Notes under the pieces: model-generated
Seen by the model: only the letters and a program-made list of their open reading frames with translations
Database searches by the model: none
What the model was told of the DNA's origin: nothing
Part shown: positions 1-38,358 of the stretch, in pieces
Layout: each line of letters opens with the position of its first letter
How positions within the stretch are numbered: the first letter of the stretch is position 1
Program-made: the position numbers and the translations under genes
Virus record (IMG/VR): IMGVR_UViG_3300045988_093140
Length of the DNA: 38,358 nucleotides
Strand: one strand, 5' to 3'
Origin: a virus
Taxonomy: Duplodnaviria; Heunggongvirae; Uroviricota; Caudoviricetes

Positions 1-553
1 TCATCCTGCGCATCCGGATATTAAACGGGCGCGGCGGCAGGTTATCCACCACCACTGAGGCCAGATACTGCGAGGTGGTTTTACCCTTAATGGTGATGTC
101 TTTTTCCGTCACCCAGCCACCATTACGCTGTATCTGAACCAGCAGGCGGACCTCCGACGGATTCCGATCCCCTTTTGAGGTGGTTTCCACCAGTGCCTGC
201 ACACCGAAGGTAAAGCGCAGACGGTCGATGTTTGCCGACGTGATGGTGCGGGTGATCGGCGTGTCATATTTCACTTCCGTACCCAGCACCGTCTCGGAGC
301 CGGAGGATTCAAACCCCTCCGGCGGTGTCTGCTCCTGCTCACCTGCCCGGAACACCACCGTGACACCGGAGATATTGGTATTCCCCTCACTGTCCAGCAC
401 CGGCGTACTGTTCAGCAACACGCTTTTTAACCCATCCACCGGACCTTCAATCGGCCCTTCGCTGATGACATCGATCACACTCAGCAACTGCGTGGATTTC
501 AGGTTGTCCTTCGCTTCACGCGGGGTATGCCCCTTACTGCTGCCTTTACCCAT
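1..553 (-). CDS. J: Tail tip/central fibre protein J, N-terminal 184 codons only (gene runs off the window start)
   Basis: Minus-strand translation from the ATG at 553 reads MGKGSSKGHTPREAK, the lambda gpJ N-terminus; lies 61 nt downstream of the I stop as in lambda. Confidence 0.85.
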   Translation of the reverse strand, partial: MGKGSSKGHTPREAKDNLKSTQLLSVIDVISEGPIEGPVDGLKSVLLNSTPVLDSEGNTNISGVTVVFRAGEQEQTPPEGFESSGSETVLGTEVKYDTPITRTITSANIDRLRFTFGVQALVETTSKGDRNPSEVRLLVQIQRNGGWVTEKDITIKGKTTSQYLASVVVDNLPPRPFNIRMRRM

Positions 554-613
554 TCCTCATGCTCCATAAACGACAAAACCGCCCGCAGGCGGTTTCACAT
601 AAAACATGTTCCA

Positions 614-1285
614 TCAGCGACCAATCACCACGATTTCACCACCATCACCTTCATCAGCTGTACTGATTTCCTGAGATGCCACACGTGACCCCACGCGCAT
701 TTCACCGAACAGAACGGGCAGAACATTGCCCTGGGCAACCATGTTATCCAGTGAGGAGAAATAGGTGTTCTGCTTACCGTTATCCGTGCTGGTCGCTGTG
801 GGCGTCCGGGCTTTCGGTGCCAGCATCTGCGCCACACCACCGAGCACCATACTGGCACCGAGAGAAAACAGGATGCCGGTCATACCACCGGCCCCAATGG
901 CTGCTCCCCATGCTGCAAGGGTGGCTCCGGCGGTAAAGAATGATCCGGCAATGGCGGCTGCTCCCAGGACAATCTGGAATACACCTCCGGGCTTGGCCCC
1001 GGCGACTCTGGGAACAATATGAATCACAGCGCCATCAGGCAGAGCCTCATGTAACTGCGCCGTTAATCCGGACGTGCTGACATCCCGCCCGGCAATCCGT
1101 ACCTGATACCAGCCGTCGCTCAGTTTCTGACGAAACGCCGGGAGCTGCGTGGCCAGCGCCCGGATGGCTTCAGCCCCTGTTTTCACACGAAGATCGATGC
1201 GGCGGCCAAATCGTTGTAAATCCCCGTAAAGGCAGATGCGTGCCATGCCCGGTGACGCCAGAGGGAGTGTGTGCGTCGCTGCCAT
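614..1285 (-). CDS. I: Tail assembly protein I
   Basis: 223 aa, MAATHTLPLASPGMARICLYGDLQRFGRR... matches lambda gpI along its length; overlaps the K 3' end by 103 nt as in lambda. Confidence 0.9.
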   Translation of the reverse strand: MAATHTLPLASPGMARICLYGDLQRFGRRIDLRVKTGAEAIRALATQLPAFRQKLSDGWYQVRIAGRDVSTSGLTAQLHEALPDGAVIHIVPRVAGAKPGGVFQIVLGAAAIAGSFFTAGATLAAWGAAIGAGGMTGILFSLGASMVLGGVAQMLAPKARTPTATSTDNGKQNTYFSSLDNMVAQGNVLPVLFGEMRVGSRVASQEISTADEGDGGEIVVIGR

Positions 1286-1926
1286 TTGTCGGTGTACCTC
1301 TCTCGTTTGCTCAGTTGTTCAGGAATATGGTGCAGCAGCTCGCCGTCACCACAGTAAATGGCGGCATGATTCGGCACCGATGAACCAAAGCAGCACAGCA
1401 GCACATCGCCCGGCTGCGCCGCTGACAACGGCACCTGATACAGCCCTGTGGCCTCCAGATTATCAAGATAGAGATTCTGGCCGTTACGCCACCAGTCATC
1501 CTCACGATAAAAGTCCGGCATCTCAATCCCCGCCAGATGGTAAGCGTCCCGGAACAGCGTGTAACAGTCCGTCACCCCGTGCTCAAAGCGCCGCCCGGTG
1601 AGATGCGGCACACAGCGGAACTTATGAATCGCCCCCCGGCAGACCAGCCACCACGGCAAATCACTCTGCACCTGCAGCCGCCGGTCGGCCTCACTCAGCC
1701 AGGGCAGACCACCGGGATGACTGTGGACCAGCGCCACAATCTCACCCTGCATTTCTGCCTGCAGCCAGTCCTCCGGCGACATCCGGAAATAATCCTCCGG
1801 CTCACCGGAGATATTCACGCAGGGAAAATATCTTTCCCCCTCCGGCGTTCTCACCACGAAGCCGCACGACTCCGCTGGCGCACATCGCCGGGCGTGCGCC
1901 AGAATCGCTGATTCTGTCTCTGTCAT
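1183..1926 (-). CDS. K: Tail assembly protein K (JAB/MPN plus NlpC/P60-like); start taken at MTETES, the classical 199-aa lambda annotation would start at 1782
   Basis: C-terminal 199 aa MSPEDWLQAEMQGEIVALVHSHPGG... match lambda gpK; the open frame continues upstream to an ATG abutting the L stop. Confidence 0.8.
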   Translation of the reverse strand: MTETESAILAHARRCAPAESCGFVVRTPEGERYFPCVNISGEPEDYFRMSPEDWLQAEMQGEIVALVHSHPGGLPWLSEADRRLQVQSDLPWWLVCRGAIHKFRCVPHLTGRRFEHGVTDCYTLFRDAYHLAGIEMPDFYREDDWWRNGQNLYLDNLEATGLYQVPLSAAQPGDVLLCCFGSSVPNHAAIYCGDGELLHHIPEQLSKRERYTDKWQRRTHSLWRHRAWHASAFTGIYNDLAAASIFV

Positions 1927-1930
1927 GGGA

Positions 1931-2629
1931 TTACTGCGAAAGTTTGTTAATGGAAAGGAAGCCGCCAAAGTTGCCGACGTTATTGCGGAACTTACAGCCA
2001 CTCAGGCATTTGCTGCATTTATCCTTCGTGATATCGGACGTCGGCTGGTCATATTCATCCGCGACCGCCGGACCGCTATAACCGCACTCATCACCGCGAT
2101 AGGTCCAGGTGCAGGTGTTGGCCAGCATGATGCGCCCCGGAAAAACAGCACCATCCGTTTCCGTCGGCGTGGACAACACAAAGGAGGCACTGACCGCGCT
2201 CAGTTCGCTGCACTGCTCGACGCGCCAGCGGCTGATCACCTCCTGCTCCGGATCGGCATCACTGTTTCCGTTGACGAAATTCACCGCATCCAGAAAACGG
2301 GCGTAAACCTTACGCCTGACCACCGTTCCGCCGACCAGACTCTGCAGATCTTCCACCATCCCGGTGACCATACCGTACAGGTTAGAAACCGTCAGCGTGG
2401 GGCGCGTACTGGTGCCTTTGCCATTCAGTTCAAAACCGCTCCCCTGAATGGGATACGCCTGATACTGTCGCCCCTGCCAGGTGACCGGCTCACCTTTTTC
2501 GTTCTGCTCATTACAGAAAAAATAACGTTCTCCACCGACCTCTGTCAGATCGATTTCCCAGAGCACCACGCTGGCCGACTGCTCCGCACGGGTGCATTCA
2601 TTCAGTGTTTCCTGTTGGATATCCTGCAT
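1931..2629 (-). CDS. L: Tail tip assembly protein L
   Basis: 232 aa, same length as lambda gpL and recognised as gpL from the translation (MQDIQQETLNECTRAEQSASVVLWEIDL...); synteny M-L-K-I. Confidence 0.9.
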   Translation of the reverse strand: MQDIQQETLNECTRAEQSASVVLWEIDLTEVGGERYFFCNEQNEKGEPVTWQGRQYQAYPIQGSGFELNGKGTSTRPTLTVSNLYGMVTGMVEDLQSLVGGTVVRRKVYARFLDAVNFVNGNSDADPEQEVISRWRVEQCSELSAVSASFVLSTPTETDGAVFPGRIMLANTCTWTYRGDECGYSGPAVADEYDQPTSDITKDKCSKCLSGCKFRNNVGNFGGFLSINKLSQ

Positions 2630-2958
2630 CAGTTCACCACCTGTTCAAACTCTGCGCTGAACTCAACACGCAGCATACTGACCCGCGACGACCATTTTGC
2701 GCAGGTCACCTTTATCTGCCGCCACTCATAAGGCGGCGTCCACAGAAAGGCTTTCCAGCCCCCGTGCTCAGCCAGAAACGACTCCAGCGCTGTGGCCTCC
2801 CAACGGGGAACAGAAAGCGTCACGCTGTACGTTTTCAGGTCAGCGTTCAGCCCGGCAGGCGCTCGCTGGGAATAGCCATCACCAAAGCGCACCTTTCTTA
2901 CGGAAGGGGCCGAAGCCACATCCATACCGGGTTTCACTTTCCAGCGGAAGGTTTTCAT
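2629..2958 (-). CDS. M: Tail tip assembly protein M
   Basis: 109 aa, same length and position as lambda gpM (MKTFRWKVKPGMDVASAPSVRKVRFGDGY...). Confidence 0.9.
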   Translation of the reverse strand: MKTFRWKVKPGMDVASAPSVRKVRFGDGYSQRAPAGLNADLKTYSVTLSVPRWEATALESFLAEHGGWKAFLWTPPYEWRQIKVTCAKWSSRVSMLRVEFSAEFEQVVN

Positions 2959-5516
2959 CGTCCACCTCCGGAGAACAGACCACCATCGCGCATCTGCCCG
3001 GTCACAACATCCATTGCCGCCTTACGGGCTACGTCATAAACAGCCTTCAGTGCCTGTGGCCCTATCTGACCGTTCGTGCCGTCGTTGTTAATCACCACAT
3101 GGTTATTCTGCTCAAACGTCCCGGACGCCTGCGACCGGCTGTCTGCCATGCTGCCCGGTGTACCGACATAACCGCCGGTGGCATAGCCGCGCATCAGCCG
3201 GTAGAGATTCCCCACGCCAATCCGGCTGGTTGCCTCCTTCGTGAAGACAAACTCACCACGGTGAACAATCCCCGCTGGCTCATATTTGCCGCCGGTTCCC
3301 GTAAATCCCCCGGTCGCAAAATGGAATTTCGCCGCAGCGGCCTGAATGGCTGTACCACCTGACGCTGATGCTCCACCACTGGCAGCACCGCCAATGGCGC
3401 TGCCGATACTCCCGACAATCCCCACCATTGCCTGCTTAAGCAGAATTTCTGTCATCATGGACAGCACGGAACGGGTGAAGCTGCGCCAGTTCTGTTCACT
3501 GCCGGTCAGCATCGCCGCCATATTCTGTGCAATACCATCAAAGGTCTGCGTGGCAGCACTTTTAACCTGCGACATACTGTCCGTGGCGCTCTCTTCCCAC
3601 TCACTCCAGCCGGACTTCAGGCCTGCCATCCAGCTCCCGCGAAGCTGGTCTTCAGCCGCCCAGGTCTTTTTCTGCTCTGACATGACGTTATTCAGCGCCA
3701 GCGGATTATCGCCATACTGTTCCTTCAGACGCTGTTCCGTGGCTTCCCGCGCTGCCTGCCGGTCAGTCAGCCCCCGGCTTTTCGCATCAATGGCGGCCCG
3801 TTTTGCCCGTTGCTGCTGTGCGAATTTATCCGCCTGCTGCGCCAGCGCATTCAGGTGCTCCTGATACGTGACCTTATCGCCAAGTGCAGCCAGCTGGCGC
3901 TTGTACTCCAGCGTCTCGTCTTTATGCGCCAGCAGGGATTTCTCCTGTGCAGACAGCTGGCGACGTTGCGCCGCCTCCTCCAGTACCGCGAACTGATTCT
4001 CCGCCTTCCACAAATCCCGGCGCTGCTGGCTGATTTTCTCATTCGCTCCGGCATGCTTCTCCAGCGTCCGGAGTTCTGCCTGAAGCGTCAGCAGGGCAGC
4101 ATGAGCACTGTCTTCCTGACGATCGCCCGCAGACACCTTCACGCCGGACTGCTTCGGCTTTTTCAGCGTAGCTTCATAATCCTTTTTCGCTGCCGCCATC
4201 AGCGTGTTGTAATCTGCCTGCAGGATTTTCCCGTCTTTCAGTGCCTTATTCAGTTCTTCCTGACGGGCGGTATATTTCTCCAGCGGCGTTTGCAGGCGTT
4301 CGTAAGCCTTCTGCGCCTCTTCGGTATATTTCAGCCGTGACGCTTCGGTATCGCTCTGCTGCTGCGCATTTTTGTCCTGTTGACTCTGCTGCTCAGCCTT
4401 CTTTCGGGCGGCTTCAAGCGCAAGACGGGCCTTTTCACGATCATCCCAGTAACGCGCCCGCGCTTCATCGTTAACAAAATAATCATCCTTGCGCAGATTC
4501 CAGATGTCGTCTGCTTTCTTAAACGCAGCCTCTGCCTTAATCAGCATCTCCTGAGCGGTATCAGGACGACCAATATCCAGCACCGCATCCCACATGGATT
4601 TGAATGCCCGTGCTGTCCTGTCTGCCCAGGTCTCCAGCGTGCCCATGTTCTCTTTCAGGCGGCGGGTCTGGTCATCAAACCCTTTCGTTGCGGCCTCGTT
4701 CGCCGCCTGCAATGCCCCGGCTTCATCGCCGGAACGCTGCAACTGAGCAACATACGCAATCTGCTCCGCCGTCACGTTATGGAACTGGCGTGCCATCGCC
4801 GTCAGCCCCGACGTCGGGTCTGTGGTCAGCTTCCCGAAGGCTTCAGCGACCTTGTCCACCTCCACGCCGGATGCAGAGGAGAAACGCGCCACACTCTGGC
4901 TGATGGACGCAATCTGAGCCTCACCGCTTACCCCCGCCTTAACCAGTGCGCTGAGTGACTCGCTGGTCTGGTTAAACGTCAGCCCTGCCGCCTGCCCGGC
5001 TCTGGACAGGACCAGCATGCGATCTGCCGTCAGTCCCGCCTGATTGCCGGAAAGGACCAGCGTTTTGTTGAAATCGGACAGGGTTGAGTTGCCCTGATAC
5101 CAGGCATACGCCAGCGCACCGGTCGCCACCGCCAGCGAGGTGGCCCCCACCATCGGCAGGGTGATCGCACCGGCAAGCCCCCTGAACATGGGGATCATCC
5201 CGCCGAAGGAGTCCTTAACCTGACCACCCTGTTGCAGCAGGATCAGCCACGGACTTTGCCCGCCTGCAAGCTGCGTGGCCACGTCGGTGAACTGTGCAGG
5301 CAGCATACGCATGGCGGCTTTATACTGCCCGACGGAAATCCCCGCTTTCTGTGCAGCCAGCGCCTGTCGGCTCAGCGACTGTTCAACGACTGCCGCTGTT
5401 TTTTTCGCATCACTTTCCGTACCGGAAAAATGACGCCTGACTCTGGCCATCTGCTCGTCAAATCTGGCCGCATCCAGACTCAAATCAACGACCAGATCGC
5501 CTACCGGTTCAGCCAT
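2955..5516 (-). CDS. H: Tail tape-measure protein H
   Basis: 853 aa (lambda gpH length), long Ala/Gln-rich coiled-coil core, position between T and M. Confidence 0.95.
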   Translation of the reverse strand: MAEPVGDLVVDLSLDAARFDEQMARVRRHFSGTESDAKKTAAVVEQSLSRQALAAQKAGISVGQYKAAMRMLPAQFTDVATQLAGGQSPWLILLQQGGQVKDSFGGMIPMFRGLAGAITLPMVGATSLAVATGALAYAWYQGNSTLSDFNKTLVLSGNQAGLTADRMLVLSRAGQAAGLTFNQTSESLSALVKAGVSGEAQIASISQSVARFSSASGVEVDKVAEAFGKLTTDPTSGLTAMARQFHNVTAEQIAYVAQLQRSGDEAGALQAANEAATKGFDDQTRRLKENMGTLETWADRTARAFKSMWDAVLDIGRPDTAQEMLIKAEAAFKKADDIWNLRKDDYFVNDEARARYWDDREKARLALEAARKKAEQQSQQDKNAQQQSDTEASRLKYTEEAQKAYERLQTPLEKYTARQEELNKALKDGKILQADYNTLMAAAKKDYEATLKKPKQSGVKVSAGDRQEDSAHAALLTLQAELRTLEKHAGANEKISQQRRDLWKAENQFAVLEEAAQRRQLSAQEKSLLAHKDETLEYKRQLAALGDKVTYQEHLNALAQQADKFAQQQRAKRAAIDAKSRGLTDRQAAREATEQRLKEQYGDNPLALNNVMSEQKKTWAAEDQLRGSWMAGLKSGWSEWEESATDSMSQVKSAATQTFDGIAQNMAAMLTGSEQNWRSFTRSVLSMMTEILLKQAMVGIVGSIGSAIGGAASGGASASGGTAIQAAAAKFHFATGGFTGTGGKYEPAGIVHRGEFVFTKEATSRIGVGNLYRLMRGYATGGYVGTPGSMADSRSQASGTFEQNNHVVINNDGTNGQIGPQALKAVYDVARKAAMDVVTGQMRDGGLFSGGGR

Positions 5517-5943
5517 ACCGGACTCCTCCTGCGATCCCTTCTGATACTGTCATCAGCATTACGTCATCCTCCGTCATTTCAGCCACATCCGGGGAAGCGG
5601 AGATAACTTCATTCCCGTCCGGACCAAAGCGGACGCCTCCGGCAAGCCCTGCCGCTTTCTGCATCAGCACATCATCTTCAGGCTCTTCGTCAGCCTCGCG
5701 CCGGTTCAGCAGACTGAAATCCAGCGGATGCATATCCGGATCGCTGAAAAACAGGCTGAGTACGGTGTACGTCAGCCCGGAAAAGTGCATATCCAGCAGA
5801 ACATCATGAAAATAATGGGTACTGTAAAAGCGGTGCCAGTCGGCGTACTCCGTGGATGACATCCCGGCAAGCATGGCGCGCCAGTCGGGTCGCCCCATCT
5901 CTCGCGCCAGTTTCAGGGCAAAACTCAGCTCACCGTCGAACAC
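5509..5943 (-). CDS. T: Tail assembly chaperone T frame (expressed only as G-T fusion by -1 frameshift)
   Basis: 144 aa ORF overlapping the G 3' end, same length and arrangement as lambda T. Confidence 0.85.
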   Translation of the reverse strand: MFDGELSFALKLAREMGRPDWRAMLAGMSSTEYADWHRFYSTHYFHDVLLDMHFSGLTYTVLSLFFSDPDMHPLDFSLLNRREADEEPEDDVLMQKAAGLAGGVRFGPDGNEVISASPDVAEMTEDDVMLMTVSEGIAGGVRYG

Positions 5944-6347
5944 TTTCCCGCAGAAACAGGCTCTGCAGGCCCGGCGTCCTCTGTCTGTTCAGGGGCATCA
6001 TTCACCACAAACTCATACATTCCGGACAGCCGGTACACCACGTTTTCAGCATGAGAAATTGCCTCCGCGGGCCAGGTGGTAAGCACTTCCTGCTCAATCT
6101 GTTTAACGGCTTCATTCATGGACGGCATCTGCGTCTTCTTCGGATGGTTATGCCACAGGGACATCGCCACCACAAAAGCACCGGTTCTGATAAGGTCTGC
6201 CAAAGCAACCTGTTGGTTGCTGTCGGAGTCCGCCTGTTCTGCCTGCCGTTTCATCAGAAAAAGATGCTCAATACGCTGCAGGGCTGACAGTTCAGAAAGC
6301 GTGACGGTCACGCCGTTATGTTCAAATGATTCGGTTTTCAGGAACAT
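5925..6347 (-). CDS. G: Tail assembly chaperone G
   Basis: 140 aa, same length and position as lambda gpG; slippery heptamer near its 3' end. Confidence 0.9.
   Translation of the reverse strand: MFLKTESFEHNGVTVTLSELSALQRIEHLFLMKRQAEQADSDSNQQVALADLIRTGAFVVAMSLWHNHPKKTQMPSMNEAVKQIEQEVLTTWPAEAISHAENVVYRLSGMYEFVVNDAPEQTEDAGPAEPVSAGKCSTVS
5943..5949 (-). other. GGGAAAG slippery heptamer for the programmed -1 frameshift producing G-T
   Basis: Plus strand reads CTTTCCC at 5943-5949, i.e. G GGA AAG on the coding strand, located in the G/T overlap exactly as in lambda. Confidence 0.7.
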
Positions 6348-6362
6348 CGCTGACTCTCCGGA

Positions 6363-7103
6363 TTAGCTGTCGGTGACGTTGATTTCTGCAACCGCAGCAA
6401 ACTCACCATTACCGGATACAACCGGAATGTTGACCTTGCCTGCAGCAACACCTTTCACGGTGATGGTCATACCACTGACCGACACGGTGGCTTTTGTTTT
6501 ATCCGCAGACACCGCACGGAAGCTCTTGTCGGTTGCGCCCTCCGGCTGGAATGCCACGGTCAGCGTCGTGCTCTGCCCTTTCACCACCGAGGTGCTGGCA
6601 GGCGTCACGGTCATACCGGTTGCCGCTGTTACCGTGCTGCGATCTTCTGCCATCGACGGACGTCCCACGTTGGTGACTTTCACCGTGCGGGTGATCACTT
6701 CCTTCGCTGTCACCGCCTTACCGATGCTGCTGACCCAGCCGCGGAACACATCGACCGTGCCGTTCGGGAAGCGGATTTTATAGGCACGGGTATCACCTTC
6801 ATTAAACCACGCCAGCAGCGCCTGCTGCCCCTGCTCTCCGGGCATCCACGCCAGCGTGAAGCTGGTATCTCCGGCAGATTTCTGCCCCTGCCCGGTCGCG
6901 GTCCAGTCTGCATCTTCATCATCGAGATAGCTGTCGTCATAGGACTCAGCGGTCAGTTCGCCGGGCGTCAGGTCTTTAACTTTAGCCAGACGCGACCAGT
7001 CAACGTCTGAAAGCGGGTTCGCATAAGGGTCACCGTTCCCCTTATAAACCCACAGGGTGGTTCCGGCCCCTTTCACCGGTGCCAGAGGATTTGGTGTTGG
7101 CAT
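6363..7103 (-). CDS. V: Major tail protein V (C-terminal Ig-like domain)
   Basis: Recognised as lambda gpV from the translation; start set at the [22 protein letters not shown] Met ten codons inside the track ORF, giving 246 aa as in lambda. Confidence 0.9.
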
Positions 7104-7110
7104 ATCGTCC

Positions 7111-7506
7111 TCACATTTCATAGGTAATGACATAAGTCAGATCGGCTGAACTCCACAGGCCCGCATCATCGTCGCGCCGGTAGTCATAGCCACTGGCCAC
7201 CATACTGGTGATCAAATCTGACAGTGCCGGGATATCGCTCATCACCGGATAAATCCGGGACTCCATCCACGCATCCAGCTCTGAATCCGGCACCTGAGCA
7301 GGCAGGAAAACTTCAATATGCAGCTCCGCCTGCCAGGTATCGCTGTCCAGCTCTTCGCCCGTGTATTCAGCGCCGGTGAGATAAACGGCAACTGCCGGAA
7401 AATCCGCCTCATCAAAAACAGCGGGGCGACCATCAAAAAACGTCGCCCCGGTGTCATGCTTCTCCAGTGCATCCAGTACGGCTGCACGGAGTTCAGTATG
7501 TTTCAT
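7111..7506 (-). CDS. U: Tail terminator protein U
   Basis: 131 aa, same length as lambda gpU ([30 protein letters not shown]...). Confidence 0.9.
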
Positions 7507-8081
7507 CGCTTTATTACCATCCTCAGTTGATGCTGCAGCGCATAGCCCAGCTCTTTCGGAAGACGTTCACGCCGTATCTGCTCAATATTCTGTTTAAACG
7601 CCGTGGTCAGCGGCACCGCCATCGGGATTTTCACCACATCAATGGGGTAACGGTTTTTCCCGGCCACACGCTGCATGACATGCCACCGGCCATTTTTCAG
7701 TTGCTGAATAAACGCGCCGGGAATACGACGGTTTCCCACCACAAGCACGCTGCCGCCACCTTTCAGGGATGAACGCTGCCCCTTTTTACGACGCCTGCGG
7801 CGGGACAGGACAACCCGCGCATTCCCCAGCTTGATTACGGGCAAATCCCCCCGGTTAACCCTGATTCTGGCCTGCGGATTTTTGACCGTGGCCCTTTTCA
7901 GTCTGGCCCTTTCCTTTACCAGTTTCCGGCGTACCTTTGTCTCACGGGCAACCTGTGCCGCCGACTGCGATATCGCGGATGAAGCAACGCGGTTAATGGC
8001 CATTGCTGACGCACCAGGCACCGCCGTTTTGCTGATACGGCTGAGGTTTTCAACGGCCTGCTCAAGACCTTTTATGGCCAT
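7503..8081 (-). CDS. Z: Tail completion protein Z
   Basis: 192 aa, same length and position as lambda gpZ. Confidence 0.9.
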   Translation of the reverse strand: MAIKGLEQAVENLSRISKTAVPGASAMAINRVASSAISQSAAQVARETKVRRKLVKERARLKRATVKNPQARIRVNRGDLPVIKLGNARVVLSRRRRRKKGQRSSLKGGGSVLVVGNRRIPGAFIQQLKNGRWHVMQRVAGKNRYPIDVVKIPMAVPLTTAFKQNIEQIRRERLPKELGYALQHQLRMVIKR

Positions 8082-8092
8082 ACATCCCCCTT

Positions 8093-8446
8093 TCAGCGAC
8101 GACGGTTAACGGCAGGCGGCACGCCACGCCCAAGCCAGAGATGACAGCTTCCGCCATCATCCGGCGAAATCCGGTCTATCCAGAAGTTTTCCTCACCGAT
8201 GGTCAGCGTGTCGCCGCGCCGCAGCTGCCGCACATCATCAGTCCGGACAAACAGGGACGGGCTGGAGCCTTCAACGCGCACGCCCTGTCCGGCATAGCTG
8301 ATATTTTCAGGGTCATCAAAAACACCACGTATCACAGCACCGGACTGCTCACCGGATGTCATGGTGGCTGACGTTCCCATGTACCCGCGTATCGTTTCAT
8401 CGGCGCGGGCAATGGCAGCATCGAACAGGTTATCGAAATCAGCCAC
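8093..8446 (-). CDS. FII: Head-tail connector protein FII
   Basis: 117 aa, same length and position as lambda gpFII (MADFDNLFDAAIARADETIRGYMGTSATM...). Confidence 0.9.
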   Translation of the reverse strand: MADFDNLFDAAIARADETIRGYMGTSATMTSGEQSGAVIRGVFDDPENISYAGQGVRVEGSSPSLFVRTDDVRQLRRGDTLTIGEENFWIDRISPDDGGSCHLWLGRGVPPAVNRRR

Positions 8447-8457
8447 AGCGCCTCCCG

Positions 8458-8853
8458 TTATTGCATTCTGGCCAGGCCGCGCTCTGTCATTTCGGCTGCC
8501 ACACCGGCAGAGACACGAAACGCCGTTCCCGGCAGCACAAATGCCACAGGTTCATCCCGCGTGGCGTGAAGTGCATCGGTATGCAGCGTCACCAGTGCCA
8601 CAACCGTGACCAGAGCAGCCGTATCAGTCACGGTATCCGTCTGTGCTGATACCACCTCATTTTCATGTCCGGTCAGCGCATTTTCCGGGCTGACAGACGA
8701 GTCCTGACCGGCTGCGTCATCCGTGTCATCAAGCTCCTCTTCCAGCTCTGCCACACGGAGCGCCAGTTCTTCTTTCGTCCCCGTCAGGCTGACATCACGG
8801 TTCAGTTGCTCACCCAGCGACCGGAGACGGGCAATCAGTTCATCTTTCGTCAT
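8458..8853 (-). CDS. FI: DNA packaging protein FI
   Basis: From the internal Met MTKDELIARLRSLGEQLNRDVSLTGTKEELALRVAEL... gives 132 aa as in lambda gpFI. Confidence 0.85.
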   Translation of the reverse strand: MTKDELIARLRSLGEQLNRDVSLTGTKEELALRVAELEEELDDTDDAAGQDSSVSPENALTGHENEVVSAQTDTVTDTAALVTVVALVTLHTDALHATRDEPVAFVLPGTAFRVSAGVAAEMTERGLARMQ

Positions 8854-8894
8854 GGACTCCTCCACAGAGAAACAATGGCCCCGAAGGGCCATGA

Positions 8895-9920
8895 TTACGC
8901 CAGTTGTACGGACACGAACGCATCAGGGTCAGCCAGCAGCATCAGCGGTGCTGACTGAATCATGGTGAACTCACGCGCCGGATCGCCAGTGGTCACCCAG
9001 TTTTTCGGGTAGCGGGCAGAGGCGTTAATACCTTCGCGCTGTGCGTCCGCATCCTGAATGCATCCATAGGTGCGCAGACCGCGTGCCTGAGTGTTCCCCA
9101 GCACCATCGTGTTGTCCGGCAGGAAGTTCTTTTTGACGTCGTTTTCCACGTACTGTCCGGAATACACGACGATCGCCGTATCGCCATACATCCCCTTATA
9201 GGACACCGCTTCGCCCAGGTCTTTTACCGCTGTCTCCAGCTCGGAATTAGAGCCGCGACGGGTATCCAGCTTCTCCTTGACGGCTTTGAAGGAACGGAAC
9301 AGCGCCCAGCCTTTCGGATCAAACACGATGATATTCACCACGCCGCTGGCGTTCAGCGCGTAGGCTTCGATATCGTCGGTCGGGTCATACGTGGACTTGT
9401 CACGCTTGCTCCACTCCGTGCCGCCGGACTGTGTGATGTTATTCGCCGCACTGCGGCCCATATCCACCTCAACCGGATCGAAGGCTTCACCGGTCATGGT
9501 GTATTTGCCCTTAAGCACGGCAGAAACGGCCTGCATCTCTTCGACCTGAGCAATGGCCAGCTCTTCGTCTCGCATGTTCTGCATGATGATGCGACGGCGG
9601 CGGTAAGCCGGGTCTGCCAGATTCTGTGGATCTTCATCCGGCAGGCGACGCAGGGTCATCTGCGGATTCACCTCATGCTTCGGCTTGACATATCCCGGCG
9701 TAAATTCGGAGGTGGAGCCGCCACGGGAGCGGATAACCTCACCGGAAACAATCGGCGAAACGTACAGCGCCATGTTTACCAGTCCCGGAATTTGTGAGAG
9801 ATAGACTTTCTCCGTGGTGAAGGGATAGCTCTCACGGAAAAAGAGACGCAGAAACAGCGGATCAAACTTAAATTTCTTCTCATTTGCCGCCAGCAGCTGG
9901 GCGGTTGTGTACATCGACAT
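8895..9920 (-). CDS. E: Major capsid protein E
   Basis: From MSMYTTAQLLAANE... gives 341 aa, recognised as lambda gpE along the whole length. Confidence 0.95.
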   Translation of the reverse strand: MSMYTTAQLLAANEKKFKFDPLFLRLFFRESYPFTTEKVYLSQIPGLVNMALYVSPIVSGEVIRSRGGSTSEFTPGYVKPKHEVNPQMTLRRLPDEDPQNLADPAYRRRRIIMQNMRDEELAIAQVEEMQAVSAVLKGKYTMTGEAFDPVEVDMGRSAANNITQSGGTEWSKRDKSTYDPTDDIEAYALNASGVVNIIVFDPKGWALFRSFKAVKEKLDTRRGSNSELETAVKDLGEAVSYKGMYGDTAIVVYSGQYVENDVKKNFLPDNTMVLGNTQARGLRTYGCIQDADAQREGINASARYPKNWVTTGDPAREFTMIQSAPLMLLADPDAFVSVQLA

Positions 9921-9975
9921 AAAAAAATCCCGTAAAAAAAGCCGCACAGGCGGCCTTTAGTGATGAAGGGTAAGG

Positions 9976-10308
9976 TTAAACGATGCTGATTGCCGTTCCG
10001 GCAAACGCAGTCCGTTTTTTCGTCTCGTCGCTGGCAGCCTCCGGCCAGAGCACATCCTCATAACGGAACGTGCCGGACTTGTAGAACGTCAGCGTGGTGC
10101 TGGTCTGGTCAGCAGCAACCGCCAGAATGCCAACGGCAGCACCGTCGGTGGTGCCATCCCACACAACCAGCTTACGGGTGGAGGTATCCGGCATCAGCGG
10201 GGTCATTGCAGGCGTTTTCGCACTCAATCCGCCGGGCGCGGTTGCCGTATGTGCCGGGTCACTGTTGCCCAGCGGCTGGTAATGGGTAAAGGTTTCTTTG
10301 CTCGTCAT
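9976..10308 (-). CDS. D: Capsid decoration protein D
   Basis: From [12 protein letters not shown]... gives 110 aa, recognised as lambda gpD. Confidence 0.9.
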
Positions 10309-10317
10309 AAACATCCC

Positions 10318-10923
10318 TTACACTGGTGTGTTCAGCAAATCGTTAACGGCATCAGATGCCGGGTTACCTGCAGCCAGCGGTGCCGGTGCCCCCTGCATCA
10401 GACGATCCAGCGCAGTGTCACTGCGCGCCTGTGCACTCTGTGGTGCAGCTGCCAGAATGCGGCGGGCCGTTTCCACGGTCATACCGGGGGTTTCTGCCAG
10501 CACGCGGGCCTGTTCTTCGCGTCCGTGAGCCTCCTCACAGTTGAGGATCCCCATAATGCGACTGTTTTCTGCCGCAACCGCTGCGGTGATCTGCGCGTTC
10601 ACGTCCGGTTGCGCCGCGCTGGCGTTTTCGCCCTCCGTCGCTGGCACCACGTCAGTAACGTCAGCCTGCGAAGCAGTGGCTGAAACAGTTGTTGATTGAG
10701 TCTCTTTGGTCATTCGCCCTCCTGAGAGACGGGATTTACGTGCATCCAGTGCATCACGCATGACGGTGATCGCATCGGTACTGTTAACAAGTTCATCAGC
10801 CAGTCCGGCATCAATGGCCTCCTGACCGCTGTACACTGCAGCCTCGGTATCCAGCACAGCCTGCACGGACAGGCCGGTATATGCCGACACCTTCTGTGCA
10901 AACATCCGGCGGGTTGCATCCAT
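10318..10923 (-). CDS. Nu3: Scaffolding protein Nu3, in-frame internal start within C
   Basis: ATG at 10923 is codon 239 of C (MDATRRMFAQKVSAYTG...), giving 201 aa as in lambda Nu3. Confidence 0.6.
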   Translation of the reverse strand: MDATRRMFAQKVSAYTGLSVQAVLDTEAAVYSGQEAIDAGLADELVNSTDAITVMRDALDARKSRLSGGRMTKETQSTTVSATASQADVTDVVPATEGENASAAQPDVNAQITAAVAAENSRIMGILNCEEAHGREEQARVLAETPGMTVETARRILAAAPQSAQARSDTALDRLMQGAPAPLAAGNPASDAVNDLLNTPV

Positions 10924-11617
10924 CCGGGACTGCAGTGTTTCCCGGACATCATCCGGTAGATGGCTGTAGGGGTTGCCATCCACCTTATGGCTGCCGCTGT
11001 AAATCAGCGTGATTTCCACGCCCTGTTTCTCCAGCGCAGCACCGTAATTACTGTGAGCCATCATGACGCCGATGGAGCCTGTCCGGGCGGTCTGCGTGAC
11101 CAGACGCCGGGAGGCGGCGCTGGCAAGCAACTGACCTGCACTGCAGTTCATGTCGTTGGCCAGCGCCCATACCGGCTTTATGTCACGCACACGGGCGATG
11201 ATGTCAGCGCAGTCAAATGCCCCTGCCACCATTCCGCCGGGCGTGTCCATATCGAGCAGAATGCCGTCCACCATCGGGTCGCTGGCAGCCTGTTGCAGAC
11301 GGGCGATAATGCCGTTGTAACCGGTCATCCCCGAATACGGCTGCAGCGCCCGTGTCCGGCTGACCAGCGTGCCGGAAACCGGCAGCACGGCGATGCCGTT
11401 CATGACCTGATAACTGCGGGCCTGTCGTGGTCCGTCATCATCAACGGATAACGCCAGCGTCGCGGGTGCCTCTCCGGCAGTCAGGCTGTCGCCGGATACC
11501 GCATCCGTCAGGCGGCTGATCCCAAGCTGGCCTGCAAGCGCACAAAAGAAAACCCGCGCATAGGCGGGTTCAAGCATCAGCGGCTCATTAAAGGCCATAC
11601 TGGCAATATGCGGGAGA

Positions 11618-11637
<20 letters not shown>
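10318..11637 (-). CDS. C: Capsid assembly protease / minor capsid protein C (GTG start)
   Basis: 439 aa from VTAELRNLPHIASMAFNEPLMLEPAYARVFF..., recognised as lambda gpC; GTG at 11637 overlaps the B 3' end by 20 nt as in lambda. Confidence 0.85.
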
Positions 11638-15318
<3,681 letters not shown>

Positions 15319-15344
<26 letters not shown>

Positions 15345-15864
15345 TCAGCAACCCCGGTATCAGTTCATCCAGCGCGGCTGCTTTGTTCATGGCTTTGATG
15401 ATATCCCGTTTCAGGAAATCAATATGCCGGTTATCCAGCTCAGGAAAACGTCGCTGCACCGACAGAGGAATACCGTCGAGAATACTGGATATTTCCCTTG
15501 CTATACGCGACAGCACGAAAGTACAGAATGCGGTTTCCACCACTTCAGCCGATTCTTTGGCATTTTTCAGTTCCTGCGCCGTCGCCTGAGCACGAGTCAG
15601 GCGATGGCGCTCAAATTCAAGTGTTCCTGGGTGAAGATCTGCCTCGCTGGCCAGCCGCAGTTCTTCAACCTCCCGGCGCAGCTTTTCGTTCTCAATTTCA
15701 GCATCCCTTTCGGCATACCATTTTATGACGGCGGCAGAGTCATAAAGCACCTCATTACCCTTGCCACCGCCTCGCAGAACGGGCATTCCCTGCTCTTGCC
15801 AGTTCTGAATGGTACGGATACTCGCACCGAAAATATCAGCCAGCTGCTTTTTGTTGACTTCCAT
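15319..15864 (-). CDS. Nu1: Terminase small subunit Nu1
   Basis: 181 aa (lambda Nu1 length), MEVNKKQLADIFGASIRTIQNWQEQGMPVLRGGGKGNEVLYDSAAVIKWY... Confidence 0.95.
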
Positions 15865-16000
15865 TGTTCATTCCACGGACAAAAACAGAGAAAGGAAACG
15901 ACAGAGGCCAAAAAGCCCGTTTTCAGCATCTGTCGTTTCCTTTCTTTTCAGGGGGTGTTTTAAATAAAAACATGAAGTTACGGCGAAGAAGAACGGAAAC

Positions 16001-16080
16001 GCCTTAAACCGGAAAATTTTCATAAATAGCGAAAACCCGCGCGCCTTCCGCCCCGTAGCCTGCCGGATCGCCGGAAAGGA
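16001..16080. other. cos site region (cosN with flanking cosB/cosQ-like sequence); nick-site bases differ from lambda
   Basis: About 190 bp upstream of Nu1; 16001-16041 equals the reverse complement of the lambda left end, 16061-16085 resembles the lambda right end, but 16042-16060 reads CGCCTTCCGCCCCGTAGCC rather than the lambda cohesive-end sequence. Confidence 0.6.
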
Positions 16081-16135
16081 CCCGCAGGCGTTCTAGTTTA
16101 TTCGCAATGAATTCAATGTCTGACAGACCTGCGTC

Positions 16136-16153
16136 GTGCGACCACGGTCGCAC
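16136..16153. repeat. sopC-like 18-bp palindrome GTGCGACCACGGTCGCAC, copy 1
   Basis: Exact inverted repeat; core GACCACGGTC shared with the F-plasmid SopB binding site as I recall it. Confidence 0.6.
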
Positions 16154-16167
16154 AGCAATGAATCAAC

Positions 16168-16236
16168 ATCCTGCATGCTCGCGCAGAGGAGTTCCCCGTC
16201 GGACTACGGTCATGGTTAATGCGGGAATACAGCGAC
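16168..16236. repeat. 68-bp direct repeat, left copy, flanking the AT-rich cassette
   Basis: ctcgcgcagaggagttccccgtcggactacggtcatggttaatgcgggaatacagcgacgatacagcgc; second copy at 17963-18032 with 5 mismatches. Confidence 0.9.
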
Positions 16237-16362
16237 GATACAGCGCATGATGTGTCAGGCTTGAATACCTTTATCCGTTAAAAGGGATATCAGTTAAGTT
16301 ATCCCGTGCAGGGTATAAGCCATTATCAAAGCCACTCAGTAGCGAATGGCTTTTGTAATGGA

Positions 16363-16812
16363 CTATTTAATTAGTGATGCTGCGTATTCGATTAGATATA
16401 ACTTAGGTGCCAGCCAAATTTTTAACCATGTCATATTGGCTACTACAGAAATAATAAAACTGAACCATAGAATAAAAACTGCTACTAATGGTAAGACAAA
16501 ACCACTTAACCTACCGTCACTTTCCCAAATCATAGTCGGTTTGTATTTAGGCTGTCCATTATCGCATGAGCGTCCTTCATTATCGAACTTACCAATTTCA
16601 ACTTTTTTGCACTGTTTCTTCATAAACCAAATAACCAGCGGAATTGTTGAAATGGCTATTAATGTTTTAATCAGGCTATCAACCATATTCCATACCAGCA
16701 ACTGATGAACAACATCCGGAATTTGAGCCTGACTGAATACAATGGCGGAATCAATTCCATCGCTGGCCTTCTTCAATAAATCAACAAGAATTTTATTTGC
16801 TTCTTCTTGCAT
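16363..16812 (-). CDS. Hypothetical small membrane protein, two predicted TM helices, in AT-rich cassette
   Basis: 149 aa ORF with ATG at 16812 and AGGA 8 nt upstream; hydrophobic stretches LIKTLIAISTIPLVIWFM and GFVLPLVAVFILWFSFIISVVA; low GC. Confidence 0.7.
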   Translation of the reverse strand: MQEEANKILVDLLKKASDGIDSAIVFSQAQIPDVVHQLLVWNMVDSLIKTLIAISTIPLVIWFMKKQCKKVEIGKFDNEGRSCDNGQPKYKPTMIWESDGRLSGFVLPLVAVFILWFSFIISVVANMTWLKIWLAPKLYLIEYAASLIK

Positions 16813-16937
16813 GTTTATATCCTGTAAGTTGTAAGTCTGTTCGAAAAAAAAACAAACAACTACGAGAGACAGAAAAAATATCTCAGGCTCTCTTTCTATA
16901 AGCTTTTAGTTGAGGATGTTCTGCAAAACAAAACTGG

Positions 16938-17798
16938 TTAGTTATGTAACTGCTTCCGGAATACAACAGCCGACGTGCTACAACGTAAAATTCGCTTGAT
17001 TGTGGCAGTTGAGGAAACAGACTTGCATTTCTCAACATCATCAATAATGACCACATCCGGTACAGGAATGACGCGGGTATGCAATGTTTTTGCACTAATA
17101 ACATCACAGCCATTCAGTGGTCGAATATCTGCATCTTCAGGCACTACCAGAAGCACACGTTTTTCCGGTGCAGAAAAGCCAGCAGCAAGAGTGCGTGACA
17201 ATAAAGTCATTCCGCTGCGTGGCTTCATACAAATTTCAGAAATATGATTCTTTTCGTCCAAATGATGCTGGACATCATTTTTATCATCATTCAACAACTC
17301 TGCTGTTAATACAATCCCTGCTGTCTCAGATTTCCAGGAAATGCTGATATCCTGATCATCTGCATCAACATCATATTTCATCGAGTAAGGACTAAAGCTA
17401 CGTCCAACGAACGCATCATTTACCAGTACACGCCCACCCTGTCTGACCTGAAAGTCAACGCGCCCTGAAAGCTGATTTGCTGTTACAAGCAATGCCTTTT
17501 TTCTTTTTGTTTTATTGCTCATTGCCACCAACTGTTCAGCCATCTCTCTTGTCACACTACCAGAAACTCTTTCTTGAATTTTCACAGAAAATTTTCTGGA
17601 TGTAGTAGCATCGACATTAAAAAATCTGGATGTCATCAGGCAGTTATTAACAATTGGCATCAGCTCACTTACGATTGTAAAAAATTCCCGGTAAAGCTCA
17701 TTTTGCTTTTCAACACACAGCTTTCCACAATCGTCCAGCTTACGCTCAAGAGCACTTAACCTTTCCATTATTGAATTAATTTTTTGCAACTCTTTCAT
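16938..17798 (-). CDS. Hypothetical cytoplasmic protein, 287 aa, N-terminal coiled coil, in AT-rich cassette
   Basis: ATG at 17798 preceded by AGGAGG (MKELQKINSIMERLSALERKLDD...); the track ORF extends further upstream only because there is no in-frame stop; no family recognised. Confidence 0.7.
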   Translation of the reverse strand: MKELQKINSIMERLSALERKLDDCGKLCVEKQNELYREFFTIVSELMPIVNNCLMTSRFFNVDATTSRKFSVKIQERVSGSVTREMAEQLVAMSNKTKRKKALLVTANQLSGRVDFQVRQGGRVLVNDAFVGRSFSPYSMKYDVDADDQDISISWKSETAGIVLTAELLNDDKNDVQHHLDEKNHISEICMKPRSGMTLLSRTLAAGFSAPEKRVLLVVPEDADIRPLNGCDVISAKTLHTRVIPVPDVVIIDDVEKCKSVSSTATIKRILRCSTSAVVFRKQLHN

Positions 17799-17821
17799 CA
17801 AAACCTCCTGACAAAGATACC

Positions 17822-17839
17822 GTGCGACCACGGTCGCAC
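17822..17839. repeat. sopC-like 18-bp palindrome, copy 2 (extends to 20 bp, 17821-17840), 22 bp upstream of the cassette start codon
   Basis: cGTGCGACCACGGTCGCACg. Confidence 0.6.
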
Positions 17840-17962
17840 GCTCCTGAATACATGCCCTGTTTCTTCCACCCTCGCACAGGACTGGCGAACATGAGGGACA
17901 AACCCGCGAATCAATAGCGCGGTAAAAACCCGGTGTGCATCGTTTTTGATTATTCCCGCACA

Positions 17963-18032
17963 CTCGCGCAGAAGGAGTTCCCCGTCGGGCTACGGTCATA
18001 GTTAATGCGGGAATACGGCGACGATGCAGCGC
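17963..18032. repeat. 68-bp direct repeat, right copy
   Basis: ctcgcgcagaaggagttccccgtcgggctacggtcatagttaatgcgggaatacggcgacgatgcagcgc. Confidence 0.9.
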
Positions 18033-18042
18033 GGAATTTAGC

Positions 18043-18060
18043 GTGCGACCACGGTCGCAC
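18043..18060. repeat. sopC-like 18-bp palindrome, copy 3
   Basis: GTGCGACCACGGTCGCAC. Confidence 0.6.
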
Positions 18061-18079
18061 ACGAGAAACAAAGAGATTT

Positions 18080-18391
18080 TTATGCTACAGAGGAACAAGC
18101 TGGCGGGTAATTCAGCGTAGTGAATACCGGCATCTCCATCTTGTATGCGTAATGATACTCAGCAGTTGCTCCAGCAGACGCTTTCCAGCCAGGAAGCATC
18201 AAAATAGCATCAGCAGAACGAAGCATTGCAAAGCAAATATCCATGTATTCACGTTGCGTCAGGCCATTGGGTAAAGTGGCTGGATTCAGGACCGAATGAC
18301 CATGACGTGACAAACGCTCAGCCTCTTTATTAAAGGCGTCACGATTAAAATTCTCATATCCCGTCATTGGTCCGGCAATATAAATTTTCAT
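18080..18391 (-). CDS. Small conserved prophage protein, DUF4406 / nucleoside 2-deoxyribosyltransferase-like fold (recalled)
   Basis: 103 aa, MKIYIAGPMTGYENFNRDAF...; ATG confirmed at 18391. Confidence 0.6.
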   Translation of the reverse strand: MKIYIAGPMTGYENFNRDAFNKEAERLSRHGHSVLNPATLPNGLTQREYMDICFAMLRSADAILMLPGWKASAGATAEYHYAYKMEMPVFTTLNYPPACSSVA

Positions 18392-18432
18392 TTACTATCC
18401 AACAAATTAAGTTAGTTTTTGATGCAGATGGA

Positions 18433-18894
18433 TTAATTCAGGCATTGCGTCCTGATGTACTCCTGCAAATATCCAACCTGTTTCGTCACTGTGACGATTC
18501 GCTCTCTGAGGATGAAATAATCCCGTTCAGCGGAGTCAGTAAGTCGGGGGCCGGTAGCATCGCCCAGGCCGCCGGTGATGGTCGTTCCGTTCGCGGGACA
18601 TCTGGCGTTGAGGTGCAGCCCACACTTGCCAGTGCGAACACAACGCTGCAAATCATCAAGCTGCTTTTTGGCATCAGCTAAGTCCTTCGTGTATTTGGCA
18701 TCCAGAGCCGCTACATCACGCTGGCGGATCTGCATGTCTTTGATGGTAGCGTTCGCCAGCTTCAACTCTCTGGCGTTTTTGTCGCGCTGCTCTTTATAGG
18801 AGATGGCGTTATCACGGTAATGATTAACAGCCAACGACAGGCAGACGATGATGCAGATAACCAGTGTGGAGATAATCGCGGTGACTCTGCTCAT
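18433..18894 (-). CDS. Rz: Spanin, inner-membrane subunit Rz
   Basis: From [49 protein letters not shown]... recognised as lambda Rz; N-terminal TM plus coiled coil. Confidence 0.9.
18486..18674 (-). CDS. Rz1: Spanin, outer-membrane lipoprotein subunit Rz1, embedded in the +1 frame of Rz (start codon uncertain)
   Basis: Lipobox ALASVGC followed by Pro-rich ...[24 protein letters not shown], resembling lambda Rz1; fully nested in Rz. Confidence 0.7.
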
Positions 18895-19391
18895 TACTGC
18901 CCCCACAAACAGACTTCACGCTCAATCTCACGGCGAGTCATCAGCCCTTTCCATTGCTTACCGCCAGCATATGTCCAGCGACGTAGTTGATCACATGCAC
19001 CTTTGATATCGCCCTGGTTGATTTTGCGAAGAAGCGTCGATGTTCTGAAATTGCCTGCACCCACGTTGTAAACGAACGAGTAAAGAGCACCACGCGTTGT
19101 TTCCGGTATATCGACTTTGATGTACGGGTTAATTTGTCTGGCGACAGTAGCAAGGTCTTTATTCAGGAGAGCTTTGCATTCAGCTTCGGTATACGTTTTA
19201 CCGAGCATAATGTCTTTTCCTGTATGCCCGTAACATACAGTCCATACACCAACGATGTCTTTGTAGGGGTTATGTTTCACACCTTCCAGACCATCGTTGC
19301 CGCTCGGACCAGAGATGAGCACAGATGCTATGGCAATAGCCCCGCCACCAATAGCAGTTGCGACAGCTTTGCGTAATGATGACTGCATCAT
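18894..19391 (-). CDS. R: SAR endolysin (lysozyme), phage 21 R-type
   Basis: 165 aa; N-terminal weakly hydrophobic Gly/Ala-rich signal-anchor-release segment [20 protein letters not shown] followed by lysozyme-like domain. Confidence 0.9.
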
Positions 19392-19660
19392 ATTTCCTTC
19401 GGTGCTCTCTTTCCCAATTCACCAATAACCATCGCCGTGGCGGAAATATTATTGGCATCAGTTTTATCCAATATGTCCTGCAATATCTTCGTGCGCTTCA
19501 TCTGCTCGCGTTTATTGAGCCGGTATGTAAGTACACCGAGGATAATGCTGAACGCGACACCGATAATGAAGCCCCAATCCTGCAATGACAGGCTGGCAAA
19601 GAACGCAGTAAGACCAGCACTACCATAAGGTGCGCTGCTGTATCGTTCATCCATCTTCAT
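19388..19660 (-). CDS. S: Holin (pinholin-like) with dual-start motif M-K-M
   Basis: 90 aa, two hydrophobic segments, charged C-terminus, overlaps the R start by 4 nt; ATG at 19660 and second ATG two codons in. Confidence 0.8.
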
Positions 19661-19756
19661 ATCTCTTACCTCGCAATAGTTGCTGAGGTTTCGGCTTGGA
19701 AACTATACGGCGAGAAATAACCCCCATCAAAAACGGCAGGGGAATATATTCTTCAG

Positions 19757-20833
19757 TTACTCAAATAACTTTTTCACTTCATCAACTGTCTGAAGATAAC
19801 GTTCACCCTCAATCTCAATACCGATTGCCTGACGACCTAACTTCAGCGCGGCTTTAATAGTAGAGCCTGATCCCATAAAGAAATCGGCAACGATATCTCC
19901 GGGGCGTGAACTACTTTTTATAATATGTTCCATCATCGCTGCAGGTTTTTCACATGGGTGCTTGCCAGGATAATATTGCACAGGAGGAAACTCCCATACA
20001 TCGGTATAAGGTACATCAGCAGTAACATGAAATGGGCGGCGCAAATTTTCATACTGAGCCTTCAAATCATCATACTGCTTCTTTACTTCCTCATAATGCA
20101 ATTTCAGATCGCTATAACGCTTTTCATGTTCTGAATAATCAACATTAAAAGGATATGGACACGGGACACCGAGTGAATCTGCCTTCCTGCGAAATAATTC
20201 GCATAGTTTATTAAAATCAATTAATGATGGAAGCCGCCACTGCGAATAAGAAAACCAGTGCGAACACATCTGCTTTCCTGTCGCTGAATTAATGTCTGCG
20301 GCTGATATATCTAACTGACGGCGAGCCAGCGAAAAAGCATCAATTAGTGGAGAAAAAATATTTTTTCTTAAATCTGCACATTTTGAAGCATAACCTGACT
20401 GACCTTTAGCATAACCTGACGCGCCGTAATGCTCTGCAAATAATATTCTTTCAGTAGCAGGAAAATAAGCCCTTAAACTTTCTTTATGACAACCGCGCCA
20501 CATACCACTGGGTTTAGCCCAAATGATATGGTTCAGAACATTGAAACGGTCGCGAGTTAATAATTCAATTTTTGACGCAAGGCGAGAGCCGGTAAACATA
20601 TACAGGCTGCCATTAGGGGCCAATATCCGCCAAAATTCTGCCAAAAATTCGTCAATCCACCCCAAAAAGTCAGCATCGCTATCCCACTGGTTATCCCATG
20701 CGTTAGCCTTTACGCCGAAGTATGGTGGGTCTGTTGCAATCAAATTGACCGAGTTATCAGGGATGGTTTTGATAAATTGCAGAGAATCTGCGCAAACGAG
20801 TTGTGCGCCATGAATATTAGTGGTTTTGAACAT
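19757..20833 (-). CDS. DNA methyltransferase, DPPY motif (N6-adenine or N4-cytosine class), orphan
   Basis: Start at ATG 20833 (MFKTTNIHGAQLVCADSLQFIKTIPDNSVNLIATDPPYF...); C-terminal AdoMet motif FFMGSGST; no adjacent restriction gene. Confidence 0.85.
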   Translation of the reverse strand: MFKTTNIHGAQLVCADSLQFIKTIPDNSVNLIATDPPYFGVKANAWDNQWDSDADFLGWIDEFLAEFWRILAPNGSLYMFTGSRLASKIELLTRDRFNVLNHIIWAKPSGMWRGCHKESLRAYFPATERILFAEHYGASGYAKGQSGYASKCADLRKNIFSPLIDAFSLARRQLDISAADINSATGKQMCSHWFSYSQWRLPSLIDFNKLCELFRRKADSLGVPCPYPFNVDYSEHEKRYSDLKLHYEEVKKQYDDLKAQYENLRRPFHVTADVPYTDVWEFPPVQYYPGKHPCEKPAAMMEHIIKSSSRPGDIVADFFMGSGSTIKAALKLGRQAIGIEIEGERYLQTVDEVKKLFE

Positions 20834-20968
20834 AGCTATTATTTTTTTGCCTGGGTAAGCTAACCCGGCGATGCGCATCGCGGGTGGGCTTTAGGTTCAG
20901 CCTATAGCTCTGGCATGGGTTGACCGCAGGACAAGCTGCAACTTGTCCTGCGCCCACTTTTCAGGCAC

Positions 20969-20996
20969 AAAAAAACCGCCATAAAGGCGGCTTGTT
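20969..20996 (-). terminator. Rho-independent terminator upstream of the methylase and lysis genes (tR'-like)
   Basis: Minus-strand RNA AGCCGCCUUUAUGGCGGUU followed by UUUUUUUG. Confidence 0.5.
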
Positions 20997-21076
20997 GGCT
21001 GTTGGGTACAAAAAACCCAACTTAATAAAACAATAACTAAAAACCGTCATTTTGCCAAGCTTTTTCGTTTTTGTGC

Positions 21077-21094
21077 TGTGCGACCGTGGTCGCA
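21077..21094. repeat. sopC-like 18-bp palindrome, copy 4 (opposite centre orientation, extends to 22 bp), T-runs on both sides
   Basis: ctGTGCGACCGTGGTCGCACag. Confidence 0.6.
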
Positions 21095-21100
21095 CAGTTT

Positions 21101-21328
21101 TTAGAAAGTTGCCTGCTTATATTCATCGGTCAAAGAATATCGACCAGATCCACTACGCTTTGCAACCCCAAAACAGATCATCTGTTCGATGATAAATTCA
21201 ACGGCAACTTGACTCAAAAAACAGGCTTCGCTTAACTCTTTCAGGGAAATGCGTGGGTATCCACGCATAACACATTCCACACTCAGGGCCGCTTCAGTCA
21301 TATTTCCACGAATTTCATTAATATTCAT
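21101..21328 (-). CDS. Hypothetical small protein
   Basis: 75 aa ORF, no family recognised. Confidence 0.45.
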   Translation of the reverse strand: MNINEIRGNMTEAALSVECVMRGYPRISLKELSEACFLSQVAVEFIIEQMICFGVAKRSGSGRYSLTDEYKQATF

Positions 21329-21341
21329 AACGCCTCTCTAA

Positions 21342-21581
21342 TCAATCTTGAAACTGGAAATCAACATCAGCCATAAAGCGGTTCAACTCAGCCAGTTTTG
21401 ACCCCATAGTCCCAACTAAGCGACCAGCCAGTCGGTCTGCTAGGTTGGTACTGTTGAAACCATATTCCTTTTCGAAACGTTCAACCTTCTGCCACAACTC
21501 ATACAGTTCGTTAGCTATCTCCGCAACGTCGTCGCGCATTTTTTCGTTACCTTGATAATTCATAATATCCTCCAAATTCAT
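21342..21581 (-). CDS. Hypothetical small protein
   Basis: 79 aa ORF, no family recognised. Confidence 0.45.
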   Translation of the reverse strand: MNLEDIMNYQGNEKMRDDVAEIANELYELWQKVERFEKEYGFNSTNLADRLAGRLVGTMGSKLAELNRFMADVDFQFQD

Positions 21582-21728
21582 ATAGTTAGTAGGTTATTGC
21601 CCCTCAATGACACGAACTGTAACTCTGCCAAACGAACACATCCAGTGTTATTTTTCACTTTTTAGTGAAATTTTTAATTTGCGCTGTTTTCTCGTTTTGG
21701 TGTATTTTATGGGTATGGAGGCTATAAT

Positions 21729-22040
21729 ATGTTTAACGTGATAACCCACCCTGCAGCACTGGATGAACTGCTTGAACTACCAGATGATTTGCGAGGTCGC
21801 ATGACCAGATTAATTGAGCGACTGGAGAAAGAAGGCAACAAACTGAAGATGCCTCATAGCCGTGTAATAGGTGGAGGGCTTTTTGAACTACGAGTAGGGG
21901 ATAAAAACATCGCAAGAACGCTGTACGCCTACGCGACTGGTAACGAAATTTATCTATTGCATGCATTTGTAAAAAAGACACAGAAAACACCGGTGAAGGC
22001 TATCGAAATCGCCAGAACTCGCCTGAAGGAGATGAACTGA
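21729..22040 (+). CDS. Type II toxin, RelE/ParE superfamily (HigB-like / Gp49-like), toxin-first operon
   Basis: 103 aa; 4-nt ATGA overlap with the downstream HTH gene; upstream palindrome TCACTTTTTAGTGA. Confidence 0.7.
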   Translation: MFNVITHPAALDELLELPDDLRGRMTRLIERLEKEGNKLKMPHSRVIGGGLFELRVGDKNIARTLYAYATGNEIYLLHAFVKKTQKTPVKAIEIARTRLKEMN

Positions 22041-22327
22041 TGAAAGCGAAAGGCATCCCGTTTAACGAAGTAAAAGAAAAACTCCTCAACACTCCAGAAG
22101 CCGTCAAAGGATATGAAGAGGCCGACAAAGAGCTGGAGATGGTCGAAATGTTATACGAAATGAGGGAAAGAGCAGGTTTAACGAAATCAGCTCTGGCTGA
22201 ACGAATGGGGTTGCGCCCGTCAGCCATCAGCCGCCTGGAAAGCAATCCTTTAGGGGCAAGTATGAAAACTTTGGCTAAATATGCTCATGCCTGCGGCGCA
22301 ACCATCGATATTCGCGCTGTTTATTAA
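22040..22327 (+). CDS. HTH XRE-family antitoxin (HigA-like)
   Basis: 95 aa with HTH segment LTKSALAERMGLRPSAISRLE. Confidence 0.7.
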   Translation: MKAKGIPFNEVKEKLLNTPEAVKGYEEADKELEMVEMLYEMRERAGLTKSALAERMGLRPSAISRLESNPLGASMKTLAKYAHACGATIDIRAVY

Positions 22328-22369
22328 TTAGACCCTTTTACCACCCCGTCCAGAAGGGCGGGGTGTGCA

Positions 22370-22573
22370 TCAATGATGTGAACGCTCAACAGCGATAGTT
22401 TTCTGACAATGCTGGGCAATCTCTCGCGACATGTTGATGAGTCGTGAAACCTCACCAATATGTAGGCTGGCTTCTGGAGAAGCCAGGGTGACGCTAACCA
22501 GATCCAGAACGGCGTCAATATCTCTTAAATTTGAATCGAGTTGTTCAAGAGTTGATACGGCTGCTTCAGACAT
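22370..22573 (-). CDS. Hypothetical small protein
   Basis: 67 aa ORF. Confidence 0.4.
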   Translation of the reverse strand: MSEAAVSTLEQLDSNLRDIDAVLDLVSVTLASPEASLHIGEVSRLINMSREIAQHCQKTIAVERSHH

Positions 22574-22655
22574 TAAATCTCATACCATTTAACTAAAAAA
22601 GGTTATTTATACTGTATAAAATTACAGGGTAAAACTCAAACTTTACGGTCAATTT

Positions 22656-22898
22656 TCAATGAATTAACTGCGTAAACTGCTGTGTGGCCCGATACTTATG
22701 CTCTCTCCCTATGCCACGATCAGCTTTCTCAAGAAGTCCAGTACGGACAGCAGAATCAAGCATCCTTTTAACAATTCTGCTATTTAACCCAACATCAAAA
22801 GCAAGCATCGAAGCGAAAACAAACCCATCACCACCATCAGAAAAGCTCTTTTCGCTCCGTTTTCGTATCATTTCAAAAAGCAATGCCTTTTTATCCAT
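22656..22898 (-). CDS. Hypothetical small protein
   Basis: 80 aa ORF. Confidence 0.45.
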   Translation of the reverse strand: MDKKALLFEMIRKRSEKSFSDGGDGFVFASMLAFDVGLNSRIVKRMLDSAVRTGLLEKADRGIGREHKYRATQQFTQLIH

Positions 22899-22916
22899 TT
22901 ATCCCTCCGTGACCAG

Positions 22917-23243
22917 TCACGCTTTGAGCGCAAGTTTCAACCTCGTGGTTGTAAGGTGGCATGAGCCTTCGCCATCAAAAATGCATTCTGAAACAGGCAT
23001 TTTTTGACCACATCGCGGGCAAGTAGTAGATAGCTGCTTCTGCAGCTCCTTATAGTTTTTCCTGATCAGCAAACCAATGACTTCGTTCTCCGAATATGGA
23101 ACTCGCCCTGGTCTACGCAATACACAAATTTCCCCCAACATACGTAACTCGTCAGGTTCTAGAATCCAGTCCCGTCTTGATGTGCCTTCCTTCTTCAACC
23201 GTTCCCTGCGTCTCCTTTGCCGTTCTGCCGGTGTCAGCGCCAT
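22917..23243 (-). CDS. Hypothetical zinc-ribbon protein
   Basis: 108 aa, basic N-terminus, CPRCGQK...C...C motif. Confidence 0.5.
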   Translation of the reverse strand: MALTPAERQRRRRERLKKEGTSRRDWILEPDELRMLGEICVLRRPGRVPYSENEVIGLLIRKNYKELQKQLSTTCPRCGQKMPVSECIFDGEGSCHLTTTRLKLALKA

Positions 23244-23258
23244 AAATCCTCCTGAAAA

Positions 23259-23672
23259 TTACTTAACCCAATTAACTACACCGCCAGCGGCCACAACCGC
23301 CCTTTCACAGTCACGCTCATATCTCAAAGGTTGAAATACACCATCAATAAAATATTTATCTCCACCAAACGCTGCAGGAAGTGAAACAGAAAACTGAATA
23401 CGATTATCATCCGGCACCACCGGCAGTGGCTGGGCTACATATAATGACTGAACATACCAGCCCTTTGATAACCAACTGTCAGCAATGTTTTTACTCCGGG
23501 TTATTGCCGGAATACCTAAGCCATTGTCTGAATGCAGCCATGCCACCGGTTCTGCTTCCAGCGAGGCTAACGCTATTTCATAAGCCCGGCGCTCAATATT
23601 GTCTCTCACGTCCAGGCTGCCTATGCGCTCTTTGATTTCTTTAATCAGTTCTTTGTCGGTAAAAGTGCTCAT
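23259..23672 (-). CDS. Hypothetical phage protein, paralog A of a tandem pair
   Basis: ATG at 23672 with AAGGAG upstream; shares motif ASLEAEPVAW with the upstream neighbour. Confidence 0.6.
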   Translation of the reverse strand: MSTFTDKELIKEIKERIGSLDVRDNIERRAYEIALASLEAEPVAWLHSDNGLGIPAITRSKNIADSWLSKGWYVQSLYVAQPLPVVPDDNRIQFSVSLPAAFGGDKYFIDGVFQPLRYERDCERAVVAAGGVVNWVK

Positions 23673-23673
23673 A

Positions 23674-24123
23674 TCAATCTCCTTTGGTACCAATGTTTAC
23701 AGCCTGGCAAGCCTCTTTGAGCACCCAGTCAACAGCGTCTTTCCATGCTCCGGTTTCGACTGGCGGATTTTCACGCTTAACCTGTTCATAGAAGCGCACT
23801 GCTTTAATCAATCCTTCTGGTGTCAGTGGCACAGGCGGGGCAGTGAATAACGCCTGAATTTCATAGTTCGGTCTGTCGTTGCAATCCTCTTTTGTCGGTA
23901 CATATTTCCAGTCACCAACCCACGGCTCCCCCTGTGAGTCCGTAATGCCTTTTTTCACGTAGCGATATCGCCATGCCATCGGTTCTGCTTCCAGCGATGC
24001 CTGTGCGATACGAAACACATTGGCAAGCAGGCTGTCTGAGGATTGGTTATCGTGCGCCGGGTCGCTCAGGAAGCCATTGATGAATGATTTAATCTTCGAG
24101 TTTTCTCTGGTAATAGTGGTCAT
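23674..24123 (-). CDS. Hypothetical phage protein, paralog B of a tandem pair
   Basis: ATG at 24123 (MTTITRENSKIK...); motif ASLEAEPMAW. Confidence 0.6.
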   Translation of the reverse strand: MTTITRENSKIKSFINGFLSDPAHDNQSSDSLLANVFRIAQASLEAEPMAWRYRYVKKGITDSQGEPWVGDWKYVPTKEDCNDRPNYEIQALFTAPPVPLTPEGLIKAVRFYEQVKRENPPVETGAWKDAVDWVLKEACQAVNIGTKGD

Positions 24124-24124
24124 A

Positions 24125-24877
24125 TCACTCTCCTTTGCGAATCTCTGCGGCAAAGTCAGTCGCATGCTCACCGAGTAGTTTCCAGTTATCGCGTATATCA
24201 GATGCAAGCGACTGTTCGGATTTTGAGTTACATTTCTGTGCAAACATTTCCACCCCCTGCGCCCGCACTTCAGACAGGAAAGAGTCGGTGGCTGGGGTTT
24301 CGACATTAGGTCGAAGCTCATAATCACAAACTCTTTCAATCCATGGTGATACTCTGTCGCATTTCCTCTTCTTGCGTTCACCGACCTTGGTTGCCTGCTG
24401 AATAATTACCCCCCAGCAAATGCTTTCGACCTCTTCGCTCCATCCATCGCAAGCATCGCCTCTATAGTCGTCAATTGCAGCCTCAGCAGCAGCGATAGCC
24501 TCCTCAGCAGTTTTGTGACACTCGAAACTAAATTCAGAGCCATATGAGAAATACATAGCCCCGGCCTTCAGTCTTGCATTCTCCGCCGCCAGAGCCGCGC
24601 AACTGGCCTCCAGCTCTGCAATGCGTTTGCTTTGAGCCTCTCGTTCATCCAGCAGTGCCTGCACTACTTCAGGGTTGAAAGCTGCGATATAATGAGCGTT
24701 GTTCTCTGCGTTTTTCTGTCCGTCAAAGCCGGTCCATTTGATAACGTCTTCACATCGTTTATCACCGGGCGTATGCACTGCATACGTACCAGTACCCGGC
24801 GAAATAAATGCGACCCATTCACCCTGTGTTGCCTGTTTTGCTATCTCACGCAGTACCTGATAATTGATTTCACTCAC
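24125..24877 (-). CDS. Ead/Ea22-like protein (GTG start)
   Basis: GTG at 24877 preceded by AGGAGG; NYQVLREIAKQATQGEW motif and coiled-coil segment typical of Ea22-like proteins (recalled). Confidence 0.6.
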   Translation of the reverse strand: MSEINYQVLREIAKQATQGEWVAFISPGTGTYAVHTPGDKRCEDVIKWTGFDGQKNAENNAHYIAAFNPEVVQALLDEREAQSKRIAELEASCAALAAENARLKAGAMYFSYGSEFSFECHKTAEEAIAAAEAAIDDYRGDACDGWSEEVESICWGVIIQQATKVGERKKRKCDRVSPWIERVCDYELRPNVETPATDSFLSEVRAQGVEMFAQKCNSKSEQSLASDIRDNWKLLGEHATDFAAEIRKGE

Positions 24878-25296
24878 AGTACTACCTCCTGAAGATTTCC
24901 CTGATAAAACGCCAGCACACGCTGCATAACTTCGCTCTTCTGGCAATCGTGACAAATCATGTTCAAGCGCCTGTCGTAACGACGTATTTCTCCGTCAGGT
25001 AATGACCAGATAAGGTCTGGATCAACCACTACCGATTTCTTCGGCTTTACTCTTGATAGCTTTTTACGGGCGTTTTGCCAGTCCTTGCGTGCTTGTGCAG
25101 ACAGAAATATCCCGGAGCCAGAGATATACAAATCACCACTGGCAGCAAGCTCTCTTGATAAACGACTAACAGCACACCGGCTAATACCAGTTTCATCCGC
25201 AAGTTGCCTAACCGTTCCTCGTCCATTCAGGCGTACGAGTTCCACAATTTGTTTATTCAGTTCTTCCCTCTGTTCTGGTGTAAAAGCCTTTGCCAT
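24874..25296 (-). CDS. HTH-containing phage protein
   Basis: 140 aa, MAKAFTPEQ..., HTH-like VRQLADETGISRCAVSRL; AAGGAGA RBS. Confidence 0.6.
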   Translation of the reverse strand: MAKAFTPEQREELNKQIVELVRLNGRGTVRQLADETGISRCAVSRLSRELAASGDLYISGSGIFLSAQARKDWQNARKKLSRVKPKKSVVVDPDLIWSLPDGEIRRYDRRLNMICHDCQKSEVMQRVLAFYQGNLQEVVL

Positions 25297-25895
25297 TACG
25301 ATTCTCCTTGCCCTTTTACAAGACGGGAGAAAATTGCGGATACATATTTAGCCTGATGAATAGCATCAGCCAGGGCATTGTGTCGTTCGCCATCAAATGG
25401 CATATCTTTTTTAGGATTAAAACCAATAAACTGACCAAGATTAACGATTGTTCGAACATCCTGATCATTAAAATATTCCCACGGACAGGCTAAGCCAACG
25501 CGCTCATAAGCACCGCGTAAAATTACATTATCGAACGTTGCTCCATTTCCCCATACTTTCAATTTTTTTAAATTACATGCATGGCAAGTAATAAAGTGTG
25601 ATAATTCAAAAAGTGCATCCTTAATATCAAGGGCATCATTAGTACAAATTGCGGCTCTGGCTTCCTTGCTCTGTTTCAACCACCATAAAATGGTATCACC
25701 ATCGGCGACACCACCATTCAACATCGAGCTTCTGAGATTCACTGGCACATAAAAAGTAGGACCTAATTCCTCATTTTCTGGAGAAAAAAACACTGCCCCG
25801 ATAGAAACAATTGGAGCACATGTGTTAGTACCCATTGTTTCAAGGTCAATCATTACATCAGACCGTTTCCTGTCGTAAATAATCTGATTAGTCAC
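25296..25895 (-). CDS. DEDD-family 3'-5' exonuclease (GTG start, or ATG at 25853)
   Basis: IDLETMG N-terminal exonuclease motif and later H..ALAD motif; GAGGAG RBS before the GTG. Confidence 0.65.
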   Translation of the reverse strand: MTNQIIYDRKRSDVMIDLETMGTNTCAPIVSIGAVFFSPENEELGPTFYVPVNLRSSMLNGGVADGDTILWWLKQSKEARAAICTNDALDIKDALFELSHFITCHACNLKKLKVWGNGATFDNVILRGAYERVGLACPWEYFNDQDVRTIVNLGQFIGFNPKKDMPFDGERHNALADAIHQAKYVSAIFSRLVKGQGES

Positions 25896-25918
25896 GAATA
25901 ATTCTCCTCAACGTTTAT

Positions 25919-26122
25919 CTATACCCAAATTTTCTGTTGATATGTTCTGGATGGTTTTGGCGTTCTTTCTGATTCAGGTAAATGAACATAAACGCAATAT
26001 CCATCACCTAAAAAATCAGAACGAACAACCAGAACTTTCTTACCACGCCGCCGATAAGTATCTGAAAGACGCTCTGCTTCATCATGCGTCATCGGCCCCT
26101 GCTTAAATGGCGTTATTTTCAT
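25919..26122 (-). CDS. Hypothetical small protein (start uncertain)
   Basis: ORF-track start at 26146 falls inside the sopC-like palindrome; first ATG at 26122. Confidence 0.4.
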   Translation of the reverse strand: MKITPFKQGPMTHDEAERLSDTYRRRGKKVLVVRSDFLGDGYCVYVHLPESERTPKPSRTYQQKIWV

Positions 26123-26423
26123 TTTCTTGTGCGACCACGGTCGCACCCTCTCTGATTTCCAAGTAACGCTTAATCCAAAGATTTTCTATATGCTTATTAC
26201 CTGGCTGATTTGATAAATACCAATCGGCAATTACAGACTGCTTATTACTATCTGGTCGTGTCCTGTAACCACAAGTTGGACACCAGATAACATATTCATT
26301 TCTTACCCCCGAATACCTTAATTCTGGCTTCGACGGTTTCCTGAACATAACTTGTTTACAAAGGCAGAATGGCACTTCCTGCCCGATGGCGTTTGATGAT
26401 TTCACTGCGCTTCTCCGCCGCAT
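26103..26423 (-). CDS. Zinc-finger protein, possibly Lar-family restriction-alleviation-like (start uncertain)
   Basis: CLC...CPTCG cysteine pairs; family assignment from memory only. Confidence 0.4.
   Translation of the reverse strand: MRRRSAVKSSNAIGQEVPFCLCKQVMFRKPSKPELRYSGVRNEYVIWCPTCGYRTRPDSNKQSVIADWYLSNQPGNKHIENLWIKRYLEIREGATVVAQENENNAI
26129..26146. repeat. sopC-like 18-bp palindrome, copy 5, inside the 3' end of the zinc-finger ORF
   Basis: GTGCGACCACGGTCGCAC; encodes ATVVAQ in the ORF frame. Confidence 0.6.
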
Positions 26424-27066
26424 TTAATAATGCAGTTCGATTTAAGCTCAGACATCGCGACTTAATTAAAAGCCAGCGTTCTTTATAATCTTGTCTCCAG
26501 CTATCAATAGATATATTCAGCAGAAAACTCAGATGCCTGTCCTGTTCTCTCTCATCAACTGCCTCAGCACACGTAAGTTCTGATTTAACCTGCTGTGCCG
26601 CGTAATAAATCAATTTCCGCATGGCTTTTTTCGTGGAGGCCTTCATTTTTTTAAAGCCGCCCCCCGAATGAGCAACCAGAAAATCAAGCCATAACCACTG
26701 ACAAACAATCACATCATTGTTGTAATCTGGCTTGCATCCGTAGCAATAATAAAGCCAGGCTGATTCCTCGTTATTCAACTGACCAATAGCCCTGCGCCAG
26801 CTGGCGCTCTGAAAATCAATATCAGTGAGCAACATTGATGATTGTTTAAATGTTTTCCCCTGGTGGAATCTTACCGGCTCAGCAGGAACGGACACTTCGT
26901 ATGAGTTATCATCCCCCACACTGATTGACCGGACTGGTTTATTGTTAAACCGTCCTGATCTACCGAGACGCATCTGCTCAAGCTGGACCTCCAGAATGCC
27001 ACGCTGGCGATAATGAACATCAGCCAATGCCGTAGAGACGCAGCTGCGTATATACTCAAGCTCCAC
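26356..27066 (-). CDS. Early protein directly downstream of cro; possibly the late antiterminator Q by position (GTG start)
   Basis: GTG at 27066 with GGAGA RBS 9 nt upstream, 236 aa; assignment rests on position only. Confidence 0.35.
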   Translation of the reverse strand: MELEYIRSCVSTALADVHYRQRGILEVQLEQMRLGRSGRFNNKPVRSISVGDDNSYEVSVPAEPVRFHQGKTFKQSSMLLTDIDFQSASWRRAIGQLNNEESAWLYYCYGCKPDYNNDVIVCQWLWLDFLVAHSGGGFKKMKASTKKAMRKLIYYAAQQVKSELTCAEAVDEREQDRHLSFLLNISIDSWRQDYKERWLLIKSRCLSLNRTALLNAAEKRSEIIKRHRAGSAILPL

Positions 27067-27277
27067 GCTTACGACTCTCCTTAATCGACTGCTTTGCCCG
27101 CCGAGTTGTAAAGTCACTCTTCAGCTTATAAGCAGTACGAACTTCAATATCGCTTTGCCGCAATGAAGGAATCTCTCCAGCGGTTAACCATTGGTAAACA
27201 GCTCCGGGTGTTACACCTACCCCTGCCGCTGCTTTTTCTACACTGCCAAAGTGGCGAATAAGTTCTTCTGGTTTCAT
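27056..27277 (-). CDS. Cro-like HTH regulator
   Basis: From MKPEELIRHFGSVEKAAAGVGVTPGAVYQW... (73 aa); divergent from the CI-like gene. Confidence 0.7.
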   Translation of the reverse strand: MKPEELIRHFGSVEKAAAGVGVTPGAVYQWLTAGEIPSLRQSDIEVRTAYKLKSDFTTRRAKQSIKESRKRGA

Positions 27278-27306
27278 GTTGTTATTATAAACAATAAACA
27301 ACAATT

Positions 27307-27346
27307 AAAGCCAGCTATAATAAATAAATTTTATAGCCAGCTATAA
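27307..27346. promoter_or_regulatory. Immunity-region operators: two copies of AGCCAGCTATAA in the cro/cI divergent promoter region
   Basis: aaAGCCAGCTATAA at 27308-27321 and ttatAGCCAGCTATAA at 27331-27346, the second with 7-bp inverted arms TTATAGC/GCTATAA. Confidence 0.5.
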
Positions 27347-27368
27347 GAAGATCATTTATGATTAAGCT

Positions 27369-27965
27369 ATGAAAACACGAGGCGAACGACTGAAAGCACG
27401 CCGTTTAGAGATGAAGCTGACGTTGCGAGAAGTTGCTGAGGCTGTCGATATCTCTATTGCAGGCGTCCAAAACTTAGAACGTGGCGACGTAATGCCGTCA
27501 CTGGAGATAGGTATTGCCCTGGCTAAATGCTTACGCAAGCCAGTGCATTGGGTGCTGTATGGGACAGAATATGACCCTGATCGCATTCCTGTTATTGGCA
27601 CAACTGAAAGTGGACCTGATGAAGAGTGGAAGCCAGGACAGGTTCCAAATACTGAGCGATTCCTGCCATTCATCAGCCAGCGCAATACTGTTTATGCGTT
27701 AACTATCAGCAATCTTACGCAGGGAAACTATCAGCCAGGCGATTTTCTCCTGGTCGATTCTGCGCTGGAACTGGTCCCCGGCGAGGATGTTCTGGTTCGT
27801 GATACTGCAGGAAATATCACTATCCAGCGCCTGGCCCGTTTTGATGATGAAAATTACTATCTGGATGGAACAAACTCACAACGCGCCATCTTCAGGAAAA
27901 GCGATCTTGAATTTGTTCACCAAATAGTCGGAACGATCAAATCATTCATGGTTGAGGGTAGATGA
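27369..27965 (+). CDS. Prophage repressor, CI/LexA-like (HTH plus S24 peptidase domain)
   Basis: 198 aa; N-terminal HTH LTLREVAEAVDISIAGVQNLERG, C-terminal S24-like region. Confidence 0.8.
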   Translation: MKTRGERLKARRLEMKLTLREVAEAVDISIAGVQNLERGDVMPSLEIGIALAKCLRKPVHWVLYGTEYDPDRIPVIGTTESGPDEEWKPGQVPNTERFLPFISQRNTVYALTISNLTQGNYQPGDFLLVDSALELVPGEDVLVRDTAGNITIQRLARFDDENYYLDGTNSQRAIFRKSDLEFVHQIVGTIKSFMVEGR

Positions 27966-28060
27966 CTTAATACGGGGTTTATTGTTTGCTGTAAATCTGG
28001 TTTAATGCAGGGCATATGTTCTGTGGGTTGACTCAGGTTACAGCAGCAGAAAAAAGACGA

Positions 28061-28095
28061 AAAAAAACCCGAGTCGGCAAACTCGGGTCCTTTTC
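28061..28095 (+). terminator. Rho-independent terminator between repressor and repA
   Basis: A-run, hairpin CCCGAGT-cggcaa-ACTCGGG, then TCCTTTT. Confidence 0.5.
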
Positions 28096-28210
28096 AGGAA
28101 GCAGCCACAACAACGCGACAGATTCCGTCAATTCAAGATGCGTTTATTGTGGCTGCTCCTGCGGATTTTTTCAACCCGAAAAAACATAATTCGCATGGAA
28201 TGGCTAAAAA

Positions 28211-31200
28211 ATGACATTAAACGATTTCTATGCGGATCGCTTTGGCAGCGATCCGTTCTCGCTAATTGAAGCAGCACGGGATGAACTAACCGAGCTGGCA
28301 CAGATGGCTGGTATCAACTGGCCTGCCTGTTCCGACAACATCCAACTCAACCCTCGCGGGGGGGTTGAGCGTTACTCTTCATACAATAAAACATCTCCAG
28401 AAGCTCTCGAAAAGAGCCTGAAAGGACGCGTAGAAATTTACTCCAGGCTGGAACACAGCAAAGGGATTGATTACCCGTTCATTAACTTCGTCCATAAAGG
28501 CAGCGATGCTGGCTCATGGAGCGGTTTCTCCTTCCTGTTTTCTGAATATCGCCGTGAGCAACAACGGAATAATGCGACCGTGGTCGCACAACCGGAAGAA
28601 GAACGGGAAAGAATAGAACGTCAGGCCGAAGCACGTCGTCGCCGTGAAGAACAAAAACGAATTAATGACCTGAAAAACAACCAAATGGACCATGAACGTT
28701 TGCTGGGATGGCTGGCATTCCACAGCGCGTGGGAACATGCTCAGGCTGAAGACGGCTCATGGCCATATGCGATTAAAAAAGGTATTCGTGACGTTTTTAG
28801 TTCATGTGATGTGCGTCGCGTGACCAGTCACGACAGTGCGAAATGGAGCCGGGGGCCAACCACATATATGGCTATCCCTCTGGCTCACCTGGACGGTCGT
28901 TATGATGGTCGTATTGTGGGTTGGCAGCGAATCGACAAACAAGGTGGGAAATACCAGACCAGCGCAGTAACCAGCGGCGATTTCGTCGGTGCCTGCTTTG
29001 TTATCGGTGAGCTGAAAGGGGCGCAAAACATCGCTGTTACAGAAGGTTTTGCTACTGGTGCATCCATCTGGCTTGCCACGAAAAAAGATAAACGCTTTGA
29101 CGCTGTGGTTGTCGCTGTATCCGCTAACAACATGGTTCATGTTGTGGAACAACTGGTAAACATGTACCCGGCGGCAAAAATCACCTGCGCACTGGATAAT
29201 GACCGGAAATCTGCCACAGAAGGAAAAGGGAATACCGGCCTGCGGACTGGCTATGAAATCTTATCTAAATTCAACGATGTCCGCTGCGTCTACCCAACTT
29301 TTGAAGACGATCCGCAAATGGAGTGCAGTGACTTCAACGACCTGCACAAACTACGTGGACTTCGTGAAACAGCACGTCAACTATTCGCAACAGCAAACCG
29401 CCTGAAAACCGGTACTGATTTGCTATCTCTGACACTCAACCGCCTGAAGACAATTAAGCGGGATAACCGCCGTACTTTTGCCAAAGAGCTGCTGAGAGCG
29501 GTAGATATTGGCATGCTGACCTGTCCGGTTCCTAACAGCCCGTCAGATTTATTTAACATGTTCTGTATCGTTCTGCGTGAAATGGGGCTGGAAAATATCT
29601 ATCGCGCTACGGTAAAAGACCATATTGCCCGTCGCCTGAATAAAAAGTGCCGTATTGCCCAGGCTCCGCGCTCTTTCAGCGAACGCATAACTGATCCCAA
29701 TAAACGCCCTCAACATATCACCTATAAGCGTTTTGATACTTCGGTAATGACCGATGACGTCCTGAAGTACGTGCAATCACTACAGGGGATAGTCATCGTC
29801 CGTGCTGGTATGGGTTCCGGCAAATCTACTGGATTGTTACGACCGTTAATGCATAGCTCAGAACGTGGTATCTCTGTAGCTCACCGTGTTTCCCTTATTG
29901 GTGGTCTGTGGGAAATGATGACTGAAGGAAAAGGTGTAAAAGCCGATATCCTGCACTATCAGGACCCTGGCTATCAGGAAATGGCCCCATACGCCAGTAA
30001 ACTGACCATCTGCATAAACTCGATTGTTAAAAACTGCTGGCAACCGTTGATGCGCCAGCACGACTATTTTGGCTTTGACGAGGCAACACAAGGGCTACGT
30101 GCCGTTCTTTCCGGTCGGGCTATGGAAAACCCGGTGGCTGTATTCAATACGCTAATTGATGCGCTGGCCAGAACGGAACAACACCCAATCATGGTGGATG
30201 CTGATGCGAACGATCTGCTGGTTGACCTGGCTGAACTGGCTATGAAACGCCGCGAAGAACTCGGTTTACCCGCATGGCTGCAGATCCACGTAATTGAATT
30301 ACCTGTTGATGTTCGCAACCGCGAAACAGGTGAGCCAATCCGGGTTTTTTATACAGAAAAAGATCGCATTATGACCGAGGTGGTGAAAGCTGTATCGGAT
30401 GGCGAAAAAATTATGTTGGCCACCGACAGCTCCACCTTTGCAGAAGATGTGACCGCCACCCTGAGAATGCATTTTCCTGGTAAGAAATTTCTGTGTGTAA
30501 ACCAGAAAAACAAACCAGAGCCAGAAGTTGAAGCATTTACCAATCAACCGAAAAAGATGGTCAAAAAATACGACGGCCTGATTTATAGCCCGTCTATTTC
30601 ATCCGGCGTGTCGATTGAGCAAAAACATTTTGACCGTCATTTCGGCATGTTCTGTGGTGAAGTTGTACCCAGCGACGCAGTGCAAATGCTACGCCGCGAC
30701 CGTACAGCAAAAGAATTTATTATCGGCTTTGATAAAGCTCGCGCAAAACGTGAAACTGACCCGCAAAAAATAGAACGAGCATTCGCCCAGGCATTGCTTG
30801 CTACCGCAGGCATGAACGGTGAACTGACGGATGTCGTTTTCGATGGCGACCGTATATCAATGGGGGTGGCCAATACCGACTTTACCAGGATGAAAATTAA
30901 AGCAGCCGCAATTGAAGCGTCTGCGCGTAACGACTACGCCAGCAACATGATCTGCATCATGCACAGCGACGGTTATAAGGTATCGCCGCTGGCCACCGAT
31001 TATGCTGCGAATGATATCGGTAAAGATCTGCGTAAAGAAGCGCGGGATATTGTGTGGGAACAGACACTGGATCTGCATCTCAATACAGAAACTCCACAAG
31101 AATCAGAGCGTGAAGAACTGCTAAAAAAACGCGCGCTGACGCTTGAAGAACAGGCAAAACTTGTCCGCTGGGATATTGAGAACGAACTGAAACTACCGGT

Positions 31201-32206
31201 TGAAGAAGGCACGCTGAAATTCTATTTCGATGGTGCTCGAGACAAAGTTCGCCGCTATGAAACAATGCTTTTAGATGAGGTAACAGCTCGTCGTTACGAC
31301 CGGGAAGAAGCAGCCATCAATTTTACCTACGCATACCGTCAGGCGGGACAGTGGCAATATTTTGTAGTGACCGCGATGACTCGCGAGCAGGCTGATGATG
31401 TCTTTAAAACTAAATTCCCTGGAATAATCGACTACAAGGTAAAAGCTACTCCTACTGTTGAAGTCGGGGCGCGCGGTTTCTATGCGCTTAAATCAGCAAC
31501 TCTCCGGCAGTACTTTATCGACTGCGGTATCAACCCTGAGACTATGACCGGCGAGGCGACTCAGGAGCGTCTCAAATTCGCTCGAGATAACCTCATGACA
31601 GCCGAACGCCGTGACCTGTTGAATAACGTTCTGCACATTGGTGGTTTTATGACGCCAAAAGGGAAGCCTAAAGTGCCGGAAGCGTTGTTTAAAAACATTT
31701 GCGACTCTCTTGGCCTTAAAACAGGTAAACGTCGTGGCAGAGACGGCGATAAGCGTCCAACCTTGCGTTTTGTTGAGCCTGAATCAGCGGCATTTATGCT
31801 GGATATTCTTGCTCAGCGTCAGAAAGATGGCCTAACCCTGAAAACGCGCAAAGCCGAGAAGACCGCCATCGAAATGGATCGCGATTTGGATCTCAATATA
31901 TATATGGATGATAAAACGCGATCCACAAATGAGCAGGTTCAAAACGCCCCTCATTCAGTAATTTCTGAGGCTTTGGCAGTGTTGCCGGTGGCTGTACCTG
32001 AGTCCTGGGCTATGAGTGCGCTTTCCTGTGAGGAGCTGGCCACTATGTCATCATGGTCATCAGCCAGCATAGCTATGACGTTTGCATCTCTGTACCTAAC
32101 AGAGTTCATGGATCACTTGTCCAGTAATGAACTGCGGCGGTTACGTGAATATATTACCGGGAATAGCCCATGCAGCTACGAAGAGCAGGGCGCTTTCTAT
32201 GGGTAA
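28211..32206 (+). CDS. repA: Multifunctional replication protein, primase (Toprim) plus P-loop helicase; N15 RepA-like
   Basis: 1331 aa; Toprim motifs VTEGFATGASIW and CALDNDRKS; Walker A GMGSGKST and Walker B FGFDEAT. Confidence 0.8.
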   Translation: MTLNDFYADRFGSDPFSLIEAARDELTELAQMAGINWPACSDNIQLNPRGGVERYSSYNKTSPEALEKSLKGRVEIYSRLEHSKGIDYPFINFVHKGSDAGSWSGFSFLFSEYRREQQRNNATVVAQPEEERERIERQAEARRRREEQKRINDLKNNQMDHERLLGWLAFHSAWEHAQAEDGSWPYAIKKGIRDVFSSCDVRRVTSHDSAKWSRGPTTYMAIPLAHLDGRYDGRIVGWQRIDKQGGKYQTSAVTSGDFVGACFVIGELKGAQNIAVTEGFATGASIWLATKKDKRFDAVVVAVSANNMVHVVEQLVNMYPAAKITCALDNDRKSATEGKGNTGLRTGYEILSKFNDVRCVYPTFEDDPQMECSDFNDLHKLRGLRETARQLFATANRLKTGTDLLSLTLNRLKTIKRDNRRTFAKELLRAVDIGMLTCPVPNSPSDLFNMFCIVLREMGLENIYRATVKDHIARRLNKKCRIAQAPRSFSERITDPNKRPQHITYKRFDTSVMTDDVLKYVQSLQGIVIVRAGMGSGKSTGLLRPLMHSSERGISVAHRVSLIGGLWEMMTEGKGVKADILHYQDPGYQEMAPYASKLTICINSIVKNCWQPLMRQHDYFGFDEATQGLRAVLSGRAMENPVAVFNTLIDALARTEQHPIMVDADANDLLVDLAELAMKRREELGLPAWLQIHVIELPVDVRNRETGEPIRVFYTEKDRIMTEVVKAVSDGEKIMLATDSSTFAEDVTATLRMHFPGKKFLCVNQKNKPEPEVEAFTNQPKKMVKKYDGLIYSPSISSGVSIEQKHFDRHFGMFCGEVVPSDAVQMLRRDRTAKEFIIGFDKARAKRETDPQKIERAFAQALLATAGMNGELTDVVFDGDRISMGVANTDFTRMKIKAAAIEASARNDYASNMICIMHSDGYKVSPLATDYAANDIGKDLRKEARDIVWEQTLDLHLNTETPQESEREELLKKRALTLEEQAKLVRWDIENELKLPVEEGTLKFYFDGARDKVRRYETMLLDEVTARRYDREEAAINFTYAYRQAGQWQYFVVTAMTREQADDVFKTKFPGIIDYKVKATPTVEVGARGFYALKSATLRQYFIDCGINPETMTGEATQERLKFARDNLMTAERRDLLNNVLHIGGFMTPKGKPKVPEALFKNICDSLGLKTGKRRGRDGDKRPTLRFVEPESAAFMLDILAQRQKDGLTLKTRKAEKTAIEMDRDLDLNIYMDDKTRSTNEQVQNAPHSVISEALAVLPVAVPESWAMSALSCEELATMSSWSSASIAMTFASLYLTEFMDHLSSNELRRLREYITGNSPCSYEEQGAFYG
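28572..28589. repeat. sopC-like palindrome, copy 6 (one outer mismatch), inside repA coding sequence
   Basis: aTGCGACCGTGGTCGCAC; encodes ATVVAQ in RepA. Confidence 0.55.
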
Positions 32207-32264
32207 TCAGTGGATATTATCGTATGTGGAAATCGTGATTTTTCGGTGAACGGGGAGTAAAAAT

Positions 32265-32594
32265 ATGTCTACTACTGCATTTTTGGACAAACTTGATTAC
32301 CGTCAGCTGAAGTTCTGCCGGGATGAATGCGATCGACGCATTAAGGCTATTCAGGAAGAAGAGAAGAAAGTTGCCTGGGAGATCACTGATGGTGGGATTA
32401 ATTTGGGTTGGTTCAGGACAGAAAACTACGTGAAAGCGGCTGAGCGTTTAGCTTCTTTAGCTTCTGAATTGTGGGAGGAGGAGCCAGATAAGGAACACCC
32501 ATCTACCCATTTGGGGCTTAATCTGGCAATTGAGGGGCATCATTTACCATTATCAGAGTATAACGCTTTGTTTGCTGATGGTGAGTGGGGTTAA
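32265..32594 (+). CDS. Hypothetical protein
   Basis: 109 aa ORF, ATG preceded by GGGGAG. Confidence 0.5.
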   Translation: MSTTAFLDKLDYRQLKFCRDECDRRIKAIQEEEKKVAWEITDGGINLGWFRTENYVKAAERLASLASELWEEEPDKEHPSTHLGLNLAIEGHHLPLSEYNALFADGEWG

Positions 32595-32596
32595 AA

Positions 32597-32992
32597 ATGG
32601 CTGTTCAATCATACAAATACGAATCCCCTTTGGATAAGGGATACATTCGTATCAAGTTAAGTCGTTCTCAGCATAAGGCTATTTTTAAGGTAAGGAAAAT
32701 TCGCATATTGGATGCGTATGCGTATTACTACAACGGTGAAAATGTTGTTGTTGAACACTTTCTTGCACGATGGTTTGTAGCTCTGATTTTTGTCCCTCTC
32801 CTGTTAATTGGTACTTTTGTGGATGGTTTTCCTAGTACATGGCGGGAGATAAAGAAAGGCCTATTCCCGCGTAAGTACGGCAGATTTTCGCAAGATAGCT
32901 GGCGAGTTATACCTGGTAAACATTCTGTAGATGAGCAACCGATTGTTGATTACTGGTTGAAGTATATGGTTGATACTCATAAAGCCGACTAA
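32597..32992 (+). CDS. Hypothetical membrane protein
   Basis: Start at ATG 32597 (MAVQSYKYE...); hydrophobic segment WFVALIFVPLLLIGTFV. Confidence 0.5.
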   Translation: MAVQSYKYESPLDKGYIRIKLSRSQHKAIFKVRKIRILDAYAYYYNGENVVVEHFLARWFVALIFVPLLLIGTFVDGFPSTWREIKKGLFPRKYGRFSQDSWRVIPGKHSVDEQPIVDYWLKYMVDTHKAD

Positions 32993-33119
32993 GTGCGCGG
33001 CATATTAAATGTTTATATATTGTTAATTTTACTTCACATTAAGCACACACTGTATTGATATACTCATACAATATGAAGGCTAAATATGTATGTTTTGCTT
33101 TTAAGGTGATGGAGATTTT

Positions 33120-33476
33120 ATGAAAGTAATTAGCATAAAAATCATTTTGATTTTATCAATTATTGCTCTTGCTATTGTATTTTTCTGGCCTGAATCTAAT
33201 AAAGGCCCAGAGTGCTATAAGGTTAGTGATGAACAGGCAAGAGAATTTGTAAAAAATGACTTTTTGAAAAAAATAACGCGTTGGAATAACGATGTACAAC
33301 TTCTCGGTACAGAAGCCCCAAAAATTACGTGGGAAAAGATTGAAAGAAGCTTAACAGATGTTAAAGATGAAAAAACGCTTCTCGTCCCATTTAAAGCCGA
33401 AGGCCCGGAAGGTAAGAGAATGTATTATGGAATGTACCATTGCAAGGAAGGTTATGTTGAATATGCAAATGATTGA
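33120..33476 (+). CDS. cmi: Colicin M immunity protein
   Basis: 118 aa, N-terminal TM anchor, recognised as Cmi from the translation; convergent with cma. Confidence 0.85.
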   Translation: MKVISIKIILILSIIALAIVFFWPESNKGPECYKVSDEQAREFVKNDFLKKITRWNNDVQLLGTEAPKITWEKIERSLTDVKDEKTLLVPFKAEGPEGKRMYYGMYHCKEGYVEYAND

Positions 33477-33498
33477 TACATCGGTATAAAGACTGCAT

Positions 33499-33526
33499 AA
33501 AAAAGGCCGGAATCCCGGCCTTTTTA
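33499..33526. terminator. Bidirectional rho-independent terminator between convergent cmi and cma
   Basis: AAAAAA-GGCCGG-aatc-CCGGCC-TTTTT. Confidence 0.65.
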
Positions 33527-34342
33527 TTATCGCTTGCCACTTTCTTTAATGTGAATTTCGCCAGGAAGTAGTATCTGATACTCTTTACCAGAGAACATCG
33601 CCCCGAGCCTTGTAAGAGACTCTCCGATTACGCCACGATGAGTGCTGGCATTGAAGTCATACTTGTCGTTATACGAGCGAACAACGCCATTATAGGTCCA
33701 TGAGCCATTAGCGGAGACAGTTAAAGTACCTTCTGTTTTCAGCGTGATATTACCAAGATATGCGCCGGTAATAACATTATAATCGCCAGTGGCGTGTGTG
33801 AATTTTGTAGAAATAGGGAATGTGCCTACTACACCAGATTTTACAATATCTCTTATCTGATTAATTTTCATCGGAGAAATTTTGAGACCAATATTTGCGA
33901 TATTAACGCTTCGGTCTGCACCATTACCCCATAAATAGTGTGCAAGCGCCACAATTGGTGTTGTGACATTACCGCTCATTTGTTTCATATTCATTGAGCG
34001 ATAGTCATATTTATTTGGCGCAGGTTTAGCTAAGTGGTAGGCGTCATAAACACTTATTCCGCGGTGAAGGATAAGGTTTCTGTCAGCGTTACAGAAGTAG
34101 GCAATATTTGTTGACATAATTTGTAATGTCAGGGGATCGCTGGCACCGTGTTTTTTGATGTAGTCCTCAAGCTGAGTTAGAGCCTGAATACACATGTTTG
34201 GGCTCTGGAAAAAGCTGTAAACCACCTGGACTAAAAGGGGGCCAGAACCAGGCACGTGTGGTGCTGAGAGAGAAAATGCGCCATTACCATAACTCGGTAA
34301 GTTAGTTGATGGTGATGGAGCTGTCACAACGATAGTATCCAT
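33527..34342 (-). CDS. cma: Colicin M (lipid II-cleaving bacteriocin)
   Basis: 271 aa; recognised as colicin M along the whole length, including N-terminal TonB-box-like DTIVV and the C-terminal region with HATGDYNVITGAY. Confidence 0.85.
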   Translation of the reverse strand: MDTIVVTAPSPSTNLPSYGNGAFSLSAPHVPGSGPLLVQVVYSFFQSPNMCIQALTQLEDYIKKHGASDPLTLQIMSTNIAYFCNADRNLILHRGISVYDAYHLAKPAPNKYDYRSMNMKQMSGNVTTPIVALAHYLWGNGADRSVNIANIGLKISPMKINQIRDIVKSGVVGTFPISTKFTHATGDYNVITGAYLGNITLKTEGTLTVSANGSWTYNGVVRSYNDKYDFNASTHRGVIGESLTRLGAMFSGKEYQILLPGEIHIKESGKR

Positions 34343-34403
34343 ATCAAAAACCCTTATAAGTTAATGAAATAACAGACATACAGGTTTAATCGCTGCATAA
34401 ACA

Positions 34404-34419
34404 CTGTGTTTTTATACAG
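34404..34419. promoter_or_regulatory. LexA (SOS) box upstream of cma
   Basis: CTGTGTTTTTATACAG fits CTGT-N8-ACAG, 62-77 bp upstream of the cma start and overlapping a plausible promoter. Confidence 0.55.
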
Positions 34420-34554
34420 CAAAATCAGGATAGCCCGAGCCGCCCCATTAGTAAAGTAAAGTGTAAATAACATTTATATTTTAATGTAATAAAAATGCTA
34501 CGTTTTGTTGTATATTATTCTAATGGTAGTTCAGGCGGGGCCGACTTCGGTCGG

Positions 34555-34606
34555 GCCGGTTTCTCCGTTTACCGGTATTGCGAACCCTGCCTGGGCTATC
34601 ACCATA
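34555..34606 (+). repeat. c4-like repeat, copy 1, upstream of icd/ant (candidate antisense-RNA or target element)
   Basis: gccggtttctccgtttaccggtattgcgaaccctgcctgggctatcaccata, preceded by hairpin CCGAC-TTCG-GTCGG. Confidence 0.35.
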
Positions 34607-34867
34607 ATATCGTTTATCTTCTAATCATTTGTTTAAGCAAACTATAAAAACACCTATCCCCGTGACTGGTCACAGGGTAAAATGTCTTTGCAAATTATTG
34701 ACGTGTGCGTCGTTTTGACGGTAAAGTTATTCCGCTGCGGTAAATCCCGTAGCCGGGCGTAGGAACCCGAGTAAATGAAGCGCACAACACGCGCCAGCGT
34801 GTTTTTTTGTGTGTAAAATCTGCGTACACCAAATTTATGGTGGCTCAGATGGGGCAGCTTTTAGCTG

Positions 34868-34920
34868 GCCGGTTTCTTCGTTTACCGGTATTCCTACCCC
34901 CGTCTGGGCTACCGCCATAT
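34868..34920 (+). repeat. c4-like repeat, copy 2
   Basis: gccggtttcttcgtttaccggtattcctacccccgtctgggctaccgccatat; 5' 25 nt identical to copy 1 except one base. Confidence 0.35.
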
Positions 34921-34971
34921 AGAGCGTAGGAACTCTGGTGGTAGCACGACCAATTAAACGGAGTGCATACC

Positions 34972-35136
34972 ATGTTCAAATTCAAATTTGCGGCAGTCGT
35001 TCGCACAGACAAAAAGTCCCACATTCATCATCTTTCCACCATCGCGTCATCTGAACGGGAAGCTCGTCGCCAGTTCGCCAGCCGGTTTGTCCTGGTATTG
35101 TCTGCCCGTATTCCGGTGCGCGAGGTGGCAGTATGA
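34972..35136 (+). CDS. Icd-like small protein (host cell-division inhibitor family); not in the ORF track
   Basis: 54 codons, GGAG RBS; MFKFKFAAVVRTDKKSHIHHLSTIASSEREARRQFASRFVLVLSARIPVREVAV; stop overlaps the next start (ATGA). Confidence 0.55.
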   Translation: MFKFKFAAVVRTDKKSHIHHLSTIASSEREARRQFASRFVLVLSARIPVREVAV

Positions 35137-35363
35137 ATCAGGTAAAAATGAACACTGTTGGCCTGCTGGAATCGTTGGATGAACGTCTGGCTCAGGTCTA
35201 TGCGCTCGTATCATCAGCCCATCGGACAGTATCCAGCTGTGAGGCGTCGATTTATCTATCAGAAGCCGGGAAGCTTCTTCAAATCGCGTGTGAGTTAACT
35301 CATGAAGCACAGGGGTATTCCGCGTCGCTCTCGTCGCAATTGCTGGGTAAGGAGGCTGAATGA
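35133..35363 (+). CDS. Hypothetical small protein in the icd/ant operon
   Basis: 76 aa, start and stop overlap neighbours. Confidence 0.5.
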   Translation: MNQVKMNTVGLLESLDERLAQVYALVSSAHRTVSSCEASIYLSEAGKLLQIACELTHEAQGYSASLSSQLLGKEAE

Positions 35364-36136
35364 GCGCGTTAGCAGTCTTTTCCTTTCAGGAAGAGCATCA
35401 GGTTCGTGTAGTGATGATTAACGGCGAACCGTGGTTTGTTGCATCTGATGTGTGTATGGCGGCGGGTATTGATTCTACGGCCACCAGAAAGTTGGATGAG
35501 GACGAAAAGGGTCTGCATTTAATGCAGACCCCTGGTGGATACCAGAATGTTTCAATCATCAACGAGTCAGGTCTATACACCCTGATCCTCCGCTGCCGTG
35601 ACGCTGTTAAACCGGGCACGATTGCATGGCGGTTTCGTAAATGGGTAACGAACGAGGTCCTGCCCTCTATTCGCAAGAATGGAGAGTACGTTTACGTCGA
35701 GCCTGAGCCAATGCGAGCAGCAGAGCCGTTGAACTGGAGGCAGAAGGAGTATCTGCGAGGGCTGATTAACGATATTGCACAAAGTTTTCAGTATCGAAAT
35801 GCCTGGATTAGCGGTGTATGGTTGGCTTTGCGTCGGGCGTGTCGTAATCCATCCCCGAACCCCATAACGGTTGATGATTTACCAGCAATTACGGCAGAAC
35901 TGCGCCGGATTTTAACGGCTGCTGAGTCGGCATTGGGGAACATGCGCACGTATGAACGAGAGTTGTTGCGTGATGTTGTTCGTGGGGGTAGGCGGAGTAT
36001 GTCGTGTGGTGATTTGCCCATCACCGATATTAACTCTGATCTGGAAAAGGCGTTACCCGCGCATTTTGAACTGGCAGTTCAAAAACTTGAGCAGTTATCC
36101 GCGCAGCTAAAGCCAGCAGAAATCACCAATAAATAG
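35360..36136 (+). CDS. Antirepressor, Bro-N/KilA-N domain
   Basis: 258 aa; N-terminal Bro-N-like FQEEHQVRVVMINGEPWFVASDVCMAAGI. Confidence 0.75.
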   Translation: MSALAVFSFQEEHQVRVVMINGEPWFVASDVCMAAGIDSTATRKLDEDEKGLHLMQTPGGYQNVSIINESGLYTLILRCRDAVKPGTIAWRFRKWVTNEVLPSIRKNGEYVYVEPEPMRAAEPLNWRQKEYLRGLINDIAQSFQYRNAWISGVWLALRRACRNPSPNPITVDDLPAITAELRRILTAAESALGNMRTYERELLRDVVRGGRRSMSCGDLPITDINSDLEKALPAHFELAVQKLEQLSAQLKPAEITNK

Positions 36137-36307
36137 GGTTGGCCAGCCCGAATTTATGCCCTTCTCAGAGAAGGGAAGCTTCGCAGTCGGGGCGGTGATG
36201 TCTGTGGTTGCAGCCGCGTTTCCTCCGTTACTTCTGCCCTTTGCAGGGGGTGGGCGAGGCAGGCCACACAACAAGGCACCGATAATTCGGTGCCTTTACC
36301 GTATGCT

Positions 36308-38203
36308 TTATCCGAAATATGTCAGCCATGCTAACTGCATTGCTGACATAGGGCTGTTTGCACTGCCGGACCACGCATAATTCTGGCCATTATAATGAAA
36401 CTCAACAACGTATGAGCCATCACCAATATTTCTCACAGGCTTAAATACCGGCTTAGATACAGGTGAAGAAGGCGCTGGCGGTTGCTGTTCTTCTACGCTC
36501 TCTTCCTCTTCCTCTTCCTCTATCTCAATTTCGTCGTCATCCAGATCGTCATCCTCTGATAATTCATCCGTCTGTTCAGGTATTGCTTCCAGCTCTTCTT
36601 CGTCAGGCATAACGATTTCTGGAGTATCTATTTTCAGCTGCCATTGTCCATTTTCGCCAACAAATTGCCCCAGAGCATCAGCAGCAAATTCCAGGTATCG
36701 ACTAATCATTGTTGGGCTAAATTTGAATGCTCTTAGAGTGCTGTTCGTGATTTTTATAGAGGGGTCCTGTTCTACCAGCTGCTTAACTGTGTTATGCAGA
36801 CGAACCCCGGCATCTCCTCTGGCGAATCCAGGCATTTCGTCATCAAGCTGCTGCAATGCTTCCAGCCTGGTATTTTCGTTTCCAGTATTTGGCCTCCATG
36901 TCTTTGAGAAGTTGGCCAGCTTGAATTGTTTATAGTGTAATTGAGTGTTTTCATCGTCATGGCCTAAAATTTCCATAAAGAAAACATCTTCATCTACATT
37001 TTTCCAACGGGGATCTACGCGGAAAAACATTTCATACGCAATACGGGCATAAATAGCACGACTATCTTTATAAACACGGCGATTGTCATTGAAAAATGAT
37101 TTAACCCATGGATTAAAAGCCTTTGCTAATATGGCATTAATACGTCCGTTTTCAGACCGCGTGTCGTTATTTCCGTAACCCATAACGACTTCATCAAAAT
37201 CAGATGCTGCTGGGCATGAGCGAAGTACATTTATTAGATAAACAAACGTTTTTGCTTCGCATAATGTATATATTTTTCTGGTTACATCATCAGTAGTTCT
37301 TTTTTTCGCCTGACCTAAAAAATCAACGGTATACTTACCAGAGACAGTAAATGTACCTTGATACATAATCTCAATCATTCGTCTTCCTGATAATGCGGCA
37401 AGAGCAAATGCCAAAGGAGCCATACCTGAACGAGTGTTTAGATTATTTAATGTAGCAGGGCTATTTATAATATCGTAAATAGCTTGCATATAATTAGGGT
37501 AGTCAATGACTACTACGTTACGTTTCTTATTGTGTAGTACGTCCGCCCATCGTTGCTGGATAGATGCGCGTTCGGCAGGGCTTAGTTTGAGATGATAGAG
37601 AATCTCATGGTTAACCTTTAACTGATTCAACTCCTCAAGCAAGGCTGACCCTTGCTGTAGTAATTTATATAAATAATCGCGCTTATCTTTCCAATTATCG
37701 CCAGTTAAATCAGAAATGGCAAATTGCCATTCTTTATATTTATTTGATAACTTTATTAACTTATTATTATTTTTATTATCACCAATTCTGATATTAGATA
37801 AATCTTCGGACAGATGAATAATTAATTTTAATTTTGCCTGTAAAGATGACATTCTACGGCGAATATCGGCAGCAGGTAGAGAGAGCCATGACAATAGCTC
37901 CTCATTATATAAAGGATATTTTTCAGATAGTCGATGTATATTTTTTTCAAAACTATGATGAAGTTTATCATCAAACCGTTTTCTGGCCCTGCTCATATAG
38001 GAGTTGAATGTGTTGGCTGTAATTCTCTTTTCTAATCCTTTTCCCCTAAACTTTCGCTTATCATTAAATAATGTATTTTTAAATTTTAATGCAACGGCCT
38101 TTATTTTTTTTGTTTTCTCTCCTTGAGGACGGTCAGAGTTATCTATTGACTCAACATCGCTAACAAGTGAGTTTATTAATTCACCGATTTTTACTTTGCT
38201 CAT
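36308..38203 (-). CDS. telN: Protelomerase (telomere resolvase), N15 TelN-like
   Basis: 631 aa, recognised as TelN end to end (MSKVKIGELIN...RKFRGKGLEKRITANTFN...RVYKDSRAIYARIAYEMFF..., acidic C-terminal linker); AGGAGA RBS. Confidence 0.9.
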   Translation of the reverse strand: MSKVKIGELINSLVSDVESIDNSDRPQGEKTKKIKAVALKFKNTLFNDKRKFRGKGLEKRITANTFNSYMSRARKRFDDKLHHSFEKNIHRLSEKYPLYNEELLSWLSLPAADIRRRMSSLQAKLKLIIHLSEDLSNIRIGDNKNNNKLIKLSNKYKEWQFAISDLTGDNWKDKRDYLYKLLQQGSALLEELNQLKVNHEILYHLKLSPAERASIQQRWADVLHNKKRNVVVIDYPNYMQAIYDIINSPATLNNLNTRSGMAPLAFALAALSGRRMIEIMYQGTFTVSGKYTVDFLGQAKKRTTDDVTRKIYTLCEAKTFVYLINVLRSCPAASDFDEVVMGYGNNDTRSENGRINAILAKAFNPWVKSFFNDNRRVYKDSRAIYARIAYEMFFRVDPRWKNVDEDVFFMEILGHDDENTQLHYKQFKLANFSKTWRPNTGNENTRLEALQQLDDEMPGFARGDAGVRLHNTVKQLVEQDPSIKITNSTLRAFKFSPTMISRYLEFAADALGQFVGENGQWQLKIDTPEIVMPDEEELEAIPEQTDELSEDDDLDDDEIEIEEEEEEESVEEQQPPAPSSPVSKPVFKPVRNIGDGSYVVEFHYNGQNYAWSGSANSPMSAMQLAWLTYFG

Positions 38204-38309
38204 CTTTCTTCTCCTGATTATCTGCTCAGATTATCGTAACACAATTTAAGAATAAAATAACCAATACCTAGTTAACTTACTCACAAAGTATCAGAACACA
38301 ATATCAGAC

Positions 38310-38358
38310 CTGTCTCTTATACACATCTCCGAGCCCACGAGACTCGACGTCATCTCGT
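38310..38358. other. Untrimmed Illumina Nextera (Tn5) adapter, not biological sequence
   Basis: CTGTCTCTTATACACATCTCCGAGCCCACGAGAC followed by index-like bases. Confidence 0.85.

Follow-up and report, generated by a model that had tools for sequence, protein, structure and literature searches.

The closest described counterpart of the locus analysed here is immA of phage N15, whose CA RNA is said, going by the title of the 1999 study of Ravin et al. and by secondary citations of the mechanism, to be a small processed RNA. The immI loci of P1 and P7 encode the c4 antisense RNA that Citron and Schuster reportedly described in 1990. The genes of N15 immA are icd, antA and antB, and 'a small processed RNA' controls the locus (PMC4488713). 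The study of the CA RNA (Ravin, Svarchevsky & Deho 1999, Mol Microbiol 34:980) is cited in passages of PMC4488713 and PMC3632133. In the scheme for C4 RNAs, the elements a' and b' of the RNA pair with a1b1 upstream and a2b2 downstream (PMC2864571, supplement 1), and small differences in immI make P1 and P7 heteroimmune (PMC6906374). In P4, processing of the leader yields CI RNA, whose pairing with seqA and seqC on both sides results in premature termination (PMC4825925). In Gifsy-1, ~30 nt are complementary between IsrK and a downstream processed species of ~80 nt (Hershko-Shalev et al. 2016, PMC4825925).

The window, which is the whole stretch of 38,358 nt that was analysed, belongs to an N15-like telomere phage (linear plasmid prophage type). 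It encodes a TelN-like protelomerase (Table 1), which identifies the replicon as that of a telomere phage. The icd, antA-like and antB-like genes beside telN have the same synteny as in N15 and six relatives. A sequence-only reading of this DNA had noted an icd-like ORF, a 76-aa ORF and a Bro-N antirepressor gene that overlap start to stop. This was borne out, with ATGA overlaps joining icd to the antA-like gene at 35133-35136 and the antA-like to the antB-like gene at 35360-35363, and with profile matches for the icd-like and Bro-N products (Table 1). In a promoter scan, Pa was the sole promoter-like site in 34300-36400, and its position is conserved among N15-type relatives. The palindrome upstream of Pa, which is also found in the relatives L024, L200 and L205, is a candidate operator or upstream terminator. 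An SOS-box-associated 67-aa ORF (22370-22573) was considered as an AntA-like paralogue and rejected, since BLASTP against the 76-aa protein showed no similarity.

Table 1. Features of the immA region and the adjoining cargo in the window
Feature	Position	Strand	Basis and remarks
Cargo module in the repA-telN variable slot	32999..34617		cmi promoter region, cmi, cma, SOS-box region, orphan C4
cmi, colicin M immunity protein (YebF-like fold)	33120..33476	+	Pfam YebF, 32.4 bits
cma, colicin M	33527..34342	-	Pfam Colicin_M, 481.6 bits, E 8e-145
Putative LexA box, consensus CTGTGTTTTTATACAG	34404..34419		just downstream of minus-strand promoter-like site; PWM scan score 8.7
Orphan C4 antisense RNA gene, copy 1	34519..34606	+	Rfam C4, 77.5 bits; own covariance model, 96.1 bits
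Conserved palindrome CCCCGTGACTGGTCACAGGG	34659..34678		upstream of Pa; read from sequence
Promoter Pa, TTGACG-18-TAAAGT	34698..34727	+	predicted start ~34734; PWM score 9.4
isrK/seqA-type leader	34734..34807	+	Rfam isrK (RF01394), 61.8 bits vs gathering score 50
Canonical (cognate) C4/CA-RNA gene, copy 2	34833..34919	+	Rfam C4; a' core CTTCGTTTA 34876-34884; b' TTCCTAC 34891-34897
Downstream target region	34924..34971	+	b2 GTAGGAA 34926-34932; a2 TAAACGGAG 34955-34963; from repeats and allele table
icd-like gene, 54 aa	34972..35136	+	NCBIfam NF033153 phage_ICD_like, 67 bits (cut-off 25); 93% identical to N15 orthologue (gp32)
antA-like gene, 76 aa, orthologue of N15 gp31	35133..35363	+	62% identical; PHROG 10889 'anti-repressor', PHROG 6301
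antB-like gene, 258-aa Bro-N protein, orthologue of N15 gp30	35360..36136	+	73% identical; Pfam Bro-N, 67.3 bits; PHROG Ant families
Protelomerase (TelN-like)	36308..38203	-	four TelK/ResT Pfam domains, 87-168 bits

Two repeats of 52-53 bp had been reported upstream of the icd-like gene, at 34555-34606 and 34868-34920. A repeat search located them to within 1 nt of these positions, as a direct repeat of 53 nt at 34554-34606 and 34867-34919 (85% identical, 313 nt apart), and confirmed their near-identical shared 5' half, GGCCGGTTTCT(C/T)CGTTTACCGGTATT. The hairpins ahead of the repeats do differ, being CCGACTTCGGTCGG in one and CAGCTTTTAGCTG in the other, and both are helix P2 of the same RNA, which extends the actual repeat unit to 87-88 nt (34519-34606 and 34833-34919). 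There are two full-length C4 antisense RNA genes, and each 53-nt repeat makes up the 3' two-thirds of one of them. The Rfam scan for C4 (RF01695) that the earlier reading had proposed gave a full-length match for each copy, at 77.5 bits (E 1e-13) for copy 1 and 73.6 bits (E 1e-12) for copy 2, against a gathering score of 45 bits, and both matches span model positions 1-87 of 87. The two copies fold alike into three helices (-45.2 kcal/mol, z -4.6, for copy 1 and -44.4 kcal/mol, z -5.6, for copy 2), and their MFE structures are the C4 consensus of a long closing stem around two hairpins. None of 200 shuffled sequences folded as well as either copy. Among 33 distinct C4 relatives, 99.5% of the cells were paired and nine pairs were altered on both sides, a result matched by 0 of 500 shuffles; when the structure was slid by 1-3 columns as a control, at most 48% were paired. 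C4 RNAs are processed small RNAs of ~77-80 nt with a 5' end generated by RNase P and a CCA-like 3' end, and CCA is found directly 3' of the closing stem in both copies. In public records, the C4 RNA is misannotated as 'cA repressor', 'ash family protein' or 'transcriptional repressor'.

Since the promoter and the leader with its terminator lie between the two copies, only copy 2 is inside the operon. The leader starts at the predicted +1 of Pa, and a terminator scan found an intrinsic terminator at 34786-34803 followed by a T-run. The c4-a1b1 family (RF03163) also matched the leader, at 36.6 bits, which is below its threshold of 46.7 bits (E 1.5e-7). In the predicted fold of the leader, which has two 5' hairpins ahead of the terminator hairpin, b1 (GTAGGAA, 34759-34765) is in the loop of hairpin 2 and a1 (GTAAATGAAG, 34771-34780) is single-stranded. 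Copy 2 has the anatomy of a canonical C4 gene and is complementary to its surroundings on both sides: a 30-nt stretch of the leader is 77% complementary to it, exact complements of its b' start at 34759 and 34926, and its a-site runs are 9 bp on each side, with a2 overlying the icd Shine-Dalgarno sequence GGAG (34960-34963). An exact b' complement within 80 nt downstream was present for all 54 canonical C4 matches from telomere-phage loci, with a-site runs of at least 7-8 bp, and the sequence of copy 2 is identical in the single-copy relatives L013 and L016-L018. Pa, the isrK leader, C4 copy 2 and the icd, antA-like and antB-like genes are the known N15 immA anti-immunity operon.

The proposal that a c4-like RNA upstream of an icd-ant operon forms an antisense immunity circuit is supported by these results, but the repeats themselves are copies of the RNA gene and not its target sites. 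The actual targets are the short b and a boxes, namely GTAGGAA at 34759 and 34926, GTAAATGAAG at 34771-34780 and TAAACGGAG at 34955-34963. The anticipated base pairing with the icd leader holds for copy 2, which matches the boxes on both sides, but not for copy 1, which has no b partner. By analogy with the known systems, Pa would transcribe the isrK/seqA-type leader, ending at the intrinsic terminator, and read-through transcripts would include copy 2, which by homology would be cut out as a small stable RNA. The loop a' and the open 3' joint b' of this RNA would pair with b1/a1 in the leader and with b2/a2 before icd. This pairing would hold icd, antA-like and antB-like off through premature termination at the leader terminator and a translational block, as in N15 and P4. 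AntA would inactivate the CB repressor.

Copy 1 sits before Pa, outside the icd operon. The two copies are unlike in several respects: the upstream one precedes the promoter, is leaderless, lacks target boxes, has a foreign b' and is part of a colicin M cargo. No isrK or a1b1 element was found upstream of it at E<=10 in an Rfam scan of 34300-35000, nor was there a degenerate leader. The flanks of copy 1, over 135 nt upstream and 80 nt downstream, lack a b complement and have a-site runs of 5 or less. Copy 1 is a C4 RNA gene by sequence and structure and is not a cis-embedded regulator of the icd operon; we refer to it as the orphan. One isrK and one C4 each were found in N15, YDC107_1, PhiR46_1, NAR688, KpLi5, Kpn74 and P4, and a leaderless copy outside the operon with a foreign b' was absent from N15 and did not accompany the 54 canonical C4 matches in other telomere-phage loci.

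The specificity elements of the orphan are an a' loop at 34560-34571 (core CTCCGTTTA, 34563-34571) and a b' joint, TTGCGAA, at 34578-34584. Allele comparison places both in the PhiR46_1 class. Homology to the PhiR46_1 C4 spans exactly 34523-34604, and all six stem substitutions between the two keep a standard pair. The orphan b' UUGCGAA cannot pair with the b boxes of its own phage, GUAGGAA, but matches PhiR46_1-type b boxes. Duplex energies were -19.8 and -24.8 kcal/mol with the PhiR46_1 leader compared to -16.8 and -19.0 kcal/mol with its own leader, although these RNAduplex values, being computed on unstructured 28-mers, discriminate poorly. The orphan a' has CUCC instead of the CUUC found in every canonical C4 of the PhiR46_1 class, which results in a mismatch at a1 of the presumed target. 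The reading that we favour, and that we regard as quite possible, is that the orphan RNA would act in trans as a cross-immunity RNA against PhiR46_1-type phages. When a phage of that other specificity class co-infects or superinfects, the orphan RNA would silence its icd-ant operon and so shield the resident prophage and the host from anti-repression.

A colicin M/immunity module has been inserted directly upstream of Pa, and its right end is the orphan. Homology to cargo-free relatives ends at 32984 and restarts at 34618, and the left edge of the module, GGCATATTAAATG, is common to the relative L205, where it is behind a different left context. The cmi stretch corresponds to annotated cmi in plasmids with 86.5% identical DNA, and an index of public assemblies contains the exact cma protein in 141 blocks. 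Facing cma is a promoter-like site on the minus strand, TTTACT-17-TATCCT (34455 to 34427), and the LexA-box pattern occurs at three sites in the window compared to 0.42 expected. The cma gene adjoining the orphan is transcribed divergently from it. For the orphan itself, a promoter scan and a PWM scan gave no convincing promoter, only a sigma-70 candidate at background level (ATAAAA-16-TATATT ending at 34516, score 7.2 vs background 5.7 +/- 2.0). The lack of a convincing promoter and of a leader is in line with an alternative reading, in which the orphan is a non-functional by-product of recombination. The module would have been spliced beside or inside an immA leader and kept one C4 gene. Gene conversion with co-resident phages would at times replace the core of this gene by that of their canonical C4, and the RNA would not be made or would have no relevant target. 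The cargo junction in L205, which falls inside the immA leader exactly at the icd ATG, points the same way. Against this, the homology of the orphan to other C4 genes covers precisely the RNA from end to end (34523-34604), and no remnant of a leader adjoins it.

The orphan C4 was found at the same place in nine of nine sampled contigs encoding this exact colicin M. It occurs there as three alleles, all of which fold correctly, which also argues against a by-product. Other telomere phages have the class of each allele as their canonical one (PhiR46_1, YDC107_1 and NAR688/L021), and no allele matches the canonical C4 of the genome that carries it. Such heterotypy in three of three lineages is expected by chance because many alleles are in circulation, which would fit a by-product. 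Apart from the orphan core, the cargo module varies by 0.6-2.2% among the three lineages. The proportion of variable columns was 45% in the orphan core, 0.6-3.3% in its flanks and 22-35% in the canonical isrK-C4-b2a2 module. The differences cluster in the specificity determinants, as they do in the canonical module, which counts against a by-product. However, as the flanks are ~99% identical between lineages, a dead copy would have had little time to decay, and the intact structure counts only weakly as evidence of selection. Over 50 nt, the type II orphan core and the canonical YDC107_1 core are identical, as neutral gene conversion would predict. Types I and III have a common a' but different b', suggesting that a'/b' elements reassort as units, which does not favour a by-product.

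Extra copies were also found independently of this cargo lineage. The relatives L024 and L033 each carry two further heterotypic C4 genes upstream of Pa, one with a' TATCGCATGGG and b' TTCTCAC and the other with a' TTGTGCGTTC and b' TTCCTAC. The extras are the same in both and the canonical alleles are different, which again speaks against a recombination by-product, and we consider that alternative rather unlikely. Pfam searches on the ORFs beside the L024 extra copies returned only a DUF. Exact matches to the copy 1 a'/b' were absent from IMG/VR and the JGI metagenomes, collections that evidently do not contain this phage lineage. A gapped pattern for tandem C4 pairs in IMG/VR returned at least 120 hits, mostly chance matches, and a covariance-model filter left only the already-known contig. 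Double C4 genes in E. coli plasmid records and opposite-strand pairs in IMG/VR loci were rejected as inverted-duplication assemblies around the telomere.

In the window, a2 (TAAACGGAG, 34955-34963), which overlaps the icd Shine-Dalgarno sequence, has a perfect complement in the orphan loop CTCCGTTTA, a better match than that of the cognate copy, which has a G.U pair at this site. This would fit an auxiliary repressor of the phage's own icd-ant operon, made independently of Pa, with the loop pairing with a2 and the Shine-Dalgarno sequence and blocking icd translation. We regard this as improbable, as the orphan b' has no partner in its own phage and small differences in the c4 region suffice to separate the immunities of P1 and P7 (PMC6906374). 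In addition, the type II and III orphan a' do not match the a2 of their own phages, so auxiliary repression is not a general role. The orphan might instead regulate another phage or cargo gene, such as the ORF starting at 32265, or cma/cmi. A window-wide scan gave a best plus-strand duplex of -30.6 kcal/mol at 32200-32258, over the Shine-Dalgarno sequence of the ORF at 32265-32594. However, unrelated C4 alleles reach -26 to -35 kcal/mol within the window and 5% of shuffled queries reach -30.6 kcal/mol, and the site is conserved in relatives whatever their C4 allele. This site was rejected as an orphan target. The predicted cma 5' UTR also lies clear of the orphan, and regulation of another gene appears very improbable.

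The canonical circuit is already textbook for N15, P1 and P4, and the orphan copy is the new part. Taken jointly, it is somewhat probable that the region combines the secondary-immunity (immA, 'anti-immunity') locus of an N15-like prophage with an additional RNA gene, and that this RNA acts in trans in cross-immunity. It is possible, more broadly, that interchangeable orphan C4 genes, numbering one to three per genome and frequently accompanied by cargo, serve telomere phages as a repertoire of trans immunity RNAs against the anti-repressor/immunity circuits of competitors, which may include P4-like satellites, with a'/b' cassettes turning over fast under selection. If the orphan is expressed, the prophage could be equipped with antisense RNAs aimed at its rivals' anti-repressor switches. 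A self-regulatory RNA would then become a weapon or shield in competition between phages, packaged with a bacteriocin for competition between bacteria. The repertoire, if real, would add to the classical immA circuit a layer of defence between phages that is RNA-based and allele-specific. The results also suggest that heteroimmunity among telomere phages is determined in part by immA specificity, which evolves fast. Tests of the system should be straightforward, as two short boxes, open to swapping and to compensatory changes, carry the specificity. The natural allele series comprises at least six b' alleles, about 15 a' alleles and three orphan types in otherwise near-identical backgrounds, and this series provides ready-made specificity pairs.

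Among the known systems, the Klebsiella telomere-phage telocin locus resembles the window in having a bacteriocin and an immunity gene in the repA-protelomerase variable slot (PMC12042878). Kpn74 carries pore-former genes in this slot, whereas the toxin in the window is colicin M, which degrades lipid II, and the cargo brings an RNA gene; the telocin paper mentions neither C4 RNAs nor colicin M (PMC12042878). The Gifsy-1 IsrK/orf45 (STnc1160)/AnrP locus shares the isrK leader and a downstream antirepressor translationally coupled via a small ORF. It differs in that the short IsrK acts in trans as an activator and that it is single-copy in a lambdoid prophage (PMC4825925). P4 likewise scores as isrK plus C4, its CI RNA being seqB between seqA and seqC, but its circuit controls replication genes and is the primary immunity, with a single CI gene.

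The parallel with P1 immI drawn by the sequence-only reading stands for the logic, and N15 immA/CA RNA proved the closer relative, by the P4/N15-type isrK(seqA) leader with its terminator and by orthologues of all three N15 proteins. P1/P7 immI (c4, icd, ant1/2; Rfam RF01695 and RF03163) has the same RNA family, the same a'/b' logic and one downstream site over the icd RBS. The P1 locus has sim upstream of c4, icd and ant1/2. In contrast to the window, the phage type and the antirepressor proteins are different, and in the window-type family a2, not b2, covers the Shine-Dalgarno sequence. The literature reviewed contained no P1-like element that has an additional c4 with a foreign specificity. 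Since the replicon is N15-like and not P1-like, the window is set apart from P1 immI, and we treat it as one that probably works like that locus, not as a member of it. N15 immA with its CA RNA shares with the window the replicon type, the adjoining TelN and the order of Pa, isrK-type leader with terminator, C4, icd, gp31 and gp30, with proteins 93, 62 and 73% identical and matches to the same two Rfam families. In N15, the only C4 differs in specificity (a' CTTCTTGTA, b' TTGAGAA) and Pa is not flanked by cargo, whereas the window has a second, leaderless and heterotypic C4 tied to cma-cmi.

The two repeats that the sequence-only reading had placed upstream of an icd-like ORF were recovered by repeat search as a 53-nt pair (34554-34606 and 34867-34919) with 85% identity, and each is the 3' portion of a longer C4 unit. 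Scanning the window end to end with Rfam, the kind of check which that reading had proposed, gave exactly three matches above the gathering score: two C4 antisense RNAs, here termed copy 1 and copy 2, and one isrK element. Both copies adopt the C4 family fold, a 17-bp closing stem around two hairpins (fold z-scores -4.6 and -5.6), and the different hairpin noted before each repeat is helix P2 of the respective copy.

Features of the cargo and immunity region
Feature	Position	Strand	Match or partner
cmi	33120-33476
cma (colicin M)	33527-34342	minus	Pfam 481.6 bits
C4 antisense RNA, copy 1	34519-34606	+	Rfam 77.5 bits
isrK	34734-34807	+	Rfam 61.8 bits; between the two C4 copies
C4 antisense RNA, copy 2	34833-34919	+	Rfam 73.6 bits
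Copy 2 a' CUUCGUUUA	34876-34884		GTAAATGAAG (34771-34780) and TAAACGGAG (34955-34963)
Copy 2 b' UUCCUAC	34891-34897		GTAGGAA at 34759 and 34926

The locus is the N15 immA locus, since the full set of four TelK/ResT protelomerase domains occurs in a 631-aa minus-strand ORF (36308-38203), the region has matches in several Klebsiella telomere phages as well as in Escherichia phages YDC107_1, PhiR46_1 and N15, and three downstream ORFs are orthologous to N15 gp32 (Icd, 93% identity), gp31 (62%) and gp30 (73%). NCBIfam classes the first ORF as Icd-like, an 'anti-repressor' PHROG matches the second, and the third belongs to the Bro-N/Ant proteins; the three overlap start to stop, as had been claimed (ATGA at 35133-35136 and 35360-35363). 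As worded in PMC4488713 and in the title of Ravin et al. 1999, N15 immA comprises icd, antA and antB under 'a small processed RNA'. Together with these icd-like and antirepressor-like ORFs, the C4 matches support the proposed antisense-RNA immunity circuit upstream of an icd-ant operon. The true icd ORF has just 54 codons. Several sampled telomere-phage loci record the C4 RNA gene as a protein (L001 2717-3007, as N15 gene 32; L003 413-715, as cA; L196/L197 3962-4084; L200 3384-3545), under labels such as 'cA secondary immunity repressor', 'transcriptional repressor' and 'ash family protein' pseudogene, or with Pfam Phage_ASH matches.

The sole promoter-like site in 34300-36400 is TTGACG-18-TAAAGT (34698-34727; Pa), whose predicted +1 is the first base of the isrK match. 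This match terminates in an intrinsic terminator (34786-34803 and a T-run), and copy 2 starts 30 nt after it. We aligned copy 2 with the single C4s of N15, YDC107_1, PhiR46_1, NAR688, KpLi5, Kpn74 and P4, including leaders and downstream regions. The recognition elements described for P1 c4 (PMC2864571, supplement 1), a' in the loop of the second hairpin and b' in the open joint 3' of it, were recognisable in every aligned phage and co-vary, phage by phage, with the b1-a1 pair of the phage's own leader and the b2-a2 pair just before icd. The a2 site of the window contains the icd Shine-Dalgarno GGAG, 8 nt ahead of the ATG at 34972. In the folded leader a1 is single-stranded and b1 lies in the loop of hairpin 2, a predicted geometry suited to loop-loop recognition. 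A covariance model made from nine sequences was used to scan 67 protelomerase-anchored loci. All 54 canonical C4 matches had an exact 7-nt b' complement within 80 nt downstream and a-site runs of at least 7-8 bp on both sides. Covariation was strong (99.5% of cells paired, 9 pairs with double changes, 0/500 shuffles as high), and the specificity elements were discrete, reassorting alleles, at least six for b' and about fifteen for a'. By homology with N15 and P4 (PMC4825925; PMC3632133), processed C4 should terminate transcription within the leader and prevent icd from being translated, which would hold the antirepressor operon off. Copy 2 is an ordinary C4 family member in an ordinary, already known N15-type immA operon.

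A single isrK and a single C4 are present in N15 and in each of the six other reference phages, and the closest relatives (TelN 96-97% identical; loci L013 and L016-L018) carry a single C4, identical to copy 2, and no further copy. The Pa -35 box follows copy 1 at a distance of 92 nt. Rfam detected no isrK or a1b1 element in front of copy 1, even at E<=10, and the flanks of this copy contain no b or a boxes. Copy 1 is thus a C4 family member by sequence and structure that lacks the family's contextual feature, flanking cognate targets. The relatives' homology to the window ends at 32984 and picks up again at 34618, which is 12 nt past copy 1; because the missing interval holds cmi, cma, a LexA-box region and copy 1, copy 1 is the right-hand end of a cargo module that spans about 32999-34617. 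The cma-cmi DNA is 86.5% identical to pColBM-type plasmids, and the pair occupies the repA-telN slot here, in an N15-like telomere phage of E. coli type. This arrangement was absent from complete E. coli RefSeq genomes, PLSDB plasmids and GenBank phage records.

Perfect CTGT-N8-ACAG LexA-box sites occur three times in the window (34404-34419, 22612-22627 and 3449-3464) against 0.42 expected. The first is just downstream of a minus-strand promoter-like site that faces cma, so the colicin may be under SOS control. The second is upstream of a 67-aa minus-strand ORF (22370-22573). N15 antC is an SOS-regulated antirepressor, and this ORF could be its counterpart; BLASTP detected no resemblance between the ORF and the 76-aa AntA-like protein. 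The Pa -35 box is preceded, at a distance of about 20 nt, by a near-perfect palindrome, CCCCGTGACTGGTCACAGGG (34659-34678). This palindrome is kept with shifted mismatches in loci L024, L200 and L205 and could be a repressor operator or a terminator for upstream transcription.

The nearest relative of copy 1 is the canonical C4 of PhiR46_1 (91.5% identity). Homology covers exactly the RNA (34523-34604), with flanks devoid of similarity, and all six stem substitutions between the two retain a standard pair. Copy 1 has the PhiR46_1/Kpn74 allele of b', UUGCGAA, which departs at 4/7 positions from the b' of copy 2, and its a' (CUCCGUUUA) is the PhiR46_1 allele bar one U-to-C change. Predicted duplexes of copy 1 were stronger with the PhiR46_1 leader (-19.8 and -24.8 kcal/mol) than with the window's own (-16.8 and -19.0 kcal/mol); those of copy 2 on its own leader reached -25.4 and -23.0 kcal/mol.

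A look-up of the exact Cma protein in public assemblies returned 141 blocks. The window corresponds to ENA contig ERZ653795 NODE_7. All nine places among the matches listed were telomere phages with a common gene order, and in all nine an orphan C4 adjoins cma at the same position. They fall into three lineages: type I (the window and five others) has orphan a'/b' CTCCGTTTA/TTGCGAA and canonical CTTCGTTTA/TTCCTAC; type II (L200, L203) has orphan GTCGTTTGG/TTGAGAA and canonical CTTCGTTTG/TTCTCAC; type III (L205) has orphan CTCCGTTTA/TTCTCAC and canonical GTCGTTTGG/TTGAGAA. All three orphan types fold correctly. Each orphan allele has its class represented among the canonical C4s of other telomere phages, the type II core being identical to that of the YDC107_1 canonical C4, and in all three lineages the orphan allele differs from the canonical one in the same genome. 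In a three-way lineage alignment from cmi to antA, variable columns made up 0.6% of cmi and cma, 2.2% upstream of the orphan, 45.3% of the orphan core (34538-34590), about 3% of Pa and the spacer to it, 22-35% of isrK, canonical C4 and b2-a2, and 1.3-1.8% of icd and antA. There are therefore two islands of variation, the orphan core and isrK-C4-b2-a2, and both are specificity determinants.

We tentatively favour a role for the orphan in cross-immunity, as an RNA acting in trans. If a superinfecting relative had another immA specificity, it would evade the resident C4 and express its antirepressor, and an orphan of that relative's class would pre-empt this expression. Such a role would agree with the heteroimmunity of P1 and P7, for which small immI differences are responsible (PMC6906374). 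It also accords with a previous proposal (PMC3632133) that IsrK-C4 modules may work from one element on another. That the orphan is instead a neutral by-product seems somewhat less likely, and the cross-immunity reading has substantial weaknesses. The variable core of the orphan could stem from neutral gene conversion by co-resident phages, the heterotypy across three lineages is expected by chance, and the lack of decay is uninformative because the flanks are so similar. No convincing promoter was found for copy 1; the top-scoring site, ATAAAA-16-TATATT, whose end is 6-7 nt from the start of the RNA, is within background.

The a' loop of type I and III orphans (34563-34571 in the window) is CUCC, perfect to the Shine-Dalgarno-covering a2 and mismatched to a1, whereas canonical C4s of that class are all CUUC, perfect to a1 with a G.U pair at a2. 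By their sequence these orphans look tuned to the translational site. The perfect complementarity of the type I loop to the icd Shine-Dalgarno region would also fit a self-repressor acting via a2, but types II and III exclude this as a general role and we consider it improbable. Action on another target is more improbable still, because the best candidate (32200-32258) was no better than chance.

Further C4 copies occur elsewhere. Loci L024 (3448-3954) and L033 (3279-3782) have three same-strand C4 genes, two of them extras directly upstream of Pa, about 11 nt apart and starting about 10 nt after a rho-independent terminator, an arrangement resembling a tRNA array. The extras are common to both loci, while the cognate allele differs between the two; they are unlike each other and unlike the cognate copy, and no local targets were found for them. 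None of the sampled telomere phages had their a' alleles, TATCGCATGGG and TTGTGCGTTC, in a canonical C4. L205 (5200-5800; GCA_037911005.1) has one more C4, its third, upstream of cmi; the Pa-isrK leader of this C4 is complete, and its downstream b2 box is degenerate (GTGATAA). As this leader joins the cargo exactly at the expected position of the icd ATG, cmi may be read from an immA-type promoter in that lineage. In many telomere-phage contigs and 60-75 kb 'circular plasmid' records (L020/L075, L036, L037, L053/L072; NZ_CP019258.1, NZ_CP126957.1), assembly has produced an inverted duplication centred on the telomere site; the protelomerase gene then occurs twice and the C4 matches are mirrored, which can mimic gene duplication.

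Leaderless, heterotypic, cargo-linked C4s with a hypervariable core are not described in the sources compared, namely the Weinberg 2010 supplement, the IsrK and telocin papers, and secondary sources on P1 and N15. The circuit is known; our analysis adds its split into a cognate and an orphan C4, with population-level evidence for turnover of the orphan specificity cassette, and the orphan offers a concrete, easily testable hypothesis on RNA-mediated phage-phage competition. In Klebsiella telomere phages the corresponding slot is occupied by 'telocins', the published ones being pore-formers (PMC12042878; Kpn74), whereas in the window it holds a colicin M cargo together with copy 1.

Follow-up and report, generated by a model that had tools for sequence, protein, structure and literature searches.

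The stretch of DNA analysed here, which we call the window, is 38,358 nt long and ends beside a protelomerase gene. This gene, telN (36308-38203, - strand), encodes a protein of 631 aa and is transcribed away from the telomere, with its ATG at 38203. All four protelomerase domains of Pfam (TelK_N, TelK_muzzle, ResT-TelK_cat and TelK_stirrup) were found in the product far above cut-off. Over its full length it is 77% identical to the TelN of N15 and retains the catalytic tyrosine in the motif HYKQFK, and the structure of TelK (PDB 2v6e) matched it with E=3e-290. A database search for the exact TelN protein of the window found no record. A Shine-Dalgarno sequence, AGGAG, was read from the sequence at 38211-38215 (- strand), 7 nt before the telN ATG; a purine-rich block of varying sequence occupies this position in all five aligned lineages. 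Between this ribosome-binding site and the outermost tos repeat lies a palindrome, ATCTG-CT-CAGAT (38220-38231). Relatives of the YDC107_1 type have ATCCG-CT-CGGAT at the same place, a compensatory double change that preserves the palindrome, and N15 has no equivalent of it.

The tos region starts at 38204, immediately upstream of the protelomerase gene. What is present of it (38204-38309) is a truncated telN-proximal arm: of the 191 nt that separate the telN ATG from the predicted tip of the hairpin, it comprises the first 106. The outermost tos repeat, TATCGTAACACAAT (38232-38245, + strand), has its inner end 149 nt from the predicted tip, and the second, TATCAGAACACAAT (38289-38302, + strand), has its inner end 92 nt from it. 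After the second repeat comes the spacer TATCAGAC (38302-38309, + strand), in which the genuine sequence ends. An earlier note on this DNA, made from the letters of the sequence, had placed the end of genuine sequence 106 nt upstream of telN. Our analysis agrees with it on this point and identified the full-length protelomerase at 36308-38203.

Elsewhere the window carries the lambda-like tail genes J, I, L and H, as well as Nu1 (15319-15864) and a gene for a RepA of 1331 aa. It starts inside the tail-tip gene J (1-553, - strand; Pfam FNIII-A_GpJ), which is followed by I, L and the tape-measure gene H, whose product has 853 aa. The cos site is joined. Using the ends of the N15 record and the lambda-type context, the equivalent of the 12-nt cohesive end was located at 16042-16053 (- strand) as GGGCGGAAGGCG. 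The cohesive-end sequence of lambda is GGGCGGCGACCT. The cos of the window thus has a lambda-like context with the variant GGGCGGAAGGCG, while N15 has GGGCGGCGTCCG. Since the joined cos is internal, the contig represents the plasmid-prophage permutation of the element, with telN beside one end. The remaining ~8 kb of the element, comprising the rest of J, the tail fibres, sopBA and the telL arm, is missing. Lambdoid J genes also occur in chromosomal prophages, so the break on the left, if it is a true contig end, was probably caused by repeats.

The right 24 kb of the window showed ~97% identity over 74-86% to YDC107_1 (Ravinvirus), PhiR46_1 and many records deposited as plasmids, the latter from E. 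coli, E. fergusonii and E. albertii. For the window, YDC107_1 and many phage-plasmid records gave a coverage of 80-86%, likewise at ~97%. The telN end by itself also matched a Shigella sonnei record. Judged by its gene content and these matches, the element is an N15-like linear phage-plasmid of E. coli, of the Ravinvirus type. In Escherichia and Shigella, phage-plasmids resembling N15 have been recognised as a group (bioRxiv 10.1101/2025.09.12.675607). Six near-identical draft contigs at NCBI (L015-L020) were found via the exact BRO-domain protein encoded next to telN. Compared with the window over 36308-38309, their identity was 98.8-99.95%, with L015 differing at a single base, and over 38204-38309 all six were identical to it. 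The exact 28-mer of the window end gave 0 matches in the collections genome_contigs and viral_contigs.

Between repA and telN the window carries a colicin M gene and its immunity gene (33120-34342). The colicin M gene (33527-34342, - strand) is full length and encodes 271 aa (Pfam Colicin_M, E=8e-145; PDB 2xmx, E=9e-174), and the immunity gene cmi (33120-33476, + strand) matched PDB 4aeq with E=1e-55. The pair is present in six of the six near-identical NCBI contigs. Colicin M is encoded by none of the E. coli phages in the phage collection searched, and no PLSDB record covers at least 80% of a 1.6-kb query consisting of the colicin M/cmi cassette and its flanks. The best PLSDB matches listed were conjugative or classical colicin plasmids, in which the cassette only was matched, at ~86% nucleotide identity. 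By analogy, the cassette may be an E. coli counterpart of the 'telocins' of Klebsiella (PMC12042878).

The last 49 bases of the window (38310-38358) are library sequence. All 49 of them matched, with 0 mismatches, the string composed of the Tn5 mosaic end, CCGAGCCCACGAGAC, TCGACGTC and ATCTCGT. The mosaic end CTGTCTCTTATACACATCT (38310-38328, + strand) is an exact match that occurs at one site within the window, with 0 sites expected by chance from shuffled sequences, and it is missing at this position in the identical relatives. It is followed, in the order expected of such an adapter (CCGAGCCCACGAGAC, an 8-nt catalogue i7 index, then ATCTCGTATGCC...), by the Nextera i7-side adapter CCGAGCCCACGAGAC (38329-38343, + strand), again an exact match to the expected string, by the i7 index TCGACGTC (38344-38351, + strand) and by the 7 nt ATCTCGT (38352-38358, + strand), with which the P7 flow-cell sequence begins. 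The primer table of PMC7589761 (Appendix B) lists TCGACGTC as Nextera XT index N729, and its P7 primer has the end ...ACGAGAT, of which ATCTCGT is the reverse complement. The final letters of the window read ...CACAAAGTATCAGAACACAATATCAGAC followed by CTGTCTCTTATACACATCTCCGAGCCCACGAGACTCGACGTCATCTCGT. At the position of the adapter, L015-L020 have phage sequence and no adapter. When 50,697 phage records were searched, dozens of unrelated ones, among them Pseudomonas, Paenibacillus and Acinetobacter phages and others, were hit solely through the tail (query positions 508-559). The recurrence of an identical string in unrelated phage records marks the tail as a contaminant. The reading of 38310-38358 in the earlier note as Nextera adapter plus index, a library artefact, is confirmed by the exact match of 49 of 49 bases and the naming of the index as N729. 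The tail is adapter read-through of a short-insert fragment, with the Tn5 insertion site at 38309/38310, and these 49 bases need to be trimmed before annotation or database deposit.

The same Nextera string is embedded in deposited phage genomes. Using window positions 38307-38358 as a query, copies were found in dozens of them, for example MK327946.1 (76711-76762), MH973725.1 (6658-6708) and MZ092003.1 (28017-28066), and some copies lie inside annotated CDSs, for example one labelled 'baseplate hub subunit'. The adapter strings in these public phage records are unremoved contamination.

We examined the two direct repeats that precede the adapter. They lie where the earlier note had reported them and are the only two AACACAAT sites in the window, TATCGTAACACAAT and TATCAGAACACAAT; they also form the top direct-repeat family of its last 2.3 kb (25 nt, 76% identity, 57-nt spacing). 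In N15, YDC107_1, E. albertii pEA8_3, phiKO2 and KpLi5 the shorter motif AACAYAA recurs at distances of exactly 150 and 93 nt from the tip, and a third copy is found 68-69 nt from the tip in four of these lineages and 74 nt from it in KpLi5. The AACAYAA copies of the window, ending at 38244 and 38301, are separated by 57 nt, the difference between 150 and 93. The outermost repeat TATCGTAACACAAT is invariant in all examined relatives of the Escherichia lineages, N15 included, and always lies 149 nt from the tip. The repeat distances are kept across the five lineages, while the identity of the flanks falls to about 50-76%. By their positions, the two repeats are homologues of the outer tos repeats in the telomere phages of Escherichia and Klebsiella. 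They may correspond to the repeats named R2/R3 in N15, an equation that we do not assert.

The earlier note had also likened the repeats to an arm of the N15 telomere site. The sequence that it gave for that arm, TATCAGCACACAAT, was correct (the arm is located at 2069-2082 of the N15 locus L003), and TATCAGAACACAAT matches it at 13 of 14 positions. However, the repeats of the window are outer tos repeats and not the telRL arm. The 13/14 match at 38289-38302 is, by its position, homologous to the repeat 92 nt from the tip and not to the arm. The short stretch TATCAGAC had been read as a truncated third repeat, and this reading was rejected. In the six contigs identical here, TATCAGAC is followed by TATAAAATGAAACACAAT, so that they continue it as TATAAAATGAAACACAATAGCAGAAC, and the next copy of the repeat starts 25 nt further on. 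TATCAGAC is for this reason a spacer.

The position of the telomere could be read from the relatives. All six of L015-L020 go on past the equivalent of 38309 with TATAAAATGAAACACAATAGCAGAACTAGAAATTTTGTTCCTTGACTTTGTTTCGATAATCAG, and four of the six (L015-L018) reach the telO centre, between CCCATTATACGC and GCGTATAATGGG, after exactly 85 nt. At this centre L016 folds back, while L015, L017 and L018 cross telRL into the sopA arm; L019 and L020 end 13 and 22 nt short of the tip. What the relatives contain beyond 38309 is thus not ordinary sequence lacking a palindrome, the outcome that the earlier note had named as speaking against a telomere here: their continuation is the palindrome. The record of YDC107_1 contains a perfect 368-nt inverted duplication with its axis between CCCATTATACGC and GCGTATAATGGG; the annotated cut of N15 falls in the same core, which is also present at the annotated telomere site where the PhiR46_1 record stops. 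In N15, YDC107_1, PhiR46_1 and records of E. albertii, E. fergusonii and E. coli, the telN-side arm is collinear with the window, which breaks off inside it, and the distance from the telN ATG to the tip is 190-192 nt in N15, YDC107_1, pEA8_3, phiKO2 and KpLi5. Since the 57-nt spacing of the repeats equals 150 minus 93, the tip is predicted to follow virtual position 38394, 85 nt past 38309.

Within the window itself, the telO palindrome CCATTATACGCGCGTATAATGG is absent, even with three mismatches allowed, as is the telRL arm repeat (L1/R1; 14 nt from the centre), and no fold-back or second copy of the missing 85 nt was found elsewhere in it. The absence of both is due to the truncation of the contig. 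By comparison with these relatives, the contig ends 85 nt short of the predicted centre of the telO palindrome. The suggestion in the earlier note that the contig breaks at or near a telomere therefore stands for 'near' but not for 'at'. Fold-back assemblies centred on telO, those of L016 and YDC107_1, suggest that the ends are covalently closed hairpins.

We consider it very probable that the window is a truncated contig of an N15-like tos arm with an adapter attached, and from the assembled sequences we infer a loss of coverage near the hairpin. The contig would derive from a Nextera (Tn5) short-read library of an N15-like linear phage-plasmid and would show the prophage permutation, with cos joined, and its right end would run from telN into the telN-proximal tos arm and halt at 38309. 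At the centre of telO, TelN would cut and reseal the DNA into a covalently closed hairpin. Tagmentation would yield only fragments bounded by two internal insertions, so that the termini are missed. It has been described that tagmentation recovers internal fragments only and leaves true termini unobserved (bioRxiv 10.1101/2023.06.12.544617; PMC8443750). By our own reasoning, a single cut near the hairpin would produce a snap-back molecule whose two ends bear the same adapter, and such a molecule would be expected to amplify and cluster poorly. Compared with 50% in the window, the last 106 nt have a G+C content of 31% and the missing 85 nt one of 29%, and the low G+C of the final ~190 nt (only ~30%) would add to the collapse of coverage near the tip. 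This collapse would thus be due to both the capture of internal fragments only and the AT-rich terminus, and an adapter-bearing read would have been used by the assembler to lengthen the contig. Among public sequences of the family, seven others end 0, 11, 13, 22, 31, 46 and 93 nt short of the tip.

Other explanations for the repeats and for the position of the break were weighed. The repeats could be a chance similarity in AT-rich intergenic DNA, outside any TelN site, and their total number would permit this: the two AACACAAT sites in the 38-kb window are no more than the 1.66 expected by chance. Yet both copies lie within 71 nt, in the same orientation and adjoining telN, and the pattern TATCNNAACACAAT with one mismatch allowed would be expected only 0.18 times. 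The distances from the tip are identical in five lineages despite their diverged flanks. In the full tos of L015 the motif occurs 15.4 times per kb compared with 0.31 per kb in the window, an enrichment of ~50-fold, and every copy, in both arms, points toward the tip. We give chance almost no credence as an explanation. It is just as improbable that 38309 is the hairpin tip itself, the physical end of a telomere shortened in this strain, even though the contig stops there and no palindrome lies within the window. The Tn5 mosaic end attaches only through transposition into duplex DNA. The adapter junction is for this reason a Tn5 insertion site and not a physical end, and the mosaic end implies flanking duplex, so the DNA continued past 38309. 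Moreover, six contigs identical up to 38309 continue beyond it, before this position TelN would find neither a telO core nor a telRL arm to act on, and the repeat spacing fits a tip at 38394. Given the Tn5 junction and the continuing identical contigs, 38309 was rejected as the end of the molecule.

An unlikely explanation, with more in its favour, is that the template had an intact telRL, as in virion or circularised DNA, and that the break is a generic artefact of low coverage, AT-richness or a palindrome. The near-identical contigs L015, L017 and L018 read across telO into the sopA arm, although this crossing could be either a real telRL or a join made by the assembler. A G+C content of 29-31% could by itself account for low coverage, and an internal cos fits circular DNA as well as the plasmid form. 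Against this, a random break within 100 nt of the tip has a likelihood of <1% in an element of ~46 kb, and eight independent sequences of the family, the window included, stop 0-93 nt short of the same tip. Two further sequences fold back exactly at the tip. Finally, the linear hairpin plasmid is the dominant form in the lysogen, as established in the biology of N15 (PMC2847241). We thus favour a template with a hairpin end, from which the contig lost its last bases.

On the reading of a hairpin-ended template, one may annotate the end of the window as the telN-side (telR) terminus of a linear hairpin plasmid whose last 85 nt are missing, and these 85 nt can be filled in from the near-identical contigs. 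Short-read assemblies from tagmentation would systematically lose the final tens of bases of hairpin telomeres. Long reads pass round hairpin ends into the other strand (PMC13293297), and long-read assemblies overrun the tips into inverted duplications, as in YDC107_1 and L016. Owing to this short-read loss and long-read overrun, many public records of the family of the window are truncated, duplicated or mislabelled as circular. The record of YDC107_1 (CP025712.1; L001), deposited as a 'complete genome', has an inverted duplication at 3228-3963 and beyond, centred on telO; telN is annotated twice in it, with the second copy split into 'protelomerase domain' fragments. L016 and several PLSDB/RefSeq records of 61-91 kb also have inverted duplications centred on telO. 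Such telO-centred duplications in public records are artefacts of long reads running round the hairpin. Other records of the family are labelled circular though they start or stop inside tos.

A 56-bp telRL alone is enough for processing by TelN in vivo and in vitro (PMC3540006), so the outer tos repeats are accessory. TelN bound at hairpin telomeres protects them from nucleases (PMC2847241). The outer repeats probably act as additional occupancy sites for TelN. Outside the telRL core, no invariant block in the alignment of five lineages is longer than TTGTGTTAYGAT, which is the outermost repeat. On the telN strand this block reads TGnTAYGAT, resembles an extended -10 element and lies 31 nt before the ATG; in the window the possible extended -10 element TGTTACGAT (38233-38241, - strand) overlaps the outermost repeat. 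Consensus scans of the telN-side arm of the window, YDC107_1 and N15 found no sigma-70 promoter on the telN strand, and the proposal of a promoter is for that reason drawn from conservation only. TTGTGTTAYGAT may be an extended -10 promoter, or it may be only a binding site. In the linear prophage only the 191 nt from the tip to the ATG can hold the promoter of telN, and the outermost repeat is therefore proposed as both promoter and operator. As this repeat overlaps TGnTAYGAT, TelN could hypothetically repress its own gene.

Extending this, the outer repeats (150, 93 and 68-69 nt from the tip) might phase additional TelN into a telomere nucleoprotein and so couple occupancy to repression of telN, a scheme that we offer tentatively and hold to be somewhat more doubtful than probable. 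Conserved as they are to the exact base, the outer repeats give a modest hint of a link between TelN occupancy and telN expression. A literature search combining tos with the telN promoter or autoregulation, and one for 'telomerase occupancy site', returned nothing usable; the sources searched did not cover the primary N15 papers. On the other strand, pointing toward the tip, a promoter-like sequence, TTGACT-18 nt-CATAAT (10/12 matches), is found in YDC107_1 (L001, 3552-3581), where it overlaps the telRL arm. L015 carries the same TTGACT/CATAAT site, inside the 85 nt missing from the window. Such a site could read across telRL into the sopA arm only when telRL is intact, and it might thus serve to switch between circular and linear forms.

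Comparison with known systems places the window close to N15 (NC_001901). In the tos/telRL region both have telN, an arm of 191-192 nt and the telO centre in this order, and the TelN proteins, 631 aa in each, are 77% identical. They share the outermost repeat TATCGTAACACAAT, 149 nt from the tip, and each has the second repeat 92-93 nt from it; the telO core CCATTATACGCGCGTATAATGG of N15 is identical in the contigs near-identical to the window. In contrast, the DNA of the tos arm is only ~73% identical, the telRL arm is AATCAGTACATAAT in the lineage of the window but TATCAGCACACAAT in N15, and the window lacks telO and the telRL arm through truncation of the contig. YDC107_1 (CP025712) and PhiR46_1 (PV340565) share the tos architecture, with a telN-proximal arm that is 93-94% identical, as part of a set of N15-like relatives that includes ~30 'plasmid' records of E. 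coli, E. albertii, E. fergusonii and Shigella. Unlike these, the sub-lineage of the window is known only from the draft contigs L015-L020 and has its own variant of the tos arm and the colicin M/Cmi cassette, which YDC107_1, PhiR46_1 and the PLSDB records do not have in this context.

The TelK/telRL system of the Klebsiella phage phiKO2 (PDB 2v6e) has a protelomerase of the same fold family (E=3e-290), a distance of 190 nt from ATG to tip, and AACAYAA at 150, 93 and 69 nt from the tip, but differs in its diverged arm sequence, its repeats CATAACACAA and the genus of its host. The tail of the window has the string order of untrimmed Nextera XT read-through at contig ends and differs from it only in its site before a hairpin telomere. 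All features of the window fit the N15-type tos/TelN system together with a sequencing artefact, both of them already known.
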